64,000 nucleotides of DNA from Myxococcota bacterium (GTDB lineage: Bacteria; Myxococcota_A; UBA796; CAJQPC01), in contig JAZAMN010000020.1 in the NCBI GenBank assembly GCA_036229005.1, positions 192,001 to 256,000 on the forward strand, given 5' to 3'. Positions 1 to 64,000 of this stretch are shown in pieces; positions within the stretch are counted from its first letter, which is position 1, and the number at the start of each line of letters is the position of its first letter. The notes under the pieces are model-generated. The model did no database searches and was not told the DNA's origin. It saw nothing but the letters and a program-made list of their open reading frames with translations. Position numbers and translations under genes: made by a program.

Positions 1-192
1 TTGGGGCTCCTTTGTCGCCCCGAAGCCGAGCATCAGACACACGCCATCCGTGCTGCGAGCCTCGGCGAGCGCCTGCTGGAACTCCGCAGGGGCTCCGAAG
101 ACCGAGGACTCCTTGTCAGACGGGGGTGCCGCCAGCTCAGGGGTCTCGCTGCAGGCGAGCAAGCTCAGCAGCGTGAGTGCAGTCGGTCCCAT
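1..192 (-). CDS. Putative lipoprotein, runs off the left window edge (not in ORF track)
   Basis: Manual translation MGPTALTLLSLLACSETPELAAPPSDKE...; LLAC lipobox; GGAGAG RBS upstream; open to position 1. Confidence 0.6.
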   Translation of the reverse strand, partial: MGPTALTLLSLLACSETPELAAPPSDKESSVFGAPAEFQQALAEARSTDGVCLMLGFGATKEPQ

Positions 193-234
193 CTCTCTCC
201 CCTAAAAGCTGCGGGCTACCCGCCCCGCTGCACT

Positions 235-442
235 CTACTCCGGCCGCTCCAACACCCGCTGGTCCCCACCCGAGCTCCCATCGAGCTCCAGCTCGGAGAT
301 CAGCACGGGCGGGACGGCCCAGGCGCCGGGCATGCCGCCGACGGCGCCGAGGTAGAAGCGCTCGCTGCCGGGGGGGGCCGTCCATGACGCCGATGTAGTC
401 GCCGGTCTCGCCGGCCAGGGTGGCGTCCCGCAGGACGCGCCC
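235..442 (-). pseudogene. Orphan duplicate of the last ~67 codons of the tldE/pmbA-like gene
   Basis: Translates RVLRDATLAGETGDYIGVMDGPP(+1 in G8 run)GSERFYLGAVGGMPGAWAVPPVLISELELDGSSGGDQRVLERPE*; 59/67 aa identical to 5663-5866; no 5' part. Confidence 0.85.
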
Positions 443-2890
443 TCAGCGCAGCGCGATCCCCAACACGTCGGCGAGCACCCCCGCCGCCGTCACGTCGCCG
501 CCCGCGCCCGGCCCCTGGACCACCAGCGGCTGCCGCGGGTAGCGCCGGGTCGTGAAGGCCACCAGCGAAGCCGCCCCCCGCAGCGCAAAGGCCGGATGGG
601 ACTCCTCCACGAACACAGGGCCCACCACCAGGCTGGGCTGCGGCTCCAGCTCCACCGTGGCCAGGTAGCGCAGCCGCCGACCCTGCTTGGCCTCCAGCTC
701 GATGCGGGCTCGCAGCTCCGCCCCAAACTCGCCCAGCGCCCCCAGGAACTCCTGGGGTCCCTCGATCTCCAGCAGCGCCTGGGGCACCAGCGGCTCCACC
801 TGCACATCGCACAGTTCCAGGCGCAGCCCCAGCTCCCGGGCCAGGATCAGCGCCTTCCGCGCCGCGTCCGTGCCCGCCAGGTCCTCCTGCGGCCGCGGCT
901 CCGTGAAGCCCCGCTCCATGGCGAGGCCCACCGCCTCATCCAGCGCCATGCCCCCACTCAGCGCATCACACAGAAAGCCCAGCGTCCCGGACAGCGAACC
1001 CTGGATCCGGGTCACCCGATCCCCGGTGCGCAACAGATCCTGCAGCGTGGAGATCACCGGCAGCGCAGCCCCCACCGTGGTCTCGTAGCTCCAGCTCCGG
1101 TGCGCCTCCGCCCGCGCTGCCCGCAGCCGGTCCACCGTCCCCAGCGGCAGGGTCAGCGGCTTCTTGTTCGCACCGACCACGTGGATGCCCCGGCTCCAGG
1201 CCGCCTCATACAGACCCGCCAGCGCGCCAGATGCCGTACAGTCCACCAGCACCGGCTCGTGCAGCCCCGCCAGCCAGTCCAGCACAGACTCCGTCACGGG
1301 TCCCCAGGGGCCCTCCGTCTGCTCGCCGCCCTCCAGCAGAGCTGACCAGTCCTCCAGAGCCAGGCCCCGAGAGTCTGTGACGACCCGCCTTCGGTCCGCG
1401 AGCCCCACCACCCGGAGCTCCAGTCCGTGCTCCTTCTCCAGCACCGGGGCCTGTTCGTGAATCTGTGTGAGCATCGCACTCCCCACGGTCCCCTTCCCCA
1501 GCACCAGCAGGCTCGCGCGTCTGTGCGCCAGGTGAAACGCATCGTGCACCCGCCGCACCGCCTGCGGCAGCGACTCTTGGCGCACCACACACGAGATCGA
1601 CCGCGCCGACGCCGACTGCCCGATCGCCAGCACGTTGATGCCCAGGCTCCCCAGCGCCGAGAACAGACGGCCCGCCACGTTGGGCGTGCGCCCCATCGCC
1701 TCGGCCACCAGGGTCAGCAGCGCCACCCCACCGTGCACCTTGGGTTCTTTGAGCTCCCCCCGCGCCAGCTCCCCCGCGAAGGCCTCTGTGATGGCCTTGA
1801 GCACCGCCTGCTGGTTCTGTGCGGGGACCACCACGCTCATGGCCTGCCCGTGCGCCGAGTGGGTGGCCAACCACAGTTGATCCACGACGGGGTCGAGGGC
1901 TCTGTGCAGTCGCTCAGCCAGCGGCCCACCGCGAGACACCGTCTGTAGCTGGAGATCGATCAGGATCTGCCCCTCAAGCGAGGTCACCGAGGTCGCGTTG
2001 CGCTCGTCGTTGCTGCCCAGCGGCGTGATCCAGGTCCCGGGGGCGTCGGGTGCGTCCAGGTTGCGGATCCACAGCGAGATGCCGTCCTGACGCAGCGGCA
2101 GCATGGTGCGTCGGTGCAGCACCCGCGCCCCGAAGGTGGCCAGCTCCAGCGCCTCATCGTAGGAGAGCTGCTCCAGCGGCCGGGCGTCGTCGACCAGCTT
2201 GGGATCGGCGCTCAGCACGCCGTCCACGTCCGTCCAGATCTGTACCTGATCCGCGCCCAGCCCCTGCGCCAGGAGGGTCGCGCTGTAGTCCGATCCATTG
2301 CGGCCCAGGGTGGCGGTGCCCCCGCCGCGGCGCTGGGCGATGAAGCCGGTGACCACCGGAATACAGTCTCCCCACCCGGCCTGCAGGGTCCGCAAGCGCT
2401 CAAAGGAGGCATCGAGCTCCACCAGACCCCGGGGACCCTCCACCAGCAGCCAGGTGCGGGCGTCCACGGCCTGGGCTGGCACACCCGACACAGAGAGCGC
2501 GCTGGCCACCACCTGCGAGGCGACCAGCTCGCCGTAGGCGAGGACCCGGTCCCGCACGCCATCGGGGACCTCCCCCAGCAAGCGCACCCCCTCCAGCAGC
2601 GAGCGCAGCTCGCCCCGCAGGATCTCCAGGCGAGCCCCGACTGCGGCCGGCAGCTCGTACTGTGTTGTGTCTCGCGCCAGGGCCTCCAACCCATCTGTGA
2701 CGGCTTCGGAGTCCCCGCGCTGCGCGGCATCCAGGAGCGCGAGCAGAGAGTCTGTGGTGCCTCCGAGCGCGCTGACGACCACTGCGACGGGGGACTGTGT
2801 GGCCTGTTCGCGCACGTGGCCGACCACGCGCTGGACATGGGCCGGGGAGCCCAGCGAGCTCCCCCCGAACTTGAGGACGACATGGCTCAT
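443..2890 (-). CDS. metL: Bifunctional aspartate kinase / homoserine dehydrogenase (MetL/ThrA type)
   Basis: Start MSHVVLKFGGSS; TLGRNGSDYSA, IWTDVDG, ACT region, YETTVGAALP, GSLSGTL, GPGAGGDVTAAGVLAD; ATGA overlap with metX stop; metL vs thrA chosen from context. Confidence 0.9.
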   Translation of the reverse strand: MSHVVLKFGGSSLGSPAHVQRVVGHVREQATQSPVAVVVSALGGTTDSLLALLDAAQRGDSEAVTDGLEALARDTTQYELPAAVGARLEILRGELRSLLEGVRLLGEVPDGVRDRVLAYGELVASQVVASALSVSGVPAQAVDARTWLLVEGPRGLVELDASFERLRTLQAGWGDCIPVVTGFIAQRRGGGTATLGRNGSDYSATLLAQGLGADQVQIWTDVDGVLSADPKLVDDARPLEQLSYDEALELATFGARVLHRRTMLPLRQDGISLWIRNLDAPDAPGTWITPLGSNDERNATSVTSLEGQILIDLQLQTVSRGGPLAERLHRALDPVVDQLWLATHSAHGQAMSVVVPAQNQQAVLKAITEAFAGELARGELKEPKVHGGVALLTLVAEAMGRTPNVAGRLFSALGSLGINVLAIGQSASARSISCVVRQESLPQAVRRVHDAFHLAHRRASLLVLGKGTVGSAMLTQIHEQAPVLEKEHGLELRVVGLADRRRVVTDSRGLALEDWSALLEGGEQTEGPWGPVTESVLDWLAGLHEPVLVDCTASGALAGLYEAAWSRGIHVVGANKKPLTLPLGTVDRLRAARAEAHRSWSYETTVGAALPVISTLQDLLRTGDRVTRIQGSLSGTLGFLCDALSGGMALDEAVGLAMERGFTEPRPQEDLAGTDAARKALILARELGLRLELCDVQVEPLVPQALLEIEGPQEFLGALGEFGAELRARIELEAKQGRRLRYLATVELEPQPSLVVGPVFVEESHPAFALRGAASLVAFTTRRYPRQPLVVQGPGAGGDVTAAGVLADVLGIALR

Positions 2891-3957
2891 GGTGTGGTCC
2901 CTCCCAGGACCCGGGCGAAGATGGGGCCGAGCTGGCCCCACTCCAGAAGGAAGGCGTCGTGCCCGTGAGGGCTGGCGAGTTCGTGGTAGACGGCGCCGGG
3001 GATGCGGGCCGCCAGGGCCTGGACCGCAGCGGCCGGAAAGAGCTGGTCTGTGTCGATTCCGACCAGGTGTGTGTGAGGCAGCCGCGCCAGGCCCCAGGGC
3101 TCTGTTGGCCTCCAGGACTCCCCCGGATCCCGAGGGGGCCGCCGCTCGATGTCGTGGTGGTCCATCGCGTCCAACTGACACAGATAGGCGCGGGGGTCGA
3201 AGCGGTCGGCCAGCTTGCGGCCCTGGTGCTGCAGGTAGGTCTGTAGCTTGTAGGGTTGCACCGCGCTCCAGTCGGCGCAGGTCTGTGCGCGCCCCTGCCG
3301 GAGCTCCAGGCCGGGGTTGGCCCGGTAGCTCAGGTGGGCAAGCTGCCGGGCGCGCTCCAGTCCGTGTTCGTGGTCGGCCAGGATGCACTGGCGGCCGACG
3401 TGGTTCCAGCCCATCACCCACGGACTCGTGCGCTCCTGGGCCGCCAGGACCAGCAGGCGCCCGATACGCTCAGGGGCCAGCACACCCAGACACAGAGCGA
3501 TCATGCCCCCCAGCGAGCCCCCGGCGCAGAGCTCCAGGCGCGCCACGCCCAGGCGGTCCAGGGCCAGGAGCAGGGCGCGCGCCTGGTCCCAGGGGGTGAT
3601 GGGCGCGGGCAGCCAGTCCTCGTCTGTGGGAGGGAGCCCCTGGGTGCCCGCCGGGGCCCGGACACCCGGGACCTGTGCCAGGCGGGGGAAGCCTTGGGTC
3701 CGGGGCCCGGTGGAGCCATAGCAGGATCCCAGGTTGTTGAAACACAGAGTGCGGAAGCGCCCCGTGTCCACCTCCTTCCCCGGCCCCACGACCCCAGACC
3801 ACCACTGCTGGGGTCTGTGGTCGCCGGTCAGAGCGTGGATCACCAGCACCACGGGCGCATCCGCGGGCCCAAGGTCGCTCAGCGCCAGCGCCACATTGGG
3901 CAACTGTACGCCGCACTCCAGGGTCAGCGGCCCCAGCTCCAGCACAGACTCGCTCAC
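2887..3957 (-). CDS. metX: Homoserine O-acyltransferase (MetX family)
   Basis: GTG start overlapping metY stop (GTGA); HALTGD, NNLGSCYGSTGP, GGSLGG nucleophile, DQLFP, HGHDAFL. Confidence 0.9.
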   Translation of the reverse strand: MSESVLELGPLTLECGVQLPNVALALSDLGPADAPVVLVIHALTGDHRPQQWWSGVVGPGKEVDTGRFRTLCFNNLGSCYGSTGPRTQGFPRLAQVPGVRAPAGTQGLPPTDEDWLPAPITPWDQARALLLALDRLGVARLELCAGGSLGGMIALCLGVLAPERIGRLLVLAAQERTSPWVMGWNHVGRQCILADHEHGLERARQLAHLSYRANPGLELRQGRAQTCADWSAVQPYKLQTYLQHQGRKLADRFDPRAYLCQLDAMDHHDIERRPPRDPGESWRPTEPWGLARLPHTHLVGIDTDQLFPAAAVQALAARIPGAVYHELASPHGHDAFLLEWGQLGPIFARVLGGTTP

Positions 3958-5231
3958 AGACCAGCCAGCGCCTGATCCAGGTCGGCGACCAGGTCCTCGA
4001 TGTGCTCCAGCCCCACGGAGAGCCGCAACAGATCCTGGGTGACCCCCGTGCTCTCCTGCTGCTCGGGGGTGAGCTGCTGGTGGGTGGTGGACGCGGGGTG
4101 GATGATCAGGCTGCGGGTGTCGCCGATGTTGGCCAGCAGCGAGAAGAGCTGGGTGTTGTCCGCGACCTGCCGCCCGGCAGAGAGGCCCCCCTTGACGCCG
4201 AAGGTCAGCAGCCCGCCAAAGCCGCCGGTGAAGTAGCGCTTGGCGGTGGCGTGCCCGGGGTCGCCCTTGAGCCCGGGGTAGCGCACCCATGCGACCTTGG
4301 GGTGCTGCTCCAGCCAGGTGGCCAGGGCCAGGGCGTTGCGGCTGTGGCGCTCGACCCGCAGGTGCAGGGTCTCCAGGCCCTGGATGAATCCGTGTGCGTT
4401 GAAGGGGGAGATGCACGCGCCGAAGTCGCGCAGGCCCTCGATGCGGGCGCGCAGGATGAACGCGAGCGCGCCGAGGTCCTTGAGCTGGAGTCCGTGATAG
4501 CCGGGGTGGGGCTCGGTGAACTCGGGGAACTTGCCGTTGGCCCAGTCGAAGCTGCCGCCGTCCACGATGGCCCCGCCGATGCCGGTTCCGTGGCCGCCGA
4601 TGTACTTGGTGCAGCTATTGACCACGATGTTCGCGCCCACGCTCAGGGGGCGGACCAGCGCGGGGCTGGCGGCGGTGTTGTCCACGATCAGCGGGATCTG
4701 TGCGTCGCGGGCGATGGCCCCGATGGCCTCGAAGTCCGGGGGGATCAGCGAGGGGTTGGGGAGGGACTCCAGGTAGATGGCGCGGGTCTTGGGCGTGATG
4801 GCGTCGGCGAAGGCCTGGGGGTCTGTGTGGTCCACAAAGCGGGTCTGTATGCCCAGGCGGCCCAGGGAGTTTGCCAGCAGGTTGTAGGTGCCCCCGTAGA
4901 CCCCGGTGCCGGAGATCAGCTCGTCTCCGGGGCGCAGGATGCTGAGCAGCGCCAGGGTCTCCGCGGCCTGTCCGCTGGCCAATGCGAGCCCGGCCTGGCC
5001 CTCCTCCAGGGCGGCCAGGCGCTTCTCCAGGACGTCGGCGGTGGGGTTTGTGATGCGGGTGTAGATGGGCCCGGGGTCGCTGAGGGCGAAGCGCGCCGCG
5101 GCGTGCTCGCTGTCCCGGAAGACGTAGGAGGCCGTGTGGTAGATGGGCACCGCGCGGCTGCCGGTGGTGGGGTCGGGGTCGTAGCCCGCGTGCAAGGCCA
5201 GGGTCTGGGGGCGGTAGTCAGGCTTGGACAT
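3954..5231 (-). CDS. metY: O-acetylhomoserine aminocarboxypropyltransferase (sulfhydrylase)
   Basis: TGSRAVPIY, IYTRITNPT, ASGQAA, PLP lysine SCTKYIGGHG, ANIGDTRSLIIHPASTTH. Confidence 0.93.
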   Translation of the reverse strand: MSKPDYRPQTLALHAGYDPDPTTGSRAVPIYHTASYVFRDSEHAAARFALSDPGPIYTRITNPTADVLEKRLAALEEGQAGLALASGQAAETLALLSILRPGDELISGTGVYGGTYNLLANSLGRLGIQTRFVDHTDPQAFADAITPKTRAIYLESLPNPSLIPPDFEAIGAIARDAQIPLIVDNTAASPALVRPLSVGANIVVNSCTKYIGGHGTGIGGAIVDGGSFDWANGKFPEFTEPHPGYHGLQLKDLGALAFILRARIEGLRDFGACISPFNAHGFIQGLETLHLRVERHSRNALALATWLEQHPKVAWVRYPGLKGDPGHATAKRYFTGGFGGLLTFGVKGGLSAGRQVADNTQLFSLLANIGDTRSLIIHPASTTHQQLTPEQQESTGVTQDLLRLSVGLEHIEDLVADLDQALAGL

Positions 5232-5453
5232 GGGGGAGCTCCTGGGAGGTTTGTGTGAGGTTTAGGGTGGAGACAGAGCGGTCCGCCCCCCACTTCTGTG
5301 TGGGGTCTCACGGACCGGACAGCAGCACACACCAGCGCGCGGCGACCGCCGACTCAGGGAGTCGTCACGGAGCAGCCACCCGCGGGCGGGGCTTGGAGGC
5401 GCGTCTTGTTGTGGGGGTTACGGCTGGTGTGGCGAGACGGGCGCGCGCACCAG
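5232..5453 (-). promoter_or_regulatory. Candidate attenuator region between leader peptide and metY
   Basis: mRNA CACACCAGC (5423-5431) can pair with GCUGGUG at the leader stop (5448-5454) or GCUGGUGUG (5328-5336); C-rich/G-poor tracts; no U-tail terminator. Confidence 0.5.
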
Positions 5454-5531
5454 CTAGGACATGCAGACACACATCGCCATGGCACCCAGACAGGGCGCGC
5501 AAGCTGCGGCGATGTGCATGTTGGTCTTCAC
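5454..5531 (-). CDS. Putative Met/Cys-rich leader peptide MKTNMHIAAACAPCLGAMAMCVCMS
   Basis: GTG start, TAG stop; 4 internal Met + 4 Cys in 25 codons; directly upstream of and co-oriented with met operon. Confidence 0.7.
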   Translation of the reverse strand: MKTNMHIAAACAPCLGAMAMCVCMS

Positions 5532-5538
5532 GTTGAAG

Positions 5539-5568
5539 AAAATACGGCGCACACCCCTCGCTGCGCAA
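5539..5568 (-). promoter_or_regulatory. Sigma70-like promoter of the met leader
   Basis: TTGCGC-N18-TATTTT, 7 nt before the leader GTG. Confidence 0.55.
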
Positions 5569-5662
5569 GAGCCAGGCCTGTGACAGTTGCCACAGCCTCC
5601 AGATTCCAGTTGTTGAACCAAGACTCTGGAGCACTGAACTTTCTTCGGTTCGCGACGATTCG

Positions 5663-7357
5663 CTATTCCGGACGCGCCAACACCCGCTGATCGCCCCCCG
5701 AGCTCCCATCCAGCTCCAGCTCGGAGATCAGCACCGGCGGCACCGCCCAGGCGCCGGGCAGGCCGCCCACAGGTCCGATGTAGAAGCGCTCGCTGCCTGG
5801 GGGGCCGTCCATCACGCCCACGTAGTCGGCGGTCTCCCCCGCCATCACCGCATCCCGCAGCACGCGGCGGTCCACGCCGGAGAACTGCAGGCCGCGCACG
5901 GGCTGCTGGGTGCCGTCCGGCAGGAGCAGGTAGGCCTCGTAGGGGCGAGTGAGGCCGGCGCCGGGGCCGTCCCCCATGAAGGTGACGTCGAAGTCCTCGG
6001 TCACGGCGGGGGGCTCGATGCGCCGGATCACCAGCAGGCCCTCGTTGCCGGTCTGCTGGGCCATCCGCAGGCCCTTGCGCTCCAGGGCCTTGAGGCGGCG
6101 GCTGCGCTTGGGCTCCACCCGCACGTTGGAGGGCATGGCCTCGCGGCGGCTGCTGCCCAGGCCCCGGCCGTGGCCGGTGCTCTCCCCGTCCACATCCGCG
6201 GGGATGCGGCTCATCAGGACCCGGCGCACGACGCCGTCCTCAACGAGCTCCACCTCCTGGCCGGGGACGCCTTCGTGGTCGTAGGTGTAGCGGCCGGCGG
6301 CGCCGGGGGTGTCGGGGGTGTCCACCACGCGCCAGCCGGCGGGCATCAAGCGGCGGCCGACCCGGGCGGTGGCGCGGGCGATGGGGGCCTCGCCGAACAT
6401 GCCGCGGCCCTCGGCCTCGGGGGGCGTGCCCACGAACTCGGCTGCGGCGAGCTGACGGTAGAGCTCGACGGAGGCGGCATCATCAAAGAGCACTGGTCCC
6501 AGGTACTCCTTGAGCACAGGGGCGTCCTCCAACGCCACGAGCCAGTCGGCCATCTCGCGCACCTCGGCCTCCATCTGTTCGATGGGGGGCAGCTCGCCTG
6601 CGTGGCGGGCGACCCAGGACCGGCCGTTGCGCAGCCGGCTGCCGTCGGAGTGCTTGTAGACCGCCTCCACCCGGATCACGACGTAGCCCGTCTCGGTGGC
6701 GAGCTTGGTGCCCTCGGAGTTCACCAGGAGGCGGACGCCCTGCCAGTCGCTGCCGGCGGCCACCCCCGACTCGAGCTGGGGGTACTCGGCCAGCACCCCG
6801 CTGAGGTGGGTGATGCGCTCCTCCAGTCCGGGGGCGTCGATGGTAAAGGGCTGCGCGTCCAGATCGACCGTGGGCGTCACGGGGTACATCGCGGGGGGCT
6901 TCTCCTCGCTCTGGTCGCCGGGGGGCAGCTCAGCCACCTTGCGGGAGAGCTGCTCGACGGACTGCTTGTAGGCGATGTCCGTGGCCAGCCAGAGCTCGCG
7001 GCCCAGGGCCACGGGATCGTCTTCGTGAGGCAGGTGGGCGCTGAGCACCCCGCCGGGCTCGCCGAAGGCGGCGAAGTTGGCGGAGTCGAAGCTGGAGTCT
7101 CCAGCCCGGGACTCCACCCGCAGGACGCGGTGGGGGCGCGTCTCCCGCGCCATGACCGCCCCAAAGTCGGCGTACACCGTGGTGACCTCGCCGTCTACGA
7201 CCTCGTAGGACAGCCACCAGGGGGGCGACTCGTCCGGGAGGTGCAGCTCAGATGTGGCGCGGGCCAGCTCCTCCTCCATCACCCCCAACAGAAGCTGCTG
7301 GGACTCGGCGGTCGGGGGCGCGGCCAGGGCGGACAGGGAGAGCAGCAGGGGGATCAT
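5663..7357 (-). CDS. TldE/PmbA-like protein with signal peptide
   Basis: Start MIPLLLSLSALA overlapping tldD stop (ATGA); YLGPVLF, YDHEGVP, STGHGR, SNVRV; lacks HExxxH. Confidence 0.75.
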   Translation of the reverse strand: MIPLLLSLSALAAPPTAESQQLLLGVMEEELARATSELHLPDESPPWWLSYEVVDGEVTTVYADFGAVMARETRPHRVLRVESRAGDSSFDSANFAAFGEPGGVLSAHLPHEDDPVALGRELWLATDIAYKQSVEQLSRKVAELPPGDQSEEKPPAMYPVTPTVDLDAQPFTIDAPGLEERITHLSGVLAEYPQLESGVAAGSDWQGVRLLVNSEGTKLATETGYVVIRVEAVYKHSDGSRLRNGRSWVARHAGELPPIEQMEAEVREMADWLVALEDAPVLKEYLGPVLFDDAASVELYRQLAAAEFVGTPPEAEGRGMFGEAPIARATARVGRRLMPAGWRVVDTPDTPGAAGRYTYDHEGVPGQEVELVEDGVVRRVLMSRIPADVDGESTGHGRGLGSSRREAMPSNVRVEPKRSRRLKALERKGLRMAQQTGNEGLLVIRRIEPPAVTEDFDVTFMGDGPGAGLTRPYEAYLLLPDGTQQPVRGLQFSGVDRRVLRDAVMAGETADYVGVMDGPPGSERFYIGPVGGLPGAWAVPPVLISELELDGSSGGDQRVLARPE

Positions 7358-9081
7358 GCGGACTCCCGGGTGTTCAGAGCGGCGGGGCGGTCGGCGGCGG
7401 ACTGGGGCGCCTCGGGCGGGGGCAGCAGCGGCGGTCGGTCGTTCTCCTTCTCCTTGCGCTGCACCTCGATCTCGTTGAGCAGCAGGCTGGGTGCGACCGC
7501 GGAGACGGGGACCCAGCCGGACTCTGCGCCGCACACGCCGTTGAACACCGCGGGGTCGTCGGCGGCGGCCTCGATGCGGGAGAAGGTGGTCAGGGGGGTG
7601 CCGATGAAGTCGCCTCCGCGCACCAGCTCGTCGGGGCGGCCGTCGGGGTAGACCTTCCAGACGCTGACGGGGCGCACGTTGAAGGAGTTGGGGGTGACGC
7701 GTCCGGTCAAGGTGAACCCGCCGGTGATGTCATCCACGACCAGGCCATAGGGCTTGCCCTGCTCCTGGATCTCGGCGATCAGCATCTCCCGGAGCTCGGC
7801 GTAGGAGACGGTCTCGTGGGCCTCCACGATCAGGTTCCCCTGGCGCGCGACGATGGCGTTGCCGGGCTGGCGGCGGCCGTGGCCGTTGGAGTGGTCGAAG
7901 CCCTCGATGGGGGCCCGGGACATCAGGAAGCCCTGGAGCTCTCCGTGGTCGATCAGCGACACGCGCTGCGCGGGCACGCCCTCGTCGTCGTAGGGGTAGA
8001 AGCCGTTGAGGTCCACGCCCGCCAGGCTCGCGGTGGTGGGGTCGTCATAGACCGACAGGAACTCAGGAAGAACCTGCTCTCCCACCATGTCGGTGAAGGT
8101 CTGTCCCTCGTCCTCGTCCTTCTGGCGGTGGCCCTCGATGCGGTGGCCGAAGATCTCGTGGAAGAACACCCCGGCGGCGCGGCCGCGCAGGATGGCGGGG
8201 CCGGTGTAGGGCTCCAGCAGGGGGGCGTTCCGCAGGTCGGTCACGCGCTGTCCCGCCGCGCGCGCCATCTCTTGGACCGCGGCCGGGTCGGGCAGGCCAT
8301 CTTCCGAGGAGGCGTCCACGTAGTCGTAGACCGAGAGCTGGGCGCCGTCCTCGGCCACCGACATGGCGTAGACGCTGACCCGGTAGCGCACCCGGCTGTG
8401 CTGGATGCGGGTGCCCTCGCTGTTGACCACGACGAAGTCCTGGAGCTCGGCGTGCAGCTCGACCCCGGACTGGTGGACCTCGGGGTACTCCAGGAAGACC
8501 GCGCTCACCTCGCGCAGGGTGCCCTCCCAGGCGGGGTCGACGGCCAGCGCGCCCTGGGGCCGCAGATCCACGACGGGGTCGGCGGGGGAGAAGTCATCGG
8601 AGCTGTCCTCTCGCTCCACCTTGACCGCCTGATTGGCGCGCACCTTGGTCATGCGGCGCACAGCCTGCTGGTAGGCGTCGTCCAGCTCCCGCCATAGGAT
8701 GATCTCCGCGGCGTCCAGGGTGGCCTGGTCCTCCCCCAGCGGCAGGCGCACCAGGCTGCGGGCTTCCTCGGAGAACCAGCCGGCGTCCAGCAGCTTGTGG
8801 GTGTTGTCGAGCTGGTGGCTGCCCACGCGGATGTCGAGATCGGCGACCCGGCTGTCTCGGATGGAGCTGGAGTGCAGCGCCCCGTTCACCGCGGCGATCC
8901 GCTCGGTGTGGGTGTCGGTGATCCCGATCGCCAGGTGATAGGGCGCCTCGTCCTGGTCGGAGAGGGCCTCCATCGTGTGCGCCACCATGGCCTCGGCCAG
9001 GGTGAGCATCGGCGAGGCGGCGGCCGGGGGGGCGTCGTCTCCGGCGCTCGCGGTGAGAGCGGAGAGCAGCAGCAGCGTCAT
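7354..9081 (-). CDS. tldD: TldD-family metalloprotease with signal peptide
   Basis: FFHEIFGHRIEGH zinc motif, YDDEGVPAQ, SNGHGR, NGVCGAESG. Confidence 0.85.
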   Translation of the reverse strand: MTLLLLSALTASAGDDAPPAAASPMLTLAEAMVAHTMEALSDQDEAPYHLAIGITDTHTERIAAVNGALHSSSIRDSRVADLDIRVGSHQLDNTHKLLDAGWFSEEARSLVRLPLGEDQATLDAAEIILWRELDDAYQQAVRRMTKVRANQAVKVEREDSSDDFSPADPVVDLRPQGALAVDPAWEGTLREVSAVFLEYPEVHQSGVELHAELQDFVVVNSEGTRIQHSRVRYRVSVYAMSVAEDGAQLSVYDYVDASSEDGLPDPAAVQEMARAAGQRVTDLRNAPLLEPYTGPAILRGRAAGVFFHEIFGHRIEGHRQKDEDEGQTFTDMVGEQVLPEFLSVYDDPTTASLAGVDLNGFYPYDDEGVPAQRVSLIDHGELQGFLMSRAPIEGFDHSNGHGRRQPGNAIVARQGNLIVEAHETVSYAELREMLIAEIQEQGKPYGLVVDDITGGFTLTGRVTPNSFNVRPVSVWKVYPDGRPDELVRGGDFIGTPLTTFSRIEAAADDPAVFNGVCGAESGWVPVSAVAPSLLLNEIEVQRKEKENDRPPLLPPPEAPQSAADRPAALNTRESA

Positions 9082-9158
9082 GGAGGTCCTCCTTGGACCA
9101 CCCTAACGACCCCTCGCCGCCTGCACAGGTTCCCCCGCAAAAGGGGGGAGAGCCCGGC

Positions 9159-9536
9159 TCAGAAGCCGGAGGGCTCGGCCTCTTCTTCCTCGTCACCGTA
9201 GGAGTCGAGGGGATCCTCGTCCATGCCGTCCGAGTGCCAGAGAATGCCGATGAGCTTCTCGACCACGTTGACGACGTCCTCGCCGGTGAGCTCGATCTCG
9301 TCGTTCTTGGTGAACTCGTACTCCAGGACATCCTGGAGGGGCTCCTCGAGCTCAGCCTCCTCCTCGATCTCGGTGGCGATGTCTTCGGTGTCGTAGTCCG
9401 CGTCCTCGGCGGCCTGCTCCAGCAGGTCCATGAGGGCGGCGGCGAGGGTCGATGCGTCGGGATCGTCGTTGACGGTCTCCAGGTAGTCATCGACGGCGAT
9501 CACGAGCGACTCGCGGAGCTCGGAGGGCAACTTCAT
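9159..9536 (-). CDS. Very acidic hypothetical protein
   Basis: 125-aa ORF with typical codon bias and GAGG RBS. Confidence 0.75.
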   Translation of the reverse strand: MKLPSELRESLVIAVDDYLETVNDDPDASTLAAALMDLLEQAAEDADYDTEDIATEIEEEAELEEPLQDVLEYEFTKNDEIELTGEDVVNVVEKLIGILWHSDGMDEDPLDSYGDEEEEAEPSGF

Positions 9537-9687
9537 GGCAACCTCGAGAGGGAATGCAGGGGTGTTGCCGCCGTCCTACCGTATGGGGTCCCGGGGTGCA
9601 ACCGCAGTTGGGCAACAAGGATCGAGACCGTCAATCCCGCTACACACCTGCGACCATGCGATGCGCCCGACCGGGTTAGGCACCGGC

Positions 9688-10902
9688 ATGATCACCTCTG
9701 CCCTGTTGCACGCCCTCCCCAAGACCGACCTCCACGTCCACCTGGACGGCAGCCTCCGCCTGGAGTCGCTGATCGAGATGGCCCGTGAGCGCGGGATCTC
9801 CCTCCCCTCGGAGACCCCCGAGGGCCTCTGCGAGCTGGTGTTCAAGCCCAGCTACGCGAGCCTGGGCGAGTACCTGGCCGGCTTCGCCCTGACCGGCGCG
9901 GTGCTGCAGGACGCCGAGGCCCTGGAGCGCGCCGCCTACGAGCTGGCCTGGGACAACCTGAACGAGAACGTGTTCTACATCGAGGTCCGCTTCGCGCCCC
10001 AGCTCCACATGGGCCCGCACATGGACATGGACCAGGTGGTCGAGGCCGTCGCCCAGGGCCTGCGCCGCGCCCAGCAGGAGCACAACAGCTCCACCCCGGT
10101 CCACGACGGCGCCCTCCCCGCCTTCCACTTTGGCCTGATCCTCTGCGCCCTGCGCATGTTCGAGCCCGGGTTCTCCGCCTGGTACAAGAGCTTCTCCGAG
10201 GCCCTGGGCGAGGCCCGCCCCAACCACCTGCACGCCCAGGCCGCCGAGCAGCTCGCCCGCGGCGCCGTCCGTCTGCGCGACAAGGGCCTCCCGGTGGTCG
10301 CCTTCGACCTGGCCGGGCACGAGGCCGGACACCCCGCGGTCCACTACAAGCGCGCGTTCGACCACTGCCACCGGCACTTCCTGGCCCGCACCGTCCACGC
10401 CGGAGAGGCCTACGGCCCCGAGAGCATCTACCAGGCAATCGCCGAGTGCCACGCCGACCGCATCGGGCACGGCTACCACCTCTTCTCCCCCGCCGAGCTG
10501 CGGGATCCGCGGGTGCAGGACCCCCTGGCCTACTGCGACAACCTGGCCGAGTACCTGGCCGACCGGCGCACCACCATCGAGGTCTGCATCACCTCCAACC
10601 TGCAGACCAACCCGGCCATCGGCGACGTGCGCAACCACGCCTTCGCCCAGATGCTGGAGCACAAGCTCTCGGCCACCCTGTGCACCGACAACCGCCTGGT
10701 CAGCCACACCACGGTCACCCGCGAATACGCGCTCGCCGTCGACGCCTTCGACATGACCGAGAAGCAGCTCAAGAACACAATCGTCTACGGCTTCAAGCGC
10801 AGCTTCTTCCCCGGGGCCTACCGCGAGAAGCGCGCCTACGTCCGCTCCGTCATGGCCCACTACGAGGCCGTGGAGGAGCGGCTCTCGGGCCCCCAGAGCT
10901 GA
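9688..10902 (+). CDS. add: Adenosine deaminase
   Basis: LPKTDLHVHLDGSLR, TVHAGE, DRIGHG, EVCITSN, CTDN; start MITSALL. Confidence 0.92.
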   Translation: MITSALLHALPKTDLHVHLDGSLRLESLIEMARERGISLPSETPEGLCELVFKPSYASLGEYLAGFALTGAVLQDAEALERAAYELAWDNLNENVFYIEVRFAPQLHMGPHMDMDQVVEAVAQGLRRAQQEHNSSTPVHDGALPAFHFGLILCALRMFEPGFSAWYKSFSEALGEARPNHLHAQAAEQLARGAVRLRDKGLPVVAFDLAGHEAGHPAVHYKRAFDHCHRHFLARTVHAGEAYGPESIYQAIAECHADRIGHGYHLFSPAELRDPRVQDPLAYCDNLAEYLADRRTTIEVCITSNLQTNPAIGDVRNHAFAQMLEHKLSATLCTDNRLVSHTTVTREYALAVDAFDMTEKQLKNTIVYGFKRSFFPGAYREKRAYVRSVMAHYEAVEERLSGPQS

Positions 10903-10912
10903 AAGGCCCACC

Positions 10913-11827
10913 GTGGACCCATCCACCCGCGCCTGGCTCGCCCAGCACTGCGGGGCATCGGCGAGGACCTGCGAGCGCATCCAGTCCCTCTGGAGCGGCT
11001 ACGGCGCGATCTGGCGCTGCACGCTCACCGATGGCCGCAGCGTGGTCCTCAAGTCCGTACAGCCCCCGGCAGGTGGCGGGATCTCGCACCGCCGCAAGCT
11101 GCGCTCCTATGCCGTGGAGTGCAGTTGGTACGCCGACTTTGCGTCGGAGTGCAACTCCGCATGCCGGGTCCCCCAGGTCCTGGCGCTGGACCCCACTCCC
11201 GGCGCCTGGCGGCTGCTGCTCGAAGACCTGGACGCCGCCGGGTTCTCCGGTCGCCAGCACAACAGCGGAGCGGGCAGCGGAGACAGCCTCGATGCCTGCG
11301 TGGACTGGCTGGCCCACTTCCACGCCACCTTCATGGACCGGGCCCCCGAAGGCCTCTGGCCCGAGGGCAGCTACTGGCGCCTCCAGACCCGCCCCGACGA
11401 GCACGCCGCGATGCCCCCTGGCCCCCTCAAACAGGCCGCCGCCGCGATCGACGCCCGGCTCTGCGGCGCCCGCCACCGCACCCTGGTGCATGGGGACGCC
11501 AAGCTGGCCAACTTCTGCTTCGGGGCGCAGGGCGTCGCCGCCGTGGACTTCCAGTACGTGGGCGGGGGCTGCGGGATGCGAGATCTGGCCTATCTGCTCA
11601 GCCGCGGGGCCCACCAACGCGCCCTGGACCGCTACTTCACCACTCTGAGATCCGCTCTGCAGGCGAGGTACTGGGCAGGCGATCCAGACGCCCTGGAGGC
11701 GGAGTGGCGCGCGCTGTTCCCGGTGGCCTGGGCGGACTACTGCCGCTTCCTGGAGGGGTGGGCGCCTGGTTGGCGAGCTGGTGACCTCGACGGGGCCATG
11801 ATCAGAGAGGCGCTGCAGGGGCTGTGA
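10913..11827 (+). CDS. Choline/aminoglycoside-kinase-like phosphotransferase
   Basis: QSLWSGYG, LLLEDL, TLVHGDAKLANF, VDFQYVG. Confidence 0.85.
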   Translation: MDPSTRAWLAQHCGASARTCERIQSLWSGYGAIWRCTLTDGRSVVLKSVQPPAGGGISHRRKLRSYAVECSWYADFASECNSACRVPQVLALDPTPGAWRLLLEDLDAAGFSGRQHNSGAGSGDSLDACVDWLAHFHATFMDRAPEGLWPEGSYWRLQTRPDEHAAMPPGPLKQAAAAIDARLCGARHRTLVHGDAKLANFCFGAQGVAAVDFQYVGGGCGMRDLAYLLSRGAHQRALDRYFTTLRSALQARYWAGDPDALEAEWRALFPVAWADYCRFLEGWAPGWRAGDLDGAMIREALQGL

Positions 11828-11842
11828 TGCCCGGGCGGTGGG

Positions 11843-13408
11843 CTACTTCTTGAAGAAGCGGCCAAAGAAGCCCTTCTTCTCCTCCTTGGCGGCCTTCTCG
11901 GCGGCCCGGCGCATCTCCTGGGCGCTGCGGCGCAGCTCGCGCTCGGCGTCCACGTTGGCGGGGTTCATCTCCAGGGCCTTGCGGAAGGCGCTGATGGCCC
12001 GCTTGTGGTTGTTCGCGGAGCGGAACACCAGGCCCATGAGCACCCAGCCGCCGTCCAGCTTGACGTGGTTGTCGATGGCGGACTTGATGAGGTTGACGCC
12101 GCGCTGGGCCTCGGCCTCGTTCTTGCCGTAGTGCTGCTTGAACAGGGTGTAGCCGAAGTAGGCCTGGAACTCGGCCTCTTCGGGGACGGCCAGGTGGGCC
12201 TTCTCGAAGAGCTCGTGGGCGCCGACCAGGTTGCCGCGGCGGAACTGGGACAGGCCGGCCTTGAAGTCGTCCTCGGCGGCCAGGATGGCGCGCACCTTCT
12301 CCATGGCGAGCTCGTCTTCGGACTTGATGCCGTGGATGACGCGGTCGGTGTAGGCCTTGCGGGCCTCGGCGTCGCCCAGCTCCTCCCAGGCCTCGCTGAC
12401 CTTGGCGAAGATGTCGGCGGCGAGCTGGCGGACCTCCTGGGGGGCGTCGGTCCAGCGGTCCGGGTGCAGGCGCTGGGCCAGGGCGAAGTAGGCCTTGCGG
12501 AAGGTGTTCTCGTCGGCGTCCCAGTGGACCTCGAGCACGCCGAAGTGGTCCTCGGCGTCCTCGACCCGACGCAGCTCCTGGCGCAGGGCGGGGAGCTCGG
12601 GGTGCTCCTGCAGCACGGGGAGCGGGGCGGAGGCGGGATCCTGGGCGATCTCGACGGGCATGGCAGCACCGCCGGTGGGTGCGCTGACGATGGGCGCATC
12701 AAAGAGGTCGGCCAGGTTGCTGGGGGCGCCGACCTCGGAGAAGGGGGCCTTCTCGGCGACGGTGGGCAGGGCCTCGGGGGCGGCGGAGACCCGGGCGAGG
12801 GTGGCCTCGTCCTCCTCGAAGTTCACCGCGCCGGTGACCACGGCCAGGTAGATGATCTTGCGCGCGCGCACCGGGTCCATGGGCGCGAACTCCAGCACGT
12901 CCTCCAGGGGGCGGCCGCCGTCCAGGGTGGAGAGCATCTCCAGGCCGGGATCGTCCAGGCCCAGATCCCGGGGCGTGGGGCCGCCGACGCCCAAGCGGGG
13001 ATAGCGGCTGCCCAGGCCGGCCAGGCGCGCGTCGACCACGGCCTCCGGGACGCGGGTGAGCACCAGCTCGGTGAGGGCCTTGAGCAGCGGCTGGGGATCC
13101 CGCTTGGGCGGGGCGACGTTGGGCTTGAAGGTCCAGTCCCCCTCCTGGAGGGCGGCGACGTTGCGCAGGCGCAGCTTGAGCTGGGCCCAGGGCAGGCGCT
13201 CGGGCGGGATGTCGGGGTTGCGCTCGGCGATGCGCTCCTGGGTCTCCGAGCGCAGGTTGCTCTTGGAGAAGGAGAGCTGGCCGTTCTCGAACCAGAAGGC
13301 TCGCTTGCGCTTGTCCTGCACGATGTCCAGCCGGCCGCTGGCGCGCTGGGCGACCAGGCTGCCAAAGAGCTCGACGATGGGCTGTTCGGTGACGCTTCCA
13401 GACTGCAT
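11843..13408 (-). CDS. DUF4388-like N-domain + DnaJ domain + TPR protein
   Basis: SGRLDI...FWFENGQL N-domain; DHFGVLEV...LHPDRW J-domain; FRKALEMNPANVDA TPR. Confidence 0.8.
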   Translation of the reverse strand: MQSGSVTEQPIVELFGSLVAQRASGRLDIVQDKRKRAFWFENGQLSFSKSNLRSETQERIAERNPDIPPERLPWAQLKLRLRNVAALQEGDWTFKPNVAPPKRDPQPLLKALTELVLTRVPEAVVDARLAGLGSRYPRLGVGGPTPRDLGLDDPGLEMLSTLDGGRPLEDVLEFAPMDPVRARKIIYLAVVTGAVNFEEDEATLARVSAAPEALPTVAEKAPFSEVGAPSNLADLFDAPIVSAPTGGAAMPVEIAQDPASAPLPVLQEHPELPALRQELRRVEDAEDHFGVLEVHWDADENTFRKAYFALAQRLHPDRWTDAPQEVRQLAADIFAKVSEAWEELGDAEARKAYTDRVIHGIKSEDELAMEKVRAILAAEDDFKAGLSQFRRGNLVGAHELFEKAHLAVPEEAEFQAYFGYTLFKQHYGKNEAEAQRGVNLIKSAIDNHVKLDGGWVLMGLVFRSANNHKRAISAFRKALEMNPANVDAERELRRSAQEMRRAAEKAAKEEKKGFFGRFFKK

Positions 13409-13460
13409 GGGCGCGATTCTAACCCGCATCAAGCCCCGCGCTTTCCGGCATACTGCCGCC

Positions 13461-14156
13461 ATGGACTGGCTGCAGACCCTGGGGCGCGGCGGACTCGGCG
13501 CCTGGCAGACCCTGAACTCGGTGCGCACCCTGATGGTGCAGGCCGGGGCTGCGCTCTGGGGGCACGGGACCGACCGCCGAAGCATGCAGGAGCACCTCTT
13601 CCGAATGGGCGTGGAGGGGGGCTCCACGGCGATCACGGCCGGGGCGGTCTCAGGGCTGCTGATGATCGGCGTGCCCCTGATCTTCGCCGGGGAGCTGGCC
13701 CTGGAGAGGGTGGGCGGGCTGCTGGGGGTGCCCGTGGTTCGGATCCTCGCCCCCACAGTGGCCGCGGCCGTCATCGCTGGGCGGGCACAGATCGACCCGA
13801 GCGAGGACACCCCGCTGGGCCAGCAGGCCGCGACCCCGATCCTGGCGGGGACCCTGGCGGCCCTGAACCTCTGGGTGCTCACGGCGCTCGGCGCGCTGAT
13901 GGCCGGGTACGTGCTGGGTGGCGTGGTCGGTGGGCTCCCGGTCACGCGCCTGTTCCTCTCCTTCGCCGGGGAGCTGGTGCTGATGGACGTGGTGCACGGG
14001 GCCGCGAAGGCCGCCCTCTTTGGCGCCGTGGTCGGCGTGGTCCGCAGCCACCAGGCCTTGATCCGCCGACAGCCCCGCGGCGCGCTACGTGCTGTGCTGG
14101 CCTGCCTGCTGCTGGACGGGCTGCTGAACCTGCCCTGGCTGCTGAGGATGATGTGA
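13461..14156 (+). CDS. MlaE-like ABC permease (divergent)
   Basis: Hydrophobic; VVRILAPTVAAAVIAGR, AKAALFG; overlaps mlaD start. Confidence 0.7.
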   Translation: MDWLQTLGRGGLGAWQTLNSVRTLMVQAGAALWGHGTDRRSMQEHLFRMGVEGGSTAITAGAVSGLLMIGVPLIFAGELALERVGGLLGVPVVRILAPTVAAAVIAGRAQIDPSEDTPLGQQAATPILAGTLAALNLWVLTALGALMAGYVLGGVVGGLPVTRLFLSFAGELVLMDVVHGAAKAALFGAVVGVVRSHQALIRRQPRGALRAVLACLLLDGLLNLPWLLRMM

Positions 14157-15109
14157 CCCCCGATCCGGACGATCAGCGCAGAGAGCGGATGGTGGGGATC
14201 TTCCTGGTCCTCTGCCTGATGGGGCTGCTGGCCCTGACGGGCTTCGCCCTGGCGGGGGACCGCCTGCTGGCCCGTCAGCAGCGCTACGTGGTCGTCTACG
14301 AGGACGGCGTGGGCCTGACCCCCGGCCTGGACGTCACCGTCAGCGGGCTGGTGGTCGGCAAGGTCACCTCGGTGTCCCTGACCGCCGAGCGCAAGGTCGC
14401 CGTGGAGCTGGCCGTGGACGAGGCCTACGCCGGGTTCGTCCGCTCGGACTCCGTGGCCACCGCGCGCATGACCCTCTCGGGGAAGCAGGTGGAGATCGGG
14501 CCCGGCACCCAGGCTCCGCTGGAGCCCGGAGGACGCCTGGTCGCGGGGGACAACATGGACCCCTTCGTGGTGGTCGACGCTGCGGAGACGCTGGCTCGCC
14601 TGGCCGAGGCGCTGGGGGAGCTGCGTGGCCTGAGCGCCGACCTGGGGCTGGGCACCGGGGAGCTGCCCCAGGCCCTGGACGACGCCACCTTCCTGCTCGC
14701 GCAGCTCCGCGCGGGCACGGGGACCCTGGGCCAGATGATCGTGGACCCCGCGCTGGCCAACGAGCTCCAGGTGACTCTGGGCGAGCTGCGCGCCGCGTCC
14801 ACCTCCCTGGGCGAAGCGTCGCTGGCGGTGCAGCAGGCGGGCCGCAGCATCGAAGACGCCGGCAGCGCGATCGAGGGCGCGAGCACCGAGCTCCAGAAGG
14901 GCGGCCAGGCGGTGACCGAGGGGGCCAAGGCGCTGGACCAGGGCATGCCCGCGATCCAGGAGGGCGCGGAGTCGATCGACCAGACCATGGAGGAGATCGA
15001 CGCCACCCTGGAGGAGCTGAACCGCAGCCTGGCGCGCATGCAGCAGATCCTGGAGCAGCTCCCTGGCGTGGGTCTGCGCAAGGAAGCCAAGCCCAAAGAG
15101 GCGCCCTGA
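14153..15109 (+). CDS. mlaD: MlaD/MCE-family protein with coiled-coil tail
   Basis: N-terminal TM; GLTPGLDVTVSGLVVGKV; GKQVEIGPG. Confidence 0.85.
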   Translation: MTPDPDDQRRERMVGIFLVLCLMGLLALTGFALAGDRLLARQQRYVVVYEDGVGLTPGLDVTVSGLVVGKVTSVSLTAERKVAVELAVDEAYAGFVRSDSVATARMTLSGKQVEIGPGTQAPLEPGGRLVAGDNMDPFVVVDAAETLARLAEALGELRGLSADLGLGTGELPQALDDATFLLAQLRAGTGTLGQMIVDPALANELQVTLGELRAASTSLGEASLAVQQAGRSIEDAGSAIEGASTELQKGGQAVTEGAKALDQGMPAIQEGAESIDQTMEEIDATLEELNRSLARMQQILEQLPGVGLRKEAKPKEAP

Positions 15110-15192
15110 TCGACAAGCGGATCCCCCGGACAGTTTTTGGTCTGGGTCCTGCGTTAGGGTGCTGACCGAATCCTCCAACACCCGAGGCACCT

Positions 15193-15699
15193 GTGATCAA
15201 CAAGGTCATCCTGGTCGGCAACCTGGGCCAGGACCCCGAGATGCGCACCACCGGCAGCGGCATGGCTGTGTGCACCCTCCGCATCGCCACCTCCTCCCGC
15301 CGCAAGGACCAGTCCGGTCAGTGGGTGGACCAGACCGAGTGGCACTCGGTGGTCTGCTTCGGCCGCACGGCCGAGAACGCTGGCAACTACCTGCGCAAGG
15401 GCCGTCAGGTCTACATCGAAGGCCGCCTGCAGACCCGCAAGTGGCAGGACAAGGAAGGCAAGGATCGCTGGACGACCGAGGTCGTCTGCAACGAGCTCAA
15501 GTTCCTCGGCGGCCGTGACGGCGGCGGCGGTGGGGGCGGCGGCGGCAGCTACGGCGGCGGCGGCGGTGGCGGAAGCTACGGCGGCGGCGGCGGTGGCGGC
15601 GGAAGCTACGGCGGCGGCGGCGGTGGCGGAAGCTACGGCGGCGGCGGTGGCGGCGGTGGCGGCGACATGCCCTACGGCAACGACGACATCCCCTTCTAG
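15193..15699 (+). CDS. ssb: Single-stranded DNA-binding protein
   Basis: [31 protein letters not shown]-terminal DDIPF. Confidence 0.97.
15520..15663 (+). repeat. GGC-rich tandem repeat encoding (G)nSY x4 in the SSB linker
   Basis: Repeated ggcggcggcggtggcggaagctac units. Confidence 0.9.
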
Positions 15700-15714
15700 C
15701 GTCCCCAATGGAGA

Positions 15715-15752
15715 GGCCCCCTGGTCGAAAGACCCGGGGCCCGCAGCGCGCG
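15715..15752 (+). terminator. GC hairpin between convergent ssb and lipoprotein gene
   Basis: ggcccc-ctggtc-gaaa-gacc-cggggcc; no U-tail. Confidence 0.35.
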
Positions 15753-15788
15753 CCGTCCTTTGGGGCGGCGCGCTCCTGACGGGGGGGC

Positions 15789-17258
15789 TCAGCCCGGCAG
15801 CATGAAGTCCGTCAGGGACTTCCCGCGGACGAACACCGCACCCTCTTGCGCCAGGCGCTCGCGATCGGCGGCCACTACGCAGCCCACCATGCCCGCGGCC
15901 CCGCGCCGGGTCAGGTCGGCCATGGCGGCCTCGAAGGCGGCGTCATCCATCTTGGCGACGGGCTCCCAGGCGATCTCGCCGCCGGCGATGCGGGTCACGT
16001 CCTGCTGGCTGTCACCGCCGTAGGGCGCCCAGGTCTGCTCCACCCGGTGCTTGCGGCCGTAGAGCTTGACCTGGCCCTCGGCCGTGGGGACCCAGGCGCC
16101 GTCGTAGATCACCACGGAGTCGGTCTCCTCCATGGCGCCCAGCTCGTAGCGGCTGCTGTAGTACACAAAGCTGTGGTTCTCCCGCAGCTTGAGCTCCCTA
16201 CGCGATTCCTCGGCGTCGGAGCAGACCCCCACGAAGCGCTTGCCCAACGCGGTGTCCAGGGGTGAGCCACTCAGCTCGCTGTGCAACGCAGCCGCTCGCT
16301 CCCCCTCGGAGACCGACAGGACCACCGGGCCCTCCGCGTCCCAGAGCCGCAGCTCGGAGATCACCGTGTCCTTGTAGCGGGAGCCCGCGGTCGCGCCGGC
16401 GATGCTCAGGGTCAGGCGCTTGCCGGTGACCGGCTCGGGGAGCTCCAGCTTCTGGGGGCCCTGGGTGTCGGCGACCTCCAGCAGGATCTCGTCGCCGCCG
16501 TCCACGGACAGGGAGAGGGTCTTGACCCGCCCGTTCTTGTTGAAGTGGTCCTCGCTGCGCTGGTAGCCGTTCCAGAGCTCCAGGGCGTGGATCGGGGTGG
16601 CCTGGTCCAGATCGATGTTCAGGGTGACGCCCTCGCCCAGGCCCTCGGCGCCCTCGACCCAGCCAAAGTCGGCGCGGCCGTCGCTCAGGTAGTTGGGGTG
16701 GTAGGCGTCGGCGGGCTCCAGGGTGGAGCTGGCGCTGATCCGGGCGCCCACCGACCGCGGGGGACGCACTCTCAGGTCGCCGTCGGGTCCCGTGAGGATC
16801 AGGCGCTCCAGGCAGGCCTCGCCCTCGGACTGGGCGACCTTGAGGTAGAGGCTGCGCAGGGTGGTCTCGACGCTCCGCGCCTTGCCCTGACCGGCGTCGA
16901 GCTGCACCTCGCCGCCCAGGTTGCCGTCGGCGTAGATCTCCACGGTGGCCACGCCCCCGCAGGAGGCGAGCTGGAGGCCGTCCACGCGCGTGGGCTCCTC
17001 GAAGCGCAGGAGCACGCCCTCGGCCACCGCGTCGCCGCTGGGACGCCAGCCGGACTGGAGGATGCCGGCGTGATCACCGGAGGTCGCGACGATGGACTGC
17101 AGGTGGAGCGCGTCGACCGGCTCGGGCGCATCGGCGGCCTCGGCGGAGGCGTCACCATCGGCGGGGGTCCCGTTGGCGGAGGGGTCCGCGGCGGGCGCCT
17201 TGGGCGCCTTGTCCTTGGGGGCGGGGGAGCCGGAGCAGGCCAACATCAACAGGAGCAC
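15789..17258 (-). CDS. Lipoprotein with discoidin/galactose-binding-like domain
   Basis: LLLMLAC lipobox; ASSTLEP, WVEGAEG, WNGYQRS, NGRVK, DTVISEL. Confidence 0.75.
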   Translation of the reverse strand: MLLLMLACSGSPAPKDKAPKAPAADPSANGTPADGDASAEAADAPEPVDALHLQSIVATSGDHAGILQSGWRPSGDAVAEGVLLRFEEPTRVDGLQLASCGGVATVEIYADGNLGGEVQLDAGQGKARSVETTLRSLYLKVAQSEGEACLERLILTGPDGDLRVRPPRSVGARISASSTLEPADAYHPNYLSDGRADFGWVEGAEGLGEGVTLNIDLDQATPIHALELWNGYQRSEDHFNKNGRVKTLSLSVDGGDEILLEVADTQGPQKLELPEPVTGKRLTLSIAGATAGSRYKDTVISELRLWDAEGPVVLSVSEGERAAALHSELSGSPLDTALGKRFVGVCSDAEESRRELKLRENHSFVYYSSRYELGAMEETDSVVIYDGAWVPTAEGQVKLYGRKHRVEQTWAPYGGDSQQDVTRIAGGEIAWEPVAKMDDAAFEAAMADLTRRGAAGMVGCVVAADRERLAQEGAVFVRGKSLTDFMLPG

Positions 17259-17320
17259 GGGATCACCTCAGGGAAGCGCCGACCAGCGGCCGGCCGGCCA
17301 AGGATACACGGGGGGCCGGG

Positions 17321-18118
17321 TCAGGAGAGCAGCGCTGGGTCCAGGGTGTAGGTCACCTTGGCCAGGTTGTGGGAGAGCAGCTCCCGCCGGCCATCACTCC
17401 CCACGCGGAACAGGTGGTTCTCCCTCCAGATCCCGTCGGGGCGACGCACAAAGCGGTGGCCCTCTTCGACGACCTGAAAGCGCAGACCGGGGTCCTGCGC
17501 CAGGCTCAGGCGCCCGTGAAGCTGGCCGTCGCGCACCTGGAACTGCAGGTGCACGGGCTGCGGAAAGGGGTTGCGCAGGCGCAGGTCGCGGTGCGGATAG
17601 AAAACCGTCGCGCCCAGCCCAAAGGGCACGCGCCGGTCGTCGTCGGGGAAGAGATCCAGGCCGTGGCGGTGACGCTCCAGCACCTCGAGGCCCCCCACCG
17701 CGGCCAGGTAGTAGAGCAGGTTGGCGAGCTGACAGGCGCCGCCGCCCCCGCCCATCTCCAGGCGCCCGTCGTGCAGCTCCGGCCCGGGGACGAAGCCGTT
17801 GACCCGAAGCGGCGGGCCCACCTCGCGGTGCCAGGAGAACTCAGCGCCGGGTGGAATCACGACCCCATCCAGGCGCTGCGCCGCGCGCTCGACGTTGTGC
17901 TCCTTGGCCTGCTGGCGTCCCCCTCGGTAGGCAGTCCCCTGGCGGCGAAGCGGGCTGCTGCGGCTGGCCTGGGTGTGGGCGAAGCCGACCGGTGCGCGCT
18001 CCAGACGCTCGGCGGGCCCCAAGCTCCGCGCAGCATGCCTGAGCAGCGCGGGCAGCCGCCGAATGGTCACGCGCAGGCCAAAGGGGATGCGCTCGCGGAT
18101 CGAAGGAGGGAGAGCCAA
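17321..18118 (-). CDS. VanW-family protein
   Basis: LDGVVIPPGAEFSW, GGGACQLANLLY, LERHRH, GATVFY, DLRLRN. Confidence 0.85.
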   Translation of the reverse strand: MALPPSIRERIPFGLRVTIRRLPALLRHAARSLGPAERLERAPVGFAHTQASRSSPLRRQGTAYRGGRQQAKEHNVERAAQRLDGVVIPPGAEFSWHREVGPPLRVNGFVPGPELHDGRLEMGGGGGACQLANLLYYLAAVGGLEVLERHRHGLDLFPDDDRRVPFGLGATVFYPHRDLRLRNPFPQPVHLQFQVRDGQLHGRLSLAQDPGLRFQVVEEGHRFVRRPDGIWRENHLFRVGSDGRRELLSHNLAKVTYTLDPALLS

Positions 18119-18348
18119 GGAGGCCGCCTATCACGGTGGCGACGTTCAGCGCCGCCGGGTCAAAACCCGACCCGACCCCCCGTAGCCGACCAGCTTGCTT
18201 GCGGAGGGTCGAGTCAGGCTGAAGACCTGGGGGTGCGTCGCACCCCTGCAGTCATCCAGGTGCACTCAGGGCCCAGAAAGGATCAGCCCGAGATGTCAAC
18301 TGTTCGCTGACACATCCAAACCCCGCCTTGAACCTGATCCTTTCTGGA

Positions 18349-18789
18349 TCAACCCAAAAAGACCCAGGCCAGGATCGCGGCCACCAGTGCCGCCCCCCCC
18401 GCGATGATCAGCGGGATGGGGAGCCCACCGCCCGGCTTCTTCTCGGCCTCGACCCGGGGGTCCTCGGAGACAGGCGGGCGCGTCAGAGGGCTGCCGGTCT
18501 CTTCGACCCGGGGCGTGACGGTGTCCGGCGCGGCCTGCTTCCAGCCGGTCAGGGTCTGGCGGTCGCGGATCTTCATCCCCTCGACGTCCACTCCCACCAG
18601 GGCCAGGACCTCGGCGCACTCTTCGTAGGCGGTGATGGAGCGCCACTGCCCCCCAACCGGTCGAACCTGCTCCTTCCCCCGGTAGCGGCCCGCGTAGATC
18701 CGCTCGCGGATCAGGTACACGTCCATCGGCCCGTGGACCTCTCCGTCCTCGGTCTCGATCTCCAGGTTCAGAAGCTGCCGTGCATCCAC
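18349..18789 (-). CDS. Hypothetical protein with GYF-like N-region and C-terminal TM
   Basis: DGEVHGPMD...IYAGRY...W; hydrophobic C-terminus. Confidence 0.7.
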   Translation of the reverse strand: MDARQLLNLEIETEDGEVHGPMDVYLIRERIYAGRYRGKEQVRPVGGQWRSITAYEECAEVLALVGVDVEGMKIRDRQTLTGWKQAAPDTVTPRVEETGSPLTRPPVSEDPRVEAEKKPGGGLPIPLIIAGGAALVAAILAWVFLG

Positions 18790-18819
18790 GCCCGCAGTCT
18801 ATCCGGTTAGCCCAGCCCC

Positions 18820-20640
18820 ATGTCCCTCCCCCGCGCATTCGTCGTCGGAACCGCCGGCCACATCGACCACGGCAAGTCCACCCTCGTGCGCGCCCTGTCC
18901 GGCCACGACCCGGACCGCCTGCCGGAAGAGAAGCGCCGGGGCATCACGATCAACCTGGGCTTCGCGCGGATGCCCCTGCCCGACGGGCGCGTCGCCAGCT
19001 TCGTGGACGTCCCCGGACACGAGCGCCTGGTCCGCACCATGATCGCGGGCGCCGCCGGCATCGACGCCGTGCTCTTCTGCGTGAGCGCGAGCGAGGGCGT
19101 GATGCCCCAGACCCGCGAGCACCTGGACATCCTCCAGCTCCTGGGGATCGAGCGGGGCGTGGTCGCCCTGACCATGGCCGACCTGGTGGATCCCGAGCTG
19201 CTGGAGCTCGCCGCGGAGGACGTCGCCGACACTCTGCAGGGCACCTTCCTGGAGTCCGCCCCGGTCATCACCACCTCCGCCCAGACCGGCCAAGGCCTCG
19301 ACGCCCTCAAGGCTGCCCTCCAGGCCCTCCCGCTGAGCCCCCGCGCCGAGGCCGGCCCCTTCCGCCTGCCCGTCGACCGCAGCTTCGTCCAGAAGGGCTT
19401 CGGCGTGGTCGTCACCGGCACCGTGCTCAGCGGCAGCGTCCAGGACGGCCAGGAGCTCCGCCTGCTCCCCCAGGGCCTCAGCGCGCGCGTCCGCTCCATC
19501 CAGGTGCACGGCGAGCCCCAGAGCCACTCCCAGGCCGGCTACCGCACCGCGATCAACCTCAGCGGCGTCGACCGCGACGAGCTCCCCCGCGGCTCCGTGC
19601 TCGTGTCCCCCCAGGTCGAGGGGCGGCAGGTGCTGGACGCCCGCTTCACCCACCTGCCCGACGCCCCCGAGCTCGCCCAGGGTGCACGCGTCCGCCTGCT
19701 CACCGGCACGAGCGAGGTCATGGCGGTCATCGACGGCCTGGACGCCCCCCTGGAGCCTGGCAGCTCCCGCCTGGTCCAGCTCCGCGCCAGCGAGCCCCTC
19801 GCCGTCCTCCCCGGCGACCGCTTCATCCTGCGCCGCGAATCGCCCGTCACCACGCTGGGCGGCGGCGTCCTGCTGGACGTGTGGGCCCCCCGCCACCGCA
19901 AGCGCGACCACGAACGCGCCACCGCCGAGCTTCGCGCCCTGGAGGCTGGCGATTCAGGCGTCCTCCTGGAGCGCGCCGGCCCCTCCGGTCTCAGCGCCGA
20001 GCAGGCCCGCACCCGCGGCGTCCAGGGGGTGTCGCTCGCCGATCGCGTCCTGGGTCCCCAGACCCTCGCCCACCTGGAGGACTTCCTGGTCGAGCAGCTC
20101 CAGGCCTTCCACGCCGACAACCCCCTGCTCCCTGCCACGCCGCGCCGCTCCCTGCACAAGGGGCGCCTCGCCGCGCTGGGTCCCCAGGCCTTCGACGCCC
20201 TGCTCAAGCGGCTCGAGGACCAGGGTCGAATCGAGACAGCCGGTCCTCGCCTGCGCCTCCCGGGGTACAGAGTGGCGCTCACCGACGGGCAGCAGCGGTT
20301 GGCCGATCAGCTCGTGGCCAAGGTCAGATCCGCTGGCCTGGAGGCCCTCACCCTGCAGGAGCTGAACGAGGAGGCTGCTGGGCACACCCGCATCGTGGCC
20401 CACCTCATCGACCAGGGGGTGCTGCGCCGCGTCTCGGAGCGGGTGTACGCCGACGAGGACCTGCTGGCCCTGACCGAGTCCGTCCGCGCGCACTTTGGAC
20501 GCAGCGACACCCTCAGTCCCCCCGACTTCAAGGAGCTCACCGGCCTGTCCCGGCGCTACGCGATCCCCCTGCTTGAGTGGCTGGATGTCAAAGGTGTCAC
20601 CAAGCGGTCGGGGGATGTACGCGTCCGCGGAGACTCCTGA
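18820..20640 (+). CDS. selB: Selenocysteine-specific elongation factor
   Basis: GTAGHIDHGKS, EEKRRGITI, DVPGHE, C-terminal GLSRRYAIPLLEWLD winged helix. Confidence 0.95.
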   Translation: MSLPRAFVVGTAGHIDHGKSTLVRALSGHDPDRLPEEKRRGITINLGFARMPLPDGRVASFVDVPGHERLVRTMIAGAAGIDAVLFCVSASEGVMPQTREHLDILQLLGIERGVVALTMADLVDPELLELAAEDVADTLQGTFLESAPVITTSAQTGQGLDALKAALQALPLSPRAEAGPFRLPVDRSFVQKGFGVVVTGTVLSGSVQDGQELRLLPQGLSARVRSIQVHGEPQSHSQAGYRTAINLSGVDRDELPRGSVLVSPQVEGRQVLDARFTHLPDAPELAQGARVRLLTGTSEVMAVIDGLDAPLEPGSSRLVQLRASEPLAVLPGDRFILRRESPVTTLGGGVLLDVWAPRHRKRDHERATAELRALEAGDSGVLLERAGPSGLSAEQARTRGVQGVSLADRVLGPQTLAHLEDFLVEQLQAFHADNPLLPATPRRSLHKGRLAALGPQAFDALLKRLEDQGRIETAGPRLRLPGYRVALTDGQQRLADQLVAKVRSAGLEALTLQELNEEAAGHTRIVAHLIDQGVLRRVSERVYADEDLLALTESVRAHFGRSDTLSPPDFKELTGLSRRYAIPLLEWLDVKGVTKRSGDVRVRGDS

Positions 20641-20673
20641 GTGCTACGCTGACGCGCTGAGGAGAGCCGAATC

Positions 20674-21744
20674 ATGCTCCATCGGATCTGGATGGCCCTG
20701 GCAGGCGTCTGCCTGACGATGCTGCTGGGCGCCGCGCCCGCCCACGCCCAGGAAGGCACCCTGGAGGTCAACGCGAACGTCCCGCAGGCCGTCGTCCACA
20801 TCGACGGTCAGCTCGCCGGGCCCGCCCCGATGACCCGTCAGATGGCGGTGGGGAGCTACCTGGTGCGCGTCACGGCCGACGGCTTCGACCCCTTCGTGCG
20901 CCAGGTGCGCGTGGAGGCGGGGCAGAGCGCACAGGTGGGGGCCCAGCTCTCCCGAGGCGGCGGCACGGCGGACTTCCTGGTCGAGCCCGCGGGCGCGCGC
21001 GTGGAGATCAACGGCAAGGACACCGGCCTCGTGACCCCGACCCGCCTGACCGGCCTGCAGGACGGCCGCTACCGCTACCGCCTGGTGCGGGACGGCTACG
21101 AGCCCATCGAGGGCGACTTCGAGGTCAAGAACCGCTCCAACCCCCTGGTGTTCCACGAGATGAAGTCCTCCCGCGGGCTCTTCGTGATCACCTCCGACCC
21201 GGAAGGCGCCACCGTCTACCTGGACGGTGAGCAGGTGGGCGTCACCCCGCTTGAGCTGGAGGGCATCGAGCCCGGCATGCACCAGGTCGGCGTCCAGGCC
21301 CCCGGCCACGCCCTGCTCGTGCGGGAGGTCGACACCTCCGACGGCTCCAAGGGTGAGGTCCGCGCGCGCCTCAAGAAGGACGGCGGCACCCTCACCATCA
21401 AGACCGGCTCCCCCGACGCCGTGGTGCACATGGACGGCGTGCCCGTCGGCACCGGCAAGCGCGTCAAGGTCAAGGCCACCCGCGGCACCTACCAGGTGGA
21501 CGTGGACGACAGCGCCGGCAGCGCCGTGGGGAGCGCCAAGGTCCCCGCCACCGGCAGCGCCCTGTACGTGGCCGACCTGGAGGCCGGAGAGCTGGAGCTC
21601 GGCACCCCCCTCACCCGCCGCTGGACCTTCTGGACCGGCGTGGGCGTGGGCGTCGCAGCCATCGGCACAGGCAGCGCGATCGCCGCCGTGGCCGCCCGAC
21701 CCGACCCGCTCCCCAGCGGCGACGTCACCCTGACCCTGCCTTGA
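20674..21744 (+). CDS. Multi-PEGA-domain protein
   Basis: Signal peptide; repeated V.IDG...G.TP units; C-terminal RRWTFWTGVG TM. Confidence 0.85.
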   Translation: MLHRIWMALAGVCLTMLLGAAPAHAQEGTLEVNANVPQAVVHIDGQLAGPAPMTRQMAVGSYLVRVTADGFDPFVRQVRVEAGQSAQVGAQLSRGGGTADFLVEPAGARVEINGKDTGLVTPTRLTGLQDGRYRYRLVRDGYEPIEGDFEVKNRSNPLVFHEMKSSRGLFVITSDPEGATVYLDGEQVGVTPLELEGIEPGMHQVGVQAPGHALLVREVDTSDGSKGEVRARLKKDGGTLTIKTGSPDAVVHMDGVPVGTGKRVKVKATRGTYQVDVDDSAGSAVGSAKVPATGSALYVADLEAGELELGTPLTRRWTFWTGVGVGVAAIGTGSAIAAVAARPDPLPSGDVTLTLP

Positions 21745-21756
21745 CCCGCCCTTGAG

Positions 21757-26853
<5,097 letters not shown>

Positions 26854-26931
26854 TTCTGGCGCCCCCATCCCCGGGGGCAGCCCCCTTGGAGCCCTCGGCC
26901 TCGGCCGGGGGCTTCGCGCTTCAGCCTGCGC

Positions 26932-27192
26932 TCAGCGCGCGCACTCGGTGCAGCTCTCGTCGAAGCTCACGCTGGAGACGTCCTGGCCCTCGCCGGAGCA
27001 GTTGATCTCGGCGGTGCTCTCACACTCCCCCAGGTCGCTCGTCACCACGCAGCCGCCGGTGCCGTCACCGCAGGCGTACTCGCAGCACCCCGACACAGCG
27101 CCACCGGTCTCCGCGGAGTCAATGGGGAAGCCACCATCGATACAGGCCAGCAGTCCAAAAGCCAGCGCAGCCGCCACCACAAACTCTCGCAT
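26932..27192 (-). CDS. Small Cys-rich lipoprotein
   Basis: MREFVVAAALAFGLLAC lipobox; GGAG RBS; 8 further Cys. Confidence 0.65.
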   Translation of the reverse strand: MREFVVAAALAFGLLACIDGGFPIDSAETGGAVSGCCEYACGDGTGGCVVTSDLGECESTAEINCSGEGQDVSSVSFDESCTECAR

Positions 27193-27320
27193 GGACGCTC
27201 CTCCTTCCCTGCGCCCACAAGGTAGCCGCCTGCGGCCCCGAGCGGCCACCCATTGCCGGATCCCCGCCCTCAAGACCCTGCTCAGGAAGTCCGATGAGGG
27301 GGGCAGCGGAGCACCTCATT

Positions 27321-28253
27321 GTGAGAATCCTCATTGCCGATGACGACGCCGTGAGTCGCCTCATCCTCAGCCGTACCCTGCAGACTTGGGGCTACAGCGT
27401 CGAGCAGGTGGACAACGGCGACGACGCCTATGAAGAACTGATGAAGCCAGACGCCCCCACGCTGGCCATCGTCGACTGGATGATGCCGGGCATGGACGGC
27501 CCGGAGGTCTGCGCAGCGATCCGCGCGGAGGGCCCCGAGCCCTACCGCTACATGATCCTGCTCACCGCCCGCACCGAGACCGAAGACCTCGTGCACGGGC
27601 TCAGCTCCGGCGCGGACGACTTCCTCTCCAAGCCCTTCAACCAGGAGGAGCTCAAGGCGCGCCTGCGCGCCGGGCAGCGCATCCTGAACCTCCAGTCACA
27701 GCTCATCGAGGCCCGCGAGGCCCTTCGCTACCAAGCCACCCGCGACGCCCTCACCGGCGTGCTCAACCGGGCCACCCTCATGCAGAAGCTGCGCGAGGAG
27801 CTGGACCGCACCGACCGCAACGACCGCAACCTGGGCGTCGCGATCTTCGACCTCGACCACTTCAAGTCCATCAACGACACCTTCGGCCACCTGGCCGGAG
27901 ACGAGGTGCTCCGCGAGGTCACCCGGCGCGTGGGCGGGGTGCTCCGTCACTACGACGCCGTGGGGCGCTACGGCGGCGAAGAGTTCGTCTGCATCTTCCC
28001 CGACACCACGGCAGACGGCCTGTTCTCCGCCGCCGAGCGGGTGCGCAAGGTCATCGCCAAGGGGCCTGTGATGGCTGACGGCGCGCTGATCCCGGTCACG
28101 GCCAGCCTGGGCGTGGCGATCACCGCGGATCCCTGCGAGCCGGAGTCCCTGCTGGGCGCCGCGGACGCAGCCCTCTACCGCGCCAAGGAGAGCGGCCGGA
28201 ACCGCGTCGAGCTCGCCTTCGAGGTGGCCGTCCCCCTGCGCAAGGCAAGCTGA
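27321..28253 (+). CDS. Response regulator diguanylate cyclase (REC-GGDEF)
   Basis: RILIADDD, DWMMPGMDG, KPF; DLDHFKSIND, RxxD I-site, GRYGGEEF. Confidence 0.93.
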   Translation: MRILIADDDAVSRLILSRTLQTWGYSVEQVDNGDDAYEELMKPDAPTLAIVDWMMPGMDGPEVCAAIRAEGPEPYRYMILLTARTETEDLVHGLSSGADDFLSKPFNQEELKARLRAGQRILNLQSQLIEAREALRYQATRDALTGVLNRATLMQKLREELDRTDRNDRNLGVAIFDLDHFKSINDTFGHLAGDEVLREVTRRVGGVLRHYDAVGRYGGEEFVCIFPDTTADGLFSAAERVRKVIAKGPVMADGALIPVTASLGVAITADPCEPESLLGAADAALYRAKESGRNRVELAFEVAVPLRKAS

Positions 28254-28268
28254 CCCCAGACAGAGTGC

Positions 28269-30101
28269 TCAGAATCGCGTGCACTCCATGTCCTGCGACG
28301 CGCACGCAAAGCGCACCGTCTGTCCCGCCTCCAGCCGCAGCGTCGGGCCCTTCACCACGTAGCCCCCGGGGAAACTCGGGAACAAGGTGTACTCCCCTGG
28401 CGGCAGGTCCCCCGGCCCAAAGGTCCCGGCCTGCCCCACCAAGCGCAGCGACTCCACGTCCCCGGTCACGAGCACCCGGGCCTGCCCCAACGCGGCCTCC
28501 TCCGGGGTGTCCAGGTCGGTCTGCGCCAGGGTGACCTCGCTGGGGGGAGGGGTGTCAGGGGGCGCCGGTGGCCTGCCCGCCGGCGGGGGCTGCAGAGGCG
28601 CGGGGGTGGGGTCCGGCACCAGCAGGCGCGGTCCGTCCCGCTTCTTCTTCCGCCGCTTGGGGACCTGCAGCTCCGAAGGGTCTACCTCCTGGAACAGGAT
28701 GCCCCCCGTATCCACCGGCGGGGTCTCCCGTGGCTCGATCTGCGTCGGCGTCGGCTCGGGCTCCGGCGCCCGCTTGCCCCGCTCCATGCCCAGCCAGAGC
28801 AGCCCACCGGCCAGCGCCGCGACCACCCCCGTCAGCACGCCAAGGCCCAGGAAGAGAGAGGCTCGTGGGCCTCCGGACGGCTCCTTGGACCGCTTGACCC
28901 CTGCAGCCTGCAACACCTCGACAGGGCGCTCCATCGGCGAGGTCACCCGTCCACTGACCGGCGGCGCCGGGGCCACCCTCGGCGCGGGCTCCACCGGGGG
29001 CGCGGGCGGCATCCGGGCGGGCGGCACCGTGCTCTCGTCCTCTTCGTCCGGGAGCGGCCGGAAGGGCATCGCCGTGGTCGTCTCCTTGGCGCTGGGCGGG
29101 GCCAGCTCGTTCGGCGTCAGGGTGTCCTCGTCGGCGAGCGGCATCTCCCCCTCCACCAGTACGCGCCCCACCAGCGCGTCCGGAGGGTGGGCATCCCGCG
29201 CCTGGAGGGCCACCGGCACCACCTCTCCCGCCCACTGCTGCAGGCTGGGCCCCGGAGCCAGGCGGCGCAGCTCCAGCGCCCGATGCGCCACCTGCTCCGC
29301 GGTCGGCCGCGCGCTCGGTTCGTAGGCCAGGCACTCCGCCAGCAGCGCCAGCGTCGGCTCCCGGATGCTCTCGTCCAGCGCGTCCCAGGCCAGGTGCAGC
29401 CCCTTGCGGAGCTTGGCCACGTGCTGCTCCTGCTTGGGCCGCGTGCGCCCAAATCGCATCCCCAGCAGCATCTCGAAGAGCGCGCAGCCCAGCCCGTACA
29501 CGTCCCCCGCGTGCGAGTCCACGAAGTTGTAGCGCTCCGGCGCCATGTAGGGCAGCGAGCCCATCACGAAGGCCTGCTGCGTCTGCGCCTCCCGCTCCTC
29601 GATGTCCGCGCGGGCCACCCCGAAGTCCAGCAGCTTCACGTCGCCGTCGGCCGTCAACAGCACGTTGGCCGGCTTCATGTCGCGGTGGATCAGCGCCATC
29701 GGCAGCCCGTCCGGACCCGGCGCCTGGTGCACCGCCCACAGACAGCCCGCCGTCGCCTCCACCAGCGCCAGCGCCGCCTTGGGGGGCAGCGCCCCGTGCG
29801 CGTCCACCAGCTTCTCGCCGTCCACCCCCGGAACCAGCTCCATCAGCATGGTCCAGCGCCCGTCCAGCACCAACAGGTCGTCCACGCGCACGATGCCCGC
29901 GTGGTGGATGTTGCTCAGAAAGCGCGCCTCATCCCGCAGCCGCTGCGCCGCCTCCTGCCGCTGAGGCCCCTGGGCGTGCAGCACCTTGAGCGCGACCTCG
30001 CGGCGCAGCCCCAGCTCGGAGATCTGCTCCGCCCGGTAGACCGTCCCGAACCCACCCGTGCCCAGCACGCTCAAGATCTCGTATCGGCGGGCCTGCTCCA
30101 T
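28269..30101 (-). CDS. Hanks-type Ser/Thr protein kinase with TM segment
   Basis: LGTGGFGTVY, VALK, HRDMKPAN, DFG, YMAPE. Confidence 0.93.
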   Translation of the reverse strand: MEQARRYEILSVLGTGGFGTVYRAEQISELGLRREVALKVLHAQGPQRQEAAQRLRDEARFLSNIHHAGIVRVDDLLVLDGRWTMLMELVPGVDGEKLVDAHGALPPKAALALVEATAGCLWAVHQAPGPDGLPMALIHRDMKPANVLLTADGDVKLLDFGVARADIEEREAQTQQAFVMGSLPYMAPERYNFVDSHAGDVYGLGCALFEMLLGMRFGRTRPKQEQHVAKLRKGLHLAWDALDESIREPTLALLAECLAYEPSARPTAEQVAHRALELRRLAPGPSLQQWAGEVVPVALQARDAHPPDALVGRVLVEGEMPLADEDTLTPNELAPPSAKETTTAMPFRPLPDEEDESTVPPARMPPAPPVEPAPRVAPAPPVSGRVTSPMERPVEVLQAAGVKRSKEPSGGPRASLFLGLGVLTGVVAALAGGLLWLGMERGKRAPEPEPTPTQIEPRETPPVDTGGILFQEVDPSELQVPKRRKKKRDGPRLLVPDPTPAPLQPPPAGRPPAPPDTPPPSEVTLAQTDLDTPEEAALGQARVLVTGDVESLRLVGQAGTFGPGDLPPGEYTLFPSFPGGYVVKGPTLRLEAGQTVRFACASQDMECTRF

Positions 30102-30150
30102 GGCGGGGGATAGTACACCCCGCCCACCCGTTCGGGGCTACACTGCGTCC

Positions 30151-30711
30151 ATGTTCACGTGGATGTTCGCCATCATCGCCGCCGGTTGGACCCCCAGCGT
30201 GGTCGACGGCAAGGTCTCCCCCACCCTGCTGTCCGAGCTGGAGGAGGTCGTCGCCCACTGCCCCCACAGCCACGGCGACTGGGTGGTCCGCGTCACCGAC
30301 ACCGGACAGGTCAAGCTGGGCCCCGTCGCGGGCGCCGACAACGACAACGCGGCCCTCGAGAGCTGCCTCCAGGCCGGCCTGGCCGCGCGCCCAGTCCCCG
30401 GCCCCGTCATCCTGCGCCTGAGCTTCAAGGACCCGCGCACCACCACCTGGGAGGCCGCCGCCGTCCAGGGCCTCAACCAGCAGGTGGGCCCCGAGCGCTC
30501 CGGGAGCTGCAGCACCCTGCGCTGGCGCATCGGCCCCGGTGGTGTGCTCAGCGAGCCCCAGCTCATGCAGTCCAGCGGCTCCGAGGACCTGGACCGCCGC
30601 GCCCTGAGCGCCGCCCAGGCTCCCCAGCGCGCCCTGCCCCCCGTTCCCCAAGACCTCCAGGCCCTCTACGGCGAGCACGTCGACCTCTGTGTCGGCGGCG
30701 TCGCCATCTGA
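30151..30711 (+). CDS. Secreted protein with TonB C-terminal-like domain
   Basis: IGPGGVL...QSSGSEDLDRRALSA...LPPVP. Confidence 0.65.
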   Translation: MFTWMFAIIAAGWTPSVVDGKVSPTLLSELEEVVAHCPHSHGDWVVRVTDTGQVKLGPVAGADNDNAALESCLQAGLAARPVPGPVILRLSFKDPRTTTWEAAAVQGLNQQVGPERSGSCSTLRWRIGPGGVLSEPQLMQSSGSEDLDRRALSAAQAPQRALPPVPQDLQALYGEHVDLCVGGVAI

Positions 30712-30723
30712 TAAGAGCCCCCC

Positions 30724-31182
30724 ATGTCCCTGCTGCTTCTGCTCTCCGCCTGCACCTTCGCCCCCGTCGAAGGCATCTGGAATCTCACCGTCCAGACCGA
30801 CACCGTCTGGGACTGCACCCTGGGCAGCGAGTACTACGCCGCCGGCGAGTCCTGGGAGATGATCGTCTACTGGGACAACCCCATCGTCAGCGCCGACCTG
30901 GGGCACGACCCCGCCTCGGACGACTGCGACTACAGCGAGCCCGACCTCAACTGCACCGAGACCCGGGTCAACGACTACACCGGCAGCGTCGACGCGGTGA
31001 TCACCTGGGTGGACGAGCTCGACGTCGAGTTCATGTCCGACAGCCGCTTCGAGGGCAAGCTCTACACCGAGCTCTACTGCGAGGGCAGCGACTGCAACGA
31101 CCGCGCCCTGCAGTTCGCCCCCTCCGAGACCGCCACCTGGCCCTGCATGGGCGAGACCAACGTCTACGCCACGCCCCAGTAG
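30724..31182 (+). CDS. Hypothetical lipoprotein
   Basis: MSLLLLLSAC lipobox, typical codon bias. Confidence 0.75.
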   Translation: MSLLLLLSACTFAPVEGIWNLTVQTDTVWDCTLGSEYYAAGESWEMIVYWDNPIVSADLGHDPASDDCDYSEPDLNCTETRVNDYTGSVDAVITWVDELDVEFMSDSRFEGKLYTELYCEGSDCNDRALQFAPSETATWPCMGETNVYATPQ

Positions 31183-31227
31183 AGAGCAGGGCCCGGGAGA
31201 GGTGCGGCTCTGGGCGCTCGGGGCCCC

Positions 31228-33039
31228 TCAGTTCACCACCCGGACCCCTTGGCCCTGGGTGATCTCAAAGCGGTATCCCCCAGCGAGGTCAAACTCCTCC
31301 ACGCTGCGCTCCGCGTCCGGCCAGTGCACCCGCACCGTCGCCTCACAGGACGGCCCCAGCCCGGCGTGCACCACCAGGTCATCCTGCTGGCCCCACTGCC
31401 CGTGGCCGCCGTCCACCACCCGCGTCTGGGTGGTCTCCGCGGTCTGGATCTCCACGCGGGCGCCGATCGCCGCCGCGTTGCTCCCGCCCGTGCCCACCAG
31501 CTTGAGCTGAACGAAGTTGCTGTCCTGGGCCTGGTTCTCGAAGAGCCGGATCTGTGCGGTGTCGTAGCACTCGCCCTCACAGCGGGCCGTGCTGTGGCCC
31601 ACCACGATGTCCAGGTCGCCGTCGCGGTCGAAGTCGGCCACCGCGCTGCCGTGCGCCCGGTTGTGGTCGATGCCCTGCTCCTGCGGGACCTCCTCGAACT
31701 GGCGGCCCCCCAGGTTGTGATACAGATAGCCCCAGGTGCTGGGGTAGTCGCTGGAGCCCACCCACAGATCCATCCAGCCGTCGTTGTCGAAGTCCAGCAT
31801 GCTGTTCTGGATGTCCCCCTCGTTCCAGGAGCTGATGGTGTGCTCGCGCTCCAGGCCCGTGGCCTCCCGGCCCGGGCGCTCGAAGGTCACCGGCACAGAC
31901 CCGGTGTTGAACAGCAGCTCCGAGGGGTCGCTGGAGCTCCCGACGTCCCAGTGCACGATCTCCGAGGTCAGCAGATCCAGGTGCCCGTCGTTGTCCACGT
32001 CCTCGCAGCTTGTCCCGCCGGAGTTGCCCCCCAGGCGGTAGAGCTCCCGGCTGGTGTCGTGGTCCCAGCGGAAGGCGTCGCTGTCTGTGCTGCAGGTGAT
32101 GCGCGGATCGGGCACCCCCTCACAGTCTGTGTCGTCCGGGTGCAGCTTGCACCAGCAGCGGGCGGACTCATCGTCGCTCCAGTCCTGCCGGTCGTCGAAG
32201 GCGTAGCCGCTGGCCACAGACTGGTTGCTATAGTGGCCCGCGCCGTCGTTCTCCCACAGAAGGTTGGGCGCGCGTCCGTAGGAGGCCGCGAGCAGCTCCG
32301 GGTAGCCGTCCCCGGTCAGATCGCAGGCCAGCGCGGACCAGGCGTTCGAGTGGGCCAGCCCCTGGTTGAGCACGCTCACGCTGCTCCAGCGCTCCGTCTT
32401 GACGCCCGTGTCATAGGTCACGTCCACAAAGCTGCCTGAGCCGTCACCCTGATACAGGCGATCCTGCGCGGCGTTGTACTGCCCCACGAACAGGTCCAGG
32501 CGCCCGTCCAGATCGTAGTCCGTGAAGGCCGCCCCGTAGGGGCGGTCCCCCGCCAGCACCAGGTCCCCCGCGCTGGTCTCCGAGAACACCCCGCTGCCGT
32601 CGTTGAGCAGGATCTGGGAGACCGCCCCGCTCACCTGGGAGTCGTCCACGCCCACGTACAGATCCAGGTCGCCGTCGTTGTCCACGTCGCCGAAGGCCCA
32701 GGTGGCCCCGCCCTGGCTCAGGCTACGCAGCCCCGACGACTCGCTGACGTCCAGGAAGCCGCCCTGCTGGTCATTGCGCAGCAGCCACAGCTTGGGGGCG
32801 TCCGCGCTGCCCACGGCCATGCCATCCCGCACGGCCAGGTCCGGCCAGCCGTCGTTGTCGATGTCCACGGCCGAGATGCGCACGCCCGTGGCGCCGATCT
32901 CCGACAGGCCCCAGGCCTCCGTGGCCTCTACAAAGGCGGTCTCCCCAGACTCCCACGCGCTCCCCGCGTTGCAGATCTCCGGGAGACCCGTCTCCTGGGC
33001 GTCGTCCTTCTTGCAGGCCAGCAGGGCAAGTAGCAGCAT
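31228..33039 (-). CDS. CRTAC1-like FG-GAP repeat lipoprotein with ASPIC/UnbV domain
   Basis: Multiple DxDNDGxxDL repeats; NAAAIGARV, VHAGLG, VRVHWP. Confidence 0.85.
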   Translation of the reverse strand: MLLLALLACKKDDAQETGLPEICNAGSAWESGETAFVEATEAWGLSEIGATGVRISAVDIDNDGWPDLAVRDGMAVGSADAPKLWLLRNDQQGGFLDVSESSGLRSLSQGGATWAFGDVDNDGDLDLYVGVDDSQVSGAVSQILLNDGSGVFSETSAGDLVLAGDRPYGAAFTDYDLDGRLDLFVGQYNAAQDRLYQGDGSGSFVDVTYDTGVKTERWSSVSVLNQGLAHSNAWSALACDLTGDGYPELLAASYGRAPNLLWENDGAGHYSNQSVASGYAFDDRQDWSDDESARCWCKLHPDDTDCEGVPDPRITCSTDSDAFRWDHDTSRELYRLGGNSGGTSCEDVDNDGHLDLLTSEIVHWDVGSSSDPSELLFNTGSVPVTFERPGREATGLEREHTISSWNEGDIQNSMLDFDNDGWMDLWVGSSDYPSTWGYLYHNLGGRQFEEVPQEQGIDHNRAHGSAVADFDRDGDLDIVVGHSTARCEGECYDTAQIRLFENQAQDSNFVQLKLVGTGGSNAAAIGARVEIQTAETTQTRVVDGGHGQWGQQDDLVVHAGLGPSCEATVRVHWPDAERSVEEFDLAGGYRFEITQGQGVRVVN

Positions 33040-33078
33040 GATCCGTCACTCCTGCCCAGGAGCTTAGCTGACCTGTGT

Positions 33079-34491
33079 TCAGTTGGAGCCGCCATCTGGC
33101 GAAGATCCTGAAAAGTGACCCTTCTGTCGCGCCAGGGCGGTGTCCAGATCCCAGTCTGGATCCTGCTCGCTGTCGTGGCAGCTCGTACAGACCGCCTCGA
33201 TCACACACACCGGGCAGTCCTCGCCGAGCCCCTCGATGCTGCCAGCGCCCGGTGCGTCCAGATGCGGCTGGCCTGGGCCATGGCAGCTCGCACAGGAAAC
33301 CCCGTCCTTCACCTGGTAGCCCTCCAGGCTCTTGGGGGGTGCGCCGGCCTCGACCGCGGTCGCGTGGCAGGAGACACATTGGGTGTCCTGCTGCTGCTTG
33401 CGCTTGAGCAGCTTCATCGCGCCGGCGTGGGGGCCCCTCTCCCAGGCCTGGACGGCGCCCTCGTGGCAGCTCACACAGTCCTGGGCGGCCAGGTTGTGGC
33501 CCTCTGGGAAGGCCAGCAGCGGGCGCTCCGCGCTCCCGTCGTTGAGGGCCTGGATGCGCGCCTGCAGCTCCTTCTCGCTGAGAGTGGCCGCCAGATAGTG
33601 GTCGATGTGGGGCAGGCCCTTCTCCACCGAGAAGTCGATGGAGTGCTTGGCGTCATGGCAGGTCTCACACTGCTCGGAGGCCACCACAGACTCCCCATCG
33701 TGGGGCCCACCGGCGCTGTGACAGGACTCGCAGCCCACGTGCATCAGGTCGCTCGCGTGGTCCCCCAACACAAAGCCGCTGGGCTGCCCCAGGCCGGTGA
33801 CGTGGCAGCTCACGCACTCCGGGTCCGTGGTCTTCTCGGCCTTGTAGATGGTCAGGTAGGCCACCGAGTGGTGGCTGAGCTGCCAGGAGCGGGACTCCTC
33901 CAGGTGGCAGGCGCTGCAGACTGTGTTGCCCTGATACACACCCGGCTCGAAGTGCGCGAACGCGTCCTGGCCCTGGCCCGCGCTGCGGCGCATCTTCATC
34001 AGGGTCGCGGCGCCATCGAACCAGGGGTAGTAGGCGTCCGTGGCGACGACCCCGCCCTGGCCGTCCGGCTCGAAGAGCAGCGCCGTGGGCGTGGACCGGG
34101 CCCCCACAGACCACGCGAAGCCCCGGGGGGTGTCGATCATCAGCGTGAAGGGCACCTGGTAGGTGTCCATGAACCACTGCAGCTCCTTTGGGCTGCTCCC
34201 GGAGTTGGCCACGCCGATGAACGCGACCTGGCCCTCCAGCTCCTTGGACAGCGCCACCACGCCCGGGATCGCGTGCTGGCAGTGGCTGCAGTGGGGGTTG
34301 AAGTACCAGACCAGCGTGGGCCCGGTGACGCGCTCCGCCAGCCACGCCGGCAGCTCCACCGCCTGGTTGGCCGGGGTGAGGAGTTGGGCGGTGTTCGCGG
34401 CAGGCGTGCCCTTGGACCAGGACGCGGGGGCGTCGCCGGTGCCGCCGAGGGCCAGGGGGAGGGTCAGCAGGATGGGCCAGAGGGAGCGCAT
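33079..34491 (-). CDS. Thioredoxin-like domain fused to octaheme cytochrome c
   Basis: FNPHCSHC and cis-Pro STPT; eight CxxCH motifs; start MRSLWPILL. Confidence 0.85.
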   Translation of the reverse strand: MRSLWPILLTLPLALGGTGDAPASWSKGTPAANTAQLLTPANQAVELPAWLAERVTGPTLVWYFNPHCSHCQHAIPGVVALSKELEGQVAFIGVANSGSSPKELQWFMDTYQVPFTLMIDTPRGFAWSVGARSTPTALLFEPDGQGGVVATDAYYPWFDGAATLMKMRRSAGQGQDAFAHFEPGVYQGNTVCSACHLEESRSWQLSHHSVAYLTIYKAEKTTDPECVSCHVTGLGQPSGFVLGDHASDLMHVGCESCHSAGGPHDGESVVASEQCETCHDAKHSIDFSVEKGLPHIDHYLAATLSEKELQARIQALNDGSAERPLLAFPEGHNLAAQDCVSCHEGAVQAWERGPHAGAMKLLKRKQQQDTQCVSCHATAVEAGAPPKSLEGYQVKDGVSCASCHGPGQPHLDAPGAGSIEGLGEDCPVCVIEAVCTSCHDSEQDPDWDLDTALARQKGHFSGSSPDGGSN

Positions 34492-34578
34492 GGCGGGGAG
34501 TATAGCCAGTTCACCGCGGCCGTTGAATGCCACCGTCCGGCGCCCGTAAGGAGCGCTCACCCCCAGCGCGGACGGCTC

Positions 34579-36510
34579 GTGTCTCCCCTGCTCCTGCTGG
34601 CCTGCCTGGGCCGGCCCACCCCCCACAGTCCTGAGCCCGCGGCCGCCGTTGCCGTACAGACCGTGCTCCCCGTGTCCGGCCCGGTCCGCTCAGAGGGCGA
34701 GGCGACTGTGTTCGGTTCCCCTGACTGGCGGGTCGTCGCGGTCACCGACGGCGGGGCGATCCGCAGCAGCGAGGTCCGCGGGATGCAGCTCGTCCGCAGC
34801 GATGGGGGGCACACAGACTGGCTCCCCGTCGCCGCCGGGACCTGCCAGCCCACCCAGGCGGCGCGGATCGTGTTCTGTGACCGCCGGGACTACGTGGACC
34901 TGGAGACCGGGCAGGTCCTGGCGAGCCACCCCTGGGCGCCCAACACGCCACAGACCTCAGCCGTGCTCCCCGACGGCTGGATCGCCCACATCGAGGGCTC
35001 GGCGCTGCGGGTACAGAACGCGTTCGGGGGAGGATCCGACACAGTCGAACTCCCGACCCCACCGACCGGCATTGCAGCCCTCCCTGGCGGCAGACTGCAG
35101 GTGAGCGCCGGCGAGGACGGGGGCATCTTCCTGATGCTGGACGGACACCTGGGCCAGGTCTCCCGGGGTCCCGGTCGCGGCGGCGAGCGCTGGGTCACAC
35201 AGTACACCGAGCGCGGCGCTGGCGCGCTGTTCAACGAGGGCGAGGTGCTCTTCCAGGTGGGCAACGCGGGCCGCAGCGCCTTCATCGACCACGTCTACCG
35301 CGTGGGCCAGATGCGGGTGTCCGGAGACAGCACACAGTTCGCCGCCGTGCTGGAGTTCGACCACCCCGAGACCGGCTACGAGCGCCGGGTGCAGTGGTAC
35401 CGGGTGCACCCCTACCACTTCGAGTTCATCGCCGAGCGCCCCCTGGACCGCGGAGATTGGCTCTACCCCACCCCCCACGGAGTGGTCCTGGTGGAGTGGC
35501 TGGACGGCGACCTCCACATCGAGGGTCCCGGCGGCACCCTCGCCGTGCTGGAGGAGCTCCCACAGAGCATGCACCCCCAGGTCAGCGGGGACGGCGCTCT
35601 GTGGCACCTGGGCGAGTACGGCACCACCCTGGACCCCCTGACCTGGCAGGTCTCCGGGCCCCGCCTCGCCAACCCGGGGCGCTCCCTGAGTGTCGTACAG
35701 ACCCGGGGTCCCTGGCGCGTGACCTGGGACGGGGAGACCAACGCGCTGTGGCGGGACGGGGTGTTCGTGCGCGCGCTGGACACCCGCTCTCTGGGGGGCC
35801 GGCCGGGGGGCTTCTCGGCGGACGGTGCCCGGCTGCTGGTGGGCACTCGGGTGGTGGAGACACAGAGCGGGGAGCTTCTGTACGACCTGGGGGACTGGCT
35901 CGAGGACGACGACCCCGAGCTGGCTCTGCACCCGGACGGCGAGACCGTGCTGGTCTTCTCCGAGGGGGCCGACGCAGACCAGATCAGCCGGGTGCGGCTC
36001 TCCGACGGAGAGTCTCTGTGGTCCACCCCCATCCCCCGCCGCAAGGCCAACGTGGTCACCACCCTGGCGCTCAGCGACGACGCACAGACCCTGGCCATCA
36101 GCCGCTGGCAGCGCGACCTGAGCCTGATCGATCTGGAGACCGGCGCGCTACAGTCCACCCACCGGATCGCGGGCATTCAGGAGGTGGCCTGGGGTCCCGC
36201 CGGCGAGCTCGCGCTACAGACCGCCCCCTTCACCGGGGGGACGGGCACCTACGTGCTAGAGAAGGGTCGCGTGCGGCGGGTGGAGGAGCGCACGGCCACC
36301 TACGTGGACTTCGACCCCCAAGGCCGGCTCGTGATGGCCTTCCAGAGGTGGGGCGAGCACCCCGGGAGCATCGAGCGCCTGGACCTGGAGAGCGGTGCGC
36401 TACAGACCATGGCCCTGCCCGTCAGCCTGCAGGGCCTGGAGGCCCACGGGGACCACGTCCTCCTGAGCGCCAGGTGGACCAGCGCGGTGTGGAGCCTGCC
36501 CTGGCCTTGA
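34579..36510 (+). CDS. Beta-propeller (WD40-like) lipoprotein
   Basis: GTG start, SPLLLLAC; FSADGARL, LHPDGETV, LALSDDAQTL, FDPQGRL. Confidence 0.7.
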   Translation: MSPLLLLACLGRPTPHSPEPAAAVAVQTVLPVSGPVRSEGEATVFGSPDWRVVAVTDGGAIRSSEVRGMQLVRSDGGHTDWLPVAAGTCQPTQAARIVFCDRRDYVDLETGQVLASHPWAPNTPQTSAVLPDGWIAHIEGSALRVQNAFGGGSDTVELPTPPTGIAALPGGRLQVSAGEDGGIFLMLDGHLGQVSRGPGRGGERWVTQYTERGAGALFNEGEVLFQVGNAGRSAFIDHVYRVGQMRVSGDSTQFAAVLEFDHPETGYERRVQWYRVHPYHFEFIAERPLDRGDWLYPTPHGVVLVEWLDGDLHIEGPGGTLAVLEELPQSMHPQVSGDGALWHLGEYGTTLDPLTWQVSGPRLANPGRSLSVVQTRGPWRVTWDGETNALWRDGVFVRALDTRSLGGRPGGFSADGARLLVGTRVVETQSGELLYDLGDWLEDDDPELALHPDGETVLVFSEGADADQISRVRLSDGESLWSTPIPRRKANVVTTLALSDDAQTLAISRWQRDLSLIDLETGALQSTHRIAGIQEVAWGPAGELALQTAPFTGGTGTYVLEKGRVRRVEERTATYVDFDPQGRLVMAFQRWGEHPGSIERLDLESGALQTMALPVSLQGLEAHGDHVLLSARWTSAVWSLPWP

Positions 36511-36543
36511 GTTAGGGGGAGGGCTCAGCCGGACCTCGCCTGC

Positions 36544-36924
36544 ATGCACCAGCCTGGACAGATCCATTGGTTCACCCTGCCGTCCGGCGGTGGGGAGCAG
36601 TCTGTGCCACACCCACATCTGCTCCTCTCCGTACAAGGAGACCCCTTGCACGCCCGGCTGCTTGAGGAGGGGAGGCCAGCGGGCGGCGTGGCCCTCGTGC
36701 TCTGTGGGCTCACCACCAACATGGCACGGGCCTCCTGGCAGGGCAACACAGTCCTGGACGCCGGCGAGGCCGGGCTGGAGCGCGCCAGCGTGGTGGAGCT
36801 CTCCAAGCTGGTCTGTGTGGGCCCCGAGCAGCTTGGGGAGTTCGTGGGGGTGCTTGGAGCGCGGCGCTGGGCCGAGGTGTGGGGGAAGCTGGAGTGGCTG
36901 TTGGTGGGGCGGGCGCGGCGCTGA
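36544..36924 (+). CDS. PemK/MazF-like toxin-family protein
   Basis: PGQIHW...PHPHLL...LCGLTTN..RA..GN..LDAGEAGL..ASVV..SK...LGEFVG. Confidence 0.6.
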   Translation: MHQPGQIHWFTLPSGGGEQSVPHPHLLLSVQGDPLHARLLEEGRPAGGVALVLCGLTTNMARASWQGNTVLDAGEAGLERASVVELSKLVCVGPEQLGEFVGVLGARRWAEVWGKLEWLLVGRARR

Positions 36925-36928
36925 GGGG

Positions 36929-37609
36929 TCACAGGAGGTCGGACACGCCAGACTGGGTGCGGATGAGCACCCCTTGTGTGGGTGGGGCTGGCAGGTGGGT
37001 CTCCGTCACATAGTCGACCTCCCACAGAAAGACCGCGTCGTCCGCAAGGACCTCTGCCTGCCCGGCGCTGGCGGGGAAGACGCAGGTGTCGATGTCGGAG
37101 GACTCGGGGTCCGTGCGGTGCGAGAGCCGGACCACCAGCAAGCCCTGTTCCGTGGGAGTCCAGCTCACCTTCAGCGAGGCGCCGTGCGGCTGCTCTTCGA
37201 CCTGGACCTGGAGGTCCACCCACGGCGGGACTGTGATGGGTTCCTCCAACTGGAAGGCCGGGATGTCATCCCCTGTGGACCGCACGGTCATGGCGCTGCC
37301 CCCCGGCCAGCCCGACACCGTCGACTCCAGCGGCTCGCCGTCCAGGCTCACCTGCACCTCTCCCGCGGAGTACCAAGGGCCATCTGTGATGGTAGCGTAC
37401 CGCGACGTGCAGTCCCCCGGCTCAAGTACGGGGAGGCTGCCCCGACTCACCCAGTGCGATGCCCGGGTGCTGCGGCCGTCGACGTCTCCTCTTCCGTCCA
37501 GATAGACGACGGCGTACAGTTCCTCGAAGGGGATGGGCTCACCGCTGTCCACGCCTGTGTCGAGGCCGGTGTGCGGGGAGGGGGTGGTGCAGGCGAGGAG
37601 GAGGAGCAT
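36929..37609 (-). CDS. Hypothetical lipoprotein
   Basis: MLLLLAC lipobox. Confidence 0.7.
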   Translation of the reverse strand: MLLLLACTTPSPHTGLDTGVDSGEPIPFEELYAVVYLDGRGDVDGRSTRASHWVSRGSLPVLEPGDCTSRYATITDGPWYSAGEVQVSLDGEPLESTVSGWPGGSAMTVRSTGDDIPAFQLEEPITVPPWVDLQVQVEEQPHGASLKVSWTPTEQGLLVVRLSHRTDPESSDIDTCVFPASAGQAEVLADDAVFLWEVDYVTETHLPAPPTQGVLIRTQSGVSDLL

Positions 37610-37672
37610 GGGTTCCCGCAGTGTTGAGCTTGACGAGGGTCAGTGTACCCGCCGCTCAGAGGAACACAGCCC

Positions 37673-38572
37673 TCAGAGGAATACACCCGCCAGGACCGTG
37701 CCCTCGATCGCCTGCTCGGAGACGATGATGCCCTCGCGGTCCACGCGCAGCAGGCCGCGGCCGCGGCTGAGCAGGACGAGCTCCTGGCTGCCGGGGTCCC
37801 AGCCGCAGGCGACGATGTCGCCCAGGATGTCCGTGGGGGCCAGCCAAGGGTCTGTGTCACCTCCGGCGAGCGCCTCGATGCTGCGGGCGTTCCCGCCCAC
37901 ATCACAGACCATGGGCTGGCCGCCCTGGCCCAGGAAGAGGTCGGTGGTGCGGGTGCGGCTGGTGTCGTAGCGCTGGAGCACGGTCCAGCCGTCGCTGGTG
38001 CCCTGGAGGAGGCGGAGGCTGCCGTCTTCGTAGTCGACCACATACAGACCCTGGGCGCCGTCGTGGTGGACGTGCAGCAGCTCGCCGAAGCTGACGCCGG
38101 AGATCTGGGTGACCACGCCGTTGTTGTTGCGGTACAGGTTGGTCTGTGTTCCGACAATGAGCTGGCCGTTGACCCGGGTGACGTCCTGAGGGCCCAACGG
38201 GAGCTGCCCGAGCTGGACGCCCGCGCCCAGGTCGTAGATCGCCCCGTCCTCCAGCACGCCGGCCAGGTGGCTGTCGTCCTGGAGGGCGAACGCGAGCTCG
38301 ATCTCCTGCTTGCCCAGCAGAGTGGGCGCGCCGCCGACGGGCAGCTCCGTGAGCATGCGGGTGCTCAGGTCGCTGGACAAGGACACGGCCCAGCCGCCCA
38401 GCTCAGGGTCCCCCACCGGGGGGTTTGTGTCCTGGGGGTCGCTGTCCTGGGGGTCGGTGTCCGGCAGGTGGGTGTCGGCCAGACAGTCCTCGCCTGCGGC
38501 GCAGTCGATTCCGGCAGGCTGGAAGAGCACACAGCCTGAGAGGTGGGCCAGGACGGCGGGCAGCAGAGACAT
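37673..38572 (-). CDS. Hypothetical lipoprotein, probable beta-propeller
   Basis: LSGC lipobox; DTDPQDS linker. Confidence 0.7.
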   Translation of the reverse strand: MSLLPAVLAHLSGCVLFQPAGIDCAAGEDCLADTHLPDTDPQDSDPQDTNPPVGDPELGGWAVSLSSDLSTRMLTELPVGGAPTLLGKQEIELAFALQDDSHLAGVLEDGAIYDLGAGVQLGQLPLGPQDVTRVNGQLIVGTQTNLYRNNNGVVTQISGVSFGELLHVHHDGAQGLYVVDYEDGSLRLLQGTSDGWTVLQRYDTSRTRTTDLFLGQGGQPMVCDVGGNARSIEALAGGDTDPWLAPTDILGDIVACGWDPGSQELVLLSRGRGLLRVDREGIIVSEQAIEGTVLAGVFL

Positions 38573-38581
38573 GCCCTCGAC

Positions 38582-40108
38582 CTACACCGCTTGTCGTGCT
38601 TTGGCCACCCGCCGGCGCAGGAGTCCGGGCAGCAGCACAAACACAAAGGCCCAGCTCCCTCGGCAGCCGGGGCCGGTGGCGTCGGGAGCGGGCAGGACCA
38701 TGTGGCCGGCGCCCACGCGGTTGTCGGGGTCGGCCCAGGTGGGCTCGAGGGGGCGGTGGGCCTGGGACTGGAGCCAGTCGGCGGCGTCGCGGGCGGTCCA
38801 GGTGGGGTGGGCGGACATGACGACGGCGATGGTGGCAGCGGCGGCAGGGCTGGCGGCGCTGGTGCCGTAGAAGCCGGTGGGACCGTAGACGGAGCTGCTC
38901 AGGCCGTCGGGGGCGACGATGTCGGGCTTGAGGTGGCCGGCCTGGTTGGGGCCCTGGCTGGAGAAGGCCTCCAGGTTGCCCAGGTAGTTGGTGCTGGGGG
39001 CGGCGCCGACGGTGAAGGCCAGCGGGTGGGTGCCGGGGTCGGTGACGCTGCCCTGGGCCATGCTGCCCTCGACGCGGCCGGAGGTGCTGATGAGGTTCCA
39101 GCGGAAGTCGTCGTCCCCGGCGGTGCGGACGAGCTTGAGATAGGTCCACTGGTCCTCCTCCAGCCAGGCGCCGATGCGCTCGACGGGCTCGCAGCCGCCC
39201 TTGCCGGCGAGGTCGCGGGTGGCGCGGTCCAGGAGGGTGCCGTCCTCGGCGTAGAGGAAGAGGTCGACGTTGGTGTCGCCGCACTTGCCGTAGTCGTCCC
39301 AGTGGACGGAGAGGCCTCGGCGCTTGCCGGCGGTGAGGAAGATGGGGAGGAGGTCGCCGCCCTCGGCGAAGTCGTGGACGCCGTCGCCGTCGGGGTCGTT
39401 GAACTGGGCCTGGTAGTGGCCGCGGGCGTAGTTTCCGGCGGAGGTGACCAGCAGGACGCCGCCCTCGGAGAGGGACTCCACCACGTCGCCGGCGGGGCCG
39501 GTGCCGTCGTAGAAGCTGGAGTTGAAGAAGCTCATGGAGAGCGTGAGGACGTCGATCTCGTTGCGGATGGCCCAGGCGGCGGCGTTCTCGAAGGTGGTGA
39601 GGCCGTTGACGCGGACCAGGTGGAGTTCGACCTGGGGGGCGAGGTCGCGGACCACCTCGGCGCAGGCCAGGCCGTGGGCACCGACCTCGTAGGCAAAGCG
39701 GGGGGCCAGGGAGTCGATGGGGGGCGTGCAGCCCTCCTGGGCCCAGCAGTCCCAGGACTCGAAGTCGCCGAGCTCGTCGGTCTCGAGCTCCGTGCCATAC
39801 CACTGGAGGTCCAGGACGGCGACCTTGACGCCCTGGCCCTGGTAGCCGGCGTCGTGCCAGGGCTGGAGGCCGATGGCGTCGATGCCCTCGCTGGCGCTCC
39901 ACTGGCCGAGCTCGATGACACCGACGGGCTCGGGGAGCCAGGCGCCGGACTCCGGGGGGGCCGCGAGCAGGGCGTGGGTAGCCGAGCGGGACAGGGCGCC
40001 GGGGGCGTTGGGGTCGGGGACGCGGACCAGCTCCTCGATGAGGAGGTCGCCGAGCTCGGGGTCCTGGGCGTGGGCGGGGCTCAGGAGGGTGGCGAGGAGG
40101 GGCAGCAC
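38582..40108 (-). CDS. S8 (subtilisin-like) serine peptidase with C-terminal sorting tail
   Basis: VAVLD, HGLACAE, SAGN, FSSQGP, GTSAASP; GC..hydrophobic..RRR tail; GTG start 6 nt after TACCCT. Confidence 0.88.
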   Translation of the reverse strand: MLPLLATLLSPAHAQDPELGDLLIEELVRVPDPNAPGALSRSATHALLAAPPESGAWLPEPVGVIELGQWSASEGIDAIGLQPWHDAGYQGQGVKVAVLDLQWYGTELETDELGDFESWDCWAQEGCTPPIDSLAPRFAYEVGAHGLACAEVVRDLAPQVELHLVRVNGLTTFENAAAWAIRNEIDVLTLSMSFFNSSFYDGTGPAGDVVESLSEGGVLLVTSAGNYARGHYQAQFNDPDGDGVHDFAEGGDLLPIFLTAGKRRGLSVHWDDYGKCGDTNVDLFLYAEDGTLLDRATRDLAGKGGCEPVERIGAWLEEDQWTYLKLVRTAGDDDFRWNLISTSGRVEGSMAQGSVTDPGTHPLAFTVGAAPSTNYLGNLEAFSSQGPNQAGHLKPDIVAPDGLSSSVYGPTGFYGTSAASPAAAATIAVVMSAHPTWTARDAADWLQSQAHRPLEPTWADPDNRVGAGHMVLPAPDATGPGCRGSWAFVFVLLPGLLRRRVAKARQAV

Positions 40109-40599
40109 GCCGAGAGGGTAGCCGAGTTGGGGTGGGTGATGGGGCACGAGGGGGGTGGGTGAAATGGCACAAGGCGAGGCACGAAGGGTCGGGACGCGGC
40201 GAGGGGGCCTCGTGAGGGCGGCGGCGACGGCCGGCGACCGGAAACCGGCGATGACCTGGGAGGAAGCTTCGTTGGTGGTGGCAGCCGACTTGTGGCGGCG
40301 TATCGGGGAGGGCCCTCGCGACGCGAGAGGCCACGGGGTCGGAGAGGGCGGCGGAGCGGGTTCGGCGATGACCGCGCTGCGATCAGCACAACGCCATGCC
40401 CCGATACCTGCCTCCTGACTCCTGACTCCCGGCCCCCCTCATTCCCCTCGGTCAGAGCCTCCACCACCCGAGCCTCCCCTCCCCGTCATGCCGGTCTCCG
40501 GTCGCCTGTCGCCGGTCGCCCGCAGTCCAAGCCAGCCCAAAGCGCCCAGCCAGATCCACCAACGCCAAAGCCGGCACACATCTTGCTCCGGTCGCGCGC

Positions 40600-41937
40600 A
40601 TGACGCCTCAAGACCTCGCCGCCTGGGACCGCCCGGGCCCCCGCTACACCAGCTACCCCACCGTCCCGCTGTGGAAGCCCATCGAGCGCTCGGACATCGC
40701 CCAGGCGCTCAGCGGGCTCTCGGAGCAGGCGCAGGTCTATGTGCACCTGCCCTTCTGCGCGGAGCAGTGCTCGTTCTGCGGGTGCACGCAGGTGGTGGCC
40801 GGCCGCCAGAGCGCGGGCGACAAGTACCTGGACGCGCTGCAGGCGCAGGTGGAGAACCTGGAGCTGCCCGCCCAGCGGGTGCCCGTGCAGCGCATCCACC
40901 TGGGGGGTGGGACGCCGACCTGGATGGACCTGCCGCAGCTTGAGCGGCTGCACAGCATCCTGATGAGCCGCTTCGACCCCCAGCCGGGCGCGGAGCTCTC
41001 GGTGGAGGGCGATCCGCAGATCACGACCATCGAGCAGCTCGAGCTGCTCACCGAGCAGGGCTACCGCCGCCTGTCCCTGGGCGTGCAGAGCTTCCACGAC
41101 CAGGTGCTGCAGGCCGTGCACCGGCCCCAGCTCGTGGACCGCGTGCCCCTGCTGCTGGAGAAGGCCCGCTCCCTGGGGTGGACCGGCCTGAACCTGGACC
41201 TGATGTACGGGCTGCCCTACCAACAGCCCGAGGTGCTGCGCCGCGACCTGGAGCACGCGGTCGATCTGCAGCCCGACCGGGTCGCGGTGTTCGGCTACGC
41301 GCACGTGCCCTGGATCCGACGCCACCAGCGCCGCATCAACGAGGCCACGCTCCCGGGCACCATGGCGCGCGCGGAGTCCGCGCTGATCGCCCAGGAGGTG
41401 TTCACCGAGGCCGGGTACGTGGCCATCGGGATGGACCACTTCGCCAAGGCCGACGACGCGCTGGCCATCGCCCAGGCCAAGGGCGAGCTGACGCGGAACT
41501 TCATGGGCTACATGCCCGGCCCACAGGCGGACATGATCGGTCTGGGCGTCTCTTCGATCTCCCAGGTCCAGGGCACCTTCTGGCAACAGTCCAGCCGGCT
41601 CGCGCCCTGGCAGCGCGAGGCGCTGGGGGGCAGCCTGGAGCCGGAGCGCGGCTGGGTGTCTTCGGGCGAAGACCTGCTGCGGGAGTGGTGCATCGCCGAG
41701 CTGATGTGCCACATGCGCCTGGACGCCGACCGGCTGCGGGAGCGCTTCTCCGTCGAGTTCAAGGACCACTTCGCGGACGCGGTCGATGGCCTCCAGGACC
41801 TGGTCCACGCTGGGCTCGTACAGGTCGACGCGCACGGCGTGCAGGTGAAGGAAGAAGGCCGCCCTCTGCTGCGCCTGGCCGCCGCGCCCTTCGACGCCTG
41901 GCGGGGCGGCGGCGCGAGGTACTCTCGGGCCGTGTGA
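40600..41937 (+). CDS. hemN: Oxygen-independent coproporphyrinogen III oxidase
   Basis: GPRYTSYPT, HLPFCxxxCxxC, GGGTPT, GMDHFA, RNFMGY. Confidence 0.93.
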   Translation: MTPQDLAAWDRPGPRYTSYPTVPLWKPIERSDIAQALSGLSEQAQVYVHLPFCAEQCSFCGCTQVVAGRQSAGDKYLDALQAQVENLELPAQRVPVQRIHLGGGTPTWMDLPQLERLHSILMSRFDPQPGAELSVEGDPQITTIEQLELLTEQGYRRLSLGVQSFHDQVLQAVHRPQLVDRVPLLLEKARSLGWTGLNLDLMYGLPYQQPEVLRRDLEHAVDLQPDRVAVFGYAHVPWIRRHQRRINEATLPGTMARAESALIAQEVFTEAGYVAIGMDHFAKADDALAIAQAKGELTRNFMGYMPGPQADMIGLGVSSISQVQGTFWQQSSRLAPWQREALGGSLEPERGWVSSGEDLLREWCIAELMCHMRLDADRLRERFSVEFKDHFADAVDGLQDLVHAGLVQVDAHGVQVKEEGRPLLRLAAAPFDAWRGGGARYSRAV

Positions 41938-41943
41938 GGGCCC

Positions 41944-42639
41944 ATGGATCACGCCGACCTCCGCGCGGAGCTGCTGGCCGGGCTGCGAGCCCAGGCCGAC
42001 CCCGAGCGCGCCGCCCAGATGGAGCGCTACATGAAGGGTCAGGCGCGCTACTGGGGCGTGCCAAAGCCGGCGTTGAAGGGTCTGCTTGCGGGTGTCCTCG
42101 CTGGTGGGGACAAGCTGAGCTGGGTGGACGCGCGGGACACGGCCCAGGCGGTGTGGTCGCAGGCTGAGAGACGGGAGGAGCAGTACCTCGCCCTCCTCCT
42201 GACGGGAGCACAGCGCCACCGGAGGCACCTGCGGCTGGCCGAGCTGCCGCTCTTTGAGCGCTGGATCGTCGAGGGGGCGTGGTGGGACCTGGTCGACGAC
42301 TTGGCGGTCAACCGCCTGGGGCCCATGTACGCGGAGCCTCAGCGCATGGAGGCGGAGATGCGCGCGTGGGCCGAGGACGCGGATCTGTGGAAGCGGCGCT
42401 CGGCGATCCTCAGCCAGCTCAAGCGCCGGGAGCAGACGGACACGGAGCTGCTGGAGGCCTGCATCCTGCCCAGCATCGAGCGCCCGGAGTTCTGGCTGCG
42501 CAAGGCGATCGGCTGGGTGCTGCGGCAGTACGCGCGGACGGACCCGGACTGGGTGGTGGCCTTCGTCGCGGACCACCCGGAGATGAGCGGGCTGTCGCGG
42601 CGCGAGGCGACCAAGCACCTGGGGGGCTACGCCGGCTGA
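41944..42639 (+). CDS. AlkD-like DNA alkylation repair protein
   Basis: RYMK, WWDLVD, DLWKRR, EFWLRKAIGWVLRQY, LSRREATKHL. Confidence 0.88.
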   Translation: MDHADLRAELLAGLRAQADPERAAQMERYMKGQARYWGVPKPALKGLLAGVLAGGDKLSWVDARDTAQAVWSQAERREEQYLALLLTGAQRHRRHLRLAELPLFERWIVEGAWWDLVDDLAVNRLGPMYAEPQRMEAEMRAWAEDADLWKRRSAILSQLKRREQTDTELLEACILPSIERPEFWLRKAIGWVLRQYARTDPDWVVAFVADHPEMSGLSRREATKHLGGYAG

Positions 42640-42920
42640 ATGAGCTCCACCCCCAGGCTAGGCCCTCTCAATGAGCGATTCGCTGAGGCTACGGCGTCTC
42701 GGTGAGCGAATCGACGACCGATTGGGCCCTGGAGCACCGAAAGCGGCGTGTTTTCAGCCCAGATCGGCCAGTCTGAGGGCAGATCGGTGGGTTCAGCGCT
42801 CACTGGTGGGCCGTAGCCTCAGGCGAGCGCTCATTGAGAGCCCGTAGCCAGGGGTGGGCGCTCATTGAAGGCCCGTAGCCACGGCTGGGCGCTCATTGGG
42901 ACCCCGTAGCCACGCTCAAG
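42639..42920. repeat. Intergenic 31-bp-period repeat element, 3 inverted + 4 direct units
   Basis: GCGCTCATTG-N-CCGTAGCC units at 42797, 42828, 42859, 42890; reverse-complement units at 42639, 42670, 42701 (last partial). Confidence 0.85.
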
Positions 42921-42999
42921 CCGGCCTGTCCTCAACGTCAGAGGGGTGTGGGTTGCGTGGGCAGGGCCGGGAAGTGAAGAGGTGGGCCGGAGACTGACC

Positions 43000-44163
43000 A
43001 TGCTGCCGCTGTTCCTCTTGTTTTCCTGCTCCAACCCCGCACTCCAGGAGGAGTACGAGGCCCGGAAGGCCGCCGCGCTGAGTGCGCCGGGTGAGGTGCC
43101 CAAGGGCTGGGAGGCGGAGGGCGCGCTGCGCATGTGTGGGCCGGCGATGGAGCAGATGCTGGGGACGGCGATCGCGCGGGAGTCCAAGGCGGCCAAGCCC
43201 ATGGACGTCAAGGGGATGGGGACCATCAAGCCGGTGCTGGAGCTCAAGAGCTTCAAGCTCATCGAGCCGGCGTGCAAGGAGTGCGTGGGGACAAAGGGGC
43301 GTCTGGAGGGCAACGCCGAGGTGAAGGTCGCCGGGATCAAGACAAAGATTCCCTTCAAGGCCAACTTTGAGATGGACTTGCGCTTCTCGTCGGAGCAGCG
43401 GGGGGAGCGGCGGCACATCGTGCTGACACCGCAGGAGGTGCGCAAGCTCAAGGTGAAGTTCGAGGGCGCGGCGCCCATGAACCTGTCGGGCGTGGTCGAG
43501 AAGTACGGCGCGCAGGTGCTGGCGCAGATCGACCCGGTGGACCTGGGCGACCTGGGCGGGCCGGAGCTGCACCTGCGGGACGCGCGGGTGGTCGGAGACG
43601 GCGGCTGCATGCGGATCGAGCTGCTCACGGACGCGCCGGAGCCCGCCGCGGTGGGCAAGTGGCCGAAGGCCCCGGAGGAGGGCTGGCAGGCGGTGGTGAG
43701 CGAAGAGGCGCTGCTGGCCATCGCGCGCCGGGAGGCCTTCGCGATGGGCGACGTCGCCGATGGGATGGGGATCTACGCGGAGCCGACCTCTCTGGACGTG
43801 GACGGCGATGCCTTCACCCTGGGGCTTCGGGTGTGGCGGCTCGGTGGCCCTGACTGGTGGCGGGACTACACCCTCAAGGGCTCGTTGGCGGTCACGGGTC
43901 AGGAGCTGGTGCTGGCCGCAGACGAGGTCATCGAGGGCCCGAAGTCCGAGGGCGCTGGCGTGGCCGACCCGCTGGCCCTGGTCGGCGAGGCGTACCTGAT
44001 GCGCATCCTCCAGGACTCGGCCCAGGGCGCGCTGCCGGCGGCCGACAGCTTCTCGATGGGGAGCTCCCAGTGGTCTGTGGTCACGGAGGACGCCCGGGGT
44101 GTGGGTGACAGCCTGGTGATCAGTGGGAAGATCCAGATCGGAAAGAGCAAGAAGGCCCGGTGA
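43000..44163 (+). CDS. Hypothetical lipoprotein
   Basis: MLPLFLLFSC lipobox; GGAG RBS. Confidence 0.75.
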   Translation: MLPLFLLFSCSNPALQEEYEARKAAALSAPGEVPKGWEAEGALRMCGPAMEQMLGTAIARESKAAKPMDVKGMGTIKPVLELKSFKLIEPACKECVGTKGRLEGNAEVKVAGIKTKIPFKANFEMDLRFSSEQRGERRHIVLTPQEVRKLKVKFEGAAPMNLSGVVEKYGAQVLAQIDPVDLGDLGGPELHLRDARVVGDGGCMRIELLTDAPEPAAVGKWPKAPEEGWQAVVSEEALLAIARREAFAMGDVADGMGIYAEPTSLDVDGDAFTLGLRVWRLGGPDWWRDYTLKGSLAVTGQELVLAADEVIEGPKSEGAGVADPLALVGEAYLMRILQDSAQGALPAADSFSMGSSQWSVVTEDARGVGDSLVISGKIQIGKSKKAR

Positions 44164-44195
44164 AGCGGTAGGATCGGCGCACCACAGAGGTCCCC

Positions 44196-46388
44196 ATGTT
44201 GCTGCTGCTGTCCTCCTTCTCCCTGGCCGCCCTCCCCGACTGCGAGGACTTCGACGCGGACTTCGGCCCGCCGCCCGAGGTGGATGAGGCCTGCGTGTCC
44301 GAGCCGGCCATCGGGACCTTCGACCCCCAGGTCAAGTGGCAGTGGGGCGAGAATCTGTCGGCGTCCGGCTACAACGAGGCCATCACCACACCGATGGTCG
44401 CCAACCTGACGGACGACAACGGCGACGGCGTCATCGACGAGGCCGACACCCCCGACGTGGTGTTCGTGTCCGAGACCTACTACGGCTGGGGCCAGGCCGG
44501 CGTGCTGATGGGCCTGTCCGGGAGCGACGGCTCCGAGCTGTTCGCGTGGCCCGACATCGGCGGGCACGGCTTCGTGGGGGGCAGCGGCGTGGCCATCGCG
44601 GACATCGACGCGGATGGCAGCCCGGACGTGTGCGTGGCGGGCACCACCTACGCGGTGATCTGCGCCGAAGTGGACGGCAGCCTCAAGTGGGCGGCGGGGT
44701 CTTCGGCCTCCGGCTCCTGGGGGGCCGCGGCCTACCCCGTGATCGGGGACATGGACGGCGACGGCTTCGGTGAGGTCGCCGTGGGCGCCGACATCTTCGA
44801 CTACGACGGCACCGCGCTCGGTCAGGGCGCGAGCTGGGACGGCAACCTGGGCGTGGGGCGCATGTCCCTGATGCTGGACGTGGACGGCGACAACCAGCTT
44901 GAGCTTGTGGCCGGCGGCGCAGCCTACGAGCGCGACGGCACGCTGGTCTGGGCCGGCAGCTACGACGGCTACACCGGCGCGGGGGACCTGGACGGGGACG
45001 GCGTGCCCGAGGTCGCCATCACCGGCGACGGCTACGTGACCGCAATCTCCACCCTGGACGGCAGCACGATCTGGCGCACCGCCATCCCCGGCGGCGGGCG
45101 CGGCGGGGCCCCGAACATCGCGGACTTCGACGGCGACGGGGAGGCCGAGATCGGTGTCGCGGGCGCCACCTACTACAGCGTGGTCGAGTCCGACGGCGTG
45201 GTGCTCTGGTCCACGCCCAGCGTCGACGCGTCCTCGAACGTGACCGGCAGCTCGGTGTTCGACTTCGAAGGGGACGGCCAGGCCGAGGTCGTCTACGCCG
45301 ACGAATACAGCCTCTACGTGCTCGCCGGCCCCACCGGCGAGGTGCTGATGGACGAGACCCGCCACGACTCGGCCACCTGGTTCGAGTACCCGGTGATCGC
45401 CGACCTGGACGGCGACGGCTCCAGCGAGATCCTGGTCAGCTCCTGCCGCTACCGCACCAACGGGGACTGGGTGGGGGTCACCGCCATCGAGTCCGCCAGC
45501 GGCTCCTGGATGGCCAGCCGCCCCATCTGGAACCAGCACGCCTACCACATCACAAACATCAACGATGACGGCAGCTTGCCCCTCCCTGCCGACGCCACGC
45601 TGGACCTGCACAACAGCTTCCGGGCGGGGGGACTCGTGGACGGCCCCTCCGACTGGCTGATCGACCTCTCGGTGGACCAGCAGGCCTGCGACTCCGGGTG
45701 CGGGCTGGTGGAGGTCAACTTTGCCGTCACCAACACGGGCATGCGCGACGCCACCGACGTTCAGATCACCCTGTTCCGCTACGAAGAGGGCATGCCCGTG
45801 GACCTGGCCAGCGACATCGTGGGCAGCGTGGCCAGCGGCGGGCGGAGCGTCCTCGATGTGGGCCTGGGGCGCGCAGACTGGGGCGACGGCGACCTGTGGG
45901 CGGTGGTCACCCACGACGCCTCCTTCCGCGAGTGCGACGAAGACAACAACCTGCTCAACCTGGGCCCCTTCCCCGGGGCGGACGCGGACCAGGACGGCGA
46001 CGGCGCTCTGCCCGTGGAGTGCGGCGGCGACGACTGCGACGACAGCGACCCCTGGGTGGGGCCCGACGCGCCCGAGATCCCCTACGACGGCATCGACAAC
46101 GACTGCGATGAGGGGACAGCGGATGACGACCTGGACGGAGACAGCTACCCCACCGCCCAGGATTGTGATGACCAGGACCCCGACGTGAACCCCGGCGCAG
46201 ACGAGGTCATCGGGGACGGCATCGACAACGACTGCGACGGCAGCGAGGAGCCCGACTGCGACGACTGCATCCTGGAGGACACCGTGCAGGGCGGCGGCGG
46301 CTGCGGCTGCGCGAGCACCCCCAGCGGAGGGGCCTTCGGGTGGATAGGCCTGCTGGTGGTCGGCGTGCTGATCCGCCGGCGGCGCTGA
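44196..46388 (+). CDS. FG-GAP repeat surface protein with Cys/Asp metal-binding repeats and MYXO-CTERM-like tail
   Basis: DxDGDGxxE repeats; DCDD..P...PE...DGIDNDCD; GCGC..hydrophobic..RRRR. Confidence 0.88.
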   Translation: MLLLLSSFSLAALPDCEDFDADFGPPPEVDEACVSEPAIGTFDPQVKWQWGENLSASGYNEAITTPMVANLTDDNGDGVIDEADTPDVVFVSETYYGWGQAGVLMGLSGSDGSELFAWPDIGGHGFVGGSGVAIADIDADGSPDVCVAGTTYAVICAEVDGSLKWAAGSSASGSWGAAAYPVIGDMDGDGFGEVAVGADIFDYDGTALGQGASWDGNLGVGRMSLMLDVDGDNQLELVAGGAAYERDGTLVWAGSYDGYTGAGDLDGDGVPEVAITGDGYVTAISTLDGSTIWRTAIPGGGRGGAPNIADFDGDGEAEIGVAGATYYSVVESDGVVLWSTPSVDASSNVTGSSVFDFEGDGQAEVVYADEYSLYVLAGPTGEVLMDETRHDSATWFEYPVIADLDGDGSSEILVSSCRYRTNGDWVGVTAIESASGSWMASRPIWNQHAYHITNINDDGSLPLPADATLDLHNSFRAGGLVDGPSDWLIDLSVDQQACDSGCGLVEVNFAVTNTGMRDATDVQITLFRYEEGMPVDLASDIVGSVASGGRSVLDVGLGRADWGDGDLWAVVTHDASFRECDEDNNLLNLGPFPGADADQDGDGALPVECGGDDCDDSDPWVGPDAPEIPYDGIDNDCDEGTADDDLDGDSYPTAQDCDDQDPDVNPGADEVIGDGIDNDCDGSEEPDCDDCILEDTVQGGGGCGCASTPSGGAFGWIGLLVVGVLIRRRR

Positions 46389-46389
46389 G

Positions 46390-46435
46390 TCCCTGGGCCG
46401 GGGTCCCTGGGCCGGGATCCCTGGGCCGGGGTCCC
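46390..46435. repeat. 14-bp tandem repeat x3 between convergent genes
   Basis: tccctgggccgggg / tccctgggccggga / tccctgggccgggg. Confidence 0.85.
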
Positions 46436-46445
46436 CGAAGCGGGC

Positions 46446-47060
46446 CTACTCCTCGGAGCGCGCGGCGGCCAGAGGTGCGTCGGCGGTGACCTCCAGCTCG
46501 TCGGGCACGGCGGGCTCCTCGGGGGCGGTGGCCAACACCACCTTTGCGGGGCGCAGCAGGCGATCATGGAGCTTGTACGCCGGCACCCACTGGGAGAGCA
46601 GCTTGCCGGGGTCCTGCTCGGCGCTGGCCTGCTGGGCGATGGCCTCCTGCCAGGCCGGGTCGAAGTCCGCGCCGGGCTCGACGTCCAGGCGGGTGACGCC
46701 GTGCTGCTTGAGGCGGGCCAGGAGTTGGGTGCGGGTGGCCTCGATGCCGGCGCGCAGGCCCGCGTCTTCCGGGCAGGCGGGGGTGGCCAGGGCCCGGTCC
46801 AGGTTGTCCAGGGCCTCCAGCAGGTCCTTGACCAGGGGCTCGGACGCGAAGCGGAGCTGGGTCTCGGCCTGCCCCTTGACCCGGCGCACCGTGTCGTCGC
46901 GGTCCTTCACGCTGCGCTCCACCACGTTCTGCAGCTCGCCCGCCTTGTGCTGGCTGTCTTCGAGCTGGCGCTCGGTCCCCTGGAGCTTCTGCCAGATCCA
47001 CGCAGCGGCCCCGCCCAGCGAGACCGACAACAGACCCAGTACGCCTACAATGACTTCCAT
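46446..47060 (-). CDS. grpE: GrpE nucleotide exchange factor with N-terminal TM
   Basis: DLLEALDNLDRAL, FDPAWQEAI, YKLHDRLLRPAKV. Confidence 0.85.
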   Translation of the reverse strand: MEVIVGVLGLLSVSLGGAAAWIWQKLQGTERQLEDSQHKAGELQNVVERSVKDRDDTVRRVKGQAETQLRFASEPLVKDLLEALDNLDRALATPACPEDAGLRAGIEATRTQLLARLKQHGVTRLDVEPGADFDPAWQEAIAQQASAEQDPGKLLSQWVPAYKLHDRLLRPAKVVLATAPEEPAVPDELEVTADAPLAAARSEE

Positions 47061-47129
47061 GTCCCCTCGCTAACGCGGCCCAGCGCATTAATGGGACCGT
47101 GAACGCCATTCACATCTGGAGCCTCCTCC

Positions 47130-48128
47130 ATGCAGCCCGTCCGTCTCGGCCGCTCCGGCCTCAAGGTCAGCCCCCTCTGCCTGGGCACCATGACCTTCGC
47201 CGACACCACCGACCTGAGCGTGGCCCGTCAGATCACCGACCTGTGCCTGGAGCGCGGGGTGTTCTTCTGGGACACCGCCGACATGTACTCCAAGGGCGCG
47301 AGCGAGGAGATGGTCGGCGAGCTGATGCGCGGCCGCCGCCAGGAGATCGTGCTGGCCACCAAGGTGTTCGCGCCCATGGGTCCGGGGGCCAACGACCGCG
47401 GCCTGAGCGCCCGGCACATCCACCAGGCCTGCGAGGCCAGCCTGCGCCGCCTGGGCACCGACTGGATCGACCTCTACTACCTGCACATCCCCGACGACAG
47501 CGTGCCTCTGGACGAGTCGCTGCGGGCCCTGGAGGACCTCGCTCGCAGCGGCAAGGTCCGCTACCTGGCCGCGAGCAACTACCGGGCCTGGGAGGTGATG
47601 GAGATGCTGCAGATCGCCGGCAGCCACGGCTGGCAGCCGATCTCCGCGGTGCAGCCCCTCTACAACCTGGTCAACCGCGACATCGAGGTCGAGCTGCTCC
47701 CCATGTGCCGGGCCAAGGGTCTGGGCGTGGTCAGCTACAGCCCCCTGGCGCGCGGCATCCTGACGGGCAAGTACCGCTGGGGCGAGCAGACCGAGAACAG
47801 CCGCCTGGCCCGCGCCGACAAGCGCTTCATGCAGGCCGAGTGGCGGCAGGAGTCCGTGTCCACCGCCGACGCGCTGGTCCAGCTCGGGGAGCAGCGCGGG
47901 GTCACCGCCGGCCAGCTCGCGATCGCCTGGGCCATGGCCAACGAGAACATCAGCTCCGTCATCCTGGGTGCGCGCACGCTGGAGCACGCCCGCCAGGCGC
48001 TGGACGCCGCGGACATCCAGTGGGACGCCGAGCTGGAGGCCGCCTGCAACGCCCTGATCCCCCCGGGCTGCCACTCGGGCAAGGCCTTCCCCGACGACCA
48101 GTACCCCATCACCGGTCGGGTGATCTGA
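47130..48128 (+). CDS. Aldo/keto reductase
   Basis: LGRSGLKVSPLCLGTM, DTADMY, SLRRLGTDWIDLY, YSPLARG. Confidence 0.93.
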   Translation: MQPVRLGRSGLKVSPLCLGTMTFADTTDLSVARQITDLCLERGVFFWDTADMYSKGASEEMVGELMRGRRQEIVLATKVFAPMGPGANDRGLSARHIHQACEASLRRLGTDWIDLYYLHIPDDSVPLDESLRALEDLARSGKVRYLAASNYRAWEVMEMLQIAGSHGWQPISAVQPLYNLVNRDIEVELLPMCRAKGLGVVSYSPLARGILTGKYRWGEQTENSRLARADKRFMQAEWRQESVSTADALVQLGEQRGVTAGQLAIAWAMANENISSVILGARTLEHARQALDAADIQWDAELEAACNALIPPGCHSGKAFPDDQYPITGRVI

Positions 48129-48174
48129 GGGGGAGCGCGCGGGTTAGCGTCAGGGGCACCTGACAGGAGCCCCC

Positions 48175-48975
48175 ATGTCCGTGCGCTTTGAAGCTGACGC
48201 CGAGCTGCCCCATCTGTGGTGGCTCACCCTGGACCGCCCCGAGGCCCGCAACGCCTGGAGCGACGAGATGCTGGCTGCCTTCCTGGCGGCCATCGACCAG
48301 GCCGAGGCCGATGACGAGGTGCGCTGTGTGGCCCTGACGGGCGCTGGGCGGGCCTTCTCCGCGGGTGGGGATCTCAAGGCCATGCGCGACAAGGCGGGCA
48401 TGTTCGAGGGCGGGCCCGTCACCCTCCGCTCCCGCTACACCCGGGGCATCCAGTCCATCCCCCGGCGCCTGGCCCGCTTCGACAAGCCCCTGATCGCGGC
48501 GGTCAACGGCGCGGCCATCGGGGCCGGCCTGGATCTCGCCTGCATGTGCGACATCCGGGTGGCCGTGAACTCCGCCAAGATGGGCAGCACCTTCGTCAAG
48601 GTGGGGCTGATCCCCGGCGACGGCGGCGCCTGGCTGCTCTCCCGCACCATCGGCTACCCGCAGGCCATGGACATGATTCTCTCCGGTCGCGTGATCACGG
48701 CCGAAGAGGGCCTCAAGATGGGCCTCGTGCACGAGGTCTGCGAGCGCGACGTGCTGGAGCCCGCCGTTCGGCGCCGGGCCTCCGAGATCCTGGCCAACTC
48801 CCCCCTGGCGGTGCGGCTCGCGAAGTCCGCGATGCAGCGCTCCTGGGACCTGCCCATGGACACCGCGCTGGAGCTGGCGGCCACCTACCAGGGCGTCGTG
48901 CAGAACACGGACGACCACCTGGAGGGCGTCAGCGCCATCCTGGAGAAGCGGGATCCGGAGTTCAAGGGCCGGTGA
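48175..48975 (+). CDS. Enoyl-CoA hydratase/isomerase family protein
   Basis: AFSAGGDL, KPLIAAVNGAAIGAG, GLIPGDGG. Confidence 0.92.
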   Translation: MSVRFEADAELPHLWWLTLDRPEARNAWSDEMLAAFLAAIDQAEADDEVRCVALTGAGRAFSAGGDLKAMRDKAGMFEGGPVTLRSRYTRGIQSIPRRLARFDKPLIAAVNGAAIGAGLDLACMCDIRVAVNSAKMGSTFVKVGLIPGDGGAWLLSRTIGYPQAMDMILSGRVITAEEGLKMGLVHEVCERDVLEPAVRRRASEILANSPLAVRLAKSAMQRSWDLPMDTALELAATYQGVVQNTDDHLEGVSAILEKRDPEFKGR

Positions 48976-49050
48976 ACCCAGCCGCTAGAGGCGCGTAAGC
49001 ACGAGGCACAGCGGGCCGGCGTACTCCCTGTCGAAGACAAGGAGGCTCCC

Positions 49051-49962
49051 ATGCCCGAGAACGCACCCGCTGACGCCCCTCCCACCGACGCCGTCACAGC
49101 GACCGACGCCCTGAGCTCCGCCGGGCAGGCCGCACAGCAACTGGGCGACGACCCCATGGGCACCCTGTCCGTGTGGCTGGAGCCGCTGGTGGACAGCGGC
49201 CTGGACATCGGGCTCAAGCTCCTGGGCGCTGTGATCCTGTGGTTCGTCGGCCGCATCGCCATCCGCATGGTCAAGAAGACCGTCGGCGTGCAGCTCGAGA
49301 AGCGCAAGATCGACGCGACCATCATCCGCTACGCCGACTCCGCGCTGAACATCCTGCTGAACCTGCTCCTGGTCCTGGCCATCCTGTCGGTGTTCGGCAT
49401 CGAGACCACCACCTTCGCGGGCCTTCTGGCTGCGGCGGGTGTGGCCATCGGAATGGCCTGGAGCGGGCTGCTCTCCAACTTCGCCGCCGGGGCCTTCCTG
49501 ATCCTGCTGCGGCCCTTCAAGGTCGGGGACTTCATCGAGGCGGGCGGGGTGACCGGCACGGTGCAGGAGATCGGCCTGTTCGTGACCGCCGTGAACACCC
49601 TGGACAACGTGCGGGTGTTCGTGGGGAACAACGCCATCTTCTCCGGCAACATCAAGAACTTCCACACCAACGACTACCGCCGCGTGGATCTGGTCGCCCA
49701 GCTCCCCCACGGCGTGGACCCCCGGGACGCCATCGCGCAGCTCAAGGTGGCCCTGGCCGAGATCCCCAACACGGTCAAGGAGGCCAGCGTGGAGATCCTG
49801 GAGTTCAACCTGGCCGGCCCGGTGCTCGCGGTGCGCCCCTTTGTGCACAACGACAACTACTGGCAGGTGTACTTCGACACCAACGCGGCCATCCGCGATG
49901 TGTTCGCCAAGGCCGGCTACCCAGTCCCCCAGAAGCACCTGCAGATCCAGCAGGCGTCCTGA
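49051..49962 (+). CDS. mscS: Small-conductance mechanosensitive channel
   Basis: LLSNFAAG, RPFKVGDFI, GTVQEIGLF. Confidence 0.9.
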   Translation: MPENAPADAPPTDAVTATDALSSAGQAAQQLGDDPMGTLSVWLEPLVDSGLDIGLKLLGAVILWFVGRIAIRMVKKTVGVQLEKRKIDATIIRYADSALNILLNLLLVLAILSVFGIETTTFAGLLAAAGVAIGMAWSGLLSNFAAGAFLILLRPFKVGDFIEAGGVTGTVQEIGLFVTAVNTLDNVRVFVGNNAIFSGNIKNFHTNDYRRVDLVAQLPHGVDPRDAIAQLKVALAEIPNTVKEASVEILEFNLAGPVLAVRPFVHNDNYWQVYFDTNAAIRDVFAKAGYPVPQKHLQIQQAS

Positions 49963-50065
49963 CGGCTGCGGGGCGGGCGAGCGGTCGACGCCAGGGTCAC
50001 CTCGCCGATGGGATCGTGCTAAGCACGCGGGTCACACACACGCATCTGAAAGCGGAGTACCCCGA

Positions 50066-52102
50066 ATGCTGCTTGTGCTCTCCAGCCTGCTCGCCTGCCC
50101 CAAGGAGACCGCGGTCGAGGCCGCGGCCCCCGTCACCCCGGAGCTGCCCTCCTACGCCACCACCGTGCTGGCCGACATGGACCCCAGCGCGGACGCCTGC
50201 TCGGACTTCTACCAGTTCGCCTGCGGCGGCTGGATGGCCCGCACCGAGCTGCCCGCGGACAAGCCCTCCTGGACCCGCTCCTTCTCGGTGATCGCCGAGT
50301 CCAACCGGGCCTTCCTCAAGGAGAAGCTGGAGGCCGCCGCGGCCGACCCCTCCGCCGGGGACGAGAACTGGGCCAAGCTGGGCGCCGCCTACGGGGCCTG
50401 CATGGACGATGAGGCCCGCAACGCCGCCGGCGTGGGCGCTCTGGACGCCATGCACACCCAGGTGATGGCGCTCAAGGGCACCGCGGACCTGCCCGCCCTG
50501 ATCGGCCAGATGAACCTGATCGGCGCCGACCCCTTCTACGGGAACTACATCGAGGGCGACTACAAGGACCCCACCCTGACCATCCTGCACATGGGCCAGG
50601 GCGGCCTGGGCCTGCCCGACCGCGACTACTACCTCAAGGACGACAGCGCCGAGCTGCTGGCTTCCTACGAGGCGACCATCGCGAGCCTGCTGGAGCAGGC
50701 GGGCTGGGCCGACGCCGAGACCGCTCCCGAGATGGCCAAGGCCGTCGTCGCCTTCGAGACCGAGCTGGCCAAGGTGCACGTGCCCCGCGCCGAGCTGCGC
50801 GACCCCACCACGACCTACCACCGCATCGAGCGCGAAGGCCTGGTCGAGCAGGTGGGCGTGATCGACTGGGAGGCCACCTTCACCGCGATGGGCGGCCCCG
50901 ACATCACCACCATCAACGTCGAGCGCCCCGAGGTGCTGGCCGCGACCTTCAAGCTGGTCGACGAGACCGACGCCGCCACCCTGCAGGCCTACCTGAGCTG
51001 GCGCCTGCTGAGCAGCATGGGCTCCAACCTGCCCCCCAGCATGTACGGCACCCTCTTTGACTTCTACGGCAAGCAGGTGCAGGGCCAGGCCGAGCCCGAG
51101 GCGAGCTGGAAGCGCTGCGTGCGCTACACCGACGGCGCGCTGGGCGAGGCCCTGGGCCAGTTCTTCGTGGCCGAGCGCTTCTCCGGCGACTCCAAGCCCA
51201 AGGCCGAGGAGATGATCGCCAGCATCCAGGACAACTTCGAGGAGCGCCTCCCCGAGTTGGACTGGATGGACGAGGACACCCGCGGCGCCGCCGTGGAGAA
51301 GAAGAACACCCTGGTCAACCAGATCGGCTACCCGGATACGTGGAAGGACTACAGCGAGCTGGCCGTGTCCCAGGACCACCTGGCCAACGTGCTGGCCAGC
51401 CACCACTTCGAGACCGCCGAGGCCGTCGCCCGCATCGGCAACCCCACCGACCCCAAGCGCTGGCTGATGAGCCCGCCCACGGTCAACGCCTACTACCACC
51501 CGCTCTACAACCAGATGGTGTTCCCGGCGGGCATCCTGCAGCCCCCCTTCTACGACGCCGAGTTCCCCATGGCGATGAACTACGGGGCCATCGGCATGGT
51601 CATGGGCCACGAGCTGACCCACGGCTTTGACGACCAGGGCCGCAAGTTCGACCCCCAAGGCCGCATGAACGAGTGGTGGACGCCCCAGGCCAGCGAGAAC
51701 TTCGAGGGCCGCGCCGACTGCGTGGTCGAGCAGTTCAACGGCTTCTCCGTGGGCGAGGACCTGAGCGTCAACGGCGAGCTCACCCTGGGCGAGAACATCG
51801 CGGACCTGGGCGGCCTCAAGGTCTCCTTCGCCGCGTTCCAGGACTACAAGGCCGCAAACGAGCTGCCCGCGGAGCCGATCCCCGGCATCACCCAGGACCA
51901 GCTCTTCTTCCTGGCCTACGCCCAGGCCTGGTGCACCAAGGCCAGCCCCGAGTACGAGAAGATGCAGGTGCTGAGCGATCCCCACAGCCCCGCGCGCTAC
52001 CGTATCCAGGGCCCCCTGGCCAACCTGCCGGAGTTCCACGAGGCCTTCGGCTGCGAGGCCGGCACCCCGATGCACCCCGAGAACACCTGCGAGGTCTGGT
52101 AG
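50066..52102 (+). CDS. M13 (neprilysin-like) metallopeptidase lipoprotein
   Basis: LLAC; DFYQFACGGW, VNAYY, HELTHGFD, GENIAD. Confidence 0.94.
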   Translation: MLLVLSSLLACPKETAVEAAAPVTPELPSYATTVLADMDPSADACSDFYQFACGGWMARTELPADKPSWTRSFSVIAESNRAFLKEKLEAAAADPSAGDENWAKLGAAYGACMDDEARNAAGVGALDAMHTQVMALKGTADLPALIGQMNLIGADPFYGNYIEGDYKDPTLTILHMGQGGLGLPDRDYYLKDDSAELLASYEATIASLLEQAGWADAETAPEMAKAVVAFETELAKVHVPRAELRDPTTTYHRIEREGLVEQVGVIDWEATFTAMGGPDITTINVERPEVLAATFKLVDETDAATLQAYLSWRLLSSMGSNLPPSMYGTLFDFYGKQVQGQAEPEASWKRCVRYTDGALGEALGQFFVAERFSGDSKPKAEEMIASIQDNFEERLPELDWMDEDTRGAAVEKKNTLVNQIGYPDTWKDYSELAVSQDHLANVLASHHFETAEAVARIGNPTDPKRWLMSPPTVNAYYHPLYNQMVFPAGILQPPFYDAEFPMAMNYGAIGMVMGHELTHGFDDQGRKFDPQGRMNEWWTPQASENFEGRADCVVEQFNGFSVGEDLSVNGELTLGENIADLGGLKVSFAAFQDYKAANELPAEPIPGITQDQLFFLAYAQAWCTKASPEYEKMQVLSDPHSPARYRIQGPLANLPEFHEAFGCEAGTPMHPENTCEVW

Positions 52103-52108
52103 TCCACC

Positions 52109-53287
52109 GTGACCCCCCGCCCCCCTGGCGCTGACCGCCTGCTCGTCGTCGTCTCCGACACGGAGCTCGGGGCGGGTGGGGTCACGGACGACTTCCCCCA
52201 GTCCGAACACCTGGGCCGCCTGCTGCTGGAGTACCGGCAGCGGGTCAGCGAGCCCATCGACTTTGTGTTCAACGGCGACACCTTCGACTTCCTCAAGACG
52301 CGGGTGTCCGGCCGCTGGCCCCTGCACGTCACCGCCGACCTGGCCGTGGCCAAGCTGCACAACATCCACCGGGCGCACGGTCCCTTCTTTGACTGCCTGC
52401 GGCAGCTCGCGGCCAGCCCCGACACGAACCTTCACTTTGTGGTCGGCAACCACGACCCGGACCTGGTCTTCCCCCACGTCCAGCGCATGCTGCGTCGCCT
52501 GCTGGACGACGACGGCAGCTCCGCGCACTTCCCCGGCTTCACCCTACGCTTTGGTGATGTCCACATCGAGCACGGCAACCAGGCCGACGCCATGTTCCGC
52601 GTCGACCCCACCCGCCTCTTCTCCGAGCTCAAGGGGCGCCCGCTGCTGGCCCTCCCCTGGGGCAGCGTCGCCATCCTGGAGGTGGCGATGCCCATGCAGC
52701 CGGTGCTCTACCACTTTGACCGCGTCAAGCCGCGCGAAGAGCTGATCGCCCAGGTCCCCGAGCTCCAGGACCTGCTCACCAGCGCCTACTACCAGTACTG
52801 GCGCGAGCACGGCCGGAGCTGGATGCGCCGCGACGACCCCGTGCGCAAGCTCTCCTGGACCGCGTTCAAGGAGATCCTCTACCGCTTCGGCACCCGCGAT
52901 CTGAACCTCTCGGTCGGCGACCACTACCAGAAGCTGGTCATGGGCGGCCCCATCCGCACGGCCATCATCGGCCACCTCCACGCCGCCGGCTGGTGGACCA
53001 GCGCCGACCGCCGGGTGCTCACCCTGGGCTGCTGGCGCAACGAGTTCACCTTCGCCGACGGCGGCTTCGAGCCCCTGAACTGCGTGCACGCCGAGGTCTG
53101 GATGAAGGGCGATCGCTCCCTGAGCGCCCAGCTCGTCGAGCACCCCGCGCCCCCGCTGCCCGCCGGCTACGTGCCCCCCATCCACAAGCAGCTCCCCGAG
53201 CTCCGGCGCCTGCTCTCAGAGGGCGATCTGGAGGGGGTCAAGCGGGCTTGGGAGCGGCAGGAGACGCTCGACCAGACCTTGTCGTAG
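52109..53287 (+). CDS. Calcineurin-like metallophosphoesterase
   Basis: VVSD, NGDTFD, GNHD, EHG, GHLH. Confidence 0.8.
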   Translation: MTPRPPGADRLLVVVSDTELGAGGVTDDFPQSEHLGRLLLEYRQRVSEPIDFVFNGDTFDFLKTRVSGRWPLHVTADLAVAKLHNIHRAHGPFFDCLRQLAASPDTNLHFVVGNHDPDLVFPHVQRMLRRLLDDDGSSAHFPGFTLRFGDVHIEHGNQADAMFRVDPTRLFSELKGRPLLALPWGSVAILEVAMPMQPVLYHFDRVKPREELIAQVPELQDLLTSAYYQYWREHGRSWMRRDDPVRKLSWTAFKEILYRFGTRDLNLSVGDHYQKLVMGGPIRTAIIGHLHAAGWWTSADRRVLTLGCWRNEFTFADGGFEPLNCVHAEVWMKGDRSLSAQLVEHPAPPLPAGYVPPIHKQLPELRRLLSEGDLEGVKRAWERQETLDQTLS

Positions 53288-53398
53288 CGCGCCCCGGGGC
53301 GCGCTCCTTCCCAGCCGCACCTCGCGCGCAAGTGGGATGGCTGTAGGGTCACAGACGAGGACAGGCTGGTGATGTTGGGCCCCTGATTGGAGTGCGCA

Positions 53399-54595
53399 AT
53401 GATCCCCTTCCTCCTCCTGTTCTCTCTGGCCTGCAAGGACGGCGGCGGCGTCGATGACTCCCAGGTCACGGGGACGGACGACACCCAGAGCGGCGACGAC
53501 ACGGGCGCCGAGTGTCTGGAGGCGAGCGCCCCCAGCGGGCTCACCCTGGTCGGCGAGGCCACGCCCCTGACCGCCCCGACCCTGACCTGGACCGAGCCGG
53601 TGGAGGGCTGCGCGCAGACCGTGGAGATCCAGCTCGCGCTGGGCGATGGGAGCGATCCGGCGGCCTGGCTGGACTGGACCGCCGTGACCCAGCCCTGGGA
53701 CGGCAGCCTGAGCACCCCGCTGCCCTTGGAGGGTGAGGTCGTGGCCTCGCTGCGGGCGGTGGACGCCCTGGGGAACCAGTCCGAGGCCGTCAGCGCCAGC
53801 TTCACCATGTGGAGCCCCAGCGCGCTGGAGGGGATGGTGGCCTGGTACGACTTCGCGGACACGGACACCCTACTGGGCACGGGCTGCTCGGCCCCCGCCG
53901 CCGAGGGCGAGGTGATCCACTGCGTGGACGACAAGTCCGGCAACGGCAACGACCTGAGCGACGCCGACGCGGGCGAGGGCTACCCCGACTTTGACGGGCC
54001 CCTGCGCACGACGCTGAACGGGCGGGCGGCCGCGGACTTCCACGGCCAGCGCCTGCTGTGGGTGCCGCACAACGACTCGATCGGCTTCCAGGCCCCGGGC
54101 ATGGTGGCGGTCTGGGTGGACGCGCCCAGCCGCGTGAACGACTACACGGGCGAGTACCCCCTGAACAAGGAGGGCGCCTACGAGTTCGCCTACCGCGAGG
54201 GGCAGCTCAAGGCGGCCATCGAGACCGAGGCCAGCGGGCGCTGGGAGTGGGGCACCGTGGACCCGGGCGCGAGCCCGGAGCTGCAGCTCAACGCCTTTGT
54301 CTACGACGGGACCAACTGGGTGTTCCGCCGGAACGCAGAGCCGCTGGGGCTGATGTCGCCGGCGGGCAACCAGACCGGGCTAACCAACGCCGGCTACTAC
54401 GAGCTCCACTACGGCGGGCAGACCTTTGTGATCACCGAGACCCCGCTGGTGATCGGCGGGCGGCCCCTGGGCAACAGGGTGAGCTACGAGGCCGTGCAGG
54501 GCGAGCTGCTGCTCTTTGACCAGGTCCCCACCGGCACCGACCTGAACCTGCTGGAGCGCCAGCTCATGGAGAAGTGGCAGATCGCCACGGAGTAG
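53399..54595 (+). CDS. Lipoprotein with FN3-like and LamG-like domains
   Basis: FSLAC; RAVDALGN; AWYDFAD..DKSGNGN..; GELLLF..LMEKW. Confidence 0.7.
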   Translation: MIPFLLLFSLACKDGGGVDDSQVTGTDDTQSGDDTGAECLEASAPSGLTLVGEATPLTAPTLTWTEPVEGCAQTVEIQLALGDGSDPAAWLDWTAVTQPWDGSLSTPLPLEGEVVASLRAVDALGNQSEAVSASFTMWSPSALEGMVAWYDFADTDTLLGTGCSAPAAEGEVIHCVDDKSGNGNDLSDADAGEGYPDFDGPLRTTLNGRAAADFHGQRLLWVPHNDSIGFQAPGMVAVWVDAPSRVNDYTGEYPLNKEGAYEFAYREGQLKAAIETEASGRWEWGTVDPGASPELQLNAFVYDGTNWVFRRNAEPLGLMSPAGNQTGLTNAGYYELHYGGQTFVITETPLVIGGRPLGNRVSYEAVQGELLLFDQVPTGTDLNLLERQLMEKWQIATE

Positions 54596-54598
54596 CGG

Positions 54599-55675
54599 TC
54601 AGTCGGCGCGGAAGACCCGCGGCAGGGGCTGGAGGGTGAGCAGGCCTTCGTCCAGCCACTGCTGCACCGGGTCGTCCAGGCCCACCTTGCCGACGTAGAG
54701 CAGGTTGAGATCGCCGCCCTGCTCCACCCAGGAACGGACGCGACGCAGGCCCTGGTAGTACACGACATCCTTGGCGTAGACCCCGGGCTTTCCGGGGTCG
54801 GCCAGCCCGCGCTTGAGGCGCTCGGCGACCCCCCAGGCCAGGCCCGGCTCGGACTCGCGGCGCAGGTGCTCGTGCAGCTCGCGGAAGCCCATGTGGCGGG
54901 CCCACTCGACGGCCTGGACCACCACCCCCTGCCGCCAGCTCGTGCCGGGAGAGGCGGCGCCGGCGCGCTCTTCGGCGAACAGGGCCAGGCCCTCCTCCGT
55001 CGCCAGGGAGCCGGGCAGGCCGGTGGAGAAGATGCGCAGGGGCTGGCGGTTGCCGTTGACCGCGCGGGTGGCGTGGACCTCGATCTCGTGGACGATGAGC
55101 CGGGGCACGTCCTGGCGGCGGAAGATGGAGCCGGGGCGCACCTTGATCTCGCGCTTTGCGCCGTCGACCAGGACGCGGGCGGACATCACGGTGTCCATCT
55201 CGACGCTCCAGTCGTCCAGGCCGCGGGTGTTCAGGGCGCCCCGCAGCGCCCGCAGCATGCCCTGGGCTCCCACCGTGGCGGGGGTCAGGTCGCGGCCGTA
55301 GGGCTCGGTGCGGGCCGCGCTCAGCAGTTCCTCGTCGGGGAACCAGTCGTTGTGGAGCGCGAGGGCCTGGAAAGCCTGGGGGGTGCGGTCCCGGAGCGCG
55401 AGGATCAAGAGCCTCGCTCCCTCGATGGCCGTGGCGAGCATCAGACCAAAGGGGTGATCCAGGGGCGGCTGGAGGCTGTCCAGAAAGCGCAGCTCGTCGT
55501 CGGCCCAGGCGGCGGGTCGGTAGACAAAGGGCGGCTCGACCTGACCGGAGCGGAAGGCGTGGCGGGCCTCCGGGCTGTTGACCGGGTTCAGGAACTGGAA
55601 GAAGCGCACGCGCTGATGCAGGCTGTGGAGGGCCTGATCGACCTGCAGGACGGGCTCTGGCAACAAGGCAGTCAC
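54599..55675 (-). CDS. DUF1704 / QEGLA-motif metallopeptidase-like protein
   Basis: HEIEVH, TEEGLA, RLKRG, KDVVYYQG. Confidence 0.85.
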   Translation of the reverse strand: MTALLPEPVLQVDQALHSLHQRVRFFQFLNPVNSPEARHAFRSGQVEPPFVYRPAAWADDELRFLDSLQPPLDHPFGLMLATAIEGARLLILALRDRTPQAFQALALHNDWFPDEELLSAARTEPYGRDLTPATVGAQGMLRALRGALNTRGLDDWSVEMDTVMSARVLVDGAKREIKVRPGSIFRRQDVPRLIVHEIEVHATRAVNGNRQPLRIFSTGLPGSLATEEGLALFAEERAGAASPGTSWRQGVVVQAVEWARHMGFRELHEHLRRESEPGLAWGVAERLKRGLADPGKPGVYAKDVVYYQGLRRVRSWVEQGGDLNLLYVGKVGLDDPVQQWLDEGLLTLQPLPRVFRAD

Positions 55676-55726
55676 GGGCGGAATCTACTCCCCCAGGGGC
55701 TCCGCGGCATGGGTTATCTCCGGAGC

Positions 55727-56629
55727 ATGCAGCTCTCTCCCGAACTCCTGATGCAGCTCCCGCCGGAGCAGATCCGCGCAGCCTTCCCTGGCTTCCTGGC
55801 CAGCTACATCCAGGGGGCGCCGGAGATCGCGGCGGCGACGATGGCGCACTCCGCGGAGATCCTGGGGGCGAGCAGCGATGGGCAGCTCAAGGCGACCCTC
55901 AAGGCATTCGCCGAGCTGGGAGGCGGTGGGTACCGGCCCTACAACGCCCTCCCCACCATCCGGGAGCTGGCGCGGGGCTGGATGCAGCGGGTGATGATCC
56001 CGGGCGCAGTCGAGGGCACCGAGCACCTTTTGGCGGCGCGGGGCAAGAACCAGCTCTGGGTGGGCAACCACCGCAGCTACATCGACACCTCGGCGACCGA
56101 CGCTCTGCTGGCGGGGGCCGGGCTGGACTACCTGGCCGACGACATGATGGTGGTCGCCGGGCCCAAGGTGTACTCGGACACCTTCCGGCGGGTGGCCGCG
56201 GCGGGGCTGAACACGCTGATGGTGGCCCAGAGCACGCAGATCGGGCACAACGCGGCGGAGCTCTCCCCCCGAGAGGTCGCCGCCATCGCCCTCAACAGCC
56301 TCAAGCAGAGCCAGGTGTGGCGCGCCGAGCGCGGCCCGGTGCTGCTCTACCCCGAGGGCACGCGCACCCGCAGCGGGCGCATGGGCCCCTTCCTGCGGGC
56401 GGCCGCGCGCTACGCCCGGAACGTCGACGTGATCGTGCCCATGGCCATCATCGGCAGCGACGACCTCTTTGGCCTGGACGAGAAGATCCGGCCGTCCAAG
56501 GTGACCCTGCGGGTGGGCGAACCCTTCGAGCCGCCCAAGGGCAAGACGGCCTGGCTGGAGGAGGCCCACGCGCGGGTGGCCGCGCTGCTCCCGGAGGAGA
56601 TGGGGCCGGAGGGCGAGGTGTTGAAGTAG
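55727..56629 (+). CDS. Lysophospholipid acyltransferase (PlsC family)
   Basis: NHRSYID (HX4D), YPEGTRTRSG. Confidence 0.88.
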   Translation: MQLSPELLMQLPPEQIRAAFPGFLASYIQGAPEIAAATMAHSAEILGASSDGQLKATLKAFAELGGGGYRPYNALPTIRELARGWMQRVMIPGAVEGTEHLLAARGKNQLWVGNHRSYIDTSATDALLAGAGLDYLADDMMVVAGPKVYSDTFRRVAAAGLNTLMVAQSTQIGHNAAELSPREVAAIALNSLKQSQVWRAERGPVLLYPEGTRTRSGRMGPFLRAAARYARNVDVIVPMAIIGSDDLFGLDEKIRPSKVTLRVGEPFEPPKGKTAWLEEAHARVAALLPEEMGPEGEVLK

Positions 56630-56655
56630 AGGCAATCCGTGGGTACATTCCCCCC

Positions 56656-57081
56656 ATGTCTCTCCACCCCGACATCACCATTCGCACGGCAGACGGTCGC
56701 CCTCTGGTCGCGGTCGAGGTCAAGGGTATCCGGGACACCAGCGATGCCTGGGCCGCGCAATATCGGCGCAACCTCATCGCACACGCCACCTGGCCCACCA
56801 CCCTCTTCCTGCTGGTGACCCCCGACCGGGTCTACGTCTGGCGTCCGTCTGAGGACTCGGAACCATCCGAACGCAGGCCGGATCGCAGCCTGGACGCCGG
56901 CTCATTCTGGCAGGAGCTTGCCGGCGATCTGAACCGGGAGGACCTGCGAGGAGAGGCCTTCGAGCTGTTGGTTCACTCTTGGCTCTCTGCGTTGCGGGAG
57001 CAAGAGCTCCCCGACGGCCTCAGGGGCCTCGGCCTGGGTGAGGCGCTCGAGATGGGTGAAGTCCGAGCCAACGCGGCGTGA
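56656..57081 (+). CDS. Small PD-(D/E)xK nuclease-like protein
   Basis: PDI...VAVEVK motif; GTGA overlap with PIN gene. Confidence 0.6.
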   Translation: MSLHPDITIRTADGRPLVAVEVKGIRDTSDAWAAQYRRNLIAHATWPTTLFLLVTPDRVYVWRPSEDSEPSERRPDRSLDAGSFWQELAGDLNREDLRGEAFELLVHSWLSALREQELPDGLRGLGLGEALEMGEVRANAA

Positions 57082-57680
57082 CCCGTGTCTATGTAGAGAC
57101 CAACTTCGTGCTGGAGTTGGCCTTGAATCAGCCCCAGGCCTCAGTCTGCGAACGCTTGCTCACTCTGGCCGAGAGTGGCTCGCTTGAGCTCGCTGTGCCT
57201 GCATTCTGCCTGGTCGAGCCTCTGTGGACGCTCGGACATCGCCGCGGCCAGCGGCAGCGCCTCAAAGAGTCCCTGGATCAGGAGCTGCGACAACTGCGGC
57301 GCAGTGGTCGGGCGCGCGACCAGGTGCCCGGCTTGCTGCAGCTGAGCACCACGCTGGTGCAGCTGGCCCGGGATGATGAGAAGCAGCTCTCCCAGATACA
57401 GCGTCGGCTGATGGACTGCAGCACCGTCCTGGCAATGGACGCCCAAGTGCTGAACGAGAGTCAGTCGGCCCAGCGACGCCGCGACCTGAGCGGCCCGGAC
57501 GCCGTCGTTTTCGCGAGCGTCCTCTGCGATCTCCGGCAGCGCCCCCCGACCTCCGCACACTTTGTGACCTTGAACTCCAAGGACTTTGACGAGCCGCGCC
57601 TGGTTGAAGACCTGGCAGACCAGGGTTGTCTGCTGCACACATCCTTCAAGGCGGCGATGAAGCAGCTCTCCGTTACTTGA
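57078..57680 (+). CDS. PIN-domain ribonuclease-like protein
   Basis: VYVETNFV, E, PDAVVFAS, FVTLNSKDF. Confidence 0.8.
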   Translation: MTRVYVETNFVLELALNQPQASVCERLLTLAESGSLELAVPAFCLVEPLWTLGHRRGQRQRLKESLDQELRQLRRSGRARDQVPGLLQLSTTLVQLARDDEKQLSQIQRRLMDCSTVLAMDAQVLNESQSAQRRRDLSGPDAVVFASVLCDLRQRPPTSAHFVTLNSKDFDEPRLVEDLADQGCLLHTSFKAAMKQLSVT

Positions 57681-60039
57681 GCTCAACCCGCGTATACGCG
57701 TCCCCACCCTCGTCGGCGTTGGCCGGGCGCCAGCTCCCGGCGGACTTCTGCCTGGGGAGCCAGCGGCGGACGGCCTGCTTGAGGGCGCCGGTGCCGTGGC
57801 CGTGCAGGATCCAGCCCACGGACTCGCCGTGGCGGAGCAGGCGGTCCAGGAAGTACTCGGCCTCCTCCAGCGCCTCGTCGGCGCGCTTGCCGCGCAGGTC
57901 CAGGGTGTTCCGGGAGGTGCGCACGCCGCCGCCCGAGCTGACCTCGACTGCGGGCGCAGTCATGACCGGCTTGGGTGCGGGCTTGGGGGCCGCTGGACGA
58001 CCGTCCAGCAAGGTGAGCTCCGTGAGCTTCGCGCGCACCTTCATGCCGTTCACCTCGACTTCGACCCGACCCTTGCGGGGGGGGCCCAGGACGGTGCCGA
58101 CGCGGCCGGCGCCCTTGACCCGCACGCGGTCGCCCTTCTCCAGGTTCCGGGGGGGCGGGGCGCTCTCGCGCTGAGGCTGGGGCACGGCGACCTTGCCCTT
58201 GAGGGCGCGCACGGTCTCCAGGGCCTTGCCGGCGTCGCGCAGGTTGGGGTTCTTCTGCAAGGCGGCGACCAGGGTCTTGACCTGCGATTCGGCGGCGGCC
58301 AGGCGCTCCAGGGTCTCCTTGGCCTCGCGCTCGGCCAGGGCCTTGGCGCGGCGCTCGACCTTGGCCTTGGCGCGCTCCAGCTCCTTCTCCCGCTTGGCCA
58401 GGTTGTCCCGCTTGGTGGCGAGCTGGCGCTGCAGCTTGTCGAGCTCCTCGCGCTGGTCCTCCAGGTCCTCGAGCAGCGAGCCGGCCTTGAGCTGGGTCTC
58501 GTCCAGGAAGGACTCGGCCTGATCCACGAGGCCGGCGTCCAGGCCCATCCGTCGGGCGGTGGAGAAGGCATGGGAGAGGCCGACCGCGTCCTTGCGCACC
58601 CGGTAGGTGGGCACGCCGTCCTCCAGCCCCACGGCGGCGTTGGCGAAGCGGGGGTCGGCGGCGGCGAAGGCCTTGAGGTCGGTGTAGTGGGTGGTCACGC
58701 CCACGCGGGAGCCCAGGTCCACCACGCGCTCGAGCACGGCGCGGGCCAGGGCAGCGCCCTGTGCGGGGTCGGTGCCCACGGCGACCTCGTCCAGCAGGAC
58801 CAGGGTGCCGGGCTTGGCGCGGCCCAGGATCTCCTTGAGCACGAGCAGGTGCCCGGAGAAGGTGGACAGGTCGCCCTCCACCGACTGCAGGTCGCCGATG
58901 TCCGCGATGACGTCGGAGAACACGTCGATGCGGCTGCCCTCCTTGGCCGGGAAGGGCACGCCGGCGCGCACGAAGAGGGCGGCCAGGCCCAGGGTCTTGA
59001 GCGCGACCGTCTTGCCGCCGGTGTTGGGGCCCGAGAGGATCAGGCCGCGCTGCTCGGCGTTCAGGTCCAGGTCATTGGCGACCACGTCCAGCCCGCGCAG
59101 GGTGAGCACGGGGTGGCGGGCCTCCAGCAGGTGGATGACGCCGCCCCGCCCGATGATGGGCATGGTCCCCTTGAGGCTGCGGCCCAGCTCTGCGCGGGCG
59201 CAGGCCAGATCCACGACGACGGCCAGCTCCAGGGCCTCGACCACCGGCTCGACGTGGCGCGCCAGCAGCATGGACAGGCGCTGCAGGATTCTCCGGATCG
59301 CGCGTTCAAGCTCCGCTTCCGCGATGCGCAGGCGGTTGTTGAGCTCCACCACCTCGGCGGGCTCCACGAACACGGTCTCGCCGGACTTTGAGGTGTCGTG
59401 GACGATGCCCAGGCCCTTGCGCTTGGCCTCCACCTTGATGGGGAGCACGTAGCGGTCGCTGCGCTGGGTGACGAAGTTGTCCTGCAGCAGCGGCGCCATC
59501 TCCGGGTCCCGCAGCAGCGCCTCCAGGGTGGACTGGACGCGGCGGTGCAGGCCGGCGATGCGCTCCCGCAGCTCGCCCAGCTCGGGGTAGGTGCTCTCGG
59601 AGAGCTGCCCGCGGTCGTCGAAGCTGTAGACCAGGGCCTCGGTCATCTCGGGGTCGAGCTGCATGGCCTGCATGCGGTCGGCCAGCAGCGGGGCGTCCTC
59701 GTCGCGCTCCAGCACCCAGATGCGCAGGTCGTCCAGCGCGTCCAGGGTGCGCCCGACGGCGGCGAGCTCCACCACCTCCAGCACCTGCCCCTGCTCGGTG
59801 CGGCGGGCGAAGGCCTCGATGTCGTGGATGGCCCCGACGGGGATGCGCTCGCCCTCGTCCTCCAGAAGCTGCACCTCCCGCACCTGGGTGTACAGCGCCT
59901 CCGCCGCCTCACGGGTGGAGACGAGGGGGAACTCGAGGGCGCGCGCGGCGCCCCGCTCGGTGCGGGCGGCCTTGGACAGGTGCAGCAGCACGCTCTGCCA
60001 GTCCAGGGTCTCCAGGGTGCGTTGGTCGAGGGCGTTCAT
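57673..60039 (-). CDS. mutS2: Endonuclease MutS2
   Basis: SGPNTGGKT, STFSGH, LLDE, TTHY, C-terminal Smr LDLRG...HGHGTGAL. Confidence 0.95.
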   Translation of the reverse strand: MNALDQRTLETLDWQSVLLHLSKAARTERGAARALEFPLVSTREAAEALYTQVREVQLLEDEGERIPVGAIHDIEAFARRTEQGQVLEVVELAAVGRTLDALDDLRIWVLERDEDAPLLADRMQAMQLDPEMTEALVYSFDDRGQLSESTYPELGELRERIAGLHRRVQSTLEALLRDPEMAPLLQDNFVTQRSDRYVLPIKVEAKRKGLGIVHDTSKSGETVFVEPAEVVELNNRLRIAEAELERAIRRILQRLSMLLARHVEPVVEALELAVVVDLACARAELGRSLKGTMPIIGRGGVIHLLEARHPVLTLRGLDVVANDLDLNAEQRGLILSGPNTGGKTVALKTLGLAALFVRAGVPFPAKEGSRIDVFSDVIADIGDLQSVEGDLSTFSGHLLVLKEILGRAKPGTLVLLDEVAVGTDPAQGAALARAVLERVVDLGSRVGVTTHYTDLKAFAAADPRFANAAVGLEDGVPTYRVRKDAVGLSHAFSTARRMGLDAGLVDQAESFLDETQLKAGSLLEDLEDQREELDKLQRQLATKRDNLAKREKELERAKAKVERRAKALAEREAKETLERLAAAESQVKTLVAALQKNPNLRDAGKALETVRALKGKVAVPQPQRESAPPPRNLEKGDRVRVKGAGRVGTVLGPPRKGRVEVEVNGMKVRAKLTELTLLDGRPAAPKPAPKPVMTAPAVEVSSGGGVRTSRNTLDLRGKRADEALEEAEYFLDRLLRHGESVGWILHGHGTGALKQAVRRWLPRQKSAGSWRPANADEGGDAYTRVELK

Positions 60040-60144
60040 GGCGCGCCCATTTATGCACGGCCCGGGGGCGTGGCCAGCGCGATCTGCGCCAACCCGGCGA
60101 ACACGACCCGCAGGGCACCCCAAGGCTCCAGGGTGCCCCGGGGC

Positions 60145-62907
60145 TCAGCGCGAGTAGAAGCCCGAGCGGATGCGCGCGTCCTGCTCGTCGTAGGGGGTCT
60201 CAAGCTGGTTCCAGCCCAGCTCGTCGGTGGCCAGCAGGCTGGGCTGCATCTTCTCGGCGTAGCCCTCGACCAGGATGACCTCGTGTTCGTGGCAGAAGTC
60301 CAGCTCGCGCTCCAGGGCCGCGGGGTCCAGAGCGGTGATCCCAGAGTCGTAGCGCTCCCGAAGCCCCTCTCCATACAGGACGTCCTGGTCGAGCTGGTAG
60401 AGGAGGTGGTCGTTGAGCACCTGGACGGCGTAGGACTTGGCGACCAGCTCAGCCCGCGCCAGCTCCACCTGCTCGGGGCTGCCCGGGAGGCTGTCGGTGG
60501 TCTCCAGCAGGGCGCGGGAGACCTGGCCCACGTGGCCGCTGTCGACGCTGATCTTGGCCATCAGGACGGTGGGGCCGTCGGGCCAGCGCTCGATCCAGGC
60601 CCGGGGGGTGTAGACCAGGCCGGCGCCCTCGCGCAGCCGATCAAAGAGCTCCGCCTGCATGCGGGCGACGATGACGGCTTGGGCGGCGGGATCGGCGTCG
60701 GCGACGTCCTGTAGGCGGCAGGAGAAGCGGACCTGGGCGTTCGACATCGGTCGGTCCCGCCAATGGAGCTGGCGATCCACCAGAGGCACCTCTGCGATCT
60801 CGGCGACAGCGAGGTGCTTGTCCTTGCTCTTCCACGCGCCGAAGGTCTGCTCGACCAGGGCCATCAGGGCGTCGGTCTCGAAGCCACCGACGACCTCGAG
60901 GGTCGCGTTGGCGGGGTCGAAGTGGGCCAGCATCTGCCGCTTGGCGAGGCCAGAGGAGACCCGCAGGTTGCTGTTGGCGCGCTGGCCCAGGGGGTGGCCC
61001 GGCAGGAGCATGCCCATGCGCAGCCAGTACTGGTCGGTGCGGGCGTAGAGGTTCAGGGTGTCGGTGAGCCAGCCCTCGCTGTAGGAGCTGAACTCGGTCT
61101 GGCTGACCATCTCGGCGAGCACCCACAGCATCTCGTGCAGGTTCCCGGCGCTGCCGCTGACCTCCAGGTAGCTGCCCTGACCGTCCCAGGCCTCGCGGAC
61201 CTGCAGGCCCACGCGGCGCCCCTCCATCTGGAGCTCCCAGGGGGTGTAGTTGTAGTGCTTGACGACCTCGGCGGCCCAGGGCTTGGGCTCGGTGGCGGTG
61301 GAGCCGGCAAAGCGCAGGCGCACGACGACCTGGCTCTGGCCTTCGCGGGGGAGCGCGCGCACGCTCAGGCCATTCTCCGTGCTGCGGCGCTCCACCTGGG
61401 GGAAGGGCGCAGGGCTGGCGCTGGCGGCGGGCTTGGGGAGCACGCTGGGCCGGTCGGGGTCGAGCTCGACGTTGTGCTCGACCTCGTGGACGACCGAGAG
61501 GCGGGGCTTGAGGTGGACGAACACGGCCCGCTCCGGGGTCAGGAAGCGCTCCGCGAGGGCGGCGGACTCGCTGTCCAGTGAGCCCAGGGACTGCAGGCCC
61601 TGCAGGGCGTAGTCCGGGCGCCCCGAGTAGTGCATGTGCACGAAGGCTTCGTGGCTGCCGTACAGCGGCGAGGGCAGCTCACCGGCCTCCACCAGAGCGT
61701 TGAGCAGGAAGAGGCTGCCGCTGCCGCGCTCCCAGAGCTCGGCGGGGTAGGTGGTGTTGGGATCCAGCGGCAGCGCGGCGCGGCGCCCGGCCTCCAGCAG
61801 GTTGGCCCGCATGCGCTCCATCCAGGCGCGGTTGTCGCTGCGCTGGTGGGTCATGGTGGGCAGCACCTGACAGGCCAGCACGGAGCCGAACTGGCGGGGG
61901 ACGACCACGCAGGTGTTGGTCCGGAAGCCGGCCCTCCGGGCGAGCACGATGGTGTCCCCGCCCTCGACGTACTCGTCCTGGCGGAGCGTGATCAGGATGC
62001 TCTCCAGGGACATGGCCAGGTACTCGGCGGCGGCGTCGTGGCCCTGCCAGCTCCCCGGCAGGGTCCAGGCGACACCCAGGCCCGGCTGCAGACCCGGCGC
62101 GAAGGCCTCTCCGGCGTCCTGGCTGGCGGGCGCGGGGGGATTGGAGGCCCGGCCGCTGGGCAGGTAGCAGGCGCCCTCGCCTTGGGTGAGCTGGGGGTCC
62201 ATGCCCTCCAGCATCGCGATGACCTCGCTGGCGTCCACGTCCCCCACGACGACCATGCTGGTGTTGGCATAGCTGTAGTCGGCCGCCAGGCTCTGGAGGG
62301 CCTCCAGGGTCGCGTCGCTGCCCCCGCGCTCCAGCGAGTGGTAGACGTGGCCCTCCGGGTACAGCGCCTGGGAGAGCTGGGGGGAGATCACCCAGACCTC
62401 GGGCCAGCCCAGGCGGCGCTCGGCCTGGACGACGCGCTCTTCGGCGCTGACCAGCGTCTGATCGATGCCCTGCAGGGGGTCGTTGATGCGCTGGAGCTCC
62501 AGCTCAAGCAGGGCCTCCAGCTCTTGCCGCCGGGCGATGGTCGCGTAGGTGGTCAGATCGGCGCGGGTGTAGCCGTTGAAGTGCGCGCCCATGGCGTGGA
62601 GCTGGTCCCAGACCGACACCCCGCCGGGGGTGGAGCGGAACCACAGGTGCTCCAGCAGGTGGGCCCCCTCTCCAGCGCCCGGCGCCTCCTCCCGGGCGCC
62701 GACACCCACGGAAGTCGTGATGGAGACCACGTCCAGATCGGGGCGCTCAATGACGGTCAGGCGCAGCCCCGCGGGCAGGCAGGCGTTGGTGTACTCCGCA
62801 CCCGCGGTCTCCCCCGCCCAGCGAAAGGCGGGCTCAGGCCCGGTCGAGAAGCCCGTCAGCCCAACACTCAGCAGCCCCAGGGCCGCTGCTCGATCGATCC
62901 TCCCCAC
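60145..62907 (-). CDS. M16 (insulinase-family) zinc peptidase
   Basis: AHLLEHLWF inverted zinc motif, FNGYT; GGAGG RBS before GTG. Confidence 0.85.
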   Translation of the reverse strand: MGRIDRAAALGLLSVGLTGFSTGPEPAFRWAGETAGAEYTNACLPAGLRLTVIERPDLDVVSITTSVGVGAREEAPGAGEGAHLLEHLWFRSTPGGVSVWDQLHAMGAHFNGYTRADLTTYATIARRQELEALLELELQRINDPLQGIDQTLVSAEERVVQAERRLGWPEVWVISPQLSQALYPEGHVYHSLERGGSDATLEALQSLAADYSYANTSMVVVGDVDASEVIAMLEGMDPQLTQGEGACYLPSGRASNPPAPASQDAGEAFAPGLQPGLGVAWTLPGSWQGHDAAAEYLAMSLESILITLRQDEYVEGGDTIVLARRAGFRTNTCVVVPRQFGSVLACQVLPTMTHQRSDNRAWMERMRANLLEAGRRAALPLDPNTTYPAELWERGSGSLFLLNALVEAGELPSPLYGSHEAFVHMHYSGRPDYALQGLQSLGSLDSESAALAERFLTPERAVFVHLKPRLSVVHEVEHNVELDPDRPSVLPKPAASASPAPFPQVERRSTENGLSVRALPREGQSQVVVRLRFAGSTATEPKPWAAEVVKHYNYTPWELQMEGRRVGLQVREAWDGQGSYLEVSGSAGNLHEMLWVLAEMVSQTEFSSYSEGWLTDTLNLYARTDQYWLRMGMLLPGHPLGQRANSNLRVSSGLAKRQMLAHFDPANATLEVVGGFETDALMALVEQTFGAWKSKDKHLAVAEIAEVPLVDRQLHWRDRPMSNAQVRFSCRLQDVADADPAAQAVIVARMQAELFDRLREGAGLVYTPRAWIERWPDGPTVLMAKISVDSGHVGQVSRALLETTDSLPGSPEQVELARAELVAKSYAVQVLNDHLLYQLDQDVLYGEGLRERYDSGITALDPAALERELDFCHEHEVILVEGYAEKMQPSLLATDELGWNQLETPYDEQDARIRSGFYSR

Positions 62908-63001
62908 TGTCTCCTCCCATGAAGTCGGGCGGAGCCTACCCCAACCGGCGCCCCGGACACCAGAGGGAGCCCCCCGCTCCCCTCCGGAATAGAGCCTGCC
63001 C

Positions 63002-64000
63002 ATGTGGCTGCTGCTCTCCGCCTTGACCCTGGCCTCTCCAGGGACCGACGCGATCTCCGAAGGGGACGCCGCGCGCTACGCGGGGGACCGGGTGAGCGCC
63101 CGCGAGCACTACCGGGCGGCGGCCGAGAGCGAAGACCCCGCGGCCCAGGCCATGGCGCACCTGCGGCTGATGCAGATGTCCGGCAACTTCGGGATGATGG
63201 CCCACGGCCCCAAGCTGGACCGCGCGCTCTACACCGACAGCCGCGACCCCTGGCTCTACCTGGCCTGGGCGGACTTCCACCTGATGCTGCCCCCGCAGCT
63301 CGGTGGAGACCCCGAGGTCGCCGCGCGCTGGGCCCAGGCCGCGATGGAGGCGCTCCCCGGTCCGGCCCTGGCCCGCATGTACCTGGCCACCGGCGACCCC
63401 GATGTCCTCGCCGAGCTGGAGGCCACAGAGGAGCGCGACGGCCTGGGGGATGCGTTGGTGGAGCACGCCGGTGAGCTCCCCCCACAGCCGGGCACCTGGA
63501 TGTTCTCCCTGGGCTTCGCGGGGGCCCCGGGCGCGGGCTTCGGCGGCGGCGTCAGCTTCGTGCACCCCGACCTGGCCCTGCGCGGCTGGCAGCTCAGCGT
63601 GGGGGCCTTCGCCAACACCCGCGGTGGCTACGTGGGCACCTGGAGCGTGCAGAGCCCGGGCACGCTCTACGGCCACAACAGCGGCACCGCCGCGCGCACC
63701 TGGATCGACGTCTACGACGACGCCGGCGTGCCCACCCGCAGCCAGATGGACCTGTACCAAGCCACCCTGGGTCCCGGCTGGAGCCACGGCCCCTGGCGCC
63801 TGAGCGTGGGCATGCGCGCGCGCTGGGACAGCCTGGAGGGCGCCCCCCTCAAGCCCAGCCACGGCCCCTTCGCCAGCGCCCGCTTCGACAAGACCAGCGG
63901 CTGGGGAAAGACCCGCCGCGGCGGCTGGGCCAGCGCCAGCATCGACCACAGCCAGTGGGGCTACGCGCACACCAGCTACCACCTGCGCAGCGCCAGCTAC
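63002..64000 (+). CDS. Secreted protein, helical N-region then probable outer-membrane beta-strands; truncated at window edge (not in ORF track)
   Basis: Manual translation MWLLLSALTLASPGTDAISEGDAARYAGDR..., open to 64000. Confidence 0.65.
   Translation, partial: MWLLLSALTLASPGTDAISEGDAARYAGDRVSAREHYRAAAESEDPAAQAMAHLRLMQMSGNFGMMAHGPKLDRALYTDSRDPWLYLAWADFHLMLPPQLGGDPEVAARWAQAAMEALPGPALARMYLATGDPDVLAELEATEERDGLGDALVEHAGELPPQPGTWMFSLGFAGAPGAGFGGGVSFVHPDLALRGWQLSVGAFANTRGGYVGTWSVQSPGTLYGHNSGTAARTWIDVYDDAGVPTRSQMDLYQATLGPGWSHGPWRLSVGMRARWDSLEGAPLKPSHGPFASARFDKTSGWGKTRRGGWASASIDHSQWGYAHTSYHLRSASY

Follow-up and report, generated by a model that had tools for sequence, protein, structure and literature searches.

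Can a ribosome that reads a short leader peptide control methionine biosynthesis, a pathway whose control is taught as a matter of SAM riboswitches, T-boxes or MetJ/MetR/SahR-type proteins? The question is raised by a met operon on the minus strand of the window (the whole stretch of 64,000 nt analysed here, from a Myxococcota bacterium). Its first gene, metY (3954..5231), encodes an O-acetylhomoserine sulfhydrylase (TIGR01326, 611 bits, cut-off 495) and is followed by metX (2887..3975), homoserine O-acetyltransferase-like, and by a gene for a bifunctional aspartate kinase/homoserine dehydrogenase (443..2890). The initial annotation read the three as metY-metX-metL. The first name stands; the second has MetX models as its best matches, at scores below their cut-offs, and the third has to be changed, as HMMs place the protein with the ThrA type (AK-HD I model, 726.5 vs a cut-off of 726) and not with MetL (510 vs a cut-off of 582). 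The operon includes no modifying enzymes. In the whole genome (G000, 94% complete) MetH is present, and SAM-I, MetJ, MetE and trpB were not found. Upstream of metH (G000:C31:227162, locus L275) is a methyltransferase-like ORF whose end the gene overlaps and which we take to be possibly a SahR-type regulator. Directly upstream of the met locus lie two genes resembling TldD/PmbA metalloproteases (5663-9081, minus strand), with weak HMM matches only.

Between these genes and metY, the initial annotation had described a short ORF of 25 codons on the minus strand (5454..5531), running from GTG at 5531 to TAG at 5454 and ending 222 nt before the metY start, and translation of the sequence returned the same 25 residues. 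The peptide contains 4 internal Met and 4 Cys, five of these within the last 8 codons, and such a composition is rare. Among 57,315 candidate sORFs of 10-50 codons, taken from the six frames of the whole genome, ten have at least 6 Met+Cys in their last 15 codons and three have at least 7, the metY leader being the sole one of these three with at least 3 Met and 3 Cys. Two of the ten directly precede sulfur amino-acid genes, namely the metY leader and the leader of a cysM-like gene. The product has no Pfam match and is absent from a collection of 15 billion proteins; Cys-Cys, present in six order-level relatives, does not occur in it. In an Rfam scan of positions 4500-7000 no family reached its gathering score, three weak matches fell outside the leader, no covariance model of a SAM riboswitch or T-box matched, and the leader itself gave no match even at an E value of 10. 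Contigs from two RNA runs of one sample cover 156 nt inside metY and none of the leader.

The promoter proposed for this sORF is present in the sequence, with a candidate -35 hexamer TTGCGC (5563..5568), 18 nt, a candidate -10 hexamer TATTTT (5539..5544), 7 nt and then the GTG. The pair is a weak match to consensus (3/6 and 4/6) and went unlisted by a promoter scan needing 9 of 12. Its -35 box overlaps a terminator-like hairpin (5567-5548) that may be the end of the upstream TldD-like operon. As first described, no Shine-Dalgarno sequence accompanies the start codon, the best match ahead of the GTG being 2 of 6. Across the seven order-level leaders described below, Shine-Dalgarno matches range from 2 to 4 of 6, and each has an nAnnnT box 6-7 nt ahead of its start codon, which in six cases is TAnnnT. 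Judged from sequence, this geometry is probably that of a leaderless transcript, which in our genome would start at or next to 5531.

Comparable sORFs were found at homologous loci. MetY is patchy in the order (12 of 154 genomes match at E 1e-90), and a class-level search added none beyond it. Since metY is absent from all 21 other genomes of the same family that were searched, the met operon may have been acquired recently or may be a single case of retention. A Met/Cys-rich sORF ends 132-222 nt ahead of metY in seven of the 12 MetY-bearing genomes (this one, G055, G060, G071, G093, G094 and G098), a set of few and related homologues in which G093 and G094 are nearly identical. Among the nine genomes with MetY at 64% identity or more, seven have the leader at the same place; it is missing from G063, which has the closest MetY (78%), from G099 and from three with proteins at 50-53%. 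In a quick MetY tree, a group of 11 proteins (92% SH-aLRT) takes in the leader-bearing ones of the order along with four from loci that have no leader. A MetY of the same phylum is sister to a Kofleriaceae record in this tree, from which Myxococcota is the probable phylum. The peptides are 25-41 residues long and keep the Met/Cys tail but neither the N-terminal part nor the length; alignment of the seven is confined to the start, one Cys column and the region around the terminal Met column. Their Cys number goes from 4 to 8 and their internal Met from 1 to 7, with Met:Cys ratios from 1:6 to 7:8. The last 12 codons contain 5-10 Met+Cys in frame vs 0-3 in the other two frames, the leader is conserved behind unrelated upstream genes, and reverse-strand controls were positive in one of 118 cases, itself the antisense of a leader-bearing locus. 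The metY leader is real and conserved, and very probably regulatory.

A fixed distance between one codon and one RNA stem, which was not part of the initial annotation, is the central feature of its anatomy. The Met24 codon, an invariant ATG (5460..5462), lies exactly 5 nt ahead of stem S1 (5423..5454), formed by GCTGGTG (5454-5448) with CACCAGC (5429-5423), and the G of the sORF stop codon is the first base of the stem. All seven order-level leaders show the same arrangement of last ATG, 5 nt and then a 7-bp stem (11 bp in G098). In three relatives the stop codon is several codons downstream with an unchanged ATG-to-stem register; therefore the stem is tied to the codon and not to the stop. 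S1 also shows compensatory changes: over six aligned leaders, 40 of 40 cells are paired and three of the seven pairs changed on both sides, a covariation score reached by none of 500 shuffles, though inflated by relatedness, as two of the six sequences are nearly identical. Slid controls were 12-71% paired and had no double changes. The S1 loops vary freely in sequence and in length (22-58 nt).

A candidate second helix, S2 (5402..5439), would pair the S1 loop (5439-5435) with 5406-5402. This pairing, with a segment 15-21 nt past S1, amounts to 7-9 bp in five relatives (shuffle p 0.002-0.12), is absent in G098, and is weak in our genome (5 bp, p 0.32, not significant). In such a model S1 and S2 together would make an H-type pseudoknot; the fold of the whole leader is no more stable than that of shuffles (z -1.0). 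A covariance model of the six leaders, run over 150 genomes of the order, returned the six training loci and four weak matches, none with a Met/Cys leader and at least two of them in coding DNA, and it missed the true leader of G098, whose loop is longer. A metagenome scan for Cys-Cys-Met plus the stem motif gave at least 119 matches; of the 80 examined, none is next to metY, metX or thrA and none is a credible leader, and we regard them as chance matches.

Elsewhere in the phylum, the register is kept and its codon changes. In a phylum sample of 401 genomes, 35 of them MetY-positive, we examined 26 further MetY loci and found a short ORF with 2-8 internal Met+Cys in eight, which were chosen by eye, seven of them failing a filter of 5 Met+Cys in 12 codons. 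Six of the eight have a -10-like box 6-7 nt ahead of the start together with a -35 box matching at 5-6 of 6 positions. These leaders carry S1 in the same register, with C-G replacing T-A at the third pair, and seven of them have Cys as the register codon; the eighth has Arg, which follows three Met. Over the resulting 15 leaders, 102 of 105 cells pair in register and 4/15 pair at the next position; five of the seven stem positions were part of the search pattern, and the two outside it pair in 28 of 30 cases. Four MetY loci were fetched later, of which one fits the register by eye (L313, the 16th leader), one is ambiguous and two have no leader, which brings the register to nine more leaders in the phylum, eight with Cys. 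At another metY of the phylum that has no leader, a SAM-I/IV riboswitch stands ahead of the gene (L123:1259-1392).

In Bacteroidota, Met/Cys leaders and SAM-I exclude each other at metY. From 78 loci (L033-L110) we set aside six: four with titles from outside Bacteroidota, one titled Aeromicrobium and one with <400 nt upstream. The remaining 72 comprise 53 with SAM-I only, 18 with a Met/Cys leader only, none with both and one with neither; SAM-I was called here by our own profile, built from four Rfam hits, and 2 of the 53 were directly confirmed by Rfam. These loci include kin and are not independent, for which reason no weight is given to a p-value. The leader loci (L033, L035, L041, L043, L072, L081, L087, L093, L097, L098, L100-L102, L105 and L107-L110), 14 of which form tandem pairs within 1,000 nt, belong to Flavobacterium, Gillisia, Salinimicrobium, Christiangramia and Salegentibacter. 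Both leader loci that were scanned have a U-tailed terminator after each leader. The Bacteroidota leaders follow the classical design, and a common origin with the Myxococcota leader need not be assumed. A SAM-II element was seen on the opposite strand upstream in five of the leader loci. The Flavobacterium psychrophilum transcriptome report gives leaders for ilvE, hisG and pheA and none for metY (PMC9723704), and its supplement 9 files a 100-nt RNA upstream of metY as the independent RNA Rfp20. By eye, Rfp20 looks homologous to the first of the Flavobacterium leaders, and it may be the attenuated transcript of a metY leader.

What, then, would the leader do? We consider it very probably a leaderless attenuator of the metY-metX-thrA operon, read by a ribosome that stalls on it. 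Transcription would start at or next to the GTG, and a ribosome loaded on the 5' end would read the Met and Cys codons, waiting with a hungry codon in its A site whenever Met-tRNA or Cys-tRNA runs low in its charged form. Once Met24 occupies the A site, this codon and the 5 nt after it would fill the 11-nt mRNA channel and S1 would sit just outside (geometry after PMC7282821). A ribosome stalled at this last Met codon would thus leave S1 folded, a C-rich tract behind it partly masked and the operon transcribed; one step further on it would open S1. With both amino acids plentiful, the ribosome would reach the stop codon, open the 5' arm of S1 and be released, after which the transcript would be ended or silenced in the 130-220 nt ahead of metY.

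The initial annotation had proposed that stalling on Met and Cys codons senses both sulfur amino acids. The conserved leader and its promoter geometry support this reading, with some qualification. Methionine seems to be the fixed sensor in the order-level leaders, because the last ATG never changes and keeps its register with S1 in seven of seven while Cys and internal Met counts vary, and dual sensing of methionine and cysteine is likely. A rather improbable alternative is that cysteine alone is sensed, as a measure of general sulfur supply and in the way of the mycobacterial poly-Cys leaders, with the Met codons secondary. Cys outnumbers Met in six of the seven order-level leaders, two of which have a single internal Met, and it occupies the register in seven of the eight leaders of the second group; methionine starvation would, moreover, limit the initiator tRNA too. 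Against this, the register codon is ATG in all seven leaders of the order, the cysM leaders of the same genus have no Met at that place, and in Bacteroidota the leaders are dominated by Met and take the place of a SAM sensor.

Considerably less probable is that the RNA element itself, the S1 and S2 pseudoknot, senses a ligand as an undescribed SAM riboswitch or a protein-binding site, the sORF being a second input or incidental. SAM riboswitches are common on met genes, the first S1 pairs are invariant in sequence, and five of the seven order-level leaders have the H-type pseudoknot geometry. However, the element matches no Rfam family, is fixed to a codon at a 5-nt register, leaves its loops free in length and sequence, and has no credible copy away from metY in the 150 genomes of the order covered by the covariance model. 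We give slightly less credit still to a functional Cys/Met-rich peptide, binding metal or sulfur or acting as an arrest peptide like CruR or TnaC, in place of a codon sensor. Spacing like that of Cys-x-x-Cys does occur and arrest peptides with Cys motifs exist, CruR among them (PMC12360218), but the operon lacks modifying enzymes, Pfam gave no match, few columns align among the seven peptides, the Met:Cys ratio is unsteady, and the stop codon shifts while the nucleotide register stays. A chance ORF in TG-rich intergenic DNA, whose TG repeats encode Cys, Val and Met and whose T-rich box would be the tail of the upstream terminator that overlaps the proposed promoter, is largely refuted by the genome-wide rarity, the conservation behind unrelated upstream genes, the frame specificity and the reverse-strand controls.

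Returning to the stalling attenuator, its output would be exerted between leader and metY. Directly behind the sORF lies a C-rich, G-poor tract (5378..5447; 36 C and 16 G in 70 nt), a candidate Rho-loading site partly inside S1. The excess of C over G in 70 nt is +12 to +20 in all seven leaders and +20 here, a skew matched by 0.6% of the windows of this genome. A second stretch containing GCTGGTG (5328..5336), with no clear equivalent seen in the relatives, is predicted to pair with the 3' arm of S1 if a ribosome covers the 5' arm, and in the folding model S1 opens with a ribosome placed at the stop. Further on come a GC-rich hairpin lacking a U tract (5280..5316), a candidate pause or release point, and the metY Shine-Dalgarno sequence AGGAG (5239..5243). 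No intrinsic terminator was found in 5232-5453, nor by eye in six relatives. ViennaRNA folds of the stalled and run-through states, in the seven order-level and eight other leaders, predicted no consistent change in access to the Shine-Dalgarno sequence, with a program that ignores pseudoknots and kinetics.

Because folding predicts no consistent Shine-Dalgarno change and there is no intrinsic terminator, we favour Rho-dependent termination at the C-rich tract as the output, with a confidence that stays a little below even. Some other kind of pausing or termination that uses no terminator hairpin is a weaker possibility, and sequestration of the Shine-Dalgarno sequence somewhat weaker again. 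Rho itself is divergent in the lineage. In our genome it is a C-terminal fragment at a contig edge (G000:C34:3-185); G001, G060, G071, G093 and G098 have divergent proteins scoring 253-427 bits (cut-off 509), and a Rho-like match was not found in the leader-bearing genomes G055 (97% complete) and G324. Read-through or a frameshift fusion to metY was rejected as an output, being opposed by the in-frame stops that follow and by a frame relation that is not conserved over the 132-222 nt. The leader would act like a leader-peptide attenuator, yet it has neither the intrinsic terminator of the classical type nor the predicted Shine-Dalgarno switch of the mycobacterial one.

S1 may also take part in the sensing. 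We advance as a tentative proposal that the stem, 5 nt behind the regulatory codon, slows tRNA binding at that codon, in which case a single Met or Cys codon could report charged-tRNA supply, and exchanging that one codon could redirect the sensor to the other amino acid, with Met used by one clade and Cys by a second. In most relatives S1 would then be a pseudoknot with S2, parked at the ribosome entry channel. On this proposal, a leader that is not translated would leave S1 folded as well, so that failing to initiate under methionine starvation would give the same "on" state as stalling, which would remove the usual objection to methionine attenuators. The hairpin that stimulates frameshifting in dnaX hinders A-site tRNA binding, and it has the register of S1, 11-12 nt from the first P-site base with a 5-nt linker after the A-site codon (PMC7282821). 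By analogy, S1 might slow A-site tRNA binding in a similar manner and sharpen the sensing at one codon, which is speculation. Unlike dnaX, the metY leader has neither a slippery sequence nor a conserved frame relation to metY, and the dnaX effect is not tied to amino-acid sensing (PMC7282821).

Among known systems, the classical leaders trpL, hisL, thrL and leuL likewise place cognate codons in a short leader before a biosynthetic operon. The metY leader differs in having no U-tailed terminator and no Shine-Dalgarno sequence, and its conserved stem follows the regulatory codons, whereas in classical attenuators it contains them. The Bacteroidota Met/Cys leaders and the His leader of this genome have U-tailed terminators, like the classical type. 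A Pasteurellales thrA leader with Met codons was reportedly described by Vitreschak in 2004. The initial annotation knew of no described Met+Cys attenuator, which is too strong. Searches of full-text literature, subscription journals aside, found neither a methionine attenuator that had been tested nor one ahead of metY, but they did find two Met-rich leader candidates, before Streptomyces lividans metNIQ (PMC8079986) and Deinococcus deserti metG (PMC4007540), the former a candidate leaderless Met/Cys leader. Named metL, it resembles ours in being leaderless, in its 29 residues with Met and Cys clustered C-terminally, and in its downstream hairpins, lack of an intrinsic terminator and methionine genes downstream; it differs in that it controls a transporter and not biosynthesis (PMC8079986). 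That report lists it as a candidate on RNA-seq grounds and leaves its Cys codons undiscussed (PMC8079986). The D. deserti leader precedes the methionyl-tRNA synthetase gene, is Met-rich with one Cys and has a mapped leaderless start; it differs by its place before metG and is described as putative (PMC4007540).

Tested systems close to ours are the poly-Cys leaders of Mycobacterium smegmatis (Ms5788A), which share with ours leaderless starts, C-terminal regulatory codons, the lack of an intrinsic terminator and sulfur genes downstream (10.1101/834739). They differ in using Cys only and in sequestering the Shine-Dalgarno sequence, an effect not predicted by folding of the metY leader; also, loss of the Ms5788A start codon increases attenuation, an effect that may be reversed in the metY leader (10.1101/834739). 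Cys leaders are further reported before Rhodobacterales cysS (PMC8632094), and for actinobacterial cys leaders Rho was proposed (PMC1262725). In the uORF-controlled Rho attenuators mgtL and tnaC, translation of the leader changes the RNA fold and exposes or protects a C-rich Rho site, in response to signals other than those considered here (PMC12360218); for the metY leader, with the divergent Rho of its lineage, a role of Rho is a proposal. In this sense our finding is not wholly new, as leaderless Met-rich leaders and mycobacterial poly-Cys leaders precede it and methionine control has so far only been proposed. Leaders standing where sister lineages have SAM-I make ribosome sensing a real alternative, and since culturable Flavobacteriaceae carry Met/Cys leaders, such control is testable now. 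The fixed codon-to-stem register, in turn, offers a sharp prediction on how a leader that has no terminator and very few sensing codons could work.

The organism seems to use leaderless leaders habitually, because its genome has His, Cys and Met/Cys leaders. Ahead of hisG (G000:C21:23748, plus strand, locus L279) lies a leaderless His-rich leader, 22 codons long and with a U-tailed terminator, whose start is 6 nt behind a TTGACA/TAAACT promoter. It came first among 336 candidates in a promoter-filtered genome scan for leaderless leaders, a scan that left out the metY leader, whose -35 box matches at 3/6 only. The cysM-like gene is preceded by a Cys-rich leader of 34 codons (G000:C47:7864-7760, minus strand, locus L277), 8 nt behind a CATACT box; every one of the four genomes of the genus has this leader. 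After this gene come ORFs that resemble by eye Mec, a sulfur carrier and MoeZ, as in the mycobacterial-type cysteine route. A Cys-rich leader was present at five of 30 loci examined, these four and a locus of G042, where a different leader precedes cysM. In the G042 leader (L291), a Cys codon stands 5 nt ahead of an 11-bp stem, the same register as that of S1.
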